DNA of 64,000 nt, from positions 1,088,001 through 1,152,000 of the forward strand of contig CAVVPN010000012.1 in NCBI GenBank assembly GCA_963750165.1, read 5' to 3'. Below the pieces are notes generated by a model. It had not been told where the DNA came from. It searched no databases and saw nothing but the letters and a program-made list of their open reading frames with translations. A program made the translations under genes and the position numbers. This DNA is from an uncultured Gemmataceae bacterium. Its GTDB lineage: Bacteria; Planctomycetota; Planctomycetia; Gemmatales; Gemmataceae. The first letter of the stretch is position 1; each line of letters opens with the position of its first letter. Below are positions 1 to 64,000 of this stretch, piece after piece.

Positions 1-1188
1 CGTCTTCAACTCCTTCTCGAACGCCAGGTACTCCGGCGTCCGCGGCGTCTCGCCGATGAGCGGCAGTTCCTTCGGCTCCTGCGAACTGAGGAAGACGCCG
101 TGCAGCGAGTAGTAATCCGCTGTCGGAATGGGGTCGTACTTGTGGTCGTGACAGCGGGCGCAGCTGACGGTCAACCCGAGCAGGCCGCGCGTGGTCACGT
201 CAATGCGGTCGTCGATGATGTCGTGGACGTTGTTCAGGAACCGGCGGCCGAGCGTCAGAAAACCCATCGCCGCCAGCGGCCGCTTGTCGGCACCCAGCGG
301 CAGCTGGTCCGCGGCCAGCTGCTGCAGGATGAACTGGTCGTAGGGCAAATCCTCGTTGAAGGCGCGGATGACGTAATCGCGGTAGGTGTAGGCGAAGGCG
401 TAGCGGCGCTCCTCGGTGAAGACGTAGCCCTTGGTGTCGGCGTAGCGGGCGAGGTCGAGCCAGTGGCGGCCCCAGCGTTCGCCGTAGCGCGGCGACGCCA
501 GCAGCCGGTCCACCACCTTCTCATAAGCGTCCGGCGACTGGTCCTTCTCGAACGCCTCGATCTCCGCGGCGGTCGGCGGCAGGCCGTGCAGGTCAAACGT
601 GACGCGGCGCAGCAGGGTGCGGCGGTCGGCGGCCGGCGCCAGGCTCAGGCCCTTCGCCTCCAGGGCCGTCTGCAGAAAGGCGTCCACGGGCGTCTTGACC
701 AGGGTAGCGTTCTTGACCGGCGGCACTGCCACGGGCCGCACCGGCTGGAACGCCCAGTGGGTTTTCCAGGTGTCCTTGCCGGCGTGCTTGACGACTGCGG
801 GTGTCTCTGGCCAGGGCGCGCCCATCTTGACCCACGCGGCCAGGTCGTCGATGGCGGACTGTGGCAGCTTGCTCTTCGGCGGCATTTTGAGGTCGCCCTG
901 GTGCCGCACCGCTTTCAGCAGCAGGCTTTTCTCGGGGTGGCCGGGCACCAGCACGGGGCCGCTATCGCTGCCCTGCAGAGCGGCGGCGCGAGTGTCGAGT
1001 CGCAGGCCCGCCTGCTGTTTCTTGACGCCGTGGCAGGCCAGGCAGTGCTCCGCGAGCAGGGGCCGAATTTTCGCCTCGAAGAACTCCAGGGCCTGCGGTG
1101 ACGGCTTGCTGTCACCGGCACGGGCGGCCGGCGCCATCAGCAGCACCAGGGCGAACAGCGGCAGGGTCCAGCGGCAGGGGTGGCGCAT
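1..1188 (-). CDS. Planctomycete cytochrome c / PSD1-type (DUF1549) domain protein, runs off the window start
   Basis: Manual translation MRHPCRWTLPLFALVLL (signal peptide)...FFEAKIRPLLAEHCLACHG (CxxCH)...RRVTFDLHGLPPT...YGERWGRHWLDLARYADT, typical of PSCyt1+DUF1549 proteins. Confidence 0.9.
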   Translation of the reverse strand, partial: MRHPCRWTLPLFALVLLMAPAARAGDSKPSPQALEFFEAKIRPLLAEHCLACHGVKKQQAGLRLDTRAAALQGSDSGPVLVPGHPEKSLLLKAVRHQGDLKMPPKSKLPQSAIDDLAAWVKMGAPWPETPAVVKHAGKDTWKTHWAFQPVRPVAVPPVKNATLVKTPVDAFLQTALEAKGLSLAPAADRRTLLRRVTFDLHGLPPTAAEIEAFEKDQSPDAYEKVVDRLLASPRYGERWGRHWLDLARYADTKGYVFTEERRYAFAYTYRDYVIRAFNEDLPYDQFILQQLAADQLPLGADKRPLAAMGFLTLGRRFLNNVHDIIDDRIDVTTRGLLGLTVSCARCHDHKYDPIPTADYYSLHGVFLSSQEPKELPLIGETPRTPEYLAFEKELKT

Positions 1189-1301
1189 GCGGTGGGATCC
1201 TCGGCCCGGGAGTGCAGGCGGGCGGGCGAAGTTTTGTTGATATACATGGTAACACGATCTGAGAGAGGGGCAAGAGGCTACCCGGCGCTGCCACCCGTCT
1301 T

Positions 1302-1379
1302 TCTGCCGCTTGCGGCTTAGCGCGCTGCGACCCTTCTCACGTGAGAAGGGCCGCAGTGCGCTAAGCCGCAAGCGGCAGA
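1302..1379. repeat. 78-bp near-perfect palindrome (REP-like)
   Basis: tctgccgcttgcggcttagcgc...cccttctcacgtgagaaggg...gcgctaagccgcaagcggcaga; partial arm again near 2406-2419. Confidence 0.85.
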
Positions 1380-1387
1380 CACACCGA

Positions 1388-2263
1388 TCACTCGCCGCCG
1401 GTGCGGATGATCTGCGTGACGACGCGGTTGACCTCATCCACCGGGATCGCGAAACCGATGCCGGCCCACGCCCCGGACGGGCTCAGGATCGCCGTGTTGA
1501 CGCCGATCAGCCGGCCGTCGCTGTCCAGCAGCGGCCCGCCCGAGTTGCCCGGGTTGATTGGCGCCGTCGTCTGAATGACGTGGCTGATGGTCTGGCCGTT
1601 GGGCGACTCGATCTCGCGGTTTAGGGCGCTGACGATGCCGCTGGCCAGCGACTGATCCAGGCCGAACGGATTGCCGATCGCGAACGCCGACTGGCCCACC
1701 AGCAAATTGTGCGACTCACCGATGCGCAGCGGTCGCAGTTTCTGCACCGGCGCGTTGATGATTTGCAGCACCGCCAGGTCGTGCGACGGGGACACCCCGA
1801 CCAGCGCCGCGGGGGATGTCGAGCGCTTGCCCTGCGGGTCCGTCAGCGTCACCTGATAGTAGTTGCCGATCTCAACCACGTGGTAGTTCGTGACGATGCG
1901 GCCCTGGCTGTCCCAGATGAAACCGGAGCCGGTCCCCTTGGGGATGCGCGTGAGGTCGCGGCTCAGAAAGTCGCGCTGCACCACGTTGGTGGTCACGTGG
2001 ACGACCGACGGCGACGCCTGCTGATACAGGCGGATGACCGACTTCTCGTAATCCGCCAGTTCGCCGCGCGGCGACACGGATCGCAGTTCGGCATTGGGGT
2101 TGAGGAGGTTGCCCTCGGAGCCGGTGCGCTCCGGCCAGAAGCGCCAGACCAGCACACCAACGAGCAGCGCCAGGAACAGCAGCGCCAGCAGCAGTCCCAG
2201 CGGCGACGATTGCTGCGGGCGGCGGGGTTGGTAGGGGTAACGGGGGTCGTCGTACATTGCCAT
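1388..2263 (-). CDS. S1C (HtrA/DegP-like) serine protease, membrane-anchored, no PDZ domain
   Basis: TM segment; GSGF, TNYHV, DLAVL, INPGNSGGPL motifs; ends right after protease domain. Confidence 0.92.
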   Translation of the reverse strand: MAMYDDPRYPYQPRRPQQSSPLGLLLALLFLALLVGVLVWRFWPERTGSEGNLLNPNAELRSVSPRGELADYEKSVIRLYQQASPSVVHVTTNVVQRDFLSRDLTRIPKGTGSGFIWDSQGRIVTNYHVVEIGNYYQVTLTDPQGKRSTSPAALVGVSPSHDLAVLQIINAPVQKLRPLRIGESHNLLVGQSAFAIGNPFGLDQSLASGIVSALNREIESPNGQTISHVIQTTAPINPGNSGGPLLDSDGRLIGVNTAILSPSGAWAGIGFAIPVDEVNRVVTQIIRTGGE

Positions 2264-2585
2264 GTTGGCCTCGCGTGTTCGGGCGGTCCCAGATGTATCA
2301 TTTTAGGCGCCGGCCCCCCACAAAAGACAATCGCCCGGGGGGCCGAGCGCTTTCGTCCACGAAGTCCGTGCAAGGCGCTTCCGTATTAGCGCTCTCCCCG
2401 CCAGACCGCAAGCGGCAGAAATGCCAGCGCCACCGCGCTGCTTTTCCCTGTCCGCCGAATCCCCCGCCGCATGTCCCGGTCGCGCAGCCGTGCTTGACAG
2501 CCACACCGTTTCCGACTAAAAGCCCATTCCGCCCCCCGGTGGAAACGACTTCCCCCGGACGACCGGTTCTCCAGGACGGACTGCC

Positions 2586-4229
2586 ATGCTCGACTCCCAG
2601 GCTGACCCGACGCCGACCGCCGGGGTGCTCCGCTGGCGCCTGGCCGCGGCGCTGCTCCTGCTCGGCACGGCCCTCTGGCGCATCCTCTACCTGGCCAACA
2701 GCCCACTCGACCTCTCGCCCGACGAGGCCCATTACTGGGACTGGTCGCGGCACCTCGACTGGAGCTATTACAGCAAGGGCCCGCTGGTCGCCTACCTGAT
2801 CCGCCTCGGCTGCGAGTTGTGTGGCGGCCTGTCGCTGGCGCTGACCGGCACCGAGACGCTGGCGGTACGGCTGCCGGCGGTCGTGTGCGGCAGCCTGTTC
2901 CTGCTCAGTCTCTACGTGCTGACGGCCCGGGTCACGCGCCGCGAAAGTCTGGCTCTGCTGGTCGTCGCTTTTGCCCTGACGCTGCCGGTGGTCAGTGTCG
3001 GTGCCTCGCTCATGACCATCGACGCGCCGTACACCTGCCTGTGGGGCTGGGCCCTGGTCGCCGGTCACCGCGCCGTCTTCCGGCCGACGCGCGGCGCCTG
3101 GGCCCTGACCGGTCTGCTCGTCGGCCTGGGTGTCCTGGCCAAGTACACGATGATCCTGTGGCTGCCCTCGCTTGGCCTGTTCCTGCTGACCAGCCCCGCC
3201 CACCGCCGCCAGCTCGTCCGTCCCGGCTTCTGGCTCATGGTCGCGGTCGCCGGGGTGTGCTGCCTGCCGATTCTGATCTGGAACGCCCAGCATGAGTGGG
3301 TGACCTTCCGCCACGTCAGCGGCCAGGCGGGCCTGGCGGAGCAGGTCGGCGGCGTCCGCTGGCTGGGGCCGCTACAATTCGTCGTCCTGCAGTTCGCTCT
3401 GCTGCTGGGTTTCTGGTTCGTCTTCTGGGCCCGCGCTCTGTGGACCTACGCTCCGTGGAAGGAGCCGGACGCCGAGCTGCGTTACCTGTGGTGGCTGTCG
3501 GTGCCGATGTTCGCGGTCTTCTGCCTGTTCGGCTTCAAGACCGGCGGCGGCGAACCGAACTGGCCCGTGACGGCCTACGCCTCCGGCCTCATCCTGGCGA
3601 CGGTGTGGCTGGCGCGCGAATGGCAAGCGCGCAACGTCTGGCGGCGGCGCGCGGCCCAGGTCTCAACGGTCGCGGCCTGCGGCCTGGGCCTGGCGCTGAC
3701 CGCGGCCGTGTATTTTAGCCCGCTGCTCTATCCGGTCCTGGTGCCGCTGGCGGGCGCGCCCACCGCCAGGGAACCGCTGCCCCTGCGCCGTTTCGACCCA
3801 ACGTGCCGACTGCGCGGCTGGCGCAGCCTGGCCGCGGCGGTGGACGAGGAGCGCGCAAAACTGCGCTCTGAGGACGGCGAGCCGGTGCTGGTCGCGACCG
3901 GCTGGAACCTGCCCGGCCAGGTCGGCTTTTACTGCGCCGGCCATCCGACGGTGCATTCGCTGGGCCTGGCGTTTGGCGACCGCCGCAGCCAGTACGACTT
4001 CTGGGGCCCGAACCCGCTCTGGCAGCCGGAGCAATTCCACGGCCGGACGTTCCTGCTGATCGCGCCCGGGGACGTGCCGCCGCCAGGCGGTTTCGAGCAA
4101 GTAGAGGCCGCCCGGGTGGTGACGCACACCGAGGCGGGCCAACCGGTGGCGCGCTGGACGATCCGTGTGTGCCGGGGGTTCCAGGGCTTCGGCGAACTGC
4201 CGTGGTTGGGGGCCAGGCACAATTTTTAA
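2586..4229 (+). CDS. ArnT/PMT-like glycosyltransferase (GT39/GT83-type)
   Basis: DEAHYWDW...YSKGPLVAY, multiple TM helices, LAKYT motif. Confidence 0.88.
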   Translation: MLDSQADPTPTAGVLRWRLAAALLLLGTALWRILYLANSPLDLSPDEAHYWDWSRHLDWSYYSKGPLVAYLIRLGCELCGGLSLALTGTETLAVRLPAVVCGSLFLLSLYVLTARVTRRESLALLVVAFALTLPVVSVGASLMTIDAPYTCLWGWALVAGHRAVFRPTRGAWALTGLLVGLGVLAKYTMILWLPSLGLFLLTSPAHRRQLVRPGFWLMVAVAGVCCLPILIWNAQHEWVTFRHVSGQAGLAEQVGGVRWLGPLQFVVLQFALLLGFWFVFWARALWTYAPWKEPDAELRYLWWLSVPMFAVFCLFGFKTGGGEPNWPVTAYASGLILATVWLAREWQARNVWRRRAAQVSTVAACGLGLALTAAVYFSPLLYPVLVPLAGAPTAREPLPLRRFDPTCRLRGWRSLAAAVDEERAKLRSEDGEPVLVATGWNLPGQVGFYCAGHPTVHSLGLAFGDRRSQYDFWGPNPLWQPEQFHGRTFLLIAPGDVPPPGGFEQVEAARVVTHTEAGQPVARWTIRVCRGFQGFGELPWLGARHNF

Positions 4230-4374
4230 CGGCGCGGCAAGGCGGCCAGGCGAGGGGAAGGTGGGAATTGTGATTCTTCACGAAACCCGGGCAGAGGCAA
4301 GGCCGATACCAATCCCACGGAGAGGTGGGGCCGCGGCGCGGGCCGTGCTCCGGATCCGGGGAGGGCGGACGGTA

Positions 4375-5244
4375 ATGCTGCAATTTGAGAACCCAGGCCC
4401 TTCTGGTCGGCGGACGGTCTGGCGGCGGCTGCGCTGGCTGCTGGGCGGGGGTCTGTTCGTGACGGTGGCGGTGCTGCTGGCACAGGTGGGCCACATCGTG
4501 CTGGGCGGCAACTTTCACGAGGTGGTGCGCGGCGAGGTCTACCGCAGTGCCCAGCTGTCGCCAGCGACGCTGGAGGCGTACATCCGGGCGTACCGCATTC
4601 GCACCGTGATCAATTTGCGGGGTGAGAATTTTGACGACGAGTGGTATCACCGCGAAATCGAGACGACCGTCCGTGCGGGGGCGGTGTTCGAGGACGTGGG
4701 ACTGTGGGCGTACAGTCCACCGCCGCCGGGCGAACTGATCCGCCTGGTGGATTTCCTGGAGCACGCCGAGACGCCCATCCTGGTCCACTGCCACACCGGC
4801 GCGGACCGAGCGGGGTTGGCGTCGGTGCTGGCCTTGCTGCTGCGCACTGACACCTCATTGTCACAGGCGCGCGGCCAGCTGACGCTCTACTACGGCCACA
4901 ACCGCTGGGGCAAGGCCGCCTGCCACGACCGCCTGCTTGACCGCTACGAAGAATGGTTGCAGGCGACGGGCAAGCCGCACAGCCCGGACATGCTGCGCCA
5001 CTGGGTCCGCCATCTGTACGATCCGGAACGGATCATGAATCAGCGCACCGAACACAGTTCACGTGCGGATCACTCGACTCAATGCTCAGCTGCAACCTCA
5101 GTTGGCCCGTCACGTGCAACAACTGGTTTGGGTCAAGAAAAATGTCCGCGTCCCCTTTTTCTTCTTGTCGATCTGAACATCTCCGCTTGTACTCAAAAGG
5201 CCCGTCCGCAGCAGTGGTTGGTTCGGCTCAACAAGCTACGCTGA
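4375..5244 (+). CDS. Protein tyrosine / dual-specificity phosphatase family protein; C-terminus reads through attC sites
   Basis: NFHEV...YRSAQ, VINLRG, HCHTGADRAG (CX5R); last ~65 aa are translated attC/junction DNA. Confidence 0.85.
   Translation: MLQFENPGPSGRRTVWRRLRWLLGGGLFVTVAVLLAQVGHIVLGGNFHEVVRGEVYRSAQLSPATLEAYIRAYRIRTVINLRGENFDDEWYHREIETTVRAGAVFEDVGLWAYSPPPPGELIRLVDFLEHAETPILVHCHTGADRAGLASVLALLLRTDTSLSQARGQLTLYYGHNRWGKAACHDRLLDRYEEWLQATGKPHSPDMLRHWVRHLYDPERIMNQRTEHSSRADHSTQCSAATSVGPSRATTGLGQEKCPRPLFLLVDLNISACTQKARPQQWLVRLNKLR
5047..5132 (-). other. attC-like integron cassette site
   Basis: Minus strand CCCAAAC...GTTGCACGTG...CACGTGAAC...GTTCGGT: R''/L''/L'/R' boxes with one extrahelical base; similar to 5702-5791. 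Confidence 0.8.
5199..5227 (-). other. Truncated attC-like site (R''-L'' half only)
   Basis: Minus strand GCCGAACCAACCACTGCTGCGGACGGGCC; no complementary arm found. Confidence 0.6.
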
Positions 5245-5276
5245 CCCCTTTTCTTCTTCCCGGATTTGACGCGCGG

Positions 5277-5687
5277 CTAGTCCGCGGGCGGCGACGGGGG
5301 TGGTTTGGGTTTAAGCCGTGGCTTGATCCACTCGGTGTCCAGGAACCCGGGTAGCGACTCGGCCAGTTTCTCTGGCCCGCTGTCGTCCGACCCGATCTTG
5401 TACACTGCCGGATCCCCGTCCAGACGCAGGCAAAAGTAGTCGTTGTCGTCGTCCGTCCCAATCAGCAGGTACTCTTTCCACCAATTCGGGTACGGCTCAT
5501 AGAGGCTACAGCGGGGATCTCGCTCGCGAAGGTTCTCGCTGAGGACATCGTCTGGCCGCGCCCAGATCCAACTGCCCAGTTGGCTGGCTCGAAACTCAGC
5601 CCCATGGGCAAGCATCAGTTCGCGATACGCGGTCGGGAGGGTTATTCCCAGCCCACCCGCGATTCGGTTCAAGTCTTCCTCAGTCAT
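5277..5687 (-). CDS. SMI1/KNR4 (SUKH) family immunity-like protein, gene cassette
   Basis: MTEEDL..I...LGITLPTAYRELM...LLIGTDDDNDYFCL...VY; GGAG RBS and ATG just after the attC R' box. Confidence 0.82.
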   Translation of the reverse strand: MTEEDLNRIAGGLGITLPTAYRELMLAHGAEFRASQLGSWIWARPDDVLSENLRERDPRCSLYEPYPNWWKEYLLIGTDDDNDYFCLRLDGDPAVYKIGSDDSGPEKLAESLPGFLDTEWIKPRLKPKPPPSPPAD

Positions 5688-5701
5688 GCGCTTCTCCAAT
5701 C

Positions 5702-5791
5702 GCCGAACAACCCCAGTTCACGTGCGGGCCACTCGTCTCAATGTGTCCGATTTACCTCAGATAGCCCGTCACGTGCAACGGCTGGTTCGGC
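5702..5791 (-). other. attC-like integron cassette site
   Basis: Minus strand GCCGAACCAGCCGTTGCACGTGACGGGC...GCCCGCACGTGAACTGGGGTTGTTCGGC; complementary R boxes, extrahelical G in L''. Confidence 0.88.
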
Positions 5792-5818
5792 CAAAATAAT
5801 GATGAATGTCCCCTTTTC

Positions 5819-6000
5819 CCTGGACCTGTGGGCCGCAGTGCAGCGCTTGCCGCTCTACGAAGCCGCCTTGCACCTGGCGGAGACCTTCGGCTTGCGCCGG
5901 AACAGAGAAGAGGAACCCGTGAAGAGAACCCGTTGACCGCTTCGCCAGAGAGGGCGGAAAAAAGAACCGTCATCACGACGGACGGTTCTTGACTTTCAAC
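5819..6000 (+). pseudogene. 3' remnant of a CHC2 zinc-finger-type ORF plus terminal hairpin (possible IS91-like element end)
   Basis: LDLWAAVQRLPLYEAALHLAETFG resembles the C-terminal helix region of CHC2 domains; followed by hairpin aagaaccgtc...gacggttctt. Confidence 0.45.
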
Positions 6001-6179
6001 GGTACATCTTTTCTTTCTCGGCCAGCCTCACATCCCGCACATCAGATCGAGCTGCGTCCTCTTTTCTTCGTCGCGTCGCCTGGTATCCCTTCGCGATTCC
6101 CGTTAAACTTGCCTTACCGTTGTGGACCTGCCCATCCGAATCTTTCACCCTTGTCGTGAAACTCAACCGGAGCAGTATC

Positions 6180-7475
6180 ATGCGAAATGTACGGCGTACC
6201 CGACCCACCCTTGAGTCCCTTGAGAACCGACTCTGCCCCACCGGCCTCACCGTTCGCTTCATCAGCGGCACTCTGTACATCAGCGGCGATTCCACCAGCA
6301 GGATCATTAATCTGAACCAGACCCTACTTACCGGCCAGATCCAGGTATTCGACAACACCTCCCTCCTGGGCACCTTCAGTGCCAACAGCATCAACCTCCA
6401 GACCGGCAACGCCGCGGAAACCGTCACCTTGACCCTGGCCGGCTCGCGCACCTTCAACGGCAATGTCTCCCTCACCACCGGGAACGGAAACGACCAGATT
6501 GTCGTCACCGGCGACGGCAGCGGTCTCCCGCAGATTTCCGGTAACCTCACCATTAACACGGGCCAGGGTACCAACCAGGTCACCACCGGCACAACCGGCA
6601 GTTTCCAAGTCAGCGGCAACGTCTTACTTCAAGGCGCCGGCAGCGACACCTTTACCATCGAGGGTGGCACCGTCATCAACGGCAACCTCAGCGCCACCGA
6701 TCCGACGGGGACCTTCCAGCTCGGCGGAAGCGGTGATGGTGCGGCGGTCAAGGGCAACGTGACCATCAACGGCGCGGGCAGCCACAACGTCACCGTCACC
6801 CCCAATGGGGGCGTCTTCGGGAACTTCCAATCCTCCACGGGTGGCGGTCTCAACCAGGTCACGATCAACGCCCCCATCCTGGGCAACGTCAACGTGACCG
6901 AGACCGGTAGCCCCAGCAACCTGACGCTGACCTCCCTGGTCGGCGGCAGCCTGACCTACACGGGCTCGGGGACCAATTCCGTCAATCTCATCCTCGCGTC
7001 CATGATCGGTGGCGATGCCACGTTGAACCTGGGCAACGGCGACAGCAATTACACGCTCGGCGGCGCCGCGACCATCTATGGCAGTCTGCGGGTCAATGCC
7101 GGCAACGGGACGGACATCGGCTTCCTGAACGGCACGATCAACCGCAACCTGTCGATCACCGTCGGCAACGGCGCCAATACGCTGACCATTGCGAACGCCC
7201 CGGGTGGTGTCCTGTCCTGGACGAGCGGCAATGGCAACAGCTCCCTGATGCTCGGGTTCAGTCTCTTCACCACCGGACCCGAAACCTGGACCGTCAACGT
7301 GCGCTTCGGCACCGGCAGCGACACGTTCGCGCTGAGCGGCGCGGTGGCGCCCACCCACTACCTCACCGGCTTTGTGGACATGGGCGGCCCTCCGGGCGGG
7401 AACTCCTTCGATCCGGCGCATGCGCTGGGGGTGAACTGGCAAGTGCTCGGGCCGTTCACGATCCAGAACGTGTAA
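6180..7475 (+). CDS. Planctomycete extracellular protein with N-terminal LEPR-XLL-like motif and G/N/T-rich beta-helical repeats
   Basis: MRNVRRTRPTLESLENRLCP; repeats of GN(L/V)T(I/V)xxGxGxD. Confidence 0.8.
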   Translation: MRNVRRTRPTLESLENRLCPTGLTVRFISGTLYISGDSTSRIINLNQTLLTGQIQVFDNTSLLGTFSANSINLQTGNAAETVTLTLAGSRTFNGNVSLTTGNGNDQIVVTGDGSGLPQISGNLTINTGQGTNQVTTGTTGSFQVSGNVLLQGAGSDTFTIEGGTVINGNLSATDPTGTFQLGGSGDGAAVKGNVTINGAGSHNVTVTPNGGVFGNFQSSTGGGLNQVTINAPILGNVNVTETGSPSNLTLTSLVGGSLTYTGSGTNSVNLILASMIGGDATLNLGNGDSNYTLGGAATIYGSLRVNAGNGTDIGFLNGTINRNLSITVGNGANTLTIANAPGGVLSWTSGNGNSSLMLGFSLFTTGPETWTVNVRFGTGSDTFALSGAVAPTHYLTGFVDMGGPPGGNSFDPAHALGVNWQVLGPFTIQNV

Positions 7476-7571
7476 ACCGACCTGGCCGTTCCTCGGGCAG
7501 GATAAGGGGCACTCAACATGATAAGGCCTGAAAGGAATGAACGTCCCCTGTTCCTGCCCAAAGCCTCTCGC

Positions 7572-7666
7572 GCCGAACCCGGGAGTTCTGTTACTCGGCG
7601 CGCTTCTGCCGCTGCCAGTCAGCTGCACCAGGCCGCGCGCCGAGTAACAGCAACGTGTGGTTCGGC
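7572..7666 (-). other. attC-like integron cassette site
   Basis: Minus strand GCCGAACCACACGTTGCTGTTACTCGGCGCGC...GCGCGCCGAGTAACAGAACTCCCGGGTTCGGC; extrahelical G. Confidence 0.85.
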
Positions 7667-7886
7667 TTGGCGGACCGGTAGGCAGAGACCCCCGTGTTCC
7701 TGGGGGCCGGCCGGTTGCCCTTGGGCAGACCGAGGGGGTGCTGCTGGCAACCTCGAGCCAGCGCCCGCCTCACCAGCGTCGATGCACCTACCCTCGTCGT
7801 ACCGACGGAGCCGAGACCGTGACTGCCGGCCGGAGCGTGTCGGGCGGCTCAGGGCTGCCGGGGCGAGGCGGGCGGCGGCGGGGTGC

Positions 7887-7949
7887 CGCTAACGACTAAG
7901 CTCACTTGCCGGGGCCGCCTCGATCAACGTCATGCCGCGCAAAAAAACC
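7887..7949 (-). other. attC-like half site (L'-R') cut by the ISL3 insertion
   Basis: Minus strand ...GCGGCCCCGGCAAGTGAGCTTAGTCGTTAGCG; other arm absent beyond the IS end at 7950. Confidence 0.6.
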
Positions 7950-7963
7950 GGTTCTTCCGTTTT

Positions 7964-8088
7964 TAGAGCGGTTCGCGTTTGGGTAGCGCACAAGTCGTGG
8001 GACGGCTCTCCAGAGCCGTCAGCGTTCTCCCGACGGCTCTGGAGAGCCGTCCCACGACTTGTAGTCCACGCGACTGGGAACCGCTCTA
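7964..8088. mobile_element. MITE-like element with TAGAGCGGTT/AACCGCTCTA ends and an internal REP-like palindrome
   Basis: Inserted at the TA of ggttcttccgttttTAggtgc (uninterrupted form at 11242); TA on both sides; internal gtgggacggctctccagagccgtc...gacggctctggagagccgtcccac. Confidence 0.85.
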
Positions 8089-8628
8089 GGTGCAAGCGCC
8101 TGAGAAAATGGCCCGGAAGCCCGCCACCAGTTCCCGAATGTGGGCGATGGTCTGCCGCACCAGATCCTTGCCTCGGTTTAGGTCCAGGATCAACCGGCTC
8201 CACAGACTGTCCGCGGACTTCAGCCCGTAGGCACGCTTGACAATCACGCGCGCCTTGTTGTTGATCCCCTCCACTGGCCCACTCGTCTGCCGGCCCTCGA
8301 AGTAGTTCAGGATCTCGTCTTGCCAGGTCTCGAAGGTCACGATGAACTTCTCCATCGCCGGGAACTCCTCCAGGATGTCCAGCCACACCCCGGTCAGCCA
8401 CCGTAGCGCCTGCCGCCGGTCCGTGGCCGTGTCGAAGATCTTCTGGAAGCGCACGCGGATCTCGTACAGCCGCCGCAGCCGGGGCAACTGCTCAAACAAG
8501 GCCTCCAGCTTCGCTTGCTCTGCCTTGGTCAGGTCCTTGGGGTTGCGGCGGAACTCCCACATCAACGAGCGAAATTCCTTCCGTTGCGCCTTCGTGAGCT
8601 TCTGCTTGTGGCCCCGCGTGATTTTTTT
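8086..8628 (-). pseudogene. ISL3 transposase, 3' part
   Basis: ILNYF...TSGPVEGINNKARVIVKRAYG motif. Confidence 0.9.
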
Positions 8629-10301
8629 CTAGGACAGCAAAGCCGGCTAGACAGCTAACCTGGGTTTGGGTTACGCTTTAGCGCCCCAACCCAGGAGCTT
8701 GCCATGGCCAGGAAGGCGCCCCGCCCCGAACCCACCTTCACCCAACACCTGGACGCCTTGTACCAGGACTGCCCCGCCTGCCACCGACGGATGTGGTCCG
8801 ACTACCGGAACGACCGCACCGTCGTCACCCTGCTGGGCCTGACACGGCTGGTGCTCCACATCCGCCGCTGCCACACCGCCGACTGCCCACGCCACCTGCA
8901 GCCCTACCGGCCCGAGGCCGAGGGCCGCCACGCCCTGCCCCAGCACGAGTTCGGCCTGGACGTCATCGCCCACCTCGGCGCCCTCCGCTACGCCGAGCAC
9001 CGCTCCGTCCCCGAGATCCACCAGCACCTGGTCGCCCGGGGCCTGGCCATCGCCGAGCGGACGGTCACCAACCTCCTGGAGCGCTACGACGAACTGCTGG
9101 CCGTCACCCTGACCGACGCCGGCCGCCTGCGCGGGTTGCTGGCCGCGCAGGGCCGCGTCATCCTGGCCATCGACGGCCTGCAGCCCGACGTCGGCCACGA
9201 GGTGCTCTGGGTGTTGCGCGACTGCCTCTCCGGCACCGTCCTGCTGGCCCGCAGCCTGTTGTCCAGCCGGCAGCAGGACCTGGCCGAACTCATCGGCCAG
9301 GTGCGCGACGGCCTGGCGGTGCCGATCACCGGGGTGGTCTCCGACGGCCAGCACTCCATCCGCAAGGCCGTGGCCGAAGCCTTGCCCGGCGTGCCGCACC
9401 AACTCTGCCACTTCCACTACCTCCGCGAAGCCGCCCGGCCCATCTACGAGGCCGACCGCCACGCCAAGAAGGAACTCAAGAAGCGCGTCCGCGGCGTGCG
9501 GCCCCTCGAGCGCCAGGTGGAGGGCCGCACCGACCCCGAGGCCCAGGCCATCCAGGGGTACTGCGACGCGGTCCGCAGTGCCGTGACCGACGACGGCCGG
9601 CCGCCCCTGGAAGCGTCCGGGCTGAAACTCCACGACCGCCTGAGCGCCGTGGTGGCCAGCCTGGACGGGGTGGCCGAAAAAAGGGGCTCCCGAAAGAACT
9701 CGTCCGGCTGAGGCTGCTGCTCGTGGCGGCGTTGGCGGCCACGGCGCCGCTGTGGCCCCCGGTGCGCGTGGCCTTCGCCTGGGTCTGGCAGGCGGCGCAC
9801 CTGCTGGGCGAACACGGCCCCGGGGTGGCCCCAGCCGTGCGGCAGCGCCTGGGTGGTCTGCTCGGGGCGATGACCCGCCACCGCGGGCTGGTCGGGGCGC
9901 TGGCGAGCGGGGTCGAGCACTTCGTGAAGGTCACCCGGAGCTACTGGCCGGGGCTGTTCCACTGCTACGCCGTCGCGGACCTACCGCGGACGAACAACGA
10001 CCTGGAGCAGTTCTTCGGCAGCCATCGCTACCACGAGCGCCGGGCCAGCGGCCGCACGGGGGCGTCCCCGAGTCTGGTGCTCCGTGGGGAGGCCCGCGTG
10101 TTGGCGGCCGCGGCGACCCGGCAGCACGTCTACACAGCGGAAGAGTTGGCGGAGGCAGACCCGGTCAGGCAGGCGGAACTCCGCCAACACCTGGAGTCCC
10201 GCCGCCGCCGCCGAGTCAACCGCACACGGTTCCGTCGCAATCCCCGGGCGTTCCTCCAACAGTTGGAGGAAAAACTGCTCCAGCCGGCTTTGCTGTCCTA
10301 G
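8629..10301 (+). mobile_element. ISNCY-like (MULE-fold DDE) insertion sequence nested in ISL3
   Basis: 20-bp IRs ctaggacagcaaagccggct / agccggctttgctgtcctag; flanked by T7 and T8 runs. Confidence 0.85.
8704..10301 (+). CDS. DDE transposase in two frames (probable -1 frameshift at GAAAAAAGGGG near 9677-9687)
   Basis: CxxC...C zinc motif, IDGLQP, VVSDG, HQLCHFH; second frame ...PRTNNDLEQFFG; stop lies in the right IR. Confidence 0.85.
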
Positions 10302-11077
10302 TTTTTTTTCCGCTCCTGGTCCACGACCTCGTTGAACTTCTTGGCGACGTGGAAGCGGTCGATGACCGCCTGGGCGTTGGGCAGCAAGCCCCGACAAGCG
10401 GCGTGGAACGCCGGCCCCATGTCGGCCCGGTAGGTATGCACCTGCAGGCGCTGCGCCGCGGACAACTTCTCCAGGCACTGCTGCGCCGCCGCCGCGTCAC
10501 GGCCTGCGGTCACCGCCAGCACTTCGGGCCGGTCGGGGTTGGTCAGGTCGGTCAGGATCGTCACGTAGAGCTTGTGCCGCTTCTTCAGGCTCAACTCGTC
10601 AATGCCCACGTCCTGGATCACGCGCTGGGGGTCGATCGTCTTGGCCTGGGTGTCGGCCAACTGGTTGCGGACGATCAGGCCGACCGTCTCCGCCGAGATG
10701 CCCAGGCGGCGGGCCACCTCCTCCTCGTTACTGCCGATCAGCGCCCGCAAGACGTGCTGCTCGAAGCGGTAGGTGTAGCTCGTGTCCCGGCGCTTGAAGG
10801 GCGGGATCAGGTGTTGTCGGTGATGGCAGTGGGGGCAGCGGTGGAAAACCGGTTGGTAGATCCAGAAGCTCGGTTGGCCCCAGAGTTCCAGGTCGCGGAC
10901 GACTTGCACCGTCTCCTTGAACTCCAGGTGCGCGTCCTCCTCGCGGCGGCAGCGGTCGCAGCGACAGCGGTTGGGCAAGGGCCAGGAGACTTCAAAGCCG
11001 TGGCCGTCGCCGTGGCGCTCGTAAGCCACGATGGTGACGCCTTCCGGGAGATCCACGTCGATAGTGATGGTGGCCAT
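10298..11077 (-). pseudogene. ISL3 transposase, 5' part
   Basis: CxxC zinc finger, GIDE, DMGPAF, IDRFHV motifs; truncated at the A-run by the nested IS. Confidence 0.9.
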
Positions 11078-11241
11078 GACCGTCCCTGACGAGCAAGCAT
11101 CGAGAACCCCAGGGCCGGCCGACGCACGGCACCTATCCAGAAATGTAAGCCCCGCACGCCGCCCAGAAAAGGCTCAAAAATCCAGGCACTCGCACTTTAC
11201 CCCGGAAGAACCCTTTCTTCGGGACGAAGAAGGATTCTTCC

Positions 11242-11363
11242 GGCTCTTCCGTTTTTAGGTGCGAAACACTGGATTTTCGGTGAACGGACGATCACGTGCC
11301 CCACGATTTTTCCAGGAAAATTGAGAATCGGGCCGATAACCCGCACCTAAAAACGGAAGAGCC
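11242..11363. mobile_element. 122-bp ISL3-derived MITE
   Basis: Perfect 22-bp IRs ggctcttccgtttttaggtgcg / cgcacctaaaaacggaagagcc matching the ISL3 end; no ORF. Confidence 0.88.
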
Positions 11364-11473
11364 GAAGAAAGCATGTCCTCTTCGTCAACGACGGTGGAGC
11401 GAATTTCCAGCTGCGACACTAGCTCGCCCAGGAAGAACTTGCACCATTACAGGGGGTAGATTATTTTCCCCAG

Positions 11474-12061
11474 ATGACACAGCCGCCAGAGCCTCTCCCC
11501 GATCCACAGCCCACGGCCCGCGACCTTCAAAACGCCCGCAGCCGTCAGGTAATCGCCGAGCGTCAGCAGCAGGAATATGATCGCGTGGTGCTCTGGGCGA
11601 TGGGGAAGTTCGGGGCCGGCTGGCTCCCGAGCGGGCGGCACTTTTTGTTGGATCACGAAGAAGAAGTCCGTTGCCGCCGGACGGGTGAACGTCCCGTTGC
11701 CGCCGCCACGGTATTCACGGTCAGGAACGGCGAAGGCCAGAAACGGCATTTTACAGTGAAGGACGGCCAGGTGACGGAATGCTCCGGCTATGAAGAGGGC
11801 TTCGGGCCGATGCTGCTGGAACGCCACCCAACGATGACCATCGAGGTCCGTGGGGAGAAAGTTCACCCGCACCGCTACTCGTTGTGTTGGGCGCCGATTG
11901 AAACGTACCAGCCGAGATCCGCCGAGCAACTCGCCGCGGCGAGGAGCACGCGGGAACGGAACAAGGCCGCGCGAGAGCAGCAAAAGTACGAACGGGAATA
12001 CCCCCTCTTTGCCGAGATTGAGCGGCAGGAAGAGGCAGAGCGGTCATCCGTCACCCGGTAG
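11474..12061 (+). CDS. Hypothetical protein
   Basis: 195-aa ORF with plausible composition; no family recognised. Confidence 0.6.
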   Translation: MTQPPEPLPDPQPTARDLQNARSRQVIAERQQQEYDRVVLWAMGKFGAGWLPSGRHFLLDHEEEVRCRRTGERPVAAATVFTVRNGEGQKRHFTVKDGQVTECSGYEEGFGPMLLERHPTMTIEVRGEKVHPHRYSLCWAPIETYQPRSAEQLAAARSTRERNKAAREQQKYEREYPLFAEIERQEEAERSSVTR

Positions 12062-12089
12062 GACGGCATCATCGTGGCCAGTCTGCGAA

Positions 12090-12204
12090 GCGCAATCAGG
12101 CAGATCAGCGTCTGGCTAAAAACCTGGCAGAGGGTCTGTAGCTGGATAATGTCGATCCGCCGGTCGCCGCGCTCAACCCCGCTTACAAACGACTGTGACA
12201 GCCC
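12090..12204 (-). pseudogene. XRE-family HTH fragment
   Basis: GLSQSFVSGVERGDRRIDIIQLQTLCQVF directly after the recombinase stop; no start codon. Confidence 0.65.
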
Positions 12205-13176
12205 CTAGAACAACTCCTCGACCGCCCTCTCCTTCTGCTCGTCCGAAGGCTTGACGTAACGCCAGATGTAATTGCTGCTGCTGTGGCCGGACAGCTCCAT
12301 CGCGAACTGAACGCCCTTCTTCTCCGCCGCCCGCCGGAGCATCGTGTGCCGCAGCACGTGGGCGGACAGGTGGATCTTCTGGTCCGCCGGAAGATGTGCG
12401 TTGGCCTGGTTGGCCAGCGCCTTCAGGGCATCGTCCACGTTGGAGCGGCGCAGCCGTTTGCCCGACCGCGACAGAAAGAGCGGCCCGGCTTCCTTGCCCC
12501 TCGTCTCGTCGATGTAACGGTCGAGTGCCTCCCTGGCTTCACCAGCCAGGAACACTTTGGCGGACACCTTCCTGCCTTTCCTCCTGACATCCACAAAATG
12601 CTTGCCCCGGTACTGGGCCAGGTCGAGGCCCAGCAGTTCCGACACGCGCAACCCCGTCTAGAGGAGGAGCAGGAACACCGCGTAATCCCGAAGCGCGTGC
12701 TGGTTCTTGGCCGTCTTCAGGCAGAGCAGTTGCTCGGCCGCTGAGCGGAGCCGGGTGACCTCCAGGTCGGAAAGGCCCTTCCAGGAGGGCTCGTCAATTT
12801 GCACGTCGGCGATACGGTCGGTCGGGTTGCCGGCAAGGAACGGCCGCTGACGGTGAACCCAGGTGGCCGCGTGGCGCAGAGTGGCGAGCGCCCGGTTGAC
12901 GGTGGTGGGCTTCTTTTCCGCGCGGTCAAGGGCCTTGAGGTAGCCGGCGGTGAGCGACCGGGTCCACTGGTCGGGGTGGTCGCTTCCCGACGTTTGGGTG
13001 AAGTACCCGAGGAAGGCTTCGAGGTCGCGTTGCTTCGCCCGGAACGTGTTCGGCGAGCCGGCGGCCGCTTCGACGGTCATGTACACCTCCAGCCAGGCGG
13101 TGAGGCTGTGACGCCGGTCGTGCGGCAGCAGCGAACTGGTCAGGGCGGGAACGGTCGTCAAGGCGCCGCGGCTCAT
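12205..13176 (-). pseudogene. Tyrosine recombinase (XerC/D-like) with an in-frame TAG at 12658-12660
   Basis: LLL*TGLRVSE, HVLRH, SGH, WRY catalytic motifs; both ORF pieces in the same frame. Confidence 0.88.
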
Positions 13177-13565
13177 CCGGGCTTCCTTATCAGATGAACT
13201 TTGATGCCGAGATCCACCTTGGTCCAGTCCTGATCGGCAGTGAGTACCGCCGTGCTGGCCAGCGCGGCCGTCGCCAGGCAGGCACGGTCGGCGAAGGAGA
13301 AATCGTGGGGGCGGGTTGCAGGCCGGAAAGAGGCGGCAGCCAGCGCGCGCGCCTCATCGAACGGCACGATGGTCAGGCGGAGGCCGTTCAGTGCGTGCTT
13401 GATCGTTTCAAACGGCACATTCCGGTCGAGTGATTTGGCAATGGCCTCGGAGAAAGAGACGGCGGACACCAACCCAGCCTGCCCACGGGCCTGGACCGTG
13501 TCGGCCCCCTTCTCGGCGAACAGGAGCGCGAGCAACGCCGACGTGTCCAGAACGAGTTTACTCAC
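13173..13565 (-). CDS. vapC: VapC-like PIN-domain toxin
   Basis: VLDTSALLA...SE...SFADRACLA...LTAD PIN motifs. Confidence 0.9.
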   Translation of the reverse strand: MSKLVLDTSALLALLFAEKGADTVQARGQAGLVSAVSFSEAIAKSLDRNVPFETIKHALNGLRLTIVPFDEARALAAASFRPATRPHDFSFADRACLATAALASTAVLTADQDWTKVDLGIKVHLIRKPG

Positions 13566-13848
13566 CGGCCGGCCATTTGCGTGATTCCTTCTGAGCCTCT
13601 TTACGCCGCTCCTGGATCAACTCATCCACGACGCTGACCCCCGGAACGCGGTAAGGAGCGAAGGCTTCCTGAGCCGCCCGCACGGCCTGGGCGAAGGTTT
13701 GCAAGTGGATACCCTGGGCATCGGCCGAGATGATGAGGTCGGAGCCTGGCTCGATTCCAAGCTTCTGGCGAAGGTTGGCCGGGACCATGACGCGGCCAGC
13801 GGGATCGACACGGACACGGAGGTATTCTGGTTCCTGGTGAGTGGGCAT
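13558..13848 (-). CDS. vapB: AbrB/MazE-type antitoxin
   Basis: VDPAGRVMVPANLRQKLGIEPG; SVVDELIQERR; overlaps the PIN gene. Confidence 0.88.
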   Translation of the reverse strand: MPTHQEPEYLRVRVDPAGRVMVPANLRQKLGIEPGSDLIISADAQGIHLQTFAQAVRAAQEAFAPYRVPGVSVVDELIQERRKEAQKESRKWPAGE

Positions 13849-14053
13849 GACGACTCAAACACTCTGTGTAATGGCTTATCTGGCAATCTTGCCAGAATCC
13901 GAACAAGCTGTCAACGATCAGAGAATTGGGACTCAGAAGTGACCTGGCAGCCGGAGCGATTCCACCCGATTCACCCCGGATTCATCTTATGTCCTGCAAG
14001 ATTTTCGGTTTTGGTGAATTGACTTCCTGACACTTCCTTAAACTGGAATCATG

Positions 14054-14087
14054 GTTGCAGGACGTAAGGTACATTATGACCTGCAAC
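14054..14087. promoter_or_regulatory. dif-like tyrosine recombinase core site (14-6-14)
   Basis: gttgcaggacgtaa-ggtaca-ttatgacctgcaac; extra arm copy ttatgtcctgcaa at 13987-13999. Confidence 0.7.
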
Positions 14088-14340
14088 TGAGAGATCACAC
14101 ATGGAGACGGCAGCGCAATTGAACCACTAACAGAAATAAGAGATCAACAGAGGTTGTTACTCGTTTATAGCAAGATTTCTTGTAAACATGATTACTTGGC
14201 AACTTGCTTGCAAACATTTGGAGATAAGCGTCAGGGAAATGGCAAAGCACCCGTGGTTGACCGACCTTCCTGCCTTGTGAACCTCCCCACGAATGGTGGA
14301 CACCCAGTTAAGAGTGTAAACTCTCCTGAGGAGGTCCATC

Positions 14341-14637
14341 ATGGCCAGAACCCGACGTACCTACACCCCGGAGTTCAAGCTCGAGGCCGTCAAGCTCGTC
14401 ACTGAGCAGGGCTACTCCGTCGCCGAGGCCGCACGCTCCCTCGGCATCCACGAGACCCTGCTCCGCTCCTGGAAGCAGGCGCTGGAGGCCAAGGGCGGCC
14501 AGGCCTTCCCCGGCCAGGGCAAGCTCTCCCCCTTCGAGGAAGAGAACCGCCGCCTCCGGGCCGAGAACCAGCGGCTCCTGGCGGAGCGCGACATCCTAAA
14601 AAAAGCGACGGCGTTCTTCGCCAGGGAGGCGACATGA
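14341..14637 (+). CDS. IS3 transposase OrfA
   Basis: RRTYTPEFKLEAVKLV HTH; ERDILKKA with an A7G slippery site. Confidence 0.93.
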   Translation: MARTRRTYTPEFKLEAVKLVTEQGYSVAEAARSLGIHETLLRSWKQALEAKGGQAFPGQGKLSPFEEENRRLRAENQRLLAERDILKKATAFFAREAT

Positions 14638-15488
14638 CCTTCCGCTTCATCGAGGAACACCGCGGCCAGTGGCCCGTGCGCCTGCTCTGCGAAACCCTGG
14701 AGGTCTCGACCGCCGGCTACTACGCCTGGCGCGACCGCCCCGCCAGCGACCGCGCCCGGCGCCGCGACACCCTCCTCGTGGAAATCCGCGCCATCCACGC
14801 CGAGGTCAAGGCCCGCTACGGCAGCCCGCGCATCCACGCCGAGCTGGTCGCCCGGGGCCAGGACTGCTGCGTCAACACCGTGGCCCGGCTCATGCACGAC
14901 CACGACCTCCGGGCCAAGACGGCCCGCAAGTTCCGCTGCACGACCGACTCCAACCACGACCTGCCCGTGGCCGCGAACCTCCTGGATCGGCAGTTCAACC
15001 CCGCCGCGGCCAACGAGGCGTGGGTGGCGGACATCACCTACATCCCGACCCGGGAGGGTTGGCTGTACCTGGCTGTCGTCGAGGACCTGTACTCGCGGCG
15101 GGTGGTGGGCTGGTCGATGGCCGACCACCTGGAGAGCCGGCTGGTCGTCGATGCCCTGGAGCTGGCGGTGCAGCGCCGGCTGCCGGGGGAGGGGTTGCTG
15201 GCCCACTCCGACCGGGGCAGCCAGTACGCCAGCGACCACTACCAACGCCTCCTGGGCAAGCACGGCATCACCTGCAGCATGAGCCGCCGGGCCGACTGCT
15301 GGGACAATGCCCCGATGGAGAGCTTCTTCGCCTCCTTGAAGAAGGAACTGGTGCACGACGCCGACTTCGCCACCCGGGCGGAGGCGCGGGCGGCGCTCGT
15401 CGAGTACATCGAGGTCTTCTACAACAGCCAGCGCCGGCACTCGTCGCTGGGGTACGTGTCCCCGGCCGAGTATGAACAGTCCGAATAA
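14634..15488 (+). CDS. IS3 transposase OrfB (integrase core)
   Basis: WVADITY, HSDRGSQY, DNAPMESFF DDE motifs. Confidence 0.95.
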   Translation: MTFRFIEEHRGQWPVRLLCETLEVSTAGYYAWRDRPASDRARRRDTLLVEIRAIHAEVKARYGSPRIHAELVARGQDCCVNTVARLMHDHDLRAKTARKFRCTTDSNHDLPVAANLLDRQFNPAAANEAWVADITYIPTREGWLYLAVVEDLYSRRVVGWSMADHLESRLVVDALELAVQRRLPGEGLLAHSDRGSQYASDHYQRLLGKHGITCSMSRRADCWDNAPMESFFASLKKELVHDADFATRAEARAALVEYIEVFYNSQRRHSSLGYVSPAEYEQSE

Positions 15489-15527
15489 CCGTTAACCCCG
15501 TGTCCACTTTTCGTGGGGAACTCCACA

Positions 15528-17961
15528 GACGGTGCGTGTCACCTTCTCGAAGGCGATTGACACAACAACAGTTACTGCCACCAACTTTGAACTCCTCGAC
15601 GCGAATAACAACGTCGTCGCAGCAAGCAACATTCAGGTGCAAGACAGCGACCGCCTCGTGCAACTGACGTTCCCGTTGCTGCTAGCCGGAAGTTACCAAC
15701 TCGTGATTAACGGGGCGGCGGTCACCGACCGTGTTGGACATCCGCTCAGCACGGGCAACGTCACCGACTCCTTTACCCTGACGCCGCGCGAGACGCTGAC
15801 GGTCAGCAACCCCGACGCCGACACCACCACGCCGGGCTTACAGTTGTACGAGGGCGTGACGGTTCAGGGCAGCGTCACGGTGGTCACGGGCGTGTCCGTC
15901 CAGGAAGTGGATGTTCTCCTCAACGGCCAGGTGATCGCCACCGGCACGACATCGCCGCTCAACTACTCGTTCATCGCGCCGCTGCTCAGTGCGGGGGCCA
16001 GCAGTTTCACGCTCCAGGCGCGTGTCATTGACAACAGCGGGGTCACCACTATGTCCGGCGTGCTCACCGTCGGGCTGCTGAGAGACTTGACGCCGCCCAC
16101 GATCGTCAGCACTTCCCCCGCGAACGGCGGAACGGCCAATCAAGGACTGCAAACGATGACGATCAACTTCAGCGAGCCACTCGCCACGGCGAGCGGTGCG
16201 GCGGCAAACTTCCAGCTTGCCAAGGCAGACTCAAACGGCCTCTTCGGCAGCGGGCACGAAACGCTCGTGACGATCACGAACATCCAAATCCTGAGCGACA
16301 GCACGCAGGTGGTGTTGACGATGGCCGGGCTGGCGGTGGGAACCTACCAGCTGCGGCTCAACGAAGCCAGCATCACCGACCGGGCGGGTAACCCGCTCGG
16401 CACTGGGACGTTCGCCAGCAACTTCTCGGTTGTGGCGCGAGTGCTTCAAAATGGAAGTTTCGAGACGGGTGACTACACAGGTTGGACCCTACTCGAAAGT
16501 CCATCGCTACCAACCTATGGGACGTGGGGGATCGCATCGAACGGTCAAGTCATCACCTATGGCGAATCCACGTTTGATTACTTCGATCGCATTTTTGTCA
16601 CGCAAACTTCACCCGGCCTACCCAGAACTTACCATGCGACGGATGGAAACTTCCTTGCCTACCAACTGCAGAACGGCTCGCAACTTCACCGGATGTACCA
16701 GGATGTCACCCTGCCCGCTAATGCCACGACTCTGACGTGGGATATGCTGTACCAGAACTTTTACGGAATTTTCGACCCAAATTCCCAGTTCCTCACCGTG
16801 GACGTTCGTGACCTCTCCGACAACATTCGGAAGACTTTGTTCGTCACCACTCAAGGTGTCAACTCGCAAAGCATTCCAATGACGAGTTTTACGGGGGACA
16901 TTTCCGCATTCGCGGGGACTACGGTTCGGATCGACATCGAGATGAACGTGCAGGACTTCTACTTCGATGCCGCCTTCGATAATTTCGTGGTTCATACCGG
17001 CCAACCTCAGTTTCTCTCGGGAAACCCGAAACAGCCCAGTTCGGATACGCCCAACCTGACCCAAGCCCAGTTGCAACCGATCATCGCCACAGCCATCGCG
17101 GACTTGGCGGCCGCGGGCTACAATGTCAAGAGTTTGAGCCATGTGGTTTTTCAGTTGACCAACTTGCCGAATTCTCTCCTGGGCTTGACTTACCAGAACA
17201 CGATCTGGATCGACCAGAGCGCCCAGGGCTACGGCTGGTACACCGACGTCTCCGCTGCTTCCCAGGCGGCCTTCACGAAGCCCACCGGCCCCAACGAGAT
17301 GCAGGCTCTGCCGGGCAGCCCGGCGTACGGCCACGTCGATCTGCTCACCGTGGTCACGCACGAACTGGGGCACGTGCTCGGCTACGCCAGCATCGACGCG
17401 AGCATCCTGGACCACGACTGGATGACCGCCACCCTCGGGACCGGCGTGCGGCGTGCCCCTGACCTGGCCGCGCCGTCGGCACCGCCCATCACCTCCACAG
17501 CGGACGTGGTTCCGACAAATGCCGGTGGGGACATCCAACCCGTTCCCACGGGGGCCGCGTTGCCGGTGCCGCCAGCTCTCCCGGATGCGCCCGAACAACT
17601 CGCTCAGCAGGCCCCGCTCCCGGGGTCGAGTCCATCAAAGATCGCCCCGGCAACGCCTCCTGCATCGCTCGCTACGGTCGCCGGTGGCTTGACCGCAGTT
17701 GTTCCCGATGCCTTCGTCAGCACCTTCCTCGAAGAACAACGGCCGATCCTCAATCCGGGCGGCGGTCCTGTTCTGGCCGCCGCTTCCCCTGCGACGGGCC
17801 AGGCCGTGACCTTGCTGAACCCGGCCGCCCTGAAACCACAGCAGATCGACTGGCGGGACACCCCGGTCGGTGTCGAAAGAGAACGGCGACCCTCAGATCC
17901 CGATCCCGCATCCCTGGATCAGGTTTTCTCCACGGGGGAATGGCTCATCGAAGTGGTTTAA
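15528..17961 (+). pseudogene. 5'-truncated large extracellular protein (Ig-like domains, HExxH matrixin-like region)
   Basis: Reading frame begins mid-domain at the IS3 end; VTFSKAID/INFSEPL...DRAGNPL Ig-like repeats; DLLTVVTHELGHVLG. Confidence 0.8.
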
Positions 17962-18060
17962 CCACGGAATGGCGAGCGGGCCAACGCTGCTGACCCGCTC
18001 GCCTCAACCCATTATTCTCGTCCCCGTGGTCATGCTTGTCGAGGTGGTCGCGGATACTAG

Positions 18061-18170
18061 CAGGGCTGTTTTCTGTTTCACACTGGGCAAATGGAGTAGG
18101 CGACTTCTTGTCGTAAGTCCTGAATCGTTGGTGCGTCGCCTTACCCAGCTTGAAACAACGAACGGCCCTG
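18061..18170. mobile_element. 110-bp ISAs1-type MITE with 10-bp target duplication
   Basis: Ends CAGGGC.../...GCCCTG; cggatactag at 18051-18060 and 18171-18180; whole element folds into a long hairpin. Confidence 0.85.
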
Positions 18171-18609
18171 CGGATACTAGCCAGCTTGACTCCGGTAGCA
18201 TTGCGTGCTCCGGTCATGTGGATCGAGGAGACTCAGATTCCGCAACTTGACAGGGGCAGGAAAAGGCAGGAAACTCCGTGAAAAATGGACACTCTAGCAC
18301 CATGGGTGACCGAATTGGCGTCCGAGCCGGATAAGTCATGTGCTGACAAGCACTTTCGACTGCAACTACTGCGATAGCGAACCATCCGATCAATGTTGCT
18401 GAACGGGGCGCACGAGACCGCTGATGCAAATGACAACAACGAAGGGCTTTACGGCGCCGCCGACCGCATTTTGCTCACCTCTGGTGCTAGAGTGTCGAAA
18501 AATGTGTGATTTGGACTTGCGCCAGGGCCAACTTCCTGTAAAATATGAGAAGTGTGTGATTTGTAAGCCGTGAAATGCCTTGCTCTTGCGATTTCCAGTC
18601 CTGCTACCG

Positions 18610-18658
18610 CCTGAATGGGGCTCAGGAGGTCGGAGGTTCGAATCCTCTCGGCCCGACC
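18610..18658 (+). tRNA. tRNA-Pro(GGG) 3' fragment (att-site remnant, not a full gene)
   Basis: Anticodon arm cctga-atggggc-tcagg, T arm ggaggttcgaatcctct, acceptor 3' strand; no D arm or 5' acceptor upstream. Confidence 0.85.
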
Positions 18659-18664
18659 TTGCAA

Positions 18665-18701
18665 GCCTCGCTGTAACAACGAGTTACAGCGAGGCTTTTT
18701 A
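18665..18701 (+). terminator. Hairpin plus T-run after the tRNA fragment
   Basis: gcctcgctgtaac-aacga-gttacagcgaggc-ttttt. Confidence 0.7.
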
Positions 18702-19026
18702 TGGAAACGTCGGCCTGCCTGGCGGAGGGCAGGGAATGCTTTTCCAGGACGCTCGGTGCGTACGCTGGAATGTCCCGCGGCTGTTGCCTCAGCCTCGGGC
18801 GTCAAGTGGACCTTCTGACTCACCCTCTGTTTTCCGCGAACAGAGTCAGGAGCTGCACTTTCCGAGAAAAGCTAACACGGAAGGCGAAAACCCTGAAAAA
18901 CACTGGGATTCTGAAAAACGGGAGGCCAGGCATCAACAGTCGTTGATGGGTTGTAAGTGACTGACCACAAACAGGTTGCCGCCGCTTGTTAGGTTTTCTT
19001 GGAAAGTGCAGTCAGGAGGTCAGCCC

Positions 19027-19100
19027 GTGCGTACTCCCACCAAGCCCTGGTATCGCGCGTCGAAGGACGCTTGGTACGTCGAGTTTAACGGCAAGACGGA
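19027..19100 (+). pseudogene. N-terminal stub of a phage-type integrase
   Basis: AGGAGG RBS then VRTPTKPWYRASKDAWYVEFNGK, like the arm-binding N-termini of planctomycete integrases; similarity then stops. Confidence 0.6.
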
Positions 19101-19267
19101 CCGACTCCAGGGAAGCCATGATTCAACTGAGTATGGTGAATCTCATGCTCAATCGCCTAATGTAACTCAACCGATTAAATTACTATCAAGAGTCCTCAAA
19201 TATTTTAAAAAAGCCCGAAAAATCCAGGAAAACTTTCCGGATGGTTTCTTACACTGGGGGGGATGCG

Positions 19268-20728
19268 ATGCTCAGAATTCTTGGTTCCAGCAAGCGGCTC
19301 TGCGACGGCTTGACGCGCCGGGAGCTCCTGCAAGCCGGTTCCAGCGGCCTGCTGGGATTGAGTCTGGTGGACCTGGCCGGCACACCGGCCGAGGCAAAAG
19401 TGAACAGGCCGCACCACCAGGGCCGGGCGAAAAATGTCATTCTGCTGTACCTTTACGGCGCCATGAGTCAGCTCGACACGCTCGATCCCAAGCCGGACGC
19501 GCCGGCGGAAATCCGCGGCCCATTTCAATCCATTGCGACTTCGATTCCCGGCGTGCGGATCGGCTCGCCTCTGCCACACCTCGCGAGCCGGCTGCACCGC
19601 GTGACCGTGGTTCGGTCCATGACGCACTCGCTGCCGATCCACAATGTCGCCAATGCCGTGACCGGCATTCGTCAAACCGACATCCCGATGGAGCTGAACC
19701 AGCGCGACCCGCGCCACTGGCCCTTTTTTGGCTCGGTGCTCGACCATCTGGAAACGACCCGGGATCGGGCTGCCCCCGCGCTGATTCCGCGCAACGTCAT
19801 TGTGCCCTGGCGGCAGAGCACCAACGCGCCGGAGAAACGCGCCGGGTTCTTCGGCGGTTTTCTCGGCCCGCGCTTTGACCCGACCCCGATCGAGTTCCAG
19901 GGACGCGGCACGTTGCCGACCTCGCTCCAGCCGAATAACCCCTATTGCGCCATCAGCCTGGGTTCTCCCTACAATTTCCCGGCAACTTCGCTGACTCCCG
20001 AAATCACTTTGGATCGCTTCCGCGGACGCCGCAGCCTGCTCGATCAGCTGAGCGATCAGCAACGGCACCTGTCGCGGTCATCCGGCATCCGCGGCTACGA
20101 CGAGTTGCAGCAGATCGCGTTGGGCCTGTGCGACTCCCAGACGTTGCCGGGCGCCCTGCGTCTGGATCGGGAACCCGTCGCCCTGCGCGAACGGTACGGG
20201 CGGCACCTGTTCGGCCAGTCCGCGCTGCTCGCGCGGCGGCTGATCGAGGCGGGTTCGCGCATTGTCACGGTCCTGTGGGATGAATTCGCCGAGAACAATT
20301 CCGCCTGGGATACCCACAACCACCTGACCCGTCGGCTCGGCAGGGAATTGTGTCCCGGCCTCGACCAGACGTTTGCCGCCTTGCTCGACGACCTCGACCA
20401 GCGCGGTCTGCTGGACGAGACTCTCGTGCTGTGCCTCACCGAACACGGTCGGACGCCGCGTCCGGAGGGGACCGATGGCCGGAATCACTGGTCGGGGACG
20501 TACAGTATTCTCCTGGCCGGCGCGGGAGTGAAGCAAGGCAACGTCGTCGGCGCCAGCGACCGGCAAGGCGCCTTCGTCCAGAATCGCCCCATCAATCCCA
20601 AGGACATCTTGCGCACGGTCTATCACCTCCTGGGCGTGGACGCGGACCGGACGATCTCCGATCGCCAGAATCGCCCCCTGCCGCTCGTGGACGGCGGACA
20701 GATTGTTCCGGAAATTCTTGAGGGTTGA
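19268..20728 (+). CDS. DUF1501 domain protein
   Basis: LTRRELL, AKNVILLYLYGAMSQLDTLDPKP, FGQSALLARRLIEAG, WDTH, EHGRTP, GRNHW. Confidence 0.92.
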   Translation: MLRILGSSKRLCDGLTRRELLQAGSSGLLGLSLVDLAGTPAEAKVNRPHHQGRAKNVILLYLYGAMSQLDTLDPKPDAPAEIRGPFQSIATSIPGVRIGSPLPHLASRLHRVTVVRSMTHSLPIHNVANAVTGIRQTDIPMELNQRDPRHWPFFGSVLDHLETTRDRAAPALIPRNVIVPWRQSTNAPEKRAGFFGGFLGPRFDPTPIEFQGRGTLPTSLQPNNPYCAISLGSPYNFPATSLTPEITLDRFRGRRSLLDQLSDQQRHLSRSSGIRGYDELQQIALGLCDSQTLPGALRLDREPVALRERYGRHLFGQSALLARRLIEAGSRIVTVLWDEFAENNSAWDTHNHLTRRLGRELCPGLDQTFAALLDDLDQRGLLDETLVLCLTEHGRTPRPEGTDGRNHWSGTYSILLAGAGVKQGNVVGASDRQGAFVQNRPINPKDILRTVYHLLGVDADRTISDRQNRPLPLVDGGQIVPEILEG

Positions 20729-20799
20729 GCTCCTTGACGAATTGAACCGCGTGTCTCACCGCAACGCGAATAGCCTCACCGAGCAGGGGACCTCCTACC

Positions 20800-23700
20800 G
20801 TGAAAAGTCCGCAAGCACTCGCCGTCTCGCTACTCCTCGTCTTGGCCGGACAAGCGTCCGCCGACTATCCGGGTTGGAAGCACTCCGGCTCCGTTTACAT
20901 CCTCACGACACCCGAGGGCGCCGATCTGCCCGCCTCGGCATCGGTTGAGGACTTCCCGCTGTTGGTTCGGTTACACAAGGACTTCTTCGATTTCAGCCAG
21001 GCGCAACCGCACGGCGAGGATTTTCGCTTCTCGTCGAGTGACGGGAAAGCGCTGGCGTACCAGATCGAGGAGTGGGACGCGGCCAACGGCACCGCCAGCA
21101 TCTGGGTGCGGATCCCGAAGATCCAGGGCAACGCGCGCCAGGAGATCAAGCTGTTCTGGGGCAAGGCCGGCGTGGCGAGCGTGTCCAGCGGGAAGGCGGT
21201 CTTCAACGACACGAACGGCTACCTCAGCGTCTGGCACATGGACGATCTGGTTAAGGACGAGGTTGGCACCCTGAAGAGCACGGACACCGGGACGACGACG
21301 ACCGCCGGCATCATCGGCAAGGCGCGGCACTTTCCGGGCCAGAAGGGCATCTTCTGCGGCGACAAGATTCCGAACTATCCCAACGGTTCGAGTCCCCACA
21401 GCAGCGAGGCGTGGTTCCGCGCCGACAACATCAATTGCCGGGTGCTTGCCTGGGGCAACGAGCACGGCCAAGGCAAGGTGACCATGCGCTACCGCAGCCC
21501 GCCGGGCGTGCAAATGGAGTGTTATTTTTCGGGCGCGAATGTTGCCAATCGGACTCCCGTGCCGAAGCAGCAGTGGGTTCATGTCGTGCACACGTATCAG
21601 AAGGGTGAATCGCGCATTTATATCAACGGGGCCCTTGACGGTGTATCAAAAACCGCATCCGCTCCGTTAACGATCAAATCGCCGGCCCGGCTGTGGATCG
21701 GCGGCTGGTACCACAACTACGACTTCGTTGGCGATATCGACGAGGTGCGGATCTCCAGGATCGTCCGCTCGCCGGAATGGATCCGGTTGCAGTACGAGAA
21801 CCAGAAGCCGCTGCAAACGCTGGTCGGGCCGCTCGTCCAGAAGGGAAATGCGTTCTCCGTTTTGCAGCAGAAAATCGTGATGGCCGAGGGCAAGATCGTC
21901 GCCCTGTCCGCGAAGGCCGGCGGCGCTCAAAAGCTCTACTGGGTGGTATCCCGCGACGGCAAGGAAACGGTTGCCGCCGTAGATCGGCTGTCCTTCGCGT
22001 TCTCAGCGGGCCGGGTGGTTGGCGATCGGTCGCTCACTATCCGTTTCAAGGCGGTTTATCCCAACGGCGTGAAAACCATCGACATCCCCGTCACGATCCG
22101 GGAAGCCATCCCCGAGCCGGTCTTCACGCTGCAAGCCCCTGCCGCGTGGGACGGGCGGAAGACGATCGAGATCGTGCCTCAGATCACGAACCTGGACGCG
22201 CTGCGGGCCAAGGGCGCGGACAAATTAAATTACACCTGGACGGTTTCCGGTTTGGCGGTGCTCAAGGAAACGGCGCCGGGCAAACTCGTTCTCAAGCGCT
22301 CCCAGAACAGCGGGCCGCTGAGCGTTTCGGTCGCCATCGACAACGGCGGCGCGGCGTCCGTGCGCTCGACGATGATTGCGGTGAAGGAACCCGACACCGA
22401 CGCCTGGGTGCAGCGCGTCCCCGCCAAGGACGAGAAGCCCGAGGACGGTCAGTTCTACGCCCGCGACGATAAAAACGAGGGGACGCTGTTTTATAATGGT
22501 GTGCTCGATCAGCCCGCGAAGGCGGTGTTCTTGAAAGTCTATGCGGACGGCAAACTCTTCAAGTCCGAGAACCAGAAACCCGCCGCCGGCAAGGCGTATG
22601 CCTTCACGGTGAATCTCAAGCCGGGGCTAATCAAGTACCGAGTGGAGTTCGGTACGCAGACGGACGGCAAGGAGAACGTGCTGCACAAGGCCAACAACCT
22701 GGTGTGCGGCGACGCCTATCTTATTCAGGGGCAATCGAACGCGCTGGCCACCGACACCGGCGAAGAGGCGCCGCGTGAGACGAGCGAGTGGGTCCGTAGT
22801 TATAGCGGTCCCACGGGGCGGGGCGATGGCAACAACTGGGTCCGCGACCGATTCTCGAAGAATCCGCGACCGAATCTCTGGTGTTACCCGGTCTGGAAGG
22901 CCCGGCCGCAAGATAAAGCGGAACTCGGCTACTGGGGCATGGAACTCGCCAAACGGCTCGTGGCGCGTCAGAAGATGCCGGTCTTCATCATCAACGGGGC
23001 TGTGGGCGGCACCCGCATAGACGAACACCAGCCGTCGCCAACCAATCACGGAGATTTGAAGACGATCTACGGCCGCACTCTTTGGCGGGTGCAGCAGGCC
23101 CGGCTCACGCACGGCATTCGCGGCGTCATCTGGCACCAGGGTGAAAGCGACCAGGGCTCGGACGGTCCCACTGGCGGTTATGGCTGGGAAACCTATCAGC
23201 ATTACTTTTTGGAGCTGGCGGCGGCCTGGAAACAGGATTTTCCCAATATCCAGCACTACTACGTTTTCCAGATCTGGCCCAACGCCTGCGGCATGGGGAA
23301 TGGACATGGCGACATGTTGCGCGAGGTGCAGCGCACGCTGCCGCGTCAATTCTCCAAAATGCACATCATGTCCACGCTGGGGATCAAACCGTCCGGTGGC
23401 TGTCATTATCCGCTGACCGGCTGGGCGGAGTTCGCACGGTTGATCCAGCCCTTGATCGAGCGCGACCACTACGGCAAGGTGCCCGCCGCCTCAATTACGC
23501 CGCCCGACCTCAAGCGGGCTTACTACACGAGCAAGGCGAAGGATGCGATCGCTCTGGAGTTTGACCAGCCCGTTGCCTGGGCGGACGCGCTGACAGGTCA
23601 GTTCTATCTGGATGGTGCGAAGGATAAAGTCGCTTCAGGGGCGGTGTCCGGGAACGTGGTCACGCTCAAATTGAAGGAAGCCTCGACGGCGCAAACCATC

Positions 23701-23811
23701 AGATATCTTAAAGAGATGAACTGGAGTCAGAACAGGCTGATCGTCGGCGCCAACGGCATCGCCGCGCTGACCTTTTGTGAGGTGCCGCTCGCGCTGGTAG
23801 CGCCCAAATAG
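20800..23811 (+). CDS. Secreted DUF2341 + LamG + SGNH (sialate O-acetylesterase-like) multidomain protein
   Basis: Signal peptide; DFPLLVRL...IWVRIP (DUF2341); GDIDEVRIS (LamG); GQSNA, WHQGESD, CHY (SGNH). Confidence 0.85.
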   Translation: MKSPQALAVSLLLVLAGQASADYPGWKHSGSVYILTTPEGADLPASASVEDFPLLVRLHKDFFDFSQAQPHGEDFRFSSSDGKALAYQIEEWDAANGTASIWVRIPKIQGNARQEIKLFWGKAGVASVSSGKAVFNDTNGYLSVWHMDDLVKDEVGTLKSTDTGTTTTAGIIGKARHFPGQKGIFCGDKIPNYPNGSSPHSSEAWFRADNINCRVLAWGNEHGQGKVTMRYRSPPGVQMECYFSGANVANRTPVPKQQWVHVVHTYQKGESRIYINGALDGVSKTASAPLTIKSPARLWIGGWYHNYDFVGDIDEVRISRIVRSPEWIRLQYENQKPLQTLVGPLVQKGNAFSVLQQKIVMAEGKIVALSAKAGGAQKLYWVVSRDGKETVAAVDRLSFAFSAGRVVGDRSLTIRFKAVYPNGVKTIDIPVTIREAIPEPVFTLQAPAAWDGRKTIEIVPQITNLDALRAKGADKLNYTWTVSGLAVLKETAPGKLVLKRSQNSGPLSVSVAIDNGGAASVRSTMIAVKEPDTDAWVQRVPAKDEKPEDGQFYARDDKNEGTLFYNGVLDQPAKAVFLKVYADGKLFKSENQKPAAGKAYAFTVNLKPGLIKYRVEFGTQTDGKENVLHKANNLVCGDAYLIQGQSNALATDTGEEAPRETSEWVRSYSGPTGRGDGNNWVRDRFSKNPRPNLWCYPVWKARPQDKAELGYWGMELAKRLVARQKMPVFIINGAVGGTRIDEHQPSPTNHGDLKTIYGRTLWRVQQARLTHGIRGVIWHQGESDQGSDGPTGGYGWETYQHYFLELAAAWKQDFPNIQHYYVFQIWPNACGMGNGHGDMLREVQRTLPRQFSKMHIMSTLGIKPSGGCHYPLTGWAEFARLIQPLIERDHYGKVPAASITPPDLKRAYYTSKAKDAIALEFDQPVAWADALTGQFYLDGAKDKVASGAVSGNVVTLKLKEASTAQTIRYLKEMNWSQNRLIVGANGIAALTFCEVPLALVAPK

Positions 23812-23825
23812 CCGCCGGGGCAACA

Positions 23826-23966
23826 TCACGCCAGCACAGCGTCCACCACGCACCCATGCACGTCGGTGAGCCGGCGTTCGATGCCGTTGTGGTAGAAGCG
23901 CAACTGCTCGTGATCCAGGCCCAGCAGGTGCAGGATCGTCGCGAGCAGGTCGTAGATGGTGGTGGG
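23826..23966 (-). pseudogene. C-terminal remnant of a DUF1501 gene
   Basis: [38 protein letters not shown]...LA*. Confidence 0.8.
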
Positions 23967-23969
23967 TGA

Positions 23970-25475
23970 TTATTTCGCCACGGGAACTTCATTCACAGTG
24001 TAATACGCCTTTCTGTGCAATAACTGTTCCTTGTCGCGGGCACGCAAGTTGAAGAGGTCGAAATCATACACGTGACCGCGAAGCAACTGGTTCAGGACCA
24101 GCGTCGCAGACATGCCGTCCTTGGAAACCTGAACCGATTTGACGACGGGCGTCGTTTTCTCGATTTCCGGCCCGCCATAGCCGCTGTGGTAGGGATGCGT
24201 GAAAGTGGTGATCTGATAGGATTTGGGGTCGCTGCCCGTCTTCGCATCGACCGGCTTCGTGAAGGCAATCTTGAAGCCATTTGGTTCAATGTTGATGCGT
24301 TGGATTTCAAACGGCACCTTGCCGTTCCATTCGAGCCGTTCGAGAGCAAACGGTTTGTTGCCGCGCACCGGCCAGCCGCGATTTGTACCACCGCACATCA
24401 AGTTGCCCCCCGGCGTGAACACCACGTTCAGAATGCCCGTCGATAGTCCCTCGCGGAAGGGATAACACGCGCCCTGCCAGACGCCGTTGACCTGCTCAGT
24501 CGTGGCACGCATGATGACCGAGAGCGTGTAGTCGCCGATGAACATTTGGTCCTCGAACGGACCAAACTTGCCTTTGGTGCGGTTCACATCGAACCCCGTG
24601 ATCGAGCGCCCCATGCGGACATACGGGAAGACGACTGCGGTGGGGACGAGTTGCTTCACCCGGGACTTTTCAATGATGACGCGCGAGCCGGATTTGGGCA
24701 TTTCCGGAACCGGGCCCATTTCCGGGGCGTACTTGTACCAGTTGAAGCTCGCGGGGTGTCCCTGGAAACTGCGAGGCGTGACGGCCTTGAGGCTGCACGA
24801 GCAGTTCCATGGCCCCTGACTCTCGGCATAAAACAATGCCCCGTGTTCGTTATACCCGATGCCGCCAGGGCTGCGCAGCCCGCTGGCCAGCGCCAGCGTT
24901 TTGCCTTCCGGCGTGACCTTCATCACGAAGCCGCGATACAACGCACGCGATTCGTAGGAGAACGACAACCCGAGCGCCACGTACAAGTTTCCGTCGCGGT
25001 CGAACTTCGAGCCGAAAGCGTATTCGTGGTAATTCGCATAGCCCCAGGCGTCCGAAAGGGTTTCGAACCGGTTGGCCTTGCCGTCCTGTTTCGTGTCGCT
25101 GACGCGCGTGAGTTCACAACTTTGCGTGACGTAGAACGCTTTGTCCTTGTAAGCCAGTCCGAAAATCTCATCCAGCCCGGTCGCGTACAGGTGGTACGCT
25201 GGGTTCGGCTTCCTGGCATCAACGCCGCTCAGGATATGGATCTCACCGTGGCGCGTGCCAACTGCCACGCGACCGTCGGGCAATACACAGAAGGCGCCCG
25301 CCTCGATCACCATGCTTGGCGGGATCGGGATGTTGACAATCGGGTAGTATTCACGCTCGCGCTCTTCGGTGCCCCAGCGGGCACCGACCTCCTCGGCCCC
25401 GGCGTTCGAGACATTGAGCGACCAGGCTGCGAGCAGCAACAGGAACAGGCGCGCATGGTTACTTGAGCAGTTCAT
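23970..25475 (-). CDS. Secreted beta-propeller (glucose/sorbosone dehydrogenase-like) protein
   Basis: Signal peptide; YHEYAFG, SGLRSPGG, SQGPW, GGTNRGW motifs. Confidence 0.75.
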   Translation of the reverse strand: MNCSSNHARLFLLLLAAWSLNVSNAGAEEVGARWGTEEREREYYPIVNIPIPPSMVIEAGAFCVLPDGRVAVGTRHGEIHILSGVDARKPNPAYHLYATGLDEIFGLAYKDKAFYVTQSCELTRVSDTKQDGKANRFETLSDAWGYANYHEYAFGSKFDRDGNLYVALGLSFSYESRALYRGFVMKVTPEGKTLALASGLRSPGGIGYNEHGALFYAESQGPWNCSCSLKAVTPRSFQGHPASFNWYKYAPEMGPVPEMPKSGSRVIIEKSRVKQLVPTAVVFPYVRMGRSITGFDVNRTKGKFGPFEDQMFIGDYTLSVIMRATTEQVNGVWQGACYPFREGLSTGILNVVFTPGGNLMCGGTNRGWPVRGNKPFALERLEWNGKVPFEIQRINIEPNGFKIAFTKPVDAKTGSDPKSYQITTFTHPYHSGYGGPEIEKTTPVVKSVQVSKDGMSATLVLNQLLRGHVYDFDLFNLRARDKEQLLHRKAYYTVNEVPVAK

Positions 25476-27783
25476 AAGTAAGTGTCCGCGTGGATTTGCC
25501 CTTGGGGATGTCGAATTTAAGCAGGAGTTCCGTGGTATTTTGATCAGCAGAATTGGGCCGCAGCACCGTTGGGACCGGTGGGATGTTCAGACGTAATTCG
25601 GCAGTTTTGAATTGCTGCTTCGACTCCGCTTCGATCTTCCCCGTGAGGGCGCGAAACCAAACGGTTTGGGCCTTCGGCGAGTTGAACGTCAGCTGGCGCA
25701 GGAGTCCGCCATTTTTGCCTTGGGCTGCGGGGGCTGAACGATCCTCAATCTCGATGGTGCCACTGAGGTACAGGAAGGTCGGGATCGACGCATCATCCAG
25801 GTGATAGCCCTTGAATTGATAGCCGCGATTTTTGGGGTATAGTGGGTCGGGATTGACCGGTGCTTCCTTCGTCATCACCGGGCGGAGCGGCCAGGGCGTT
25901 TTCTCGTCCTTGAGGGGGAAGAATGACACGTCCTGCGCCAGGGCCACGAACTTACCAGCCGGGTGGAATGCGCCCGACCCCTGGCCGCCGCGATCAACGC
26001 CCACGAAATCGCCGCGCCACAGCGCCGACAGAGTGCCCGTCTCGGCATTAAATGCGTAGCTCAGCTTTTCTGGGAAACCGACAGCAATACCGCGATAGCC
26101 GGCGACACTGCTGCGGCCGCGGTACGTGCGCGTGGCATCGGTCACCGTGAGTTTTGTTGCGATCGTGCGGATTCCGGACGGGTCCGCCGCCGACGTTCCC
26201 AGAGACAGGTAATACCAGATCGCTTCAATTTGCCGATCCGTGCTGCCGTTCAGAATGGTATTCTGCATCGCCTTGCCGTCGGGCCAGGCACTGGGCATGA
26301 CTGTTCGTGGGCGAAAAGCGTTCGGGTCGCGCATGTAATGATAAAACCAACTCGCCTGGAGCCTCTGATAGGAGAGCATCAGGTCGATGCCTTTGAAATT
26401 AGACGATTTTCCATTGAAGGTGTGGCAGGCGACACAATTCAGGGCTTTATCCCCGAGTAACTCGCGGCCGGCAGTCCGCAACTCCCGCTCGCGCGCCCGC
26501 TCCTTCCCATTCGGGCTCTCCACATTCGGCAACTTGAACTCGAATTTTGGGAAGGTATCCAGACGTGCAAACAGTTCCGGCAGGTGCCGCAGGTTCGACT
26601 CTCCGAACTGAGGCATGCGTGTGAACATGTACGGCCGCACGCTTTCACCATCGAAGAGCACTTTTTTCAGCGTCAGCATTTTCAGCTTGGCGCCGACCAA
26701 CGTCAGCGGCGGCGGTATGCGCGCTTCATCCCCCAGATTGATCTCGCTCGTCCGGAAATGCGGGTTGTTCGCCGCCGAGACGCCGCCGAAGTCGCCCCGA
26801 GCGTGACACGCGATGCAGTTGAACGCCGTCAGTGTCGTCGCCAGTCGTACCTTGTCAGTGACCGGGTCGGCTGGCTTCGCGAGCGCTGCCCGAATTGCTT
26901 TTCTCTGGTCGATGCTCAGGTGATAGCGCGGGCTCTTGCCCGGCTTGTCGGCGAGGCAGCCGCGTGCCGAATTGGCGGCCTCCAGGGCGGCGGCGGGCGC
27001 CGCGGCGGGAATGTCGCCGAGTTTGTGGCACGAGGCACAGTTATGTTTTTGAAAATACTGCTTGCCGAGGGCAACCAGTTTGGCCTGTGGCTGAAGCGAT
27101 TTGATCGAGGTGTCGGCTTTGCCGAGCAAGTAACTGGCAAGCGCCCTGGCCTCGACCGGTGTCAACTTCATGTCCGGCATCCGGCCCGACGGCCGCACTC
27201 GCAGGGGTTCCAGCAGGAATTCTGCCAGTGAAGCGCGGCTGTATTTCATGGGGATGTGTCCCAGGGCGACTACCCCTGCGTTCGTTATCTCCTTGCCGGC
27301 ATCGTCGCGCGGCGCGTGACAGGCGACACAGCCCACCGTGTGAAAAAGGGTCTTGCCCCCTGAGACCTCTGGTTCGTTGAGCTTTTCGCCCTGGTACTTG
27401 CGAGGCGATTGCGCGATCAGGAAATGAGTAATGGCCTCGGCGATCTTTTCCCGCTCGCCGGCGGATTCGGCGGCCAGCAGATCCGGCATGGTCGTACCGG
27501 AATGTGCCGCCGACGAGGACGCAATAAACTTCCGCAGATAATTCGGCGCGACACGCCCACCCACGTCAGCCAGATCCGGAGCCGCTCTGGCGTCCGGCTG
27601 AGGGCCCTCTTTGAGACTGTGACAGGCGACGCAGCGCAATTCGCCCAGTAACAATCGACCAACTTGTTGCTGGGACAGCGGATGCCTGTTGGCGAGTCCG
27701 GGCACGATGGGAGAGGCGGAGGCTATTGCTGGGAGTAGCGGTGTGATCAGCGCTGCCAGCAGGGTGAATTGAAACGGTTTCAC
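25459..27783 (-). CDS. Multiheme c-type cytochrome (5 CxxCH)
   Basis: CVACH, CVACH, CASCH, CIACH, CVACH; signal peptide; MP axial-ligand motifs. Confidence 0.88.
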   Translation of the reverse strand: MKPFQFTLLAALITPLLPAIASASPIVPGLANRHPLSQQQVGRLLLGELRCVACHSLKEGPQPDARAAPDLADVGGRVAPNYLRKFIASSSAAHSGTTMPDLLAAESAGEREKIAEAITHFLIAQSPRKYQGEKLNEPEVSGGKTLFHTVGCVACHAPRDDAGKEITNAGVVALGHIPMKYSRASLAEFLLEPLRVRPSGRMPDMKLTPVEARALASYLLGKADTSIKSLQPQAKLVALGKQYFQKHNCASCHKLGDIPAAAPAAALEAANSARGCLADKPGKSPRYHLSIDQRKAIRAALAKPADPVTDKVRLATTLTAFNCIACHARGDFGGVSAANNPHFRTSEINLGDEARIPPPLTLVGAKLKMLTLKKVLFDGESVRPYMFTRMPQFGESNLRHLPELFARLDTFPKFEFKLPNVESPNGKERARERELRTAGRELLGDKALNCVACHTFNGKSSNFKGIDLMLSYQRLQASWFYHYMRDPNAFRPRTVMPSAWPDGKAMQNTILNGSTDRQIEAIWYYLSLGTSAADPSGIRTIATKLTVTDATRTYRGRSSVAGYRGIAVGFPEKLSYAFNAETGTLSALWRGDFVGVDRGGQGSGAFHPAGKFVALAQDVSFFPLKDEKTPWPLRPVMTKEAPVNPDPLYPKNRGYQFKGYHLDDASIPTFLYLSGTIEIEDRSAPAAQGKNGGLLRQLTFNSPKAQTVWFRALTGKIEAESKQQFKTAELRLNIPPVPTVLRPNSADQNTTELLLKFDIPKGKSTRTLTYELLK

Positions 27784-28046
27784 GAAAAGTCACCATCAAT
27801 GTTTTTGCAGCCGCGAGTCAAGAATCCCACGCCGAGTTTTGGCAATTTACTGCACTGCCCAAATTGTGGGGGATCGAAGCGGCGGGGGATTCAAGATGCT
27901 AGAAATTATCCTGGTCCTTCTCGGGTCGATCATTCTGACTGTCGTCCGCGGAGAGCAACGATGCTGTAGCGTTATGATATGGAAAAGCGAACGGCCTGGT
28001 CCAGATCTACTGAGAGGGAAATGGACACTTCTCGCTCATTCTACTT

Positions 28047-29544
28047 CTACTGTGCTACTTTCCTCTTTTCGGTCGGCCGCGCGGCCGCGGCCGACGCGGC
28101 GGGAACTGCCCGGTCGCGTTGTGCCAGTGGTAGATGCGTGCCTCCTCGTTACGCCGCAGCACTTGGCTCACGATCTCCGCGACCCGGGCCGCGCTGGGGC
28201 TCGGCTCGCGCAGCAGTTCCGTGAAGATCTGCCGCACCTGCGGCACCGTCAGCGCTGGTGTTTTTCCCCCCAGCCGCAGCTTCTCGGTCTGCAGGAACCA
28301 CAGGGCCAACAGCGACAGCGTCATGTGGTGGTGCCAGCCCACCCAGCTGCGCACCTCGTAGTGTCCCAACCCCACCTCGCCCTTGGCCTCCGCCAAGAGT
28401 TCCTCGACCCCGTGCCGCGCCCGTGTACCCGCGCCGCCTGCCCGCGCCGCGCCGGTGCGCGTTGGAGAGCGTGTACCACGTCTGCGGCTTGGGCTCGCAA
28501 CTCTTGAGGATCGCCAGACGTTCGCGCGGCCCCACGCAGCCGTCCTCGTCCTTGGTCTGCACCGCCGCCAACAGCACCTTGACCCACTGCGGCCCCTTGG
28601 CTCCGTCACGCACCTTCACCTTGCGCCACCGCCCCGCCGGCTGCCGCGCCGCCCACCGATCAACGCGCTCGAACGCCGGCAACCGCGGCCGGCCGCCGGG
28701 GCGCACCGGCGGCAACCGCTCGGCCAGGTCACGCACCAGGGTGTTGCAGGGCACGTCCAGCACGTACCGGAGCCGCCGCTGCCGCAGGGCCGCCCGCAGT
28801 TCCGTGCAGCGGCCGAACTCGTCGTCGCCAGCCACCCAGTCCCCGGGCAGGTCGGCGCAGGCGCGGTCCAGCAGTTCCAGGCCGACCCGCCACTTCTCGG
28901 CGAAGGCGACCGCCGCGGGCACAAACGTGGCGGCGCGGCGCCTGGGGTCGTGGGCCCAGTCCTGGTCCAGATAGAGCTGGGCGTCGAGCAGGGCCTTGCC
29001 GCGCGGGGCGACGTAGGCCAGGAAGACGCCGACCTGGCAGTTGTCGATCTTGCCCAACCGGCCGCACCACTGGCGGGCCACCCCACAGGAAGCCGCCCCC
29101 TTCTTGGGGAACGCCGAGGGGTCCAGGACGAAGACGGCGTCGTCGTCGGCCAACTCCTCGGCGATGTGGCGGCGCAACTCGCCCAGGACGGCCTGGTCGT
29201 CCCAGCCGCCGCCACCGACGAACAGTTGCAAGGGGCGGCGCTTGAGGCCGGCCAAGGTGGCGATGGGCTCGGTGGTCTTGCGCTGCAGGCCGCTGAGCTT
29301 GCCGCGCAGCACGGTCAGGGCGTGGCCGCGGTGCTCCTCTCGGTGGAACCGGGGCAGGTAGCGCTGGGCGAAGGCGGTCAACTGGTCCGCGCAGGAGCGG
29401 ACGGCAGCAGCGGAGAGTTCGGCGTCGTTCAGCAGGGCCTGCGCGTCGGGGTGGTCGAGGATGTCCATGGCGGCCTCCACAAAGATACCGCCGTTCAGTG
29501 TAGCCACCGCGTCAGCTGCCGGCTAGAATCATGTTGCACAGTAG
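28047..29544 (-). mobile_element. IS701-family IS; transposase about 29468-28055, frameshifted near 28430-28460
   Basis: FPKKG..SCGVARQWCGRLGKIDNCQVGV; LGHYEVRSWVGWHHH; IRs ctactgtgctac / gttgcacagtag. Confidence 0.9.
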
Positions 29545-29763
29545 AACTACCTCTGCACAGAGTAGTGTACATCCCTGGACGGGTACTGAACAATCGGCTA
29601 GGCTCGGTTTTCGTCCGACGCGCAGGGGGCCGCCTTTCCGGCCGAGGATCCGGTCGCGGGTCGCCCCTGCTGCTGCCCCAGGAACGCTGAGCGGGGCCAG
29701 GGCGACATCGGCGTCAACGTCCTGCGCCGCGAGGGCTCGGTCACAGTCGCGAAGTGGTGCCGC

Positions 29764-30445
29764 TCACGACGTCGGGGCCGGAGGGCGCCAGTATTCCGGT
29801 TCCTCCGACCGGACGCCGAAGTTCGGGTCATGGTTGCCGGTGTAGATCAGCGCATGTTCGCGCCAGAAGCGGACGCTCTCCTCCCACCGCGCCAGCGTCG
29901 CCTGCCCGGTCTTGCTGCACGGCTCGGCCGGCGCCAGGGTGCCGAAGTACGCCGTCATCAGCGCCACCACGCCGTAGGCGTTGCGGTGCAGGATCACCAC
30001 CAGCGAGCTGCACGGGATCGGCTCGCGGCCCTTGACCATACGCGAGCAACCCAACTTGCGGCCGGTTCGGCGGACGTAAACGATCTCGTCCGTCTCGGTC
30101 GTGGGCACGCAGGCCGAGTGGCCGACCGGATGCCCGAAATCGTGGAGGAAGGGGCGGGTGATCCTGAGGGTTGGGTCGAGCACGATGGCCCGCAGGGCCT
30201 CGTATAGGTGCGGGATGACGTCCGGGTGGGCGATCAGGTGATCCTTGTCCAGACCGGACCACACCGTCTCGCCGTTGGCCAGCCAGCCGACGACCTTCCG
30301 CCCGTCCCGCATCGCCCGAAGGGTGACGCGGATGCGATCCAGCGAGGGGATACGCTGGATGAACCAGCGGACCAGTGAGAGTTCGGTGAGGGTGCTGAGC
30401 AGCCATAGCGGGGCGAACCGCCAACGGAGTTTGCTTGCTTTCATC
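29764..30445 (-). CDS. Hypothetical protein
   Basis: Long ORF, start uncertain; no family recognised. Confidence 0.5.
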
Positions 30446-30937
30446 GTGTCGAGCTGTGTTCGGGGAATGCCGGCGAACGGTGGCATCCACGGGCGCAGAC
30501 GGGTTCGTCTGCACGCGAGCGGAGATGGGTGCGCGGGTCATCGTACAGCGAACGCACGCCTCTGCCGTGAGTCGTGAATGGGTCATTCGCGGGCCGCTCG
30601 AAGCGCCCCGTGATTGGAGGATGGAATCGAGCCAGGTAACGCTCACAAGCGTCACCAATCAGACACACTCAAGGACAGCAAGGTTCGCCGGGCAGGTCAG
30701 GAGATTTCCAGCGCGTGTCATTCGCAGATCGAAGCCCTGGATTGCCTGGTCAAGGAGTCTTGATGGATACCGTGTGCGCGGTCGCTCGGCGTCCGCCAAG
30801 TTGGGTCGATGGCAACGGGGCGGACGGGGTTGCCGAATACCCAAGGGTGAGCATCCTGAGACCGAAACCGGTCGAAACCGGTCGGATCATGGTGCGCACC
30901 TCGGAATGAAGGCGGATAGTGTTTGTCCTCAAGTACC

Positions 30938-32272
30938 TCAGTCCCTCGTGACGATGTCGGAAAACTCGCCCGCGTTGTCGGCGAACGACCGCACGGGAAT
31001 GTCGAAGCGGTGGAGCATCGTGAGGAAAAGATCGCCGAGGGGGCGCTCGGTTTGCTGTTTGATGAAGCGGCCGTGGCGCAGTCCGAGGTTTCTGCCGCCC
31101 GCGAGGATCGTGGGGTAGTTGCGGGCGTTGTGCGTGGTGCTGGTGCCGCTGCCGTAGAGGGCCACGGTGTTGTCGAGCAGCCGATCGTTGCCTTCGCGGA
31201 TCGAGCCGAGGCGGTTGAGGAAGTAAGCAAACTGCTCGGCGAGGTAGCGGTCGTATCGGCCCCAGGGCGTGGTCGGTCCGTGGCTGAGGCCATGATGTCC
31301 GTTGCCGAAGCCGAGAATTGACGGGAAGCGGTCGCAGATGCCGACGCCGTCTTCGGCACACAGCTGGTAGGCGGCGACGCGCGTCGTGTCGGTCTCGAAC
31401 GCCAGCACGATCAGGTTGAGCATGGTGCGGATGTAGTCGGTCGGCCCGCGCGGCGAGACGTCGAGGTTGATGGCCTGACGGTTGACCTGCGGCAGCGCCC
31501 GGCCGAGCCATTCCTCGGAACGAACCAATCGGGTTTCGACCTCACTGAGCGATTGCAAGAATTCATCGAGCCGTTGCTGATCGGGCCGGCCGAGGTTGTT
31601 GCGCAGCGAACGCGAGTCTTCTAGCAGGAAATCGACCCGGCGGCGGCCGGAGGCGAGGGCCCGCGCACGCGCGGCGCGGTCGCCGTCGGTGGGCGGCTCG
31701 AACAGGCGCTCGAAAATGCGGCGCGGGGTCGATTCGGCGGGAATCGCGCGGCCCTGGGCGTCGAAGGAAATCGTCGTCGATCGGCTCTTGGTGCCGACGC
31801 CGCCGTGGCTCGAAAGCACCAGCGAAGGAATACGCGTCTGCGAGCCGTACCGGCGGCCGATCGCCTGGTCGATCGAAATCGAGTTTTGCAGATTGACGCG
31901 GATGTCGGCCCCGGTGAGCCAGACATCGACCGTGTTATGCCCGACGAGCTGGCGGCTGGTCGGGTGCGACAGGCCGCCGAAGATGGTCAGGTCGCGGCGA
32001 TGCGGTTCGAGCGGTTCGAGCGAACGGGTGAACCGATAGTCGGTCCCGTCGGTGTGGGGAAACCAGTGCCAGTCCTGGTAGTCCGGTCGGTTGCGCCCTG
32101 GCAGTGCCACGCCGTTACCGAAGAAGAGCGCGCAAAAGCGTTTCGGCCGCGGGGCCGCCGGTTGATTGGCGTGCGACATGGATTCGAGCCATGGCAAGGC
32201 CAGCGCCATGCCGGCGCCGCGGAGGAATGTTCGTCGGTCGAGATGCCAGGAGGAGCGAGGCATGGCGGTCAT
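30938..32272 (-). CDS. DUF1552 domain protein
   Basis: LDRRTFLRGAG.ALALPWLESM, SISIDQ, HHGLSH, LYGSG. Confidence 0.92.
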   Translation of the reverse strand: MTAMPRSSWHLDRRTFLRGAGMALALPWLESMSHANQPAAPRPKRFCALFFGNGVALPGRNRPDYQDWHWFPHTDGTDYRFTRSLEPLEPHRRDLTIFGGLSHPTSRQLVGHNTVDVWLTGADIRVNLQNSISIDQAIGRRYGSQTRIPSLVLSSHGGVGTKSRSTTISFDAQGRAIPAESTPRRIFERLFEPPTDGDRAARARALASGRRRVDFLLEDSRSLRNNLGRPDQQRLDEFLQSLSEVETRLVRSEEWLGRALPQVNRQAINLDVSPRGPTDYIRTMLNLIVLAFETDTTRVAAYQLCAEDGVGICDRFPSILGFGNGHHGLSHGPTTPWGRYDRYLAEQFAYFLNRLGSIREGNDRLLDNTVALYGSGTSTTHNARNYPTILAGGRNLGLRHGRFIKQQTERPLGDLFLTMLHRFDIPVRSFADNAGEFSDIVTRD

Positions 32273-32278
32273 CCTTTG

Positions 32279-34810
32279 TTACTTCGATTGAAACGGTTCG
32301 CTCGACGCGATTAATTCAATGAGTGCGGGCAACCGGTCGCCGCGCTCGCGGAGGGTGGGAACCAGGGCGTCGGCCGCCTCGGTGTCGCCGAGGGTGAGCG
32401 ATCGGCCGAGGGCGTAGGTCATCACCTTGCGCAGCATCGCCCGGCGAAACTGGTCGGACTTCGTGCGCAAGAGTTCACTTCGCAATTCTCGCATGCCGTC
32501 GATTTTGACGCCAGTGGGTAATTCGGCTTTCGCGTCGATCGGGTGCGCAGTCCTGCGCTTCCGCAGGGTCGCGCCGACGCCATCGCGCTGCCAGTTGCCG
32601 ACGGCGTCGTATTCCTCAAAGGCGATGCCCCACGGATCGATCTTGCGGTGGCAGCCCGCACACGCGGCGTTGCTGCGGTGGACTTCGAGCGCCTTGGGAA
32701 TCGTCAGGTTCTTCACCTTCGGATTCTCGCGGTTCAACTCCGGCACATTCGGTGGCGGCGGCGGCGGCGTCTCGTCGAACAGGTTCTTGAGCAGCCACAT
32801 GCCGCGCTTGACCGGGTGGCCGTCGCGGCCGTCCGAGAGACCCGTCAGGACGCTGGCGTGGGTCAAGACGCCGCCGCGCTGGTGGGCTTCGTCGAGCTTC
32901 ACCTTGCGGAAGTTGGGGCCGCTGACGCCGGCGATGCCGTAATGCGCCGCCAGGGTGTCGTTGACGCACGTGAAATCGGAGGCGAGGAACTGGAAGATGC
33001 TCAGGTCGCGGCGCAGCACCTCGCCGAAAAAGTGGATCGTCTCCAGCCGCATCGCCGCGGCGAGCCGATCGTCGAAGCCGGGATAAGTGTTCTTGCTGAC
33101 GGTCACGCGCTGCAACCGATCGAGTTCGAGCCATTGCTCCGCGTATTGCTCGATGAACAACCAGGCCCTGGGGTCTTGAATCATGCGGCGGACCTGGGCA
33201 GACAGGACCGCGGGGTCGCGCAACTTCCCCTGATCGGCGAGGCGAAACAGCGCCTCGTCGGGCATGGTGCTCCAGAGGAAATAGGACAGCCGTGACGCCA
33301 GTTCGTGATCGGTCAGTCGTTCCTTCACGGTGCCCTTGCGACTCGCCGGCAGGCCCAGAAAGCGCGGCGAACTCAACACGACGCTTAGCGTGTCCTTCAG
33401 GCTGTCTTCCAGGGTGTCGGCGCTCGCCCGGGCCTTCGTCCAGTATTTCATGAGTCGATCGAGTTCGTCAGGGGCGATCGGACCGCGATAGGCGCGCGCG
33501 GCAAAGCGCCGCACGACTTCCCGGGCGTACGGCGCTTCGGCAAGCCCATCCTTCGCAAACAGGATGTTCGTATGCGTCCGCGGCGGCCAGGTCTCGAAAT
33601 ACGGACTCTCGAACTCCATCCACTCGATCTTCAGCCGCGGCGGTTTCGCCTCCCCCTTGATCGCCCTGGCCGAGTTCCAGGCCGCAATCAGGGCCGAGTT
33701 CTTGTTGTTCAGCGGGCCGGAGTTCGGCACCGAGACGTTCTCCATCCGGACCCGAAACTCATAGGTGCGGTAATCGGCGTGGTCGATGACGATCGGCTCG
33801 CCGACGGTCGTCAATTCGACGCCGTGGAAGTTTGTCGAGCCGACGGCGACCGTCAGGATCGGCAGGCGCGCGGCGTCGGCCCCCGCCGGCAGCTCGGCGC
33901 AGGCGGCGCGAACCTTGATCCGGGTCTCCCCCTTGCGGAAGGCCTGGTGAAACCCGAAAGCGTAACAGTGCTCGGGCATCTGCACTGCCGCCTCGCCGAA
34001 GCGCCGAATCGCCGACGGCGCCAGTGCCGGGTTCCAGATTTTGTTTTTGTCCTTGTCCTTGTCCTTGCCCGGGCTGGACATGTTCCAGATGCGGAACGCC
34101 TTGCCCTTCTTGGTGGCGTACTCGAAGGATTCACCCGGTCGGCCATCGGGCCTGGGCAAGCTCGCCACTTGAAAATTCGCGTGCTTGTCGCCGACGGAAA
34201 GGCGGTAACGATGAACCACCGGCGGTGGGCCCGATACGATCGCCTCGGCGAGCGCTTCGTCCGCGATCTGCAGGTAGGTCTCGTATTGCAGCGGCGACAT
34301 CCGCAGCGCGTCGCCGTCGTTGCGGAAGCCGTCTTTTGAATGGCCGTCTTCCGGGAGCCGCGCCCCGAACCTGATCGGCAGGCCGAGCAGGTCCTGCATC
34401 GTGCGTTCGTACTCGCGGCGGGTCAGGCGGCGGAAGTGGACCGCCTGGTTCTTCGCGAGCGCGGCTCGACGGCGTTCCTGCGTGAGCCAGGCGGTCATCA
34501 GCTCGCGGTCTTCCTTTTTGAGGGCGGGTTGCTTCGCCGGCGGCATGTCGCCGAAATTGAGCCGGTCATGGACCTCACGCCAGTGATCGCCATCCTTGCC
34601 GTTGACGAGATCGGGGTTGAGCTTGTCGATCCGCAATTTCCCCTTGGCCTTCTCGGCGCCATGACAGCCGTAGCAATGTTTCTGAAAGAGCGGCGCAACG
34701 CGCGCGAAGGGAATGGGCTCGTCCGCACGAAGCCCCGACGTCCCGACGCCGACCAATGAGGCGGCAACGGCAACAACCAATAGAGGTGTGATCTGGCGGG
34801 ATGCGATCAT
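32279..34810 (-). CDS. DUF1592/DUF1588 (PSD-series) protein with cytochrome c domain
   Basis: CYGCHG, RRLTRREY, ELASRLSYFLWSTMPD, HPVKRG.W, CAGCH.KIDP.G. Confidence 0.92.
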   Translation of the reverse strand: MIASRQITPLLVVAVAASLVGVGTSGLRADEPIPFARVAPLFQKHCYGCHGAEKAKGKLRIDKLNPDLVNGKDGDHWREVHDRLNFGDMPPAKQPALKKEDRELMTAWLTQERRRAALAKNQAVHFRRLTRREYERTMQDLLGLPIRFGARLPEDGHSKDGFRNDGDALRMSPLQYETYLQIADEALAEAIVSGPPPVVHRYRLSVGDKHANFQVASLPRPDGRPGESFEYATKKGKAFRIWNMSSPGKDKDKDKNKIWNPALAPSAIRRFGEAAVQMPEHCYAFGFHQAFRKGETRIKVRAACAELPAGADAARLPILTVAVGSTNFHGVELTTVGEPIVIDHADYRTYEFRVRMENVSVPNSGPLNNKNSALIAAWNSARAIKGEAKPPRLKIEWMEFESPYFETWPPRTHTNILFAKDGLAEAPYAREVVRRFAARAYRGPIAPDELDRLMKYWTKARASADTLEDSLKDTLSVVLSSPRFLGLPASRKGTVKERLTDHELASRLSYFLWSTMPDEALFRLADQGKLRDPAVLSAQVRRMIQDPRAWLFIEQYAEQWLELDRLQRVTVSKNTYPGFDDRLAAAMRLETIHFFGEVLRRDLSIFQFLASDFTCVNDTLAAHYGIAGVSGPNFRKVKLDEAHQRGGVLTHASVLTGLSDGRDGHPVKRGMWLLKNLFDETPPPPPPNVPELNRENPKVKNLTIPKALEVHRSNAACAGCHRKIDPWGIAFEEYDAVGNWQRDGVGATLRKRRTAHPIDAKAELPTGVKIDGMRELRSELLRTKSDQFRRAMLRKVMTYALGRSLTLGDTEAADALVPTLRERGDRLPALIELIASSEPFQSK

Positions 34811-35225
34811 GGCAAACGATCTCTTAAGCGCGTCGTCCGGCAACAATCCAAACGAAGCGCGATTACGGGCGTGTCAAACCAGCGGCAGCAACCACGGCGA
34901 ACGAGGCCAACCCATGCGCCGCTCACCATTCGTCTGGATCGAAACGGGAGGCCAGTTGGTGGGATCGCGTGGAGGTACCCCCAAAAAACCATTTATACCT
35001 GAGTTGAAGGCCCATTTCAAAGAAAGGCTGATAAGACAAGCGGATTGTTAATGTGTCATTGAGGACCGACACTTCTCACCATCTGGCGGCACGCCCTGCG
35101 GCGCCAGCACGCCGCCGAGAGCGTGGGGGATGACGGGCCTCTGGGCGACTGCACTCGTTTGGGGGCGAGCACGACGAACCCCAGCAGCGGCCAGACTTTC
35201 ATTCGTTGGCCTCCGCGTCGGTGAG

Positions 35226-36569
35226 TTACTTTCCCGCCTTCTTGTCCGCCCTGTCGGCGGCCCAGATGGCCCGGATCGCCACTTCATCCCCCAGCCCGTC
35301 CGGCACCGCCGCGCTGGGCACGTTGGCGAAGTACCAGCGCCGCCGGTCGAGCGGCGAGCGCACGGTGCGGCTGCCGGGCATCTGCAGGAAGCCGTTGGGG
35401 TCGGTGGTACGCACCCAGTCCCAGGCGTAGCGCAGCCAGGCGGCGCGGTACGGCTTACTCTGGTGGGCGAACCAGCTGATCTCGTCGTAGCCCCAGACCC
35501 AGATGCCGCCTTGTTTGGGTTTGCCCGGCTGCTTGCTGACACCCCAGTTGTCGATCTCCACCAGGTAGGGCAGGTGGTCGCACTTCCAACCGCTGAAGGT
35601 CAGGCCGCCCTTGCTGCGGCGGTAGATGCTGTCGGAGAAGCCGACCTGTAAGACCGCCTCCTGCGGCCGGTCCGGCACCTCCTTGATGCGGAGGGGGAAG
35701 GAGTGAAAATCCATGAGCAGCCGGCCTTCGCGCACCAGCCCGCCGCTCGGCACGTGCGCGTCGCACACGACCATGTGTCGGCGGGCGTGCTTGGCGGCGT
35801 GGGCGCGGATCAGCGTGAGGACGTGCTCGTAATGGGCCAGCCCACGGTCGTTGCCGTTCATCAGCTCCGTCTGACCGAAGTGAATGGCCTCGCAGCCCAG
35901 GTCGATGTATGAGGCCGCCAGGAAGTAAAACCACAGCTTGGTCTCCGGCCGGCTCACGTCCGGGACGGACGCGCCTTTGCCCCAATGGTTGCGGCGCTTG
36001 CCGTCGGGGTAGAGCATGTCGGCATAGCGAAAGTTACGCGCCTCGGCCGGCAGGCCCAGGGCCTGGAACGCCCAGGCGGGCACGGGGACCTTCTCGACGT
36101 TCGTGGTCACGATCTCGAAGACGCAAGCTTGCAGGATCATCTCCGGGTCGGCCTTGTGGACCAACGGCACCTGCTTGCGAGCCCGCTCCAGGTTCTTCAG
36201 CAAATTGGCTTCGCCGGCCCACAGACAGAGGGCGCGGCCGATGAATTTGGCCCCGGTATCCTTGAGCATGCGGACGTTGTCGTCGAGGTCGCCTTTGCCG
36301 TTGAGCAGGCCCTCCATCGAGATGGCGCGGGCGAGGTAGTTCTCCAGCACCGCGCGCGACATGGTTTTGTCGAACTGGTAAGTGCGCGGCCGGCCCTCTT
36401 GCAACGGCGCGTGCTCGGCTGCCGGCTCAGACTCCAGGGCGCCGCCGAGGGCGGGAATGACTTCGTCGCGGTCGGCCACAGGTTTTGCCCGCGTCCCGGC
36501 TCCGAGTACAGGATGAAGAAGCGGGAGGATGCCCACAACGAGCGCGGTCAGAAGGTTGTAGCGTTTCAT
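35226..36569 (-). CDS. Secreted hypothetical protein (possible glycoside-hydrolase-like fold)
   Basis: Signal peptide; EAIHFGQ, LVEIDNWG, WGYDEISWF. Confidence 0.7.
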   Translation of the reverse strand: MKRYNLLTALVVGILPLLHPVLGAGTRAKPVADRDEVIPALGGALESEPAAEHAPLQEGRPRTYQFDKTMSRAVLENYLARAISMEGLLNGKGDLDDNVRMLKDTGAKFIGRALCLWAGEANLLKNLERARKQVPLVHKADPEMILQACVFEIVTTNVEKVPVPAWAFQALGLPAEARNFRYADMLYPDGKRRNHWGKGASVPDVSRPETKLWFYFLAASYIDLGCEAIHFGQTELMNGNDRGLAHYEHVLTLIRAHAAKHARRHMVVCDAHVPSGGLVREGRLLMDFHSFPLRIKEVPDRPQEAVLQVGFSDSIYRRSKGGLTFSGWKCDHLPYLVEIDNWGVSKQPGKPKQGGIWVWGYDEISWFAHQSKPYRAAWLRYAWDWVRTTDPNGFLQMPGSRTVRSPLDRRRWYFANVPSAAVPDGLGDEVAIRAIWAADRADKKAGK

Positions 36570-36909
36570 CGACGTCTCCGGGTGTGGACGGCGTTTCCCG
36601 ACTCGCCCGCGGAACGAGGCCGTTCCGCGCCGCGTGGAGTTCGCGAAGGGGGCGCCACCCGTGGTTGCGAGAGAAGCTCCTCGCGCAGCGGCCGCGTATG
36701 GCGGTCACTATATGGGGGGACGACGTGGAAATCACTCCCATCCTCCCACCCGGGCGTGCTGTCGGTCGCTGTGGGGCCGCGCGTTTGGCCGCCTTGCGGG
36801 CTTCAAGAAGACCGAAACGGGCTCCGGTTGCGCGGCGGCTGGGAGGGAGACCGCAGCGGACTCCGCGGTGTCGTTCCGGGGCAACAGCCTCCTTCCCAGC
36901 GTCCGGTTC

Positions 36910-38859
36910 TCACTTCTCCTTGTCCAGAGACCACACCTTCACCGTCCGGTCACTGGAGGCGCTGGCCAGGCGTCTGCCGTCGGGGCTGAAGCAGACGCTC
37001 CTCAGAAGAGCGGTATGTCCCTTGAGGGTGAGGAGTTCCTGTCCCTTCGCCGCGTCCCACACCTTCACCGTCTTATCCCAGCTGGCACTGGCGATGCGTT
37101 TGCCATCGGGGCTGAAGCAGGCACTGCAGACAAACGAGGTGTGCCCCTTGAGTGCCAGGAGTTCTCGCCCTTTCTCCGCGTCCCAGACCCGAGCCGTTTC
37201 ATCGCCGGCGCTAACGAGGCGTTTGCCGTCGGGACTGAACGCCACGCTGTGGATGAAGCCCGTGTGCCCCTTGAGGGTAAGGAGTTCCTGCCCCTTCTCC
37301 GCGTCCCACACCTTAATCACTCCGGGCGCCTTGGCACCTTTTGAACTCCACGGATAGACACCAGCGAGGCGTTTGCCGTCGGGGCTGAAGCAGACGCTGC
37401 CGTTCGGCCTGAATTGCGCCGTGAGGGTGAGGAGTTCCTGCCCCTTCTCCGCGTCCCACACCTTGATGCCCTCAGTGCTTAAACTGGCGATGCGTTTGCC
37501 GTCGGGGCTGAAGCAGACGCTGCCGGTAGATCGGGTCTGCCCGTTGAGGATGAAGATCTTGTGCCCCTTCTCCGCGTCCCACACCCGAACCGTTTGATCC
37601 GCGCCGGCGCTGGCGATGCGTTTGCCGTCGGGGCTGAAGCAGACGCTCCACACCACGCCGGTATGCCCTTTGAGGGCGAGAATCTCGGTCCCCTTCGCCG
37701 CGTCCCACACCTTCACCTCGCCTGGACCTGGTGGATTTCCTCCGACCCCTCCGCCCGCTCCGACCCCCCGAGGCAACACTCCACCACCTGTGACGATGCG
37801 TTTGCCGTCGGGGCTGAAGCAGACGCTCCAGACCTGACTGGTATGCCCCTTGAGGGTGAGCGGTTCCGGTTTCTGGGCCCGCGCGGAAGTCCTTTCCGTC
37901 AAGGGGAACACCACCGGGAGGGCCGGCTCTTCCTCTGGCCCCACCGGTCCCTGGGCGCCTCGCTCCGGCTGGACTTCCGCCGGCGCCGCGTTGGCAGCGT
38001 AGAAATGTCCGCCGACCGCCACCGTCACCAGGGCGAGCACGATCAGCGCCCCGGCGACCATCCCGATTTTCTTGACGAACATGGTTTTTAGCACTCCTTC
38101 CGTCAGAACGGCGACCTTGGCCGACGCGGCCAGGGCCAGGGACTTCCCGTTGACCACCGCGAGCGCGGCAGCGACCGTCGTATCCACGCAGGCCAGGGGC
38201 ATGGCGGTCGCTGACAGGCTCTCGGATGCCAGGACGGCGGGCAGCACCGCGGACCAGGCGATACCGCGACCCTTCAGCCGGCTGCCCAGCGCCGCGCGCG
38301 CCTGCTCCAGCCGCCGCCGGAGGGTGCTCTTGCTCCAGCCGAGTTGATCGGCCGCCTCGTCCTGCGTTTGGCCTTCCAGGTAGCACAACACCAGCGGCAG
38401 CCGCCACCTGTCCGGCAAGCGACTCAGTTCCGCATCCAGGGCCGAACGGACCTCGCTCCATGTCAGGTCGTCCGGCGGCACGGCCTCGGACCGGGCGGCA
38501 CCGGCTTCCCAGCGCTGTCGGGCCATGGCGCGGGCTTTGGCTTTGCGGGATATGCGGAGGGCCACCCCGTGCAGCCAACCGGCCAGCGAACTGTGTTGGC
38601 GCAACGCGTGGAGTTCCTGGGCGAGGACCAGAAAGGTGGCCTGGAAAGCGTCCTCAGCGTCTTGTGGGTGTCGCAACACGCGGCGGCAGACCTGGTAAAC
38701 CATCGTCCCGTGGCGGCGCACGATGGTCAGGAGGGCCGACTCGTCACGAGTCGCCAGCACTCGCTCGACGAGCTGGCGGTCGGACTCGACGCCGAGAAGT
38801 TCCGCCGTCATGCCGCGTGTCAGGCGGTGGAGAAAATCACTCACATTTGCCGTGGTCAC
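36910..38859 (-). CDS. ECF sigma-70 factor fused to a TM helix and C-terminal WD40 propeller
   Basis: DAEDAFQATFLVLA, LCYLEG.TQDEAA..LG; about 7 WD repeats (FSPDGKR...VWD). Confidence 0.92.
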   Translation of the reverse strand: MTTANVSDFLHRLTRGMTAELLGVESDRQLVERVLATRDESALLTIVRRHGTMVYQVCRRVLRHPQDAEDAFQATFLVLAQELHALRQHSSLAGWLHGVALRISRKAKARAMARQRWEAGAARSEAVPPDDLTWSEVRSALDAELSRLPDRWRLPLVLCYLEGQTQDEAADQLGWSKSTLRRRLEQARAALGSRLKGRGIAWSAVLPAVLASESLSATAMPLACVDTTVAAALAVVNGKSLALAASAKVAVLTEGVLKTMFVKKIGMVAGALIVLALVTVAVGGHFYAANAAPAEVQPERGAQGPVGPEEEPALPVVFPLTERTSARAQKPEPLTLKGHTSQVWSVCFSPDGKRIVTGGGVLPRGVGAGGGVGGNPPGPGEVKVWDAAKGTEILALKGHTGVVWSVCFSPDGKRIASAGADQTVRVWDAEKGHKIFILNGQTRSTGSVCFSPDGKRIASLSTEGIKVWDAEKGQELLTLTAQFRPNGSVCFSPDGKRLAGVYPWSSKGAKAPGVIKVWDAEKGQELLTLKGHTGFIHSVAFSPDGKRLVSAGDETARVWDAEKGRELLALKGHTSFVCSACFSPDGKRIASASWDKTVKVWDAAKGQELLTLKGHTALLRSVCFSPDGRRLASASSDRTVKVWSLDKEK

Positions 38860-39146
38860 CGGTGGACACTCCTGCGAGGATCAGCCCTACGTATGATAGT
38901 GCCCGCAGGAAATGAAAAGTGGTCACCTTTCCGAGGCGGTGCTCAATGGTGGCCAGGTGATCGCATCTGGGATCCAGGGCTGACCGCGTTGTCAGTCACG
39001 CGCATCTGGCCGCCGTCAACCGGACCTGTTCGTTTCGTGGGTCTACCCCACTCGTTACGCCCTCGTTACACACCGCGCCTGCCGGATCGGTTAACATCGG
39101 GATTGTTGTTGCGCTGCTTCCGGGCATGTTCGCGGAGGAAAGGACC

Positions 39147-40178
39147 ATGACGGCACGCCGGCTGATGTGGATCGCGCTGCTGTTGTTGCTACCCGCCACC
39201 GTCAGCGCCGATGAGGCCGAGGACCAGGCGATCAAGGCCGTCCAGCGGCTCGGCGGCCAGCACTTCGACCCCGATGTGGGCCGCGGCAAGCCGGTCGTCA
39301 ACGTGGTACTCAACGGGACGCCGGCGACCGACGCCGACCTCAAGACCCTGGCCGCGTGCCGGCGGCTGCAGGCGCTGCACCTCAACTCCACCCGGGTCAC
39401 CGACGACGGTTTGAAGGAACTGGCCGGCCTGAAGGCGCTCAACTTGCTGAACCTCGCCGGCACCAAGGTACGCGGGCCTGGTTTGCAGGCACTGGTCGGG
39501 CTGGGGCAACTGCGCTGGCTGTCGCTGGGCGGCGCGGGGTTCAACGACACGGGACTTCGGGAAGTTGCCCGGTTGACGCAGTTGCATTTCCTGATGCTGG
39601 AAAAGTGCAACGTCACGGACGCCGGTTTGAAGCACCTGGCCGCCCTCAGGGGCCTGCGCGGGCTCTTCCTGGACCGGACGGCGGTCACGGATGCAGGGCT
39701 CAAGGAACTGACGGTGTTCAAGGATCTGCAGCAGCTGTCGCTGCAAAACACGGCGGTGACGGGCGCAGGGCTGAAGGACCTGGCGCAGCTGACCGAACTG
39801 CGGGTGCTGATGCTCGTGGGGGCGCCGGTGACGCCGGAGGGGGTGCGCGAGGCGGCGGCCCTGGGGCAACTGGATACGCTCGTGCTCAACGACAGCCCGG
39901 TCACCGACCGGGGCTTGCAGGACCTGGCCGCGCTGACGAACCTGCGCCACCTGTATCTGCGCAAATCGCGGGTGACCGACGCGGGGCTGCGGCACCTGGG
40001 CAAACTCAACCGGCTCGAGACCCTGGTCCTCGTCGGGACGCTCGTGACGGACGAGGGCCTGGCGGAGCTGGCCCAGCTGCCCAACCTGCGGCACCTGCAC
40101 CTCAACGATACCCGGGTGACCGGCGCGGGCGTGCGCACCTTGCAGAAGGCCTTGCCCAACGTGAAGATTGATCGCTGA
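39147..40178 (+). CDS. Secreted leucine-rich repeat protein
   Basis: Signal peptide; 24-aa LxxLxLxxTxVTDxGLxxL repeats. Confidence 0.9.
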   Translation: MTARRLMWIALLLLLPATVSADEAEDQAIKAVQRLGGQHFDPDVGRGKPVVNVVLNGTPATDADLKTLAACRRLQALHLNSTRVTDDGLKELAGLKALNLLNLAGTKVRGPGLQALVGLGQLRWLSLGGAGFNDTGLREVARLTQLHFLMLEKCNVTDAGLKHLAALRGLRGLFLDRTAVTDAGLKELTVFKDLQQLSLQNTAVTGAGLKDLAQLTELRVLMLVGAPVTPEGVREAAALGQLDTLVLNDSPVTDRGLQDLAALTNLRHLYLRKSRVTDAGLRHLGKLNRLETLVLVGTLVTDEGLAELAQLPNLRHLHLNDTRVTGAGVRTLQKALPNVKIDR

Positions 40179-41301
40179 CGTGCGGTTGGCCCCGGAGGTG
40201 GCGCGAGGATTGGGGACGGGTGCAGCGGGTGACCGGGGGCGTTGGACGTCCGGGAATTGGTGTCGCATCACGCGGATGAGTTCGGCGGTCGTCGAGCTTC
40301 GGTCGAATGCATCGATCAGTACCGCCGCGTTCTCGGCCCTGATCGACGGGCACGACGGCGAGTGCCTCTGCTGCCGGCGGCGGTTCGCTGACGCTGGTTG
40401 ATGAGGCCGATGTGTCCGCTGCACGTTGGCGGGAGTACGCTCCGTGCAGAGGTGGGGAGGACCGAAGCAACCTATCACCAGTAGATGGCCCTCTTCACCA
40501 GGGCGAGGACGTGGTGCCTTGACCGAACAGAGCCGGATAGGTTCCAGCGTCGCGATCCTGGTACGCCGCCCCGGCAATTCGTCGGCAGAACAACGCCGGT
40601 TATTCAACAGCAGCGCGCGAAAGACACGGCCGCTCCCGTCGCTCATGGGGCCGTCTCGGCGCCGATGCCGCTGCGCCGGGTGAGTTGCTCGTCGGCCTCC
40701 CCTTCCTGGTCTGCGACCGATGAGCCACTCCAACTTTTTCCCTTCGGCGTCGTCATCCGCCGGTGCAGGGTAAGTAACAGAGGGGAGGCGGCGGCACAGC
40801 AGGGGGCGTGATGGATCCTCGAATTCTGGAAGCGACGCGCCTGGGGACGCTGGCCGTCCCCACCGTGTCGGCGTTGATCACGTCCCTGGCCCGCGATTTT
40901 CAGGGCCGGGACGAAGTGCTCCAGGCGACCGCCGTCGCCGTCATCGAGTCCTTCGACCGCTACCTCCCGGCAAATCCTTCGCCGGCGGGGCCGCGGCGGA
41001 AGGTGGTGGGCGGGTCGGCGGCGCGTTCGGCCCCTTGTTGTTCGGGTTCAACGGTCTACCGGCCGATCTCGAAGTGGGCGTGTACCTGGAGCGCGTTGAC
41101 GCTGGCGGCGGCGGCCCGGCGGGCGGCTTGCACGAGCGCGGCACCTGCTCGACGAGCGGGCCGAGGCTGCGGGCGATCGAGTTGGAGTGCCTGTTCATCG
41201 CCGCGTGGTCTCCGCCGGGATGGCCTGGAGTCGGCCACACGGGCATGGTCATCAAGCCGCCTCCCGAATGTCGCGGACTTTCCAGGTTTTCAGGGAACCC
41301 A

Positions 41302-44300
41302 TTACTTTAGTTCCCACACCTCGATTTTCTTACCCAAACTGCCCGCGATCAGCCGCTTGCCGTCCGCCGACAAGACCAGGCTGCTGACCGCGCCCGTGTG
41401 GCCGCGCAGGGTGATGATTTCCTTGCCCGTCTTCGGGTCCCACACCTTGATGGTGCCGTCGCTGCCACCCGAGAACAGACGCTTGCCGTCCGCCGACAAC
41501 ATCAGGCAAGTGACCCCGCGCGTGTGGCCGGGCAGGGTCAGGGCTTCCTTGCCCGCCTTCGGGTTCCACGCCTTGATGGTGCCGTCGCCGCCGCCCGAGA
41601 ACAGGCGCTTGCCGTCCGCCGACAACAGCAGGCTGCTGACCCCGCCCGTATGGCCGGGCAGGGTCCGGACTTCCTTGTCCGCCTCCACGTCCCACACCTT
41701 GATGCTGCCGTCGCTGCCGCCCGAGAACAGGCGCTTGCCGTCCGCCGACAACGCCAGACAAGGGCCCTTGTGGTGGCGCCAGGTCAGGACTTTCGTGCCC
41801 GTCGGCAGGTCCCACACCTTGATGGTCCCAAAGTGGTCGCCCGAGGCCAGGCGCTTGCCGTCCGCCGACAACGCCAGGCGCAAAACCCTGCCCTTGTGGC
41901 CGCGCAGGGTCTGGATTTTCTTGTCCGCCTCCAGGTCCCACACATGGATGATAAAGTCGCTGTGGCCCGAGACCAGGCGCTTGCCGTCCGCCGACAACGC
42001 CAGGCTAAAGACCGAGCTATTGCCATAGTCCAGGTTAAACGTCTTCATGCCGGTCTTGCCCCCCAGGGGCTCACCGTCCTCCGTCGTCTCATAGACCCCG
42101 GCCGCGCTCATGGGGCCGCGCAGGGTCATGGTTTCCCTGCCCGTCTCCAGATCCCACACCTCGATGGTGCTGCTAGTCCATTCGCCCGAGAACAGGCGCT
42201 TGCCGTCCGCCGACAACGCCAGGCTTTTGGCGCTCCCGCCCGTGTGGCCGCGGAGGGTCCGGGCTTCCTTGCCCGCCTCCAGGTCCCACACCTTGATGGT
42301 GCCGTCGTGACCGCCCGAGACCAGGCGCTTGCCGTCCGCCGTCAACGCCAGGCCGCTGACCTCATTCGTGTGGCCGCGGAGGGTCAAGGCTTCCTGGCCC
42401 GCCTCTAGGTCCCACACCTTGATGCTGCCGTCACTCACCAGGCCACCGCCCGAGAACAGGCGCTTGCCGTCCGCCGACAACGCCAGGCTGCCGACCCCGC
42501 CGTTGCCGCCGTTTTTGCTCTTGTGGCCGGGCAGGGTCAGGGTTGCCTGGCCCGTCTCCAGGTCCCACACCTCGATGGCGCCGCCGTGGCTGCTACCAGA
42601 GAACAGGCGCTTGCCGTCCGCCGACAACACCAGACTGGTAACCTCGGTCCTTTGGTGCAGGGTCTGGACCACCTTCCTCGCCTCCAGGTCCCACACCTTG
42701 ATGCTGGGGAGGCCGCCCGCGTACAGGCGCTTGCCGTCTGGCGAAAACGCCAGGCTTGCGATTAAACCGCGCAGGATCAGGACTACCTTCCCGGTCTCCA
42801 GGTCCCACACCTTGTTGCTTTTGCCGTCGTCGCTGGTGCAAGCCGAGGCCAGCCGCTTGCCGTCCGCCGACACCGCCAGGCAATTGCGCTTGCCCGTGCG
42901 ACAGGGCAGGGTCAGGACTTCCTTGCCCGCCTCCAGGTCCCACACCTTGATGGTATTATCCCAGCTGTTCGAGAACAGGCGCTTGCCGTCCGCCGACAAT
43001 GCCAGGCAAGTAACCGGTTCCGTGTGGCCGCGCAGGGTGACGACTTCCTTGCCCGCTTCCAGGTCCCATACATCGATGATGCCGTCGCCGAAGCCGCCAC
43101 CCGCGTATAGCCGCTTACCGTCCGCCGATACCGCCATGCTGTCGATCGGGCCCTTGTATTCGCGCAGGGTCTTGTTTTCCTTGCCCGCCTCCAGATCCCA
43201 CTCCTTGACGGTGCCGCCACTGTCCGCGACCAGGCGCTTGCCGTCCGCCGACAACACCAGGCTGCGGACACCGTACTTGTGGCCGGGCAGGGTCTTGTTT
43301 TCCTTGCCCGCCTCCAGATCCCACACCTTGATGGTCTTGTCCTGACCGCCCGCGACCAGGCGCTTGCCGTCCGCCGACAACGCCAGGCTGCGGACACCGC
43401 GCGTTTCACCAGGCAGGGTCAGGGTCACCTTGCCCGTCTTCCGGTCCCACACCTCGATGGTGCCGTCGCCGCCGCCCGCGACCAGGCGCTTGCCATCCGC
43501 CGACAACGCCAGGCAAGTGACCCCGCCCTTTTTGCCGGGCAGGAACAGGACTTCCTTGCCCGCCTCCAGGTCCCACACCTTGATGCCATCGTCGCCGCCC
43601 GAGAACAGGCGCTTGCCGTCCGGCGACAACGCCAGGCAATGGACCTTGCTCTTGTGGCCGGGCAAGGTGAGGACCTCCTTGCCAGCGTTCAGATCCCACA
43701 CCATGATGCTGCCGTCGCCGAGGGCGCCGCCCGAGAACAGGCGCCTGCCGTCTGCCGACACCGCCACGCAGCGGACCTGGCCCTTGTACTCGCGCAGGGA
43801 GAGGATGACCTGGCCCGCCTCCAGGTCCCACACCTCGATGGCGCCGCCGCTGAGGCCGCCGCCCGCGACCAGACGCCTGCCGTCCGCCGACACCGCCAGG
43901 CAATTGACCCCGCGCGTGTCGCCGCTCAGGATCCGGACTTCCTTGCCCGCCTCCAGATCCCACACTTCAATGGTGCTGTCCCAGCAGCCCGCGAACAGGC
44001 GCTTGCCGTCCGCCGACATCGCCAGGCAATTGACCATGCGCGTGTTACCACGCAGGGTCCGGGCTTCCTTGCCCCCCTCCAGATCCCAAATCTTGATGGT
44101 GCCGTCGCCGCCGCCCGCGAACAGGCGCTTGCCGTCCGCCGACGCCGCCAGGCAAGTGCCTGTGTGGCCGGTCAGGGTGAGGGCTTCCTTGGCCGCCACC
44201 AGGTCCCATACCTTGATGGTATTGCCAAAGCGGTTTGAACTGCCTGAGAACAGGCGCTTGCCGTCCGCCGACATCGCCAGGCTCAAGACCGCGCCCTTGT

Positions 44301-46509
44301 GGCCGGGCAGGGTCCGGGCTACCGTGCCCGCCTCCACGTCCCACACCTTGATGCTGTCGTCGCTGATGCCGCCGCCGCCACCCGAGAACAGGCGCTTGCC
44401 GTCCGCCGACAACACCAGGCTGTTGACCGCGCCCGCGTGGCCGGGCAGGGTCCGGGCTTCCTGGCCCGACTTCAGGTCCCACACCTTGATGGTCTTGTTC
44501 TTGTTGCCCGAGAACAGGCGCTTGCCGTCCGCCGACAACGCCAGGCAGTTGACCTCGTCCTTGCGGCCGGGCAGGGTCAGGGCGACCTTGCCCGCCTCCA
44601 GGTCCCACACCTTGATGGGGACGGCGACACCGCCCCCGCTCGAAACCAGGCGCTTGCCGTCCGCCGACAACGCCAGGCATTTGACAATGCGCTTGTCGCC
44701 GGGCAGTGTCAGGGTCTCCTTGCCGGCCTCCAGATCCCACACCTTGATGGTGCTGTTAAAGCCACCGCCGCCCGAGACCAGGCGCTTACCGTCCGCCGAC
44801 AACGCCAGGCAGTGGACCCCGCCCACATGGCCGGGCAGGGTCAGGGCTTCCTGACCCACCCCCAGGTCCCACACCTTGATGGTGCCGTCCTGGCTGCCCG
44901 AGAACAGGCGCTTGCCGTCCGCCGACAACGCCAGGCATTTGACAATGCTCGCGTGCCCGGACAAGGTTTGTGTTTTTCTGTCCAGTTGGTTGACGAGGTA
45001 GCCGTATTCCGGCCCGCGCAAATCCCAGCGCGTCTTGTCCAGGGCCAGGCGGCAACCGACGACGTCAAATTTCTGGAGGCAGTCGTGGGCTTGAGTAAGG
45101 TGGCCGATGTTCAGGAGGCTTTCGGTGCGCAGCAGTTGTTTGGCCAGTTTCTTTTCGGCGGCCTCGGCCTGTTGGCGGCGCTGTTCGGCGTTCGCGCGGG
45201 CGTTCGCTTCCTTGGTGGTAAGTTTCTTTTGCTCCAGGAGCAGGTTTTGCTCTTTCTCGGCCAGGTTCTCCGCCTTGAGGCGTTGCTCCCGCTCCTGACC
45301 CCGCGAGTCGTTGACCAGGAAGAAGGCGACCATGAAGGTGACCAGTGCCACGAGCAGACCGAGCAGGGCGGTGATGCCGGTCGCGGCCACGCCGGGTTTG
45401 CGGCGGCACCACCGCCACAGCCGCTCCACCGACCCCACCGGCCGGGCCAGAATCGGCTCCTCGGCCAGGTAGCGCCCCACATCCGCGGCCAGCGCCTTGG
45501 CGGTGAAGTAGCGCCGGGCCGGGTCCTTGTGCAGGCACTTCAGGCAGATCGTCTCCAGGTCGCGCGGCGTCGTGCTTTGCAACTGCCGCGGCGGCACCGG
45601 CTCATCCTGGATCACCTGCCGGAGCGTGTCAAACGTCTTCGCCGCCTTGAACGGCGGCCGGCCCGTCAGGCACTCGTACAGGATCGCCCCCAGCGCGTAC
45701 ACGTCCGCCGCCCGGCCGACGTTCTTGCTCTTGCCCGCCGCCTGCTCCGGGGCCATGTAACTCGGCGTGCCCAGGATCGCCCCGGTCTGCGTCTGCCGCG
45801 ACCTCTCCCCCGCCTGCTTGGCCAGGCCGAAGTCCGTGATTTTCGGCTCCCCCGCCGCGGTCAGGAGGATGTTGGCCGGCTTCAGGTCGCGGTGGATGAT
45901 CCCGGCCTCGTGGGCCGCGTGGACCGCCCGCGCCAGCTTCCTGACCAGCTTGGCCGCTGGCCGCGGTTGCTGCGGGGTACCGTTGAGCTGCTGTTCGAGA
46001 TTGCCGCCCTCCGCGAACTCCAGCGTGAAGTAGGGCCGGCCCTGGTGTTCGCCGACCTCATAAATGCGCACGATGTTCGGGTGGTCCAGGCTGGCAATCG
46101 TCTCGGCGTCGTTGCGGAAGCGCGCTACGGTCGCCGGGTCGGAGTATTCGGCCGCCAGCAGCATTTTGAGGGCGACCGTGCGGTTGGGTTTGTGCTGCCG
46201 CGCCTTGTAGACGACGCCCTGCGCCCCCCGGCCCAGCTCAGCCAGCAGGTCGTAACCCGGCACCGGCGTCGCCGCCGAGTTCGCGGCCAGCGTGGCCTCC
46301 GGGGAGCCGGCGTGGTCGATGGTCTGTTGCGGGGCGATGGGGGCGATGGCGTGTTCCAGGAAGTCCGCTGATGCATCATCGTGAGCTTGAAGCAGTGTCT
46401 CCACCTGGCGGCGCAGCCTGGGGTTGCCCCGGCAGGCTTTATCGAGATAGGCGGCGCGCTCGGCGGGCGGCAACTTGACGGCGGCGGCGAAGATAACGCT
46501 CTCGGTCAT
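41302..46509 (-). CDS. Ser/Thr protein kinase with TM helix, coiled coil and 28 WD40 repeats
   Basis: GRGAQGVV, ALK, HRDLKPAN, DFGLA, GTPSYMAPE; 28 counted DG(K/R)RL...W repeats. Confidence 0.95.
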   Translation of the reverse strand: MTESVIFAAAVKLPPAERAAYLDKACRGNPRLRRQVETLLQAHDDASADFLEHAIAPIAPQQTIDHAGSPEATLAANSAATPVPGYDLLAELGRGAQGVVYKARQHKPNRTVALKMLLAAEYSDPATVARFRNDAETIASLDHPNIVRIYEVGEHQGRPYFTLEFAEGGNLEQQLNGTPQQPRPAAKLVRKLARAVHAAHEAGIIHRDLKPANILLTAAGEPKITDFGLAKQAGERSRQTQTGAILGTPSYMAPEQAAGKSKNVGRAADVYALGAILYECLTGRPPFKAAKTFDTLRQVIQDEPVPPRQLQSTTPRDLETICLKCLHKDPARRYFTAKALAADVGRYLAEEPILARPVGSVERLWRWCRRKPGVAATGITALLGLLVALVTFMVAFFLVNDSRGQEREQRLKAENLAEKEQNLLLEQKKLTTKEANARANAEQRRQQAEAAEKKLAKQLLRTESLLNIGHLTQAHDCLQKFDVVGCRLALDKTRWDLRGPEYGYLVNQLDRKTQTLSGHASIVKCLALSADGKRLFSGSQDGTIKVWDLGVGQEALTLPGHVGGVHCLALSADGKRLVSGGGGFNSTIKVWDLEAGKETLTLPGDKRIVKCLALSADGKRLVSSGGGVAVPIKVWDLEAGKVALTLPGRKDEVNCLALSADGKRLFSGNKNKTIKVWDLKSGQEARTLPGHAGAVNSLVLSADGKRLFSGGGGGISDDSIKVWDVEAGTVARTLPGHKGAVLSLAMSADGKRLFSGSSNRFGNTIKVWDLVAAKEALTLTGHTGTCLAASADGKRLFAGGGDGTIKIWDLEGGKEARTLRGNTRMVNCLAMSADGKRLFAGCWDSTIEVWDLEAGKEVRILSGDTRGVNCLAVSADGRRLVAGGGLSGGAIEVWDLEAGQVILSLREYKGQVRCVAVSADGRRLFSGGALGDGSIMVWDLNAGKEVLTLPGHKSKVHCLALSPDGKRLFSGGDDGIKVWDLEAGKEVLFLPGKKGGVTCLALSADGKRLVAGGGDGTIEVWDRKTGKVTLTLPGETRGVRSLALSADGKRLVAGGQDKTIKVWDLEAGKENKTLPGHKYGVRSLVLSADGKRLVADSGGTVKEWDLEAGKENKTLREYKGPIDSMAVSADGKRLYAGGGFGDGIIDVWDLEAGKEVVTLRGHTEPVTCLALSADGKRLFSNSWDNTIKVWDLEAGKEVLTLPCRTGKRNCLAVSADGKRLASACTSDDGKSNKVWDLETGKVVLILRGLIASLAFSPDGKRLYAGGLPSIKVWDLEARKVVQTLHQRTEVTSLVLSADGKRLFSGSSHGGAIEVWDLETGQATLTLPGHKSKNGGNGGVGSLALSADGKRLFSGGGLVSDGSIKVWDLEAGQEALTLRGHTNEVSGLALTADGKRLVSGGHDGTIKVWDLEAGKEARTLRGHTGGSAKSLALSADGKRLFSGEWTSSTIEVWDLETGRETMTLRGPMSAAGVYETTEDGEPLGGKTGMKTFNLDYGNSSVFSLALSADGKRLVSGHSDFIIHVWDLEADKKIQTLRGHKGRVLRLALSADGKRLASGDHFGTIKVWDLPTGTKVLTWRHHKGPCLALSADGKRLFSGGSDGSIKVWDVEADKEVRTLPGHTGGVSSLLLSADGKRLFSGGGDGTIKAWNPKAGKEALTLPGHTRGVTCLMLSADGKRLFSGGSDGTIKVWDPKTGKEIITLRGHTGAVSSLVLSADGKRLIAGSLGKKIEVWELK

Positions 46510-46608
46510 GGCGACACTCCCACGCAAGGACGAGGGCCCGGTTTGGTGGCCTTCTACTTCTTCATGCGACGGTCAGGCCCCCGACCCCCGGAACTTTTTC
46601 AAATTTTT

Positions 46609-47187
46609 TTACGAATCCGCCCCTTCGCCGCGTGACATCTCGCGCCGCAGCCATGCCTTCGCGAACGTCCAGTCATCCTCGGCCGTCGATGCCGAGACGC
46701 CCAGCAGCGCGGCCGCCTCGGGCAGCGTGAGGCCGGCGAAGTAGCGCAACTTGACGAGTTCCGCCTTGCGCGGCGCCCGGGCCGCCAGCCGGTCCAGCGC
46801 CTCGTGCAGGGCCAGGACATCGACGGCATCCGCGGCGGCCGGTGCGGCGAGTTCCAGGCCGTCCAAGTCGTGGCGCTCCAGGGCGCCACCGTGCTTGAGG
46901 CGATTCTTGTGGCGGGCGTGCTCGACGAGGATGCGGCGCATGGCCTCCGCGGCGGCGGCGAAGAAGTGGCCGCGGCTGTTGAAGTGCTGGGCCTGCTTCA
47001 CGCCCACCAGGCGCAGGTACGCCTCGTGAACCAGTGCCGTGGGCTGCAGGGTCTGGCCGGGCTTCTCCTGGGCCAACTTGTGCGCCGCCAGCCGGCGCAG
47101 CTCGTTGTAGACGAGCGGGAGGAGTTGGTCGGCGTCGTGCAAGTCGCCGTTCTCGATGGCCGACAGGATGCGGGTGACGTCGTTCAT
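46609..47187 (-). CDS. ECF sigma factor (TIGR02999-type, kinase-associated)
   Basis: LLPLVYNELRRLA...TLQPTALVHEAYLRL; LRYFAGLT; directly upstream of the kinase. Confidence 0.93.
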   Translation of the reverse strand: MNDVTRILSAIENGDLHDADQLLPLVYNELRRLAAHKLAQEKPGQTLQPTALVHEAYLRLVGVKQAQHFNSRGHFFAAAAEAMRRILVEHARHKNRLKHGGALERHDLDGLELAAPAAADAVDVLALHEALDRLAARAPRKAELVKLRYFAGLTLPEAAALLGVSASTAEDDWTFAKAWLRREMSRGEGADS

Positions 47188-47411
47188 CGACCGGGGCCCT
47201 CCGGCTTCCACGGGGCATCCGTGCTATGCTATTCGCCGCACGGCCATGAATCAAAGGCTTTACATCTTGCAAAGGCTCGATCGATAGCACAACAAGGTTG
47301 CGCACGCCGGTCCTGACCACCGCTGCGCGCAGCCGGACTGCTCAACCTGCGTCGGGCCGACACGCCGGAGCACCGACCGTTCAGCGCGTCGGCCGATGTG
47401 TCGAAGCAGAT

Positions 47412-47696
47412 TAGAGTGGTTCCCAGTTGTGTGGACCACGAACGGCAGGCCGGCGCTGCCAGGCGGCGAATCTCGACGTATGAAAAAGTTGGCGTTCTTG
47501 GCGTCCTTGGCGTTCTTGCTGTGGCAACCGCCGCCGCTGGTGGTCGCGCCGTGCCAGCCGTGCGGGGCAAGGGCGCCAATTCTCGACGTATGAAAAAGTT
47601 GGCCCCCTTGGCCCCCTTGCTGTGGCAGTGCAGGCCGCTGGTGGTCAGCCTGTGCCCGCCGCCCACTCGTGTGCAAACCGTGCGTGAACCGCTCCA
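47412..47696. mobile_element. TAGAG(C/T)GGTT-family element carrying a 110-bp tandem repeat
   Basis: Left end tagagtggttcccagttgtgtggaccac, right end gtgcaaaccgtgcgtgaaccgctcca; tctcgacgtatgaaaaagttggc at 47471 and 47581. Confidence 0.75.
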
Positions 47697-48246
47697 GTCA
47701 CTGTCCAACGATTATTTCCGCAATGAGCATATAGAATAACCTTGGCCCTTTGGAGCTTGCCCGAAGGGAGGTGAAGGTCCGATGGCCAAGAAAAAGCGTC
47801 TGAGCAAGAGGAAACCTTGACAGCGCGTCCACGCTTGTGACTGTCCCAGGTGCCGCCAGTATCCCAAAGGCCGAGTGGCACGAGAGCACCGTGCTCTCAA
47901 CCGTCTCATCGCTGCTTCGGACGAACGCGCGCGCCGTCTTCTGGCTGGCTTCCTCGCCCGCCAGCACGGCTGTGGCGGCATCAGCTTGTTGGCACGCATC
48001 ACTGGGCCGGAGAGCCCTTGGTCAACTATGAGACGCTGTTGAAATACATCCGCACGGCGCGGACGGAGAAGCGGTTTCGTTGCCGTGCCTGCCTGGATCG
48101 GAAGGACTACCCGGCCAACCAGCGCGTGGCACCGCAGGACAAGGCCCGGGTCCGGCTCAAGCCCAGCCGAGTGCTGCCCAAGTGGAACTACACGATCTGG
48201 CCTCATCGTCCTCGCCCATTGCGGAAATAATCGTTGGACAGTGACT
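47696..48246 (+). mobile_element. Internally deleted ISAzo13-family element
   Basis: ~30-bp IRs agtcactgtccaacgattatttccgcaatg; N-terminal DERARRL..GGISLLARITG joined to C-terminal WAGEPL..YET...WNYTI. Confidence 0.85.
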
Positions 48247-48387
48247 TGGCGGCGCACCTGCCGTCATCGAGCAACCGCAGTGCATCGCTTCCCGCCCGCT
48301 GAACCCCAAGGACGAGGACGACCGGGTGCGCCTGGCGCTGGGGCTCACCAGCGACGATTCACTTCCGGAGGTCAATGAAGACACAAG

Positions 48388-48726
48388 GTGAAGGACAACA
48401 CGTTCATTTACTCCGAGACAAACGAAAGCTGCACGGTGCAGGAAGCGCTGGTTCATTTCTTCGGCCTCCCCATTGAGGTCATCGCCCAGCCCGCGCTCTG
48501 GTATTCGTACCACCGGACGCCCCGCATCGTGGAGTGCGGCAAGGACCGGACACGGGTGCTGGTCCGGTTCTCGGCCGTGAGCCTGTCGGGATCATTCGGT
48601 GGCACCTGCCTGTATGCGCTGCGAGACGGTTCCTGGGGAGCATACCCGATCAGGCCGAGCGCGAGCAGTAGCATCGCCACAGCGGAAGCCTGGCTCGTGA
48701 AACGGAAGTGGAAAGCGTGGTGTTGA
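48388..48726 (+). CDS. Hypothetical protein
   Basis: 112-aa ORF with plausible composition. Confidence 0.55.
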   Translation: MKDNTFIYSETNESCTVQEALVHFFGLPIEVIAQPALWYSYHRTPRIVECGKDRTRVLVRFSAVSLSGSFGGTCLYALRDGSWGAYPIRPSASSSIATAEAWLVKRKWKAWC

Positions 48727-48949
48727 ATGGGAATTATCAGCAAGAAACTGGCGTCCCGGTTCCGCAAGGCCAAGAAGCAAGTTGGCGACCTGCGCCGACA
48801 AGTTGCAGCGGAATTCGCCCAGGTTCCCAAGGACGTGAAGCCCGTCCAGGCGTTAGATCAGGCGCTCCCTGAGCCGCCAGGGGTGGCATACTCGGACAAG
48901 CTCCTAGAAAAAATCCACAAGTTCGCGGTCCCCTCGGCCGATCATGGAG

Positions 48950-49911
48950 ATGATTTACTCTCCCCTGCGTCCCTGTCCGGAGATTCGACGTATGTATCGG
49001 CGCCGGCGCACCGCCTGGCTGAACGAGTGGCTCGCCGGCCTGACCGCGGCGTCGGGCGTCGGTTACCTGGCCACGGCGTACACCCTCTCACGCTGGCTGA
49101 CGCGCCGCAGCCGTAGTCAACCGCGCCTGCCGGCCGACCTGTGCGATCTCCATCTGGAGCACCTCGAATGTCGTACCGCTGACGGCCTGCGTCTGCTCGG
49201 CTGGTCGGTGGCGCCGCTGCGGCCGGCTGCGACCGTGGCGCTGTTCCATGGCCTGCGCGCAGCCGTCAGCAGACGCTGAAGCGCTGCGACTTCCTGACGC
49301 GGGCGGGCTACCGTTGCGTCCTCTTCGACCACCGCGCCCACGGCCAGAGTCAGGGCCGCTTCACCAGTTTCGGCTACTACGAGGCTGCGGACGTGGTGGC
49401 CGTGCGCGACCTCATCCAGCGCCGCTGGCCCGATCAACCGTGCGCCGCCCTGGGCGTCTCGATGGGCGCCGCGGCGTTGTGTTTCGCGGCCCGGCGCGTT
49501 CTGCCGTTCGCCGCGGTCATCCTGGAGAGCCTGTACCACGACCTGGCCGCCGCGTTCGACAACCGCATCGGCTCGAAGCTGCCGGCGTGGGTCCGCCGCT
49601 TCCGGCGCGGCGTCGTCTGGGTGACCGAGCGCCGTCTGCGGCTGCGCCTGGAGCAGATCGCGCCGGTCGAGCATGTCGCCCGACTGCTGCCGGCGCCGCT
49701 GCTGTTGCTGACCGGCACCGACGATCCGCACGCACCGCCGGAGGACGCCCACCGCCTGCTTGCCCGTTGCCAGAGCGCCGGCGAACTGGCGCTGATCCCC
49801 GGGGCCAACCACGACAACGTTCCCGAAGTGGGCGGCGAGTGCTACCCGCAACTCGTGCTCGACTTCCTGCGCCGCCGGCTGCCCCTGACCCTGACCGCCG
49901 CCGCATACTGA
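48950..49911 (+). CDS. Alpha/beta hydrolase, frameshift near 49258
   Basis: TADGLRLLGW...FHG / FDHRAHGQSQG, GVSMG, D, H triad across two frames. Confidence 0.8.
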
Positions 49912-50067
49912 TCTTTTTTGCAGGCTGGCGAGCGGGTATGCCGGGCGGCGACTTCGCCTTGCTTTATCGCTGCCGTTGGTTAGGATGGCCGCCCGCCATA
50001 CTCAATCGGCCTTCCCCTGCGCCGATTGCCAGCGCAACCCATGCTCCACATTTCCCAGGACCAACCC

Positions 50068-50904
50068 ATGAGGTCACGGATGATTTCTCAGTGGTTGCTC
50101 GGCGTGTCCCTGGTCGCGGTGATCGCCGCGCAAGAACCATCCGCCGGAACTCGGGACCGATCAGACCCGCGCACCCCACCGCAACTGGAGACGGCCCTTT
50201 ACGAGCGCTTCAAGCAGCCCGGTTGGTTCCAGCACCCCGATGTGCCCTGGGTCTTCAAGGCGCAGCGCGTGGAGGGGGAGCAGCTCCAAGATGTCTGGAT
50301 CGGTCGCCGCACCGCACAGGGCAAAGGGTACGACTTCCTCGGTCGCGCCCATCTGGCCAAGCTCGGGGTGGATTCGTCCAGCGGACAGCTTTACGTCCGT
50401 CTCACGGAGCTTTATTATTGCACGGCCGCGGGTGACTTCGGTTGGGTGGCGGAAAAGGTTTGGTGCATCGACCTGCCGACGGAGCCCGCGTATTTGCTGA
50501 AACCGCTGGTGAGCTTGCCCCAGCAGGAAACCCCATTGCTGTCACCCGCGGCAGACCGATTCCTTGCCGGCGCCTGGAAACTGCTCAGCGTGGAGGAAAA
50601 ACTGCAACGGGCCTTTGGCGAAAACTGCCCGGAATTGCAGCGCGCTTACCGACTGGAAAATCGCCTGCGCAGGCTGCTTCTGGCATTCGAGTCGTTCAGC
50701 GTGGAAGCCGATGGGCGGTTGAAAGCGACCGCCTGCAGCCTGGCCCGCTTCAGCGCTGAACTCACCCCCACCGCGGTCACCGTGCGCAGTCCCGTTGCGT
50801 ACATTACCTACGACCAGCCCGTCTCCAGTTTGAACGACCTGGCCAACCGTCAGGTGCTTACCATCGAATGTGCCAACGGTGTGCGCATCAACCTCGACCA
50901 GTGA
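50068..50904 (+). CDS. Secreted hypothetical protein
   Basis: Signal-like N-terminus; start uncertain. Confidence 0.6.
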   Translation: MRSRMISQWLLGVSLVAVIAAQEPSAGTRDRSDPRTPPQLETALYERFKQPGWFQHPDVPWVFKAQRVEGEQLQDVWIGRRTAQGKGYDFLGRAHLAKLGVDSSSGQLYVRLTELYYCTAAGDFGWVAEKVWCIDLPTEPAYLLKPLVSLPQQETPLLSPAADRFLAGAWKLLSVEEKLQRAFGENCPELQRAYRLENRLRRLLLAFESFSVEADGRLKATACSLARFSAELTPTAVTVRSPVAYITYDQPVSSLNDLANRQVLTIECANGVRINLDQ

Positions 50905-51208
50905 AACCGCACAGTTTACCGTGGTGCGTCAGCGCCAGCAGCCCCTGGATGTGCCGGCAGTAGCCGTGCCGAAGGAAGCCCAGACACTCACATTCGCAGT
51001 CCGCCGCGGCGCCGACGCGGACGTGGTAGAGCGTGCCGAGGCCCAGGCGATGCACCACGAAGCCGCGGCCGCCGATGGCGCAGGCGATCTCGCGGAAGGT
51101 GTAGTACACGGTCGAGTTCGCGTCGCGCACGCAGAAGACGCCAACACCGTCGTCGGCCGGCGCGTACACCAGGCGAATCCACCGCGACGGGGAGGTTGCA
51201 TCGGACAT
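50888..51208 (-). CDS. SWIM zinc-finger protein
   Basis: YHV...CECLGFLRHGYCRH. Confidence 0.8.
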   Translation of the reverse strand: MSDATSPSRWIRLVYAPADDGVGVFCVRDANSTVYYTFREIACAIGGRGFVVHRLGLGTLYHVRVGAAADCECECLGFLRHGYCRHIQGLLALTHHGKLCGFTGRG

Positions 51209-51217
51209 GATGTCTTC

Positions 51218-51331
51218 CTCCCCTCGCCCCCTGAAGGGGGCGAGGGGTTGGGGGTGAGGGGTGAACTTCCCGTCTCTGGAACCTGTCCCCCTCACCCCCG
51301 ACCCCTCTCCCCCTTCAGGGGGCGAGGGGAG
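51218..51331. repeat. REP-like inverted doublet (CCCCTC..CCC..GGG.GAGGGG class)
   Basis: ctcccctcgccccctgaagggggcgaggggttgggggtgagggg and its reverse complement. Confidence 0.85.
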
Positions 51332-51340
51332 TAGATGGGT

Positions 51341-52771
51341 TCACGCGCTGCCGCTGACGGCCTTCAGGTCCGCCCGCTGGCCCTCATACGTCTCCGCGAA
51401 CGCCAGCGCCTTCGCGTCCGGCTCCACGCCCCAGGCCCGGCACGCCTGCCGATAAATCGCCGGCCACCAGTTCTCGTGTCGCGTTAGCCCCTGGTCGCGC
51501 ACCGCCTGCCAGTTGCTCAGGATTTTCGACCAGCAGCGGTCGCCGTAGTCCAGCGCCTCCTTGCGGTCGCCGATCTGCGGGATGTACCAGGCGCGGCCCA
51601 GCTGCGCGTGCAGCACCTCATCGGCCCAGTCGAAATCCTGAAGCGTCGCCATCAGCGGCAGCCCTGACTCCTGCGCCACCTCCCACTCGTAGCGCTTGCC
51701 GGTGCGGGTCATCAATCCCTGCTCGATAAAGTACAGCACCGCGTGCCGCTCGATCGGCGTGCATTCCGTGTTCAGCCGCAGCGACCAGTTGTGCGTGATC
51801 CGCGCCTGCGTCCAGTCCACGCCCAGCGCCATGAACCCGACCTCGCCCATCATGGCGTGGCGGGCCTCGTCCCACAGCTGCCGCGACATCGCCAGGTAGT
51901 AGTCCCAGGGTTGGCCCTTCGTCTCGGTGATGATGCTCGCCATCATCTCCGGCACGTCGATCTCGCGCAGCCGCTTGTACAGCATCATCAGCGCCTTGGC
52001 CTGCGGCTCGTACTCCGGGTTGTACAGGAACGACTCCGCGTTGACGCCCTGGTTGTACAGGTCCTGCCAGCGCTCGTCGCGCCGCGGCACCGGGTCGTAG
52101 ACGTAGGGCGTCGCCGAGTACACACGGGCCGGCGCCGTTCCGGTCGGCGCGGTGCCGTCCAAACCGCCCGCGGCGTCCAGACATTGGCCCAGCAGCGCCA
52201 GCCAGTCGGCCAGTTGCCGGCGCGTCGCGGCGTCCACCAGGCAGGCGATGGACTGGCGGCCCAGCGCGATCATGTCCGCCAGCTCCAGCCGGGCGAAGCG
52301 CAGCGTGCGCCGCGAAGGGGCGTCGGTCAGCGGGTTGGTGTCGGCCTGGTAGCGCGCCAGCGCCGCGTCCAGGGCCGGCAGCGCCTGTTCGTAGACGCCG
52401 AGCAGCAGGGCCGCCGTCGTCGGCGCCGCGAGGATTTCATCGAAGAACACGGCCAGCGCCTCATGCGGCACCTCTTCCAGTCCCAGCGGCGGCTCGCGCA
52501 TCTCGCCGATGCGCGTCCGCAGCGCCTGCACGTGCTCGGCACACAGGTACGCATGGTGCGAAAAGCCCGTTTTTAACTCGTAAATGGGCTCCGCGGTGAT
52601 GCGCGCCGTCAGGATTTGATGCAGCCGCTGCCCGGCATAGTGGAAGCGCTTCAGGCGCGCGACGCACGCCTCGACACCCAGGCCAGTCCGGGCGGCGTCC
52701 TCAATGCTCGCCAGCCCTGCCAGCGTCGGCAGTCCGTGGTAGGAGGGTTGAGGGGTAGTTGTGGTGGTCAT
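51341..52771 (-). CDS. Ferritin-like diiron protein (DUF455-like)
   Basis: E...DEARH...E...DEVLH ligand pattern in the C-terminal half. Confidence 0.7.
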   Translation of the reverse strand: MTTTTTPQPSYHGLPTLAGLASIEDAARTGLGVEACVARLKRFHYAGQRLHQILTARITAEPIYELKTGFSHHAYLCAEHVQALRTRIGEMREPPLGLEEVPHEALAVFFDEILAAPTTAALLLGVYEQALPALDAALARYQADTNPLTDAPSRRTLRFARLELADMIALGRQSIACLVDAATRRQLADWLALLGQCLDAAGGLDGTAPTGTAPARVYSATPYVYDPVPRRDERWQDLYNQGVNAESFLYNPEYEPQAKALMMLYKRLREIDVPEMMASIITETKGQPWDYYLAMSRQLWDEARHAMMGEVGFMALGVDWTQARITHNWSLRLNTECTPIERHAVLYFIEQGLMTRTGKRYEWEVAQESGLPLMATLQDFDWADEVLHAQLGRAWYIPQIGDRKEALDYGDRCWSKILSNWQAVRDQGLTRHENWWPAIYRQACRAWGVEPDAKALAFAETYEGQRADLKAVSGSA

Positions 52772-52803
52772 GGCTCGTCTCCGGGTTGCGCGGGTCGAGC
52801 CCT

Positions 52804-52809
52804 ATTATA
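52804..52809 (-). promoter_or_regulatory. Putative -10 box (TATAAT) for the ferritin-like gene
   Basis: Consensus TATAAT ~33 bp upstream of the ATG in GC-rich DNA. Confidence 0.5.
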
Positions 52810-52850
52810 GCCGCCACCGGTTCGCTCTGCCCAGCCAGGAGCGCGGCGTT

Positions 52851-53016
52851 CCTCGTTCAGGCAGGACGAGACCTTGGGGGTAAGAGCGAGCAACCAACCC
52901 ACACTATCCGAGTTCACCCACATGGACGGAAGTCCAACTTGCGGGTAAATCTCCTCCGGCCGCTCGCCTGACGCCCCAGCGATAGTGGCCTGGGGTTCCG
53001 TTCTTCCTCTTGCGAG
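52851..53016 (-). ncRNA. ssrS: Probable 6S RNA
   Basis: Rod-like fold with G-U pairs on the minus strand (gcgagcggccgg/ttggttgctcgc; gagatttacccgc/gtgggtgaactc), internal loops, closing stem; intergenic. Confidence 0.6.
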
Positions 53017-53027
53017 GCAATCAACTC

Positions 53028-54458
53028 ATGGCAATGCCCTCTTCTGTGCGGCGGGTCGGTGTCGCTGGCGTCGTGTTGTTGCTGCCGCCGCTGCTGGCCA
53101 TCGGCCTGGCGACCCCGGTCGCCCAGGACAAACCGGTCGCGGCGGCGCACCGCGTCAGCAAGATCACCGGCCCGGACGTGAAATCGGCGGCGGAAGTCTC
53201 GGTCGCGATCAACCCGACCAACCCGGACCACCTCGTGGCCGTGTCCATCCAGTACGGCAAACCGGGTACGACCAATTTCTCCTACGCCTCGACCGACGGC
53301 GGCCGCACCTGGAAACAGGCCGACCTGCCCAATCCGCGGAAGCTCGTCCAGGGCGACGACGTGGTCACCTTCACCGCCGACGGCCTGGCGGTGCGCACCT
53401 ACATCGCCTTCCGCGGCAACCGTGGGGAACGGCCGGCGCAGGCCGACAGCGGCATCCTGATCCGCACCTCGCGCGACGGCCTGACCTGGGGCGCGCCCGC
53501 CGCCGCCGTGGAGCACATCAACACCTCGCGGCCGTTCGAGGACAAGCCGTGGATCAAGGCGGACACCGTCAAGGGCTCGCAGCACCGGGGCAACCTGTAC
53601 GTCGCCTGGACGAAGTTCGACGTGTACGGCAGCAAGAAGCCCGAGGACAAATCGCACATTTACTTCTCGCGCTCGAAGGACGGCGGCAAGACGTTCATGG
53701 TGCCGCTGCGCATCTCCGAAAAACCCGGCAACTGTGTCGATGACAGCAACACCGTGGAGGGGGCGTGTCCGGCGGTGGGGCCGAAGGGTGAGGTTCACGT
53801 CGTCTGGGCGGGGCCGCAGGGGCTGGTGTTCACGACCTCGAAGGATGGCGGGTTCCAATTCGGCAAGAACCATTACCTCGGCGAGCTGGCCGGCTGGGAC
53901 TTCGCGGTGGCGGGGCTGGGCCGGGCCAACGGGCTGCCGTCGTGCGGCGTGGACGTGAGCGGCGGCAAGGATCGCGGCAGCATCTACGTCTGCTGGGGCG
54001 ACCGGCGCAACGGCGACCCGGACGTATTCCTGATGGCTTCGCGCGACGGCGGCGCCACCTGGTCGAAGCCGCTGCGCGTCAACGACAACGCGCTGAAGAA
54101 CGGCAAGGAACAGTTCTTTCCGTGGCTGGTGGTTGATCCGGCGGACGGATCGCTGAACATCGCGTTCTATGACCGCCGCGGCCTGGACGGGGCGAACACG
54201 GGGCTGACGCTGGCGCGGAGCGTGGACGGCGGCCGCATGTTCGTCAACCACAAGGTTGAGCAGCCGCCGTTCGACTGCCCCAAGAAGGGCAAATTCTTCG
54301 GCGACTACCTCGGCATTGACGCGGTGGGCGGCCGCGTGGCGGTGGCGTACATGCACTACGTCGAGGGCAACAATGTGGCGCTGTCGGCGGCGGTGTTCGA
54401 CTTCGAACCGGGCACGCAGAAGGCGCGGGTGGCGAAGCAGGGCGACAAGGAGAAATGA
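53028..54458 (+). CDS. BNR/Asp-box (sialidase-like) secreted protein
   Basis: Repeated SxDGGxT(W/F) boxes, EDKPW, GDYLG. Confidence 0.88.
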   Translation: MAMPSSVRRVGVAGVVLLLPPLLAIGLATPVAQDKPVAAAHRVSKITGPDVKSAAEVSVAINPTNPDHLVAVSIQYGKPGTTNFSYASTDGGRTWKQADLPNPRKLVQGDDVVTFTADGLAVRTYIAFRGNRGERPAQADSGILIRTSRDGLTWGAPAAAVEHINTSRPFEDKPWIKADTVKGSQHRGNLYVAWTKFDVYGSKKPEDKSHIYFSRSKDGGKTFMVPLRISEKPGNCVDDSNTVEGACPAVGPKGEVHVVWAGPQGLVFTTSKDGGFQFGKNHYLGELAGWDFAVAGLGRANGLPSCGVDVSGGKDRGSIYVCWGDRRNGDPDVFLMASRDGGATWSKPLRVNDNALKNGKEQFFPWLVVDPADGSLNIAFYDRRGLDGANTGLTLARSVDGGRMFVNHKVEQPPFDCPKKGKFFGDYLGIDAVGGRVAVAYMHYVEGNNVALSAAVFDFEPGTQKARVAKQGDKEK

Positions 54459-54754
54459 ATCGTTTTGCCTGCGACTTCATGCGGCATGCCGGGCGATTTA
54501 TAACGACGTGGATGGGAGGGCGGACCCACGTCACGCGGGTGCGGCCCGGCAGCGCCTGCGCCCTGGCTGGCGTCAAGGCGGGCGACATCATCACCGCCAT
54601 CGACAAGGCCGAACCCGCTTCGGCCGAGGAGTTCCGCAGCCGTCTGCGCCGGGCGACGGTCCAGGGGCAGGCCGCCCTGTCCGTCCGCCGCGGTAACCAG
54701 GATCTCCAGGTTCAGGTCAAGTTCGCCAGGCGCGGCGCGAACGGAGCCAATTGA
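54455..54754 (+). CDS. Stand-alone PDZ-domain ORF or fragment
   Basis: VTRVRPGSACALAGVKAGDIITAID...VRRG. Confidence 0.6.
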   Translation: MNRFACDFMRHAGRFITTWMGGRTHVTRVRPGSACALAGVKAGDIITAIDKAEPASAEEFRSRLRRATVQGQAALSVRRGNQDLQVQVKFARRGANGAN

Positions 54755-54849
54755 CAGATTCAGGCCGCCCGTACCGCGCAGCCCCGGCCGTCGCTTTGCT
54801 ATCATCATGATGTAGCGGGTTGGCATTCGCGGCGGGGAGTTGGCAGCGC

Positions 54850-56280
54850 ATGGCGACGACAGTCCCACCACCAACGGATTTATCCTCGGCCGCCGCGCTG
54901 GTCGAGGAGTTGCCGCCGCACGTGTGGTCCGTGGACGCGCTACGGCGGCTGGCCCACCTGCCGCACGCCGTCTGTCTCGACAGCGTCATGCCGCACGCCA
55001 CGTTGGGCCGCTACTCCTTCGTCAGCGCCGATCCGTTCGACTGGCTGCAATCCCGCGGCACGACTGCCGGCGACCCATTCGCACTGCTGGCGGAGCGGCT
55101 GCGGCGCTGGCGGACGGCGACGCTGCCGGACCTGCCACCGTTCCAGGGCGGCGCCGCCGGCCTGTTCGGCTACGACCTGTGCCACCACCTCGAACGTCTG
55201 CCGCGGCCGCGCTGCGATGACTTCACGGTCCCGGACCTGGCCGTCGGTTTTTATGATTGGGTGCTGGCCTTCGATCACGAACACCGCCGCGGCTGGCTGA
55301 TCTCGACCGGCCTCCCCGAGCTGGAGCCGGGCCGCCGCCGGCAACGGGCCGAGAAGCGCCTGCGCGCCGTGAAGCGGCTGCTGCTCGAGGAGCCACGGCC
55401 CACGGCGTGGCGCTGGCAGGAGCCGCAGCCGCTGCGGGCGCCGCAGTTCGCGGTGCCGGGCCGTCCCGGCGTCACCAGCACGTTTGACCGCGCCGGCTAT
55501 CTGGCCGCGGCACAGCGGGCCATCGACTACATCCACGCCGGCGACTGCTTTCAGGTCAACCTGGCACAGCGCCTGTTGACGCCGGCACGGCTGCCGCCGC
55601 TGGAACTGTACACGCGGCTGCGGCAGTGTAACGCCGCGCCGTTCGCGGGCTATTTTGACCTGGGCGAGTTCCAGATCCTCAGCGCCTCGCCAGAGCGCTT
55701 TCTGCATGTCGCCGGCGGCGAGGTCGAGACGCGGCCGATCAAGGGCACACGGCCCTGCGGCGCCACGCCCGCTGAAGACCAACGCCGCGTCGCGGAGTTG
55801 GTCGGCAGCGCCAAGGACCGGGCCGAGAACGTCATGATCGTGGACCTGCTGCGCAACGACCTGGGCCGCGTTTGCGAATATGGCAGCGTGTGCGTGCCCG
55901 AGGTGTGCGGCGTGGAGACGTACCGTTACGTGCATCATCTGGTGTCGGAGGTGCGCGGCCGACTGCGGCCGGGGCTGGGACCGGTGGACCTGCTGCGGGC
56001 GGCGTTCCCGGGCGGCTCGGTCACGGGCGCGCCGAAGATTCGCGCCATGGAAATCATCGCGGAACTGGAGCCGGTGAGTCGCGGCCCGTACTGCGGCAGT
56101 CTCGGCTACCTCGGCTTTGACGGCGGCATGGATACAAATATTTTGATCCGCACGCTGACGCAGGGCCGCGGCTGGGTGCAGTTCCCGGTAGGCGGCGGCA
56201 TTGTCGCGGACTCGACGCCGGAGGTCGAGTCCGCGGAAACCTGGCACAAGGCCGAGGGACTGCTCAGGGCGCTGGCATGA
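54850..56280 (+). CDS. pabB: Aminodeoxychorismate synthase component I
   Basis: SPERF, RPIKGT (PabB-type K), AENVMIVDLLRNDLG, FPGGSVTGAPK. Confidence 0.9.
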   Translation: MATTVPPPTDLSSAAALVEELPPHVWSVDALRRLAHLPHAVCLDSVMPHATLGRYSFVSADPFDWLQSRGTTAGDPFALLAERLRRWRTATLPDLPPFQGGAAGLFGYDLCHHLERLPRPRCDDFTVPDLAVGFYDWVLAFDHEHRRGWLISTGLPELEPGRRRQRAEKRLRAVKRLLLEEPRPTAWRWQEPQPLRAPQFAVPGRPGVTSTFDRAGYLAAAQRAIDYIHAGDCFQVNLAQRLLTPARLPPLELYTRLRQCNAAPFAGYFDLGEFQILSASPERFLHVAGGEVETRPIKGTRPCGATPAEDQRRVAELVGSAKDRAENVMIVDLLRNDLGRVCEYGSVCVPEVCGVETYRYVHHLVSEVRGRLRPGLGPVDLLRAAFPGGSVTGAPKIRAMEIIAELEPVSRGPYCGSLGYLGFDGGMDTNILIRTLTQGRGWVQFPVGGGIVADSTPEVESAETWHKAEGLLRALA

Positions 56281-56852
56281 TCCTCGAAGGCATTGTCACG
56301 ACGGTTGGCCCTGACGGCGGCGTCAACGTCGCGCCGATGGGGCCGCGTGTCGAGCCGGGGCCGCTGCGGTCCTTGCTGCTGCGACCGTTCCGAACGGCCC
56401 AGACCTACCGCAATCTCAAGCACCACGGCGAGGGCGTGCTGCACGTGACCGACGATGTGCTGCTGCTGGCCCGCGCCGCCCTGGGGGCGCTGGAGCCGCC
56501 ACCATTGCGGCCGGCGCAGCGCGTGCGTGGCTTCGTGCTGGCGGACGCCTGCCGGGCGTATGAATTCCGCGTCACCGCCTGGGATGAGAGCGGCGAGCGC
56601 GTCGGCATCACGGCGGAGGTCGTTCACGCCGAAACGCTGCGCGACTTCTTCGGCTTCAACCGGGCCAAGCATGCGGTGGTCGAGGCGGCCATCCTGGCGA
56701 CGCGCACGGACTTTCTGCCGCTGGCGGACATCGAGGCGGAGTACCGCAAGCTGGCGGTGCTGGTCGAGAAGACCGGCGGCGAGCAGGAGCGGGCGGCGTT
56801 CGCCTTCCTGCAAGCGCACCTGGTGCGGGTGGCGGCGCGGCCTAGCGCTTGA
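56277..56852 (+). CDS. DUF447 family protein
   Basis: MILEGIVTT...NVAPMG...FNRAKHAVVEAAILATR; ATGA overlap with pabB. Confidence 0.85.
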   Translation: MILEGIVTTVGPDGGVNVAPMGPRVEPGPLRSLLLRPFRTAQTYRNLKHHGEGVLHVTDDVLLLARAALGALEPPPLRPAQRVRGFVLADACRAYEFRVTAWDESGERVGITAEVVHAETLRDFFGFNRAKHAVVEAAILATRTDFLPLADIEAEYRKLAVLVEKTGGEQERAAFAFLQAHLVRVAARPSA

Positions 56853-56954
56853 TGGGCGCGGCACCGGGTCAGTGGCGAACGGCCAGTCGGTGGGCTGGTA
56901 GCGAATCTCCAGGTGCGGCGTGAGCACGACGCGGTGCTTCTCGTTCCGGCTATC

Positions 56955-57200
56955 TGGAGCGGTTCCCGCGCGGCTCGTGCAGGGGTGGTGGGACGGCTGG
57001 CACGGCGCGACCACCACTGGCCACGGCTGCCACAGCAAGGGGGCCAAGGAGGCCAAGGGGGCCAACTTTTTCACACGTCGAGATGCGGCGCCCTGGCCCC
57101 GCGCGGCTGGCACGGCGCGACCACCACTGGCCACGGCTGCCACAGCAAGAACGCCAAGGACGCCAAGAACGCCAACTTTTTCACACGTCGAGAATCGGCG
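56955..57200. repeat. Inverted copy of the 110-bp tandem repeat element seen at 47412-47696
   Basis: tggagcggttccc end; unit starts at 56995 and 57105; aagaacgccaaggacgccaagaacgccaactttttca. Confidence 0.8.
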
Positions 57201-57261
57201 CCTCTGGCTCACGATTAAACGGGACGAGAGCGGTTCGCAGACGACTGTAGCGGTCGTGTCT

Positions 57262-57471
57262 TTCGCCCCGAAGGAGCGGGACAACTTAGCCCAGGGCAAC
57301 GCCCTGGGAACCAGGGAGGCGACTGTTACCCTGCTTTCTTCCGTGCCCTGAAGGGGCACACAACAACGCTTGGGGTGCCCCTTCAGGGCACGGAAGAGAG
57401 AAGAGGGGGGGTCGCATCGGCGTCCCCAGGGCGTTGCCCTGGGCTAAGTTGTCCCGCCCCTGCGGGGCGAA
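57262..57471. repeat. 210-bp nested palindrome (REP-like, cccagggcaacgccctggg class)
   Basis: ttcgccccg...cccagggcaacgccctggg...gccctgaaggggcac / gtgccccttcagggc...cccagggcgttgccctggg...cggggcgaa. Confidence 0.85.
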
Positions 57472-57601
57472 GAACCCACCACACCCGAACGCAACGCGCT
57501 GCTCTGTAAATAGGCCGCATTCCTGATGGTACGTTCAGTGGTTGCGGCCATTTTCATGAACTCTGGGTGAACCCCAGTTCATGACGACTCTAATTGAATT
57601 A

Positions 57602-58654
57602 CTACTTCACCTCAAACATCGCGAACCGCCGCGACCGCTGCACCACCTGCCCCTGCTCCGTCGCCGTCACGAACAGCGCCGCGGCATCATCCATCGTTTC
57701 GACCAGCTTCAGCCCGCGCTCCGGCCCGAGCACGCACAGCGCCCCCGCCCAGCCGTCCGCCGTGCGGCCGTTCGACATCACCACCGTCACACTGCCGCGC
57801 CGCACCAGGCCCAACCCCGTCTTCACGTCCACGTGATGGCCGTAGCGCTTGCCGTCGATCTCGACATACTGCTCCGTGTCGCCGGACGTGGACACCCCCG
57901 CATTCCGCAGCAGCACGAACGTCTTCGGCGGCGTCGTCGGCTTCTCCAGCGGCGCGACGCCGATCTTCCAGCCCTTTGCAGCTGGCGGCGGGTCGCCGAC
58001 CACGATGTCGCCGCCGGCCGCCACCAGCGCCTGGGTGATGCCGAGCTGCCGCAGCAGCGCTAACAGCATTTCCGCCGCGTAGCCCTTGGCGATGCCGCCC
58101 AGGTCCAGCAGCATACCGGTCAGCGTCAACTGCACCGTCTGGTCCTTTGCGTTCAGCTTGATCTTGCGGTAATCGACCAGCGCCAGCGCCTTGCGCAGCT
58201 CGTCCGCGGGCGGCAGTTGCTGCGTGCGCCGGGCGAACCGCCACAGCTTCACGACCGGGCCGCAACTCACGTCAAAGGCGCCGTCCGACCACTCCGAGAT
58301 GCGCTGGGCCCGCTCCAGCACCTTGAACAGGTCCGGGCTGACCTTCACTGGGTCGCCGCCGGCCTTTCGGCACAGTCGCATCAGTTCGCTGTCCTTCTTG
58401 TAATCGCTCATGATCTGGTCGAGTTCCGCGGCACGCGCGAAGGCCGCTTTGGCCGCCTTCTCCGCGGTCGCTCGGTCCTTCGCGTAGAACACCAGGCGGA
58501 ACGTCGTGCCCATGTGCGGCTGCTTGAACTCGAAGCGCTCCGCCGCCTGGGACGTGGGGCAGACATTCCTGTTTGCCGGAAGTTTGGCAGACAGGAATGT
58601 CTGTCCCACGCAGGGCAATGTCAGTCCCAGGCAGCACACGACGATTTTGCGCAT
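57602..58654 (-). CDS. apbE: FAD:protein FMN transferase
   Basis: MGT, GAFD, DLGGIAKG, GGD, TSGD, GHHVD, ADG motifs. Confidence 0.92.
   Translation of the reverse strand: MRKIVVCCLGLTLPCVGQTFLSAKLPANRNVCPTSQAAERFEFKQPHMGTTFRLVFYAKDRATAEKAAKAAFARAAELDQIMSDYKKDSELMRLCRKAGGDPVKVSPDLFKVLERAQRISEWSDGAFDVSCGPVVKLWRFARRTQQLPPADELRKALALVDYRKIKLNAKDQTVQLTLTGMLLDLGGIAKGYAAEMLLALLRQLGITQALVAAGGDIVVGDPPPAAKGWKIGVAPLEKPTTPPKTFVLLRNAGVSTSGDTEQYVEIDGKRYGHHVDVKTGLGLVRRGSVTVVMSNGRTADGWAGALCVLGPERGLKLVETMDDAAALFVTATEQGQVVQRSRRFAMFEVK
58553..58610. repeat. REP doublet inside the apbE coding sequence
   Basis: cgtggggcagacattcctgtttgcc...ggcagacaggaatgtctgtcccacg; same family at 59881-59937. Confidence 0.85.
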
Positions 58655-58713
58655 GGTCAGGCACCCGGCTGGCGATTACACTTCCTCAGGAGAATACCTG
58701 GAGAGTACCACAG

Positions 58714-59757
58714 ATGCGCCGCACATTACAGCACCCGTTCGCCTGCTGTCTGCTCGCCGTGACCGCGGCTGCTCTCGGTCTGGGCGCGCCGATGTTCCCC
58801 GGGCAGGTGGACCTGAAAAAACTGCCGATCATCAAGGCGAAGACGCACAGGGATTACGTCGAAACCATCGCCGGCACCAAGGTCAGTTTCAAGATGGCCG
58901 CGATCCCCGGCGGCACCTACCGGATGGGCAGCCCCGCCAACGAACCGGGCCGCAAGGCCGACGAGGGGCCGCAGCATCCCGTCACGGTCAAGCCGTTCTG
59001 GATGGGCAGGACCGAGGTCACCTGGGACGAGTATGACCTCTACTGGAAGAAGCGCAAGGGACCGCCGAACCCCGATCCGACCGAACGCGACAAGACCGCC
59101 GACGCCGTGACCCGGCCGACACCCCCCTATGACGACGAAACCTTCGGCCACGGCCGCAAGGGCCACCCGGTCCTCTGCATCACCCACCACGCCGCGATGG
59201 AGTATTGCCGTTGGCTGTCCGCCAAGACCGGCAAGACGTATCGGCTGCCGACCGAGGCGGAATGGGAATGGGCCTGTCGCGCCGGCACCACGACGCCGTG
59301 GAGCTGCGGCGCCGACCCGGCCAGGCTGGACGATGTGGCCTGGTACAACAAGAACGCGGAGAACGTCGCGCACAAGGTCGGTCAGAAGCAGGCCAATCCG
59401 TGGGGCCTGCTCGACATGCACGGCAACGTCGCGGAATGGTGCGTCGATCACTACTTCAAGGACGGCTACAAGAAGTTCCCGCTCGACAAACCATTTCTGC
59501 AGCCGGTGGAGCTGCCGACGGACGCCCGCTATTCCTACGTGGTGCGCGGCGGTAGCTGGGCGGACCCGCCGGCGATGCTGCGCAGCGCCACCCGCCGTGG
59601 CTCCAACAAGGACTGGCTGCGCCGCGATCCGCAGCGGCCGCAGAGCATCTGGTGGATGACTGACGCGGATTTCGTCGGCTTCCGTGTCGTCTGCCCCGTC
59701 GAGGAGCAGGAAAACCTCAAGGGACTGCGTTCCAAGGTGACGCGGCAGAGCGATTAA
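58714..59757 (+). CDS. FGE-sulfatase (SUMF1-like) domain protein
   Basis: DEGPQH, TEVT, RLPTEAEWE, NPWGLLDMHGNVAEW, RGGSW, GFRV. Confidence 0.92.
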   Translation: MRRTLQHPFACCLLAVTAAALGLGAPMFPGQVDLKKLPIIKAKTHRDYVETIAGTKVSFKMAAIPGGTYRMGSPANEPGRKADEGPQHPVTVKPFWMGRTEVTWDEYDLYWKKRKGPPNPDPTERDKTADAVTRPTPPYDDETFGHGRKGHPVLCITHHAAMEYCRWLSAKTGKTYRLPTEAEWEWACRAGTTTPWSCGADPARLDDVAWYNKNAENVAHKVGQKQANPWGLLDMHGNVAEWCVDHYFKDGYKKFPLDKPFLQPVELPTDARYSYVVRGGSWADPPAMLRSATRRGSNKDWLRRDPQRPQSIWWMTDADFVGFRVVCPVEEQENLKGLRSKVTRQSD

Positions 59758-59879
59758 AGCGGTTCACAGCCGCGTGGATCACGCCCCGTAGGACGGCTCT
59801 CCAGAGCGGTCTCCGAGACAAGGACGGCTCTGGAGAGCCGTCCCACAGGCTGTGCGCAAACCAAGTGTGAACCGCTCCA
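59755..59879. mobile_element. TA(A/G)AGCGGTT-family element with a REP-like palindrome
   Basis: Ends and internal gacggctctccagagc/gacggctctggagagccgtcccac shared with 7964-8088. Confidence 0.8.
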
Positions 59880-59880
59880 A

Positions 59881-59937
59881 GTGGGGCAGACAGAAATGTC
59901 TGCCGGTGAGGTTGGCAGACAGGAATGTCTGCCCCAC
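59881..59937. repeat. REP doublet (gtggggcagaca class)
   Basis: gtggggcagacagaaatgtctgcc...ggcagacaggaatgtctgccccac. Confidence 0.85.
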
Positions 59938-59957
59938 GTCCGGATTGAAAGCACAGC

Positions 59958-60905
59958 ATGGACCAGGCCGCCACCATCACGGTCGAGTTGTTCACCGCCA
60001 GCGACGGCTACGTCTGGCGCTACCGCCGCTACACGCCCGAACCGGCCGCGACCGCCCAGGTGGTGTTCCTGCACGGCATTCAGAGTCACGGCGGCTGGTA
60101 CGAGCATTCGTGTGAACGGCTGCGGCAGGCGGGCTTCGCGGTGTCGTTCCTGGACCGCCGCGGCTCCGGCCTCAATGACCAGGACCGCGGCGACGCTCCG
60201 AGCTTCCGTCGCCTTCTCGATGATGTGGCCGAATACCTGCTCTGGTTGCGCGGCCAGGCGGCGGGGCAGCGGGTCTTCCTGGCGGGCATCTCCTGGGGCG
60301 GCAAGACGGCCACCGCCCTGCTGCGCCGCCACCCCAGACTCATCGACGGCCTGGCGCTGCTGTGCCCCGGCTACTTCCCGATGGTGCGGCCGCCGCTGAG
60401 CCAGCGCCTCGCCATTGTCTGGTCGCGCCTGGTGGCGCCGCGGCGATTGTTCCCCATCCCACTCAACGATCCCGAACTGTTCACCGCCAACCCGCGCTGG
60501 CAGCAGTTCCTGCGCGACGACCCGCGGTCGCTGCGCCAGGCGACCGCCCGACTGCTGATCGAGAGCGTCCGCCTCGACGGCTATTTACGCTTCGTGCCGC
60601 GCTTCGTGACGGTGCCGGTGCTGGTGCTGCTGGCCGGCCAGGAACGCATCGTCCGCAACGAACCGACGCGCCGCTACGTCGAGCGCTTTGCGACCGCGGA
60701 TAAAACGGTGATCGAATATCCCGAGGCCCACCACACGCTGGAATTCGAGCCGGACCCGGAACGCTTCATCGCCGACCTGACGCAGTGGCTGACGCGGCAG
60801 GCGGGACAAACTCCGTCTCCCTCCCACCAGGGGGGAGAGGGTCTTCTTTCTCCCTCCCCCCTGGTGGGGGAGGGTCAGGGTGGGAGGGAGAGGGGCATCG
60901 CATGA
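59958..60905 (+). CDS. Alpha/beta hydrolase (lysophospholipase-like)
   Basis: HGIQSH, DRRGSG, GISWG, HHTLEFE. Confidence 0.9.
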   Translation: MDQAATITVELFTASDGYVWRYRRYTPEPAATAQVVFLHGIQSHGGWYEHSCERLRQAGFAVSFLDRRGSGLNDQDRGDAPSFRRLLDDVAEYLLWLRGQAAGQRVFLAGISWGGKTATALLRRHPRLIDGLALLCPGYFPMVRPPLSQRLAIVWSRLVAPRRLFPIPLNDPELFTANPRWQQFLRDDPRSLRQATARLLIESVRLDGYLRFVPRFVTVPVLVLLAGQERIVRNEPTRRYVERFATADKTVIEYPEAHHTLEFEPDPERFIADLTQWLTRQAGQTPSPSHQGGEGLLSPSPLVGEGQGGRERGIA

Positions 60906-61954
60906 CGCGCTGGCACGCCTTCCGTCAACTGGTCCTGGCCCGGTGGCGCGAGTTCTTCCGCGAACCGGAGGCCCTGTTCTGGGTGTACGCCTTCCCGCTG
61001 CTGCTGGCGGTGGCGCTCGGCCTGGCGTTCTCCGGCGGCCCACAGGCCCCGCCCGCCGTGGACGTGCAGGGCAGCGACACCGATCCGGATGTGGCCCCTA
61101 TCATCAAGGCCCTGAAAGCCAGGGACCACGGCCTCAAGGAGGTGGAGGCCCACGACGCCGACGCTTGCCGCCACCGCCTCATCACTGGCAAGACCGCCCT
61201 GTACGTGGTGCCGCACTCCCGCGGCCCGGAGTACGTCTACGACGAGGCCCGCGCCGAGAGCGTCCTGGCCCGCTACCAGGTGGACTCCCTGCTGATGCGC
61301 GACCGCCTCGGCGACAAGGCGCCGCCGGCCATCGACACGTACGTGAAGGAGCCTGGCAGTCGTTACATTGACTTCCTGCTGCCGGGCCTGATCGGCACCA
61401 ATTTGATGGGCGGCGGCCTGTTCGGCGTCGGTTTCGTGCTGGTGGACATGCGCGTCCGCAAGCTGTTCAAGCGCCTGCTGGCCACGCCCATGAACCGCGT
61501 CGATTTCCTGCTCGCCATCCTGACCGCCCGGCTGGTGTTCCTGGTGCCGGAGGTCGCGGTGCTGCTCGGCGCCGGCTGGTACATCTTCAGCGTCCCCATC
61601 AATGGCGGTCTGCTGGCGCTGGCGGTTGTGGTGCTGGTCGGTAACGCCGCGTTCGACGGCATCGGCTTGCTCATCGCCTGTCGCACCGAAAAGACCGAAA
61701 CGGTCAGCGGCCTCATCAACCTGGTGATGCTGCCGATGTACCTGCTCTCGGGTGTGTTCTTCTCGTCGAAGCGCTTCCCCGCGGAGGCGCAACCGTTCAT
61801 CCAGGCGCTGCCGCTGACGCAGCTCAACGACGCCCTGCGCGAGGTGATGCTGGAGGGCCACGGCCTGGACCATGTCGCCTGGCGGCTGGGCATCTTGCTG
61901 GCGTGGGCGCTGGTCACGTTCGCGCTGGCGCTGCGCTGGTTCCGCTGGCGCTGA
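60902..61954 (+). CDS. ABC-2 type transporter permease
   Basis: REPEALFW..FP, RYIDFLLPG, LSGVFF, LPLT. Confidence 0.9.
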   Translation: MTRWHAFRQLVLARWREFFREPEALFWVYAFPLLLAVALGLAFSGGPQAPPAVDVQGSDTDPDVAPIIKALKARDHGLKEVEAHDADACRHRLITGKTALYVVPHSRGPEYVYDEARAESVLARYQVDSLLMRDRLGDKAPPAIDTYVKEPGSRYIDFLLPGLIGTNLMGGGLFGVGFVLVDMRVRKLFKRLLATPMNRVDFLLAILTARLVFLVPEVAVLLGAGWYIFSVPINGGLLALAVVVLVGNAAFDGIGLLIACRTEKTETVSGLINLVMLPMYLLSGVFFSSKRFPAEAQPFIQALPLTQLNDALREVMLEGHGLDHVAWRLGILLAWALVTFALALRWFRWR

Positions 61955-61986
61955 CCGCTTCCCATGGTGCAGGCGGGCCGCCTGCA

Positions 61987-64000
61987 CTATGGCAGGACGG
62001 CGTCGTCCGGTCGTTGCAGTTCCAGCCAGGCCCGCCAGCGGCGCACGGCCAGACGGATGTTGTCCTGCGAATCCAGGAGCGTCGGCCCGAAGTCGGTGCC
62101 GCGCCAGCCGCACCAGGGCCTGGTGGGCGGCCTCCCGCACCTCCGGCGAGTCCTCCAGCAGCACGATCAACGCCTTCGCCGCGGGCAAACGCTTCCGCCC
62201 GACAACAGTCGCGGCGGCCGCCCGCACGCGCGGATCCCGGTCCTGCAACTTCGTCAGCAACGCCGCAGGGTTTTCGCCCGCTTTGCTGAGAAACTGCTGC
62301 TGGATCTTGCCGGCCGCCACCACCGCCCTGAACTGGTAGAGCGCTTGCAGTGCCACCTGTTCGTTGAGCAGCGTCAGCTGCACTGCGCCGTCCGGGCCTG
62401 TTCCTGAAAAACCACGGTGGCCAGTTTCGCATCGAAATTCCTTTGTAGCCGGCCGAAATTTTCACAGGCCACGAGTTTGTACCGGCGGTAGGCTTCGGCC
62501 CCGGGCCCGAATTCCACCGGGTTGCTGTACGCGCGATCCTCGACGCTTTTCAGAGCCTGCTTGAAGAGTTCGTGCGCCTGGCGCGTGTCCCCCTGAACCT
62601 GGTTCGCGGCCGTCGTCTGCATGATCGCTTGCCGGCCGACGACTTGCAGTCGTTGCTCCTGCTCCCGGATTAGCGCGTCCAGCAGCGCCGGGTGCGTCAG
62701 GGCCTGGAAGCGGAGCACCTCCAGGGCCGCCAGGTACGGTGAGTCCGGCGCGACGCCCGCGCCCAGTTGGCTCAGCACGTACCCCAGCGGCTGCTGGTCC
62801 ACGGCCTGTTCCAGCAAGTCGCGCAGCTGGAGGCTCAGCCGGCCGAACGGCTCGGTGAAGCCGAGGTCCATCTCGGCGGCCAGGTTCGTGCCGCGCACCA
62901 GCGCCGGAATGACCCCAGGGGCGTCGTCCAGTTTCCCCAGCGCCTGGGTGGTCCACTGCTGGGCGGCGTGGACGGTTTTCCGCACGGGGTCGTCCGGCGG
63001 TGCCGGCAGCAGTTTCGAGGCGGCCAGCGTGGACGTGAGGATGTGCAACTGGATCAGGTCCTCGACGTGCGGCCGTGGCCTGGCCCGCAAGTCGTCAAAG
63101 ACGCCGGCGATCAACTTTCCGGCCGCCGGGCGCCCGGCGGCTGGCGCGGGTCTACCGCCGGCAGGGCCAGCAGCGCGACGGCCCGCACGCAGAGATCCCG
63201 ATCTTTCAGACACTTCTTCAGGTGCGGGACGGCCGCCTTCGCCAACGGCCCCAGTTGCCCCAGAGCCAGCACGGCCGCCAGGCGGCGCGTGGGGTCCTGG
63301 TCGCCCAGCACGCCCACCAGCCGCTGCACCTGCTCCGGCCGTTTAACGGCCTTCTTGACCGGGGCCGGCCGGGCCCAGCTGTGGGTGGCGTTGAGGGCAC
63401 CGAGGCCGTCCCGCAGGGCGGCGTCGCGCGGCGAGCCGATCAGCAGGATGGCCGTGAACGCCGTCGCTTGCAGCGCCCGGTCCTGCTCCTTGAGACACGC
63501 CAGCAGCCCCGGCAGGGCGGCCTTCGCTTCCGGCCCAAGCTGCACCAGCGCGGCGGCCGCCGTGGTGCGAACCGAGGCGTCCGGATCCCGTAAGGCGTCC
63601 GCCAGCGCCTGCACGGCCTCGTTCGCGTCGCGGAACCGCGGTAGTGCCTGCACGGCACTGAGGCGCACCGGCAGGTCTGGCTCCTTGAGCGCGGCCAGCA
63701 AGTGCTCGATCATCTCCGGCCCGATTTCGTGCAGCGCCACGGCGGCCCAGGCGCGGGCCTCCGGATCGGGGTCGCGCAGCAATTTGGCCAGCCGCGGCAC
63801 CGCCGGCCGCGACTCCGGGCCGATCTCCGCCAGCGCCAGCGCGGCCAGCGTCCGCACCTGTGCGTCCTTGTCTTCAAGGAAATCGCTGACCGGCTCGACC
63901 GCTGCTGCCGCGTCCGGGCCGATGACCGCCAGCGCCCACAGCGCCCGCCGCCGTACCGGCGGCGCCGCGTCGGCCAGCGCCTTGATGAGTGCGGGGACCG
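61987..64000 (-). CDS. HEAT-repeat protein, 5' end outside the window, about 3 frameshifts
   Basis: LxDxDxxVRxxAAxALxxIGP repeats; continues over frames near 63135, 62385 and 62100 to ...GTDFGP...W..W. Confidence 0.75.

Follow-up and report, generated by a model that had tools for sequence, protein, structure and literature searches.

We report that single arms of TIRtron-type inverted repeats stand before the R'' box of integron attC sites in an uncultured Gemmataceae bacterium (assembly GCA_963750165.1, here G000). The identity of the arms, their one-way orientation, a spacing specific to the arm type, breakpoints at both arm ends and recurrence across genomes are observed, and we put at roughly one half the probability that, as the sequences suggest, these arms are scars of an HUH transposase that cut behind the arm and joined it to the foot of the attC hairpin. 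The repeat and its transposase family are already published, and it is only the attC fusion that we have not found in print. The window, i.e. the whole analysed stretch of 64,000 nt, covers positions 1,088,001-1,152,000 of contig CAVVPN010000012.1.

Organisation of the attC cluster

A first-pass annotation of the window had described three minus-strand copies of AAAGGGG(A/T)C, and all three were recovered: the tags occupy 5808-5816, 5243-5251 and 5150-5158 and are followed, after 16, 15 and 17 nt, by R'' boxes at 5785-5791, 5221-5227 and 5126-5132, respectively. With three matches against approximately one expected (12 of 100 shuffles reach three), the motif count in the window is unremarkable; what is significant is the placement.

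All features between 5047 and 7944 are on the minus strand unless stated otherwise. The arm at 5792-5819 (GGGGAC-ATTCA type, with three further junctions elsewhere in the genome) ends TTTTG at the R'' (GCCGAAC) of a complete attC (5702-5791; R' GTTCGGC, profile 46.5 bits, fold z -2.6 to -3.1). This site belongs to the subtype referred to as type A, which is the commonest in the genome (46 of 102 sites) and has a conserved leader. The outer end of the arm is joined into a transposase gene, of which a C-terminal fragment is present on the plus strand (5819-5936; integrase-core transposase with a CHC2-like tail, as read from the translation). This fragment breaks off a few bases at most from the TIR tag; homologs at loci L258-L261 match to approximately 5818-5820 and then run on, and a full-length relative is present at L262. 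Next comes a complete cassette gene of the SMI1/KNR4 (SUKH) immunity-protein family (5277-5684; PF09346, E 1e-11, model positions 3-124 of 125), and approximately 25 nt past its stop starts the tag of the second arm (5228-5260, GGGGTC-AGCGTAG type), which ends TTGA at the R'' of a truncated attC (5167-5227). In this half site R'', left arm and loop are present and the right arm is replaced by the next TIR arm; it was aligned by eye to complete sites and its profile match comprises model positions 1-50 only. The third arm (5133-5166, GGGGAC-GCGGAC type), whose A-run and T-run are able to pair, ends TTTTTCTTGA directly at the R'' (CCCAAAC) of the last attC of the cluster (5047-5132; R' 5047-5053). 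That site is damaged, with a shortened right spacer (29.5 bits); its bottom strand forms a hairpin (fold z -1.2 with flanks) and its R' end adjoins the 3' portion of a phosphatase gene that runs the other way (phosphatase domain detected). The earlier observation that sequences break off beside the motif is confirmed: the half site extends only to the foot of its right arm, and the CHC2-like fragment is interrupted as described above.

A fourth variant had been placed past an attC. It was located at 7543-7551, just past the complete attC at 7572-7666 (subtype other than type A, fold z -5.5), but it forms one half of an inverted arm pair, now decayed (7495-7559, no strand assigned), and a fold of 7495-7575 pairs both arms. 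R''/R' boxes, L boxes and an imperfect bottom-strand hairpin were found in this attC as well as in 5702-5791 by structure scan, profile and folds. Of another attC only the right half is present (7887-7944; profile positions 41-93); in place of its left half stands the end of an ISL3-family element, with ISL3 domains at 8086-8565 and 10298-11077. The window also has a fifth arm in the same orientation (approximately 6046-6065, GAGGAC-GCAGCTC type), overlooked in the first reading, with no attC directly behind it.

The repeats belong to a published transposase family

The literature describes AAAGGGG(A/T)C as the tag that ends TIRtron/TIRYT elements; these are GGGG(A/T)C-tagged inverted repeats around an HUH/Y1 transposase of approximately 234 aa, the repeats occurring also as singles, inverted pairs and clusters (PMC3733652, PMC6006769). 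The repeats studied here share these properties; what sets them apart from published TIRtrons is the fusion of single arms to attC, one-way and with set spacing. Integrons are unmentioned in the main text of the two papers. All four window copies fit GGGGWC of the terminal motif GGGGWSAS, and the full 8-mer is present only in the 5243 copy. The proposal of a second, HUH/RAYT-like system is sound insofar as the motif flanks Y1 transposase genes, but the system is not an undescribed one.

The check suggested for RAYT/IS200-like genes showed that the Y1_Tnp genes of the genome bear the tag or a GGTGTC variant at their ends; the intact Y1 gene L001 and the frameshifted L002 are each flanked by arms on either side, and genes in relatives carry arms too. 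The sole intact TIRYT of the assembly, at C11:133772-134473, has GGTGTC-type ends, unlike the arm types of the window. From other genomes we recovered 33 arms at TIRYT gene ends (29 loci), including types matching those of the window, e.g. GGGGAC-GCGGAC at L235 and L237 and GAGGAC-GCAGCTC at L238, and the variants GGGGACGC and GGGGACAT likewise flank genuine TIRYT genes in relatives. Within the genome the repeats are also dispersed as pairs, singles and tandem arms.

The L001 protein (234 aa) scores 49 bits against PF01797, over the cut-off, and has the motifs NHWH, YQ, YVERNA and WSS. TnpA-Y1 subclass 2.1 is characterised by HUH and a catalytic Tyr, a length of approximately 238 aa and the motifs NH[YF]H or NHVH, FQ or W[EQ], Y..LNP and an SS tail (PMC6006769, Table 1), and L001, compared by motifs alone, comes close to this without matching it, differing in NHWH and YVERN. 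The C-terminal helix-turn-helix of the subclass was not detected in L001, where Y1_Tnp is the only domain at E 1e-4 (a divergent helix-turn-helix is possible). None of the arms has a GTAG foot, the score against NF047646 (GTAG REP/RAYT) is 53.9 bits, below the cut-off of 80, and the match to PDB 4ER8 has E 0.42. We found no biochemistry on the TIRYT subclass in the literature.

Arms precede attC sites in one orientation

Genome-wide, the strict 9-mer AAAGGGG(A/T)C occurs 108 times. It is present on the same strand within 60 nt 5' of R'' at 14 of the 102 attC sites (0.034 expected), in the opposite orientation at 0 of 102, and within 60 nt downstream at 6 of 102; the corresponding number within 100 nt after ordinary gene ends is 4 of 4676. 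When degenerate arms are included, 28 of 102 attC sites carry an arm. The suggested genome-wide scan thus shows the motif to be enriched and directional, but the distance between tag and R'' is not fixed: it ranges between 15 and 59 nt, with 17 values below 60 nt, of which 7 fall at 15-17.

Arms do not mark array starts (10 of 28 arm-bearing versus 18 of 74 other attC sites, p 0.32), cassettes with an arm do not differ in length from those lacking one (p 0.48), and an Rfam search gave nothing relevant. The type A leader resembles an arm more than other attC leaders do (p 0.013), though not more than its own shuffles (p 0.33).

Both ends of the arms are breakpoints

The gap of 15-17 nt had been read as a splice that far upstream of the attC hairpin. 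The spacing does occur; judged from the sequence, however, it is largely the repeat's own body, ending at TTG(A), and the join would therefore lie at or a few bases before R''. Longer arm types stand 22-28 nt or further from R''. At the inner end, two copies of the arm ending TTTTTCTTGA lead into R'' (window 5133 and C12:1304463) and two into unrelated DNA (C12:288648 and C3:2418469), and intact elements run on from the arm as TTGAC into the promoter. The outer end is joined into the transposase gene at window 5819 and into attC sites at window 5167, C3:2418460, C4:1169083 and C4:1190860, in keeping with the expectation that the motif would be found at rearrangement breakpoints.

At least five arm types are joined to one attC subtype here, and elsewhere one arm type is found on many attC subtypes; these many pairings point to repeated events. 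Nearly all junctions retain the CCGAAC core of R''. Junctions of the 15-16 nt class differ in the bases immediately before R'', their spacers diverging after base 8, and some junction spacers are homologous across genomes, so part of the fixed spacing reflects common descent.

Recurrence in metagenomes and related genomes

Metagenomes, scanned in the junction orientation only, gave a near-full attC match at 26 of 37 loci. They contain 25 distinct junctions, which involve many attC types and follow various genes; 11 of them have 15-16 nt (p approximately 5e-6 versus a uniform spread). Some of the capped metagenome cassettes change neighbours at G|TT, i.e. at ordinary IntI crossover ends, and the genome encodes a full integron integrase (intI at C4:1198898); both observations suggest that cassettes here still move by IntI, and reshuffling without it is not supported.

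Junctions are also present in genomes G140, G077, G118 and G470. Beyond the present genome they are rare, with two clear and three degenerate ones among 46 attC matches (regions of five TIRYT-bearing relatives and other loci). Outside the host family junctions are likewise rare. None was found, in either orientation, in 300 genomes of the phylum from outside the order with patterns tuned to CCGAAC-type attC (attC sites uncounted), and two other groups gave three pattern matches in 131 genomes and none in 101. Among the three, one folds as a complete attC but has a doubtful tag in front of it, another resembles attC, and the last does not. A looser pattern run over the genome collection returned approximately the number of matches expected by chance; 0 of 120 passed the attC test, and one borderline locus (L079/L304) folded as attC.

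Reversed arms before attC were not seen in relatives (0 of 22 checked, of 39 reversed matches), nor was an intact element directly before attC, among the 102 sites here or the relatives checked; hence, no precursor state was seen. No attC match was found beside TIRYT genes at 30 loci with flanks up to 1.5 kb, and among the 45 matches listed no cassette occurs both with and without an arm. A composite element bounded by two arms was rejected since, within the available DNA of up to 1.5 kb downstream, an inverted tag is present at two junctions only. We found no description of an arm-attC fusion in the literature, largely open-access, including the main text of PMC3733652 and PMC6006769.

Discussion

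Our preferred reading is that the transposase made the fusions. Elements and arm pairs would insert past the ends of genes as well as within or behind attC sites. Single-stranded DNA would be cut close to the T-run/TTG(A), 14-17 nt 3' of the tag, and the cut end would be joined 0 to approximately 11 nt before R'' with the intervening DNA dropped. The capped attC would remain an IntI substrate, and some arm-plus-R'' units may later have spread to new genes and attC bodies. The predicted outcome is a remodelling of arrays (empty cassettes, cut attC sites and attC joined to non-cassette DNA) alongside IntI, not replacing it. The chemistry assumed is that described for the HUH enzymes of GTAG REP/RAYT (TnpA-REP groups 2 and 3), which cut and rejoin single strands, strand-specifically, 5' or 3' of their own repeat (PMC8266576); the arms differ from these repeats in the missing GTAG tag, and attC is cited there, in the part of the paper available to us, only as a structural analogy.

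It is possible, though we rather doubt it, that a few old arm-plus-R'' fusions have been copied around, the unit reaching new genes by exchange between TIR copies or through its outer end and attC bodies being swapped behind R'', so that the transposase need not recognise attC. Homologous spacers in G000, G118 and metagenomes fit this. So does L220, where the arm and spacer of the L194 group recur behind another gene and with another attC body, and so do L193 and L214, in which one combination of gene and arm is followed by two different attC bodies. However, the unrelated arm types on one attC subtype and the diverging 15-16 nt spacers require several origins. Such copying can also run alongside joining by the transposase.

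An unlikely explanation is passive decay, where TIR pairs or elements enter neutral cassette spacers, host processes such as slippage of replication between hairpins or microhomology deletion trim them to one arm, and selection keeps only products with an intact attC, such that deletions seem to halt at R''. Intact pairs do occur in or just behind attC sites, the arrays are rich in IS debris, distances spread up to 59 nt, and attC hairpins are described as slippage-prone (10.1101/2022.09.11.507474). Random trimming, in contrast, predicts both orientations before R'', where the count is 14 to 0, and predicts neither the arm-type-specific spacing nor the same TTGA end on four different sequences. 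Recombination by IntI between attC and a secondary site inside the repeat is very improbable because of the position of the join: the genome has the integrase and IntI uses short GWT sites (10.1101/2022.09.11.507474), but it cuts within the AAC/GTT triplet, whereas the join is 5' of R'' with the CCGAAC core mostly kept. We give hardly any credence to an arm kept as a -35 box or terminator for the next cassette, which would leave the origin of the fusion unexplained; TTGAC of the transposase promoter does lie in the 5' arms of intact elements, but a GC-rich attC stem without a -10-like hexamer is what we read 17 nt past TTGA.

Group IIC-attC introns likewise are mobile, land at attC and gene ends and could join both (PMC7923331); they are RNA-based and insert inside attC, unlike the present DNA repeat of an HUH transposase, which is found mainly just before R''. 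IntI can also insert cassettes at secondary attG sites and so give rise to SALINs and CALINs, which accounts for dispersed attC sites and for the G|TT ends found at capped cassettes (10.1101/2022.09.11.507474). A join 5' of R'' cannot arise in this way, and such insertion leaves a cassette body in front of attC; at lone sites, C3:1722054 and C12:1194962 among them, that body is apparently missing.

How a gene first gains an attC is ascribed to an unnamed 'native mechanism' in PMC8352920, and the intron route to cassette formation is a suggestion (PMC7923331). A speculative extension of transposase joining, which we regard as improbable, is that TIR arms act as cassette-making adaptors: a TIRtron would land immediately behind a chromosomal gene, its transposase would join the arm to attC and IntI would cut out the gene, as a new cassette, at a GWT site upstream, the arm being a birth scar and the type A leader its worn remains. 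If true, this would be a route, open to experimental test, for ordinary genes to acquire an attC and turn into gene cassettes, and a repeat that lands behind genes and is welded to the attC foot would provide a concrete substrate, enzyme and predicted product. Even without cassette birth, attC would be the first TIRYT target described, among the literature found, and the transposase would be a second force editing cassette arrays.

Identity of the motif

Inverted repeats of GGGGWSAS consensus around tyrosine transposase genes have been described as TIRtrons, with TIRYT as their transposase (Di Nocera et al., PMC3733652), and most TIRYT enzymes were assigned to subclass 2.1 by Quentin et al. 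(PMC6006769). A profile search of the source genome (9.6 Mb, G+C ~66%) gave four Y1_Tnp matches, three above the cut-off. The intact Y1_Tnp gene is flanked on both sides by GGTGTC-type arms (an arm being a single repeat copy including the tag, in its strict form the 9-mer AAAGGGG(A/T)C), and both ends of a frameshifted one carry AAAGGGGTC. Of 70 genomes of the family, 30 contain relatives, whose elements end in an A-run, the tag, an 8-9 nt arm, a T-run and frequently TTG(A); at the 5' end of the elements this TTG(A) is the start of the promoter. Since the arm types of the window match or closely resemble these ends, the motif is, judging by sequence, the end repeat of the known TIRtron/TIRYT family. 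The question raised by the first-pass annotation, whether RAYT/IS200-like genes bear the motif at their ends, is thus answered by arms flanking Y1 genes in the source genome and its relatives; its proposal of an undescribed system fails, as both the repeat and the transposase family were already published. At three sites (C11:878540, C12:1304438 and C3:2678103; C-numbers are contigs of the source genome) the GGGG of the tag is interrupted by one and the same sequence end, which apparently belongs to an insertion sequence (IS); this suggests an IS targeting TIR repeats.

Layout of the window

Re-reading the sequence, we found the three reported junctions (arm-R'' fusions) in place, with tags at 5808-5816, 5243-5251 and 5150-5158 on the minus strand and gaps to R'' of 16, 15 and 17 nt, respectively. 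They belong to a small attC cluster with no integrase nearby; the full integron integrase of the genome is at C4:1198898, with a long array adjoining. The cluster comprises, in order, a half attC truncated by an ISL3 element, an attC (7572-7666), a decayed pair of inverted repeats (7495-7559), a 451-aa gene in opposite orientation, a lone fifth TIR arm that had been overlooked (~6046-6065, minus strand), a transposase fragment, the arm and attC at 5808, a SMI1/KNR4 cassette, the arm and half attC at 5243, and the arm and attC at 5150. The arms at 6046-6065 and 5808 bracket the transposase fragment in direct orientation, and members of this transposase family are interrupted in two other genomes as well (loci L259 and L264), where TIR arms sit at the break or close to it.

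A short cassette without a clear gene (7667-7887, minus strand) has a 3' part resembling pre-attC DNA at C12:347898, C3:2416794, C4:1174109 and C4:1175820, possibly a non-coding cassette family. Positions 7988-8064, within the end of the ISL3 element, form a long, almost perfect palindrome that belongs to a dispersed repeat family, where an Rfam microRNA match scores far under the gathering score. Nested mobile DNA occupies 8086-15488 (ISL3 split by a second IS, and tyrosine recombinase pieces), including a gene pair (13173-13848) that looks like a toxin-antitoxin module and another IS at 14341-15488, both labelled from translations alone.

Enrichment before attC sites

A structure scan together with a 32-seed profile gave 107 profile matches at E <= 0.05 in the source genome, of which 102 sites with an R'' end were retained. 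At 14 of the 102 attC the strict 9-mer precedes R'' by no more than 60 nt (0.034 expected), and in reversed orientation it does so at 0/102, so that the motif is enriched and one-way on a genome-wide scan; it stands behind 4 of 4676 ordinary gene ends. Counting degenerate arms, 28/102 attC carry one, 21/46 in the commonest subtype (type A) vs 7/56 in the rest (p 3e-4); the degenerate patterns were derived from these very sequences, and the strict count is therefore the cleaner figure. The distance is not a fixed one: values range over 15-59 nt and peak at 15-17 nt. Many type A sites (46/102 attC) have a conserved purine-rich leader ~18-19 nt before R'', not unlike a worn arm, and a similar leader accompanies a different attC subtype in another genome, G118 (L285, L289). 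A conserved stretch is common to three genomes before attC with a degenerate R'' box (L295:5899, L298:2905, L301:2609).

Structure of the junctions

The fusion of TIR and attC is real and is built from two known parts; we found no description of TIR repeats fused to attC in the literature searched (main texts, non-paywalled). One arm end, TTTTTCTTGA, borders on R'' in two places (window 5133 and C12:1304463) and on unrelated DNA in two others (C12:288648 and C3:2418469), and in intact elements the arm end runs on into the promoter. By this common inner end, the 15-17 nt gap is mostly the repeat itself, which puts the join at the base of the attC stem; a splice 15-17 bp upstream of attC had been suggested, of which the length stands and the position does not. 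Longer arms have ~8-11 extra bases between arm and R''.

The outer end of the arm is a breakpoint too: homologs of the transposase fragment match to ~5819 and then run on, where the window switches to the tag. Hence neighbouring sequence does break off at the motif, as had been noted, with the transposase fragment ending at ~5819 and an attC cut short at 5167. Arms or arm pairs truncate attC sites at window 5167, C3:2418460, C4:1169083 and C4:1190860, and at the last an arm pair links a truncated intI copy with a half attC. This second intI copy (C4:1190279-1190860 region) covers model positions 1-148, and CCTGG lies on either side of the TIR pair.

At most junctions a same-strand open frame stops shortly before the tag; at C3:1722054 and C12:1194962 arm and attC come after a gene of chromosomal type, or after its 3' flank, and no cassette body is apparent. 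A ~370-nt module in three copies (C12:63763-64134, C3:2672824-2673196, C3:2678104-2678430) starts at the TIR outer end and has GCCGAAC 20 nt behind the tag; no attC hairpin follows the GCCGAAC in any of the three.

Other genomes and metagenomes

A search of 150 genomes of the order gave 40 matches in the same orientation, and the 31 of these that were checked included two full attC (tag at 16 and 15 nt) and one R'' at 15 nt after which the sequence breaks off; none of the 22 reversed matches checked (of 39) had an attC. A strict metagenome scan, in one orientation only, found 37 loci, and a near-full attC match was present at 26 of them. Removal of two non-attC loci and one duplicate match left 35 junctions, 25 of them distinct; 11 of the 25, all of GGGGAC type, fall at 15-16 nt (peak p ~5e-6, one orientation scanned) and those of GGGGTC-GG type at 23-27 nt. 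Regions fetched from relatives held two clear and three degenerate arms among 46 attC matches, and the scans outside the order turned up almost no junctions; this rarity counts against generality.

A 1.3-kb serine-hydrolase cassette from the metagenomes, capped by an arm (arm fused before R''), has neighbours that differ at G|TT on both sides, from which capped cassettes appear to move by IntI. The idea of reshuffling without IntI finds no backing in these IntI-type ends, nor in the full integrase of the source genome.

Origin of the junctions

We consider it about an even chance (roughly 0.5) that TIRYT made the junctions: the enzyme would cut a single strand just behind the arm, and the cut end would be joined near the foot of the attC hairpin. 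Such cutting and joining is consistent with the one-way orientation, the common inner end and the way different arm types are combined with different attC types. The chemistry assumed is that of TnpA-REP enzymes, which cleave single-stranded DNA on the 5' or the 3' side of their repeat, act on just one of the two strands, and rejoin the ends (PMC8266576). Against TIRYT joining, the intact enzyme of the source genome has ends other than the window arm types, and some junction spacers are common by descent; no precursor state was found, 0 of 30 TIRYT loci being near an attC in fetched flanks of up to 1.5 kb. A few old arm-attC fusions may have spread, or passive trimming may have left arms before attC; we regard both readings as rather unlikely, the first by a slightly smaller margin. 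An origin by IntI is unlikely because the join falls outside the crossover triplet.

Proposed capping of genes

Joining by TIRYT could bear on how cassettes arise: an arm landing behind a gene and joined to attC would cap the gene, which IntI would then excise as a new cassette, a course of events that we regard as rather unlikely. In 10/31 cases an element end follows the stop of a long frame by 0-40 nt, vs 6% of random positions, an excess inflated by the intergenic location of the elements. Several capped genes (cassettes or flanks) are long and atypical of small cassette genes (sulfate permease, sigma-54 activator, gluconolactonase); no pair of the same cassette with and without an arm was found among the first 45 matches listed. 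The proposal for group IIC-attC introns (PMC7923331) is a parallel to the arm as maker of a gene-attC union, and secondary sites in the vicinity can serve IntI for excision (10.1101/2022.09.11.507474). If an arm is joined to attC, the gene would be capped, and its excision by IntI from secondary sites would be possible.
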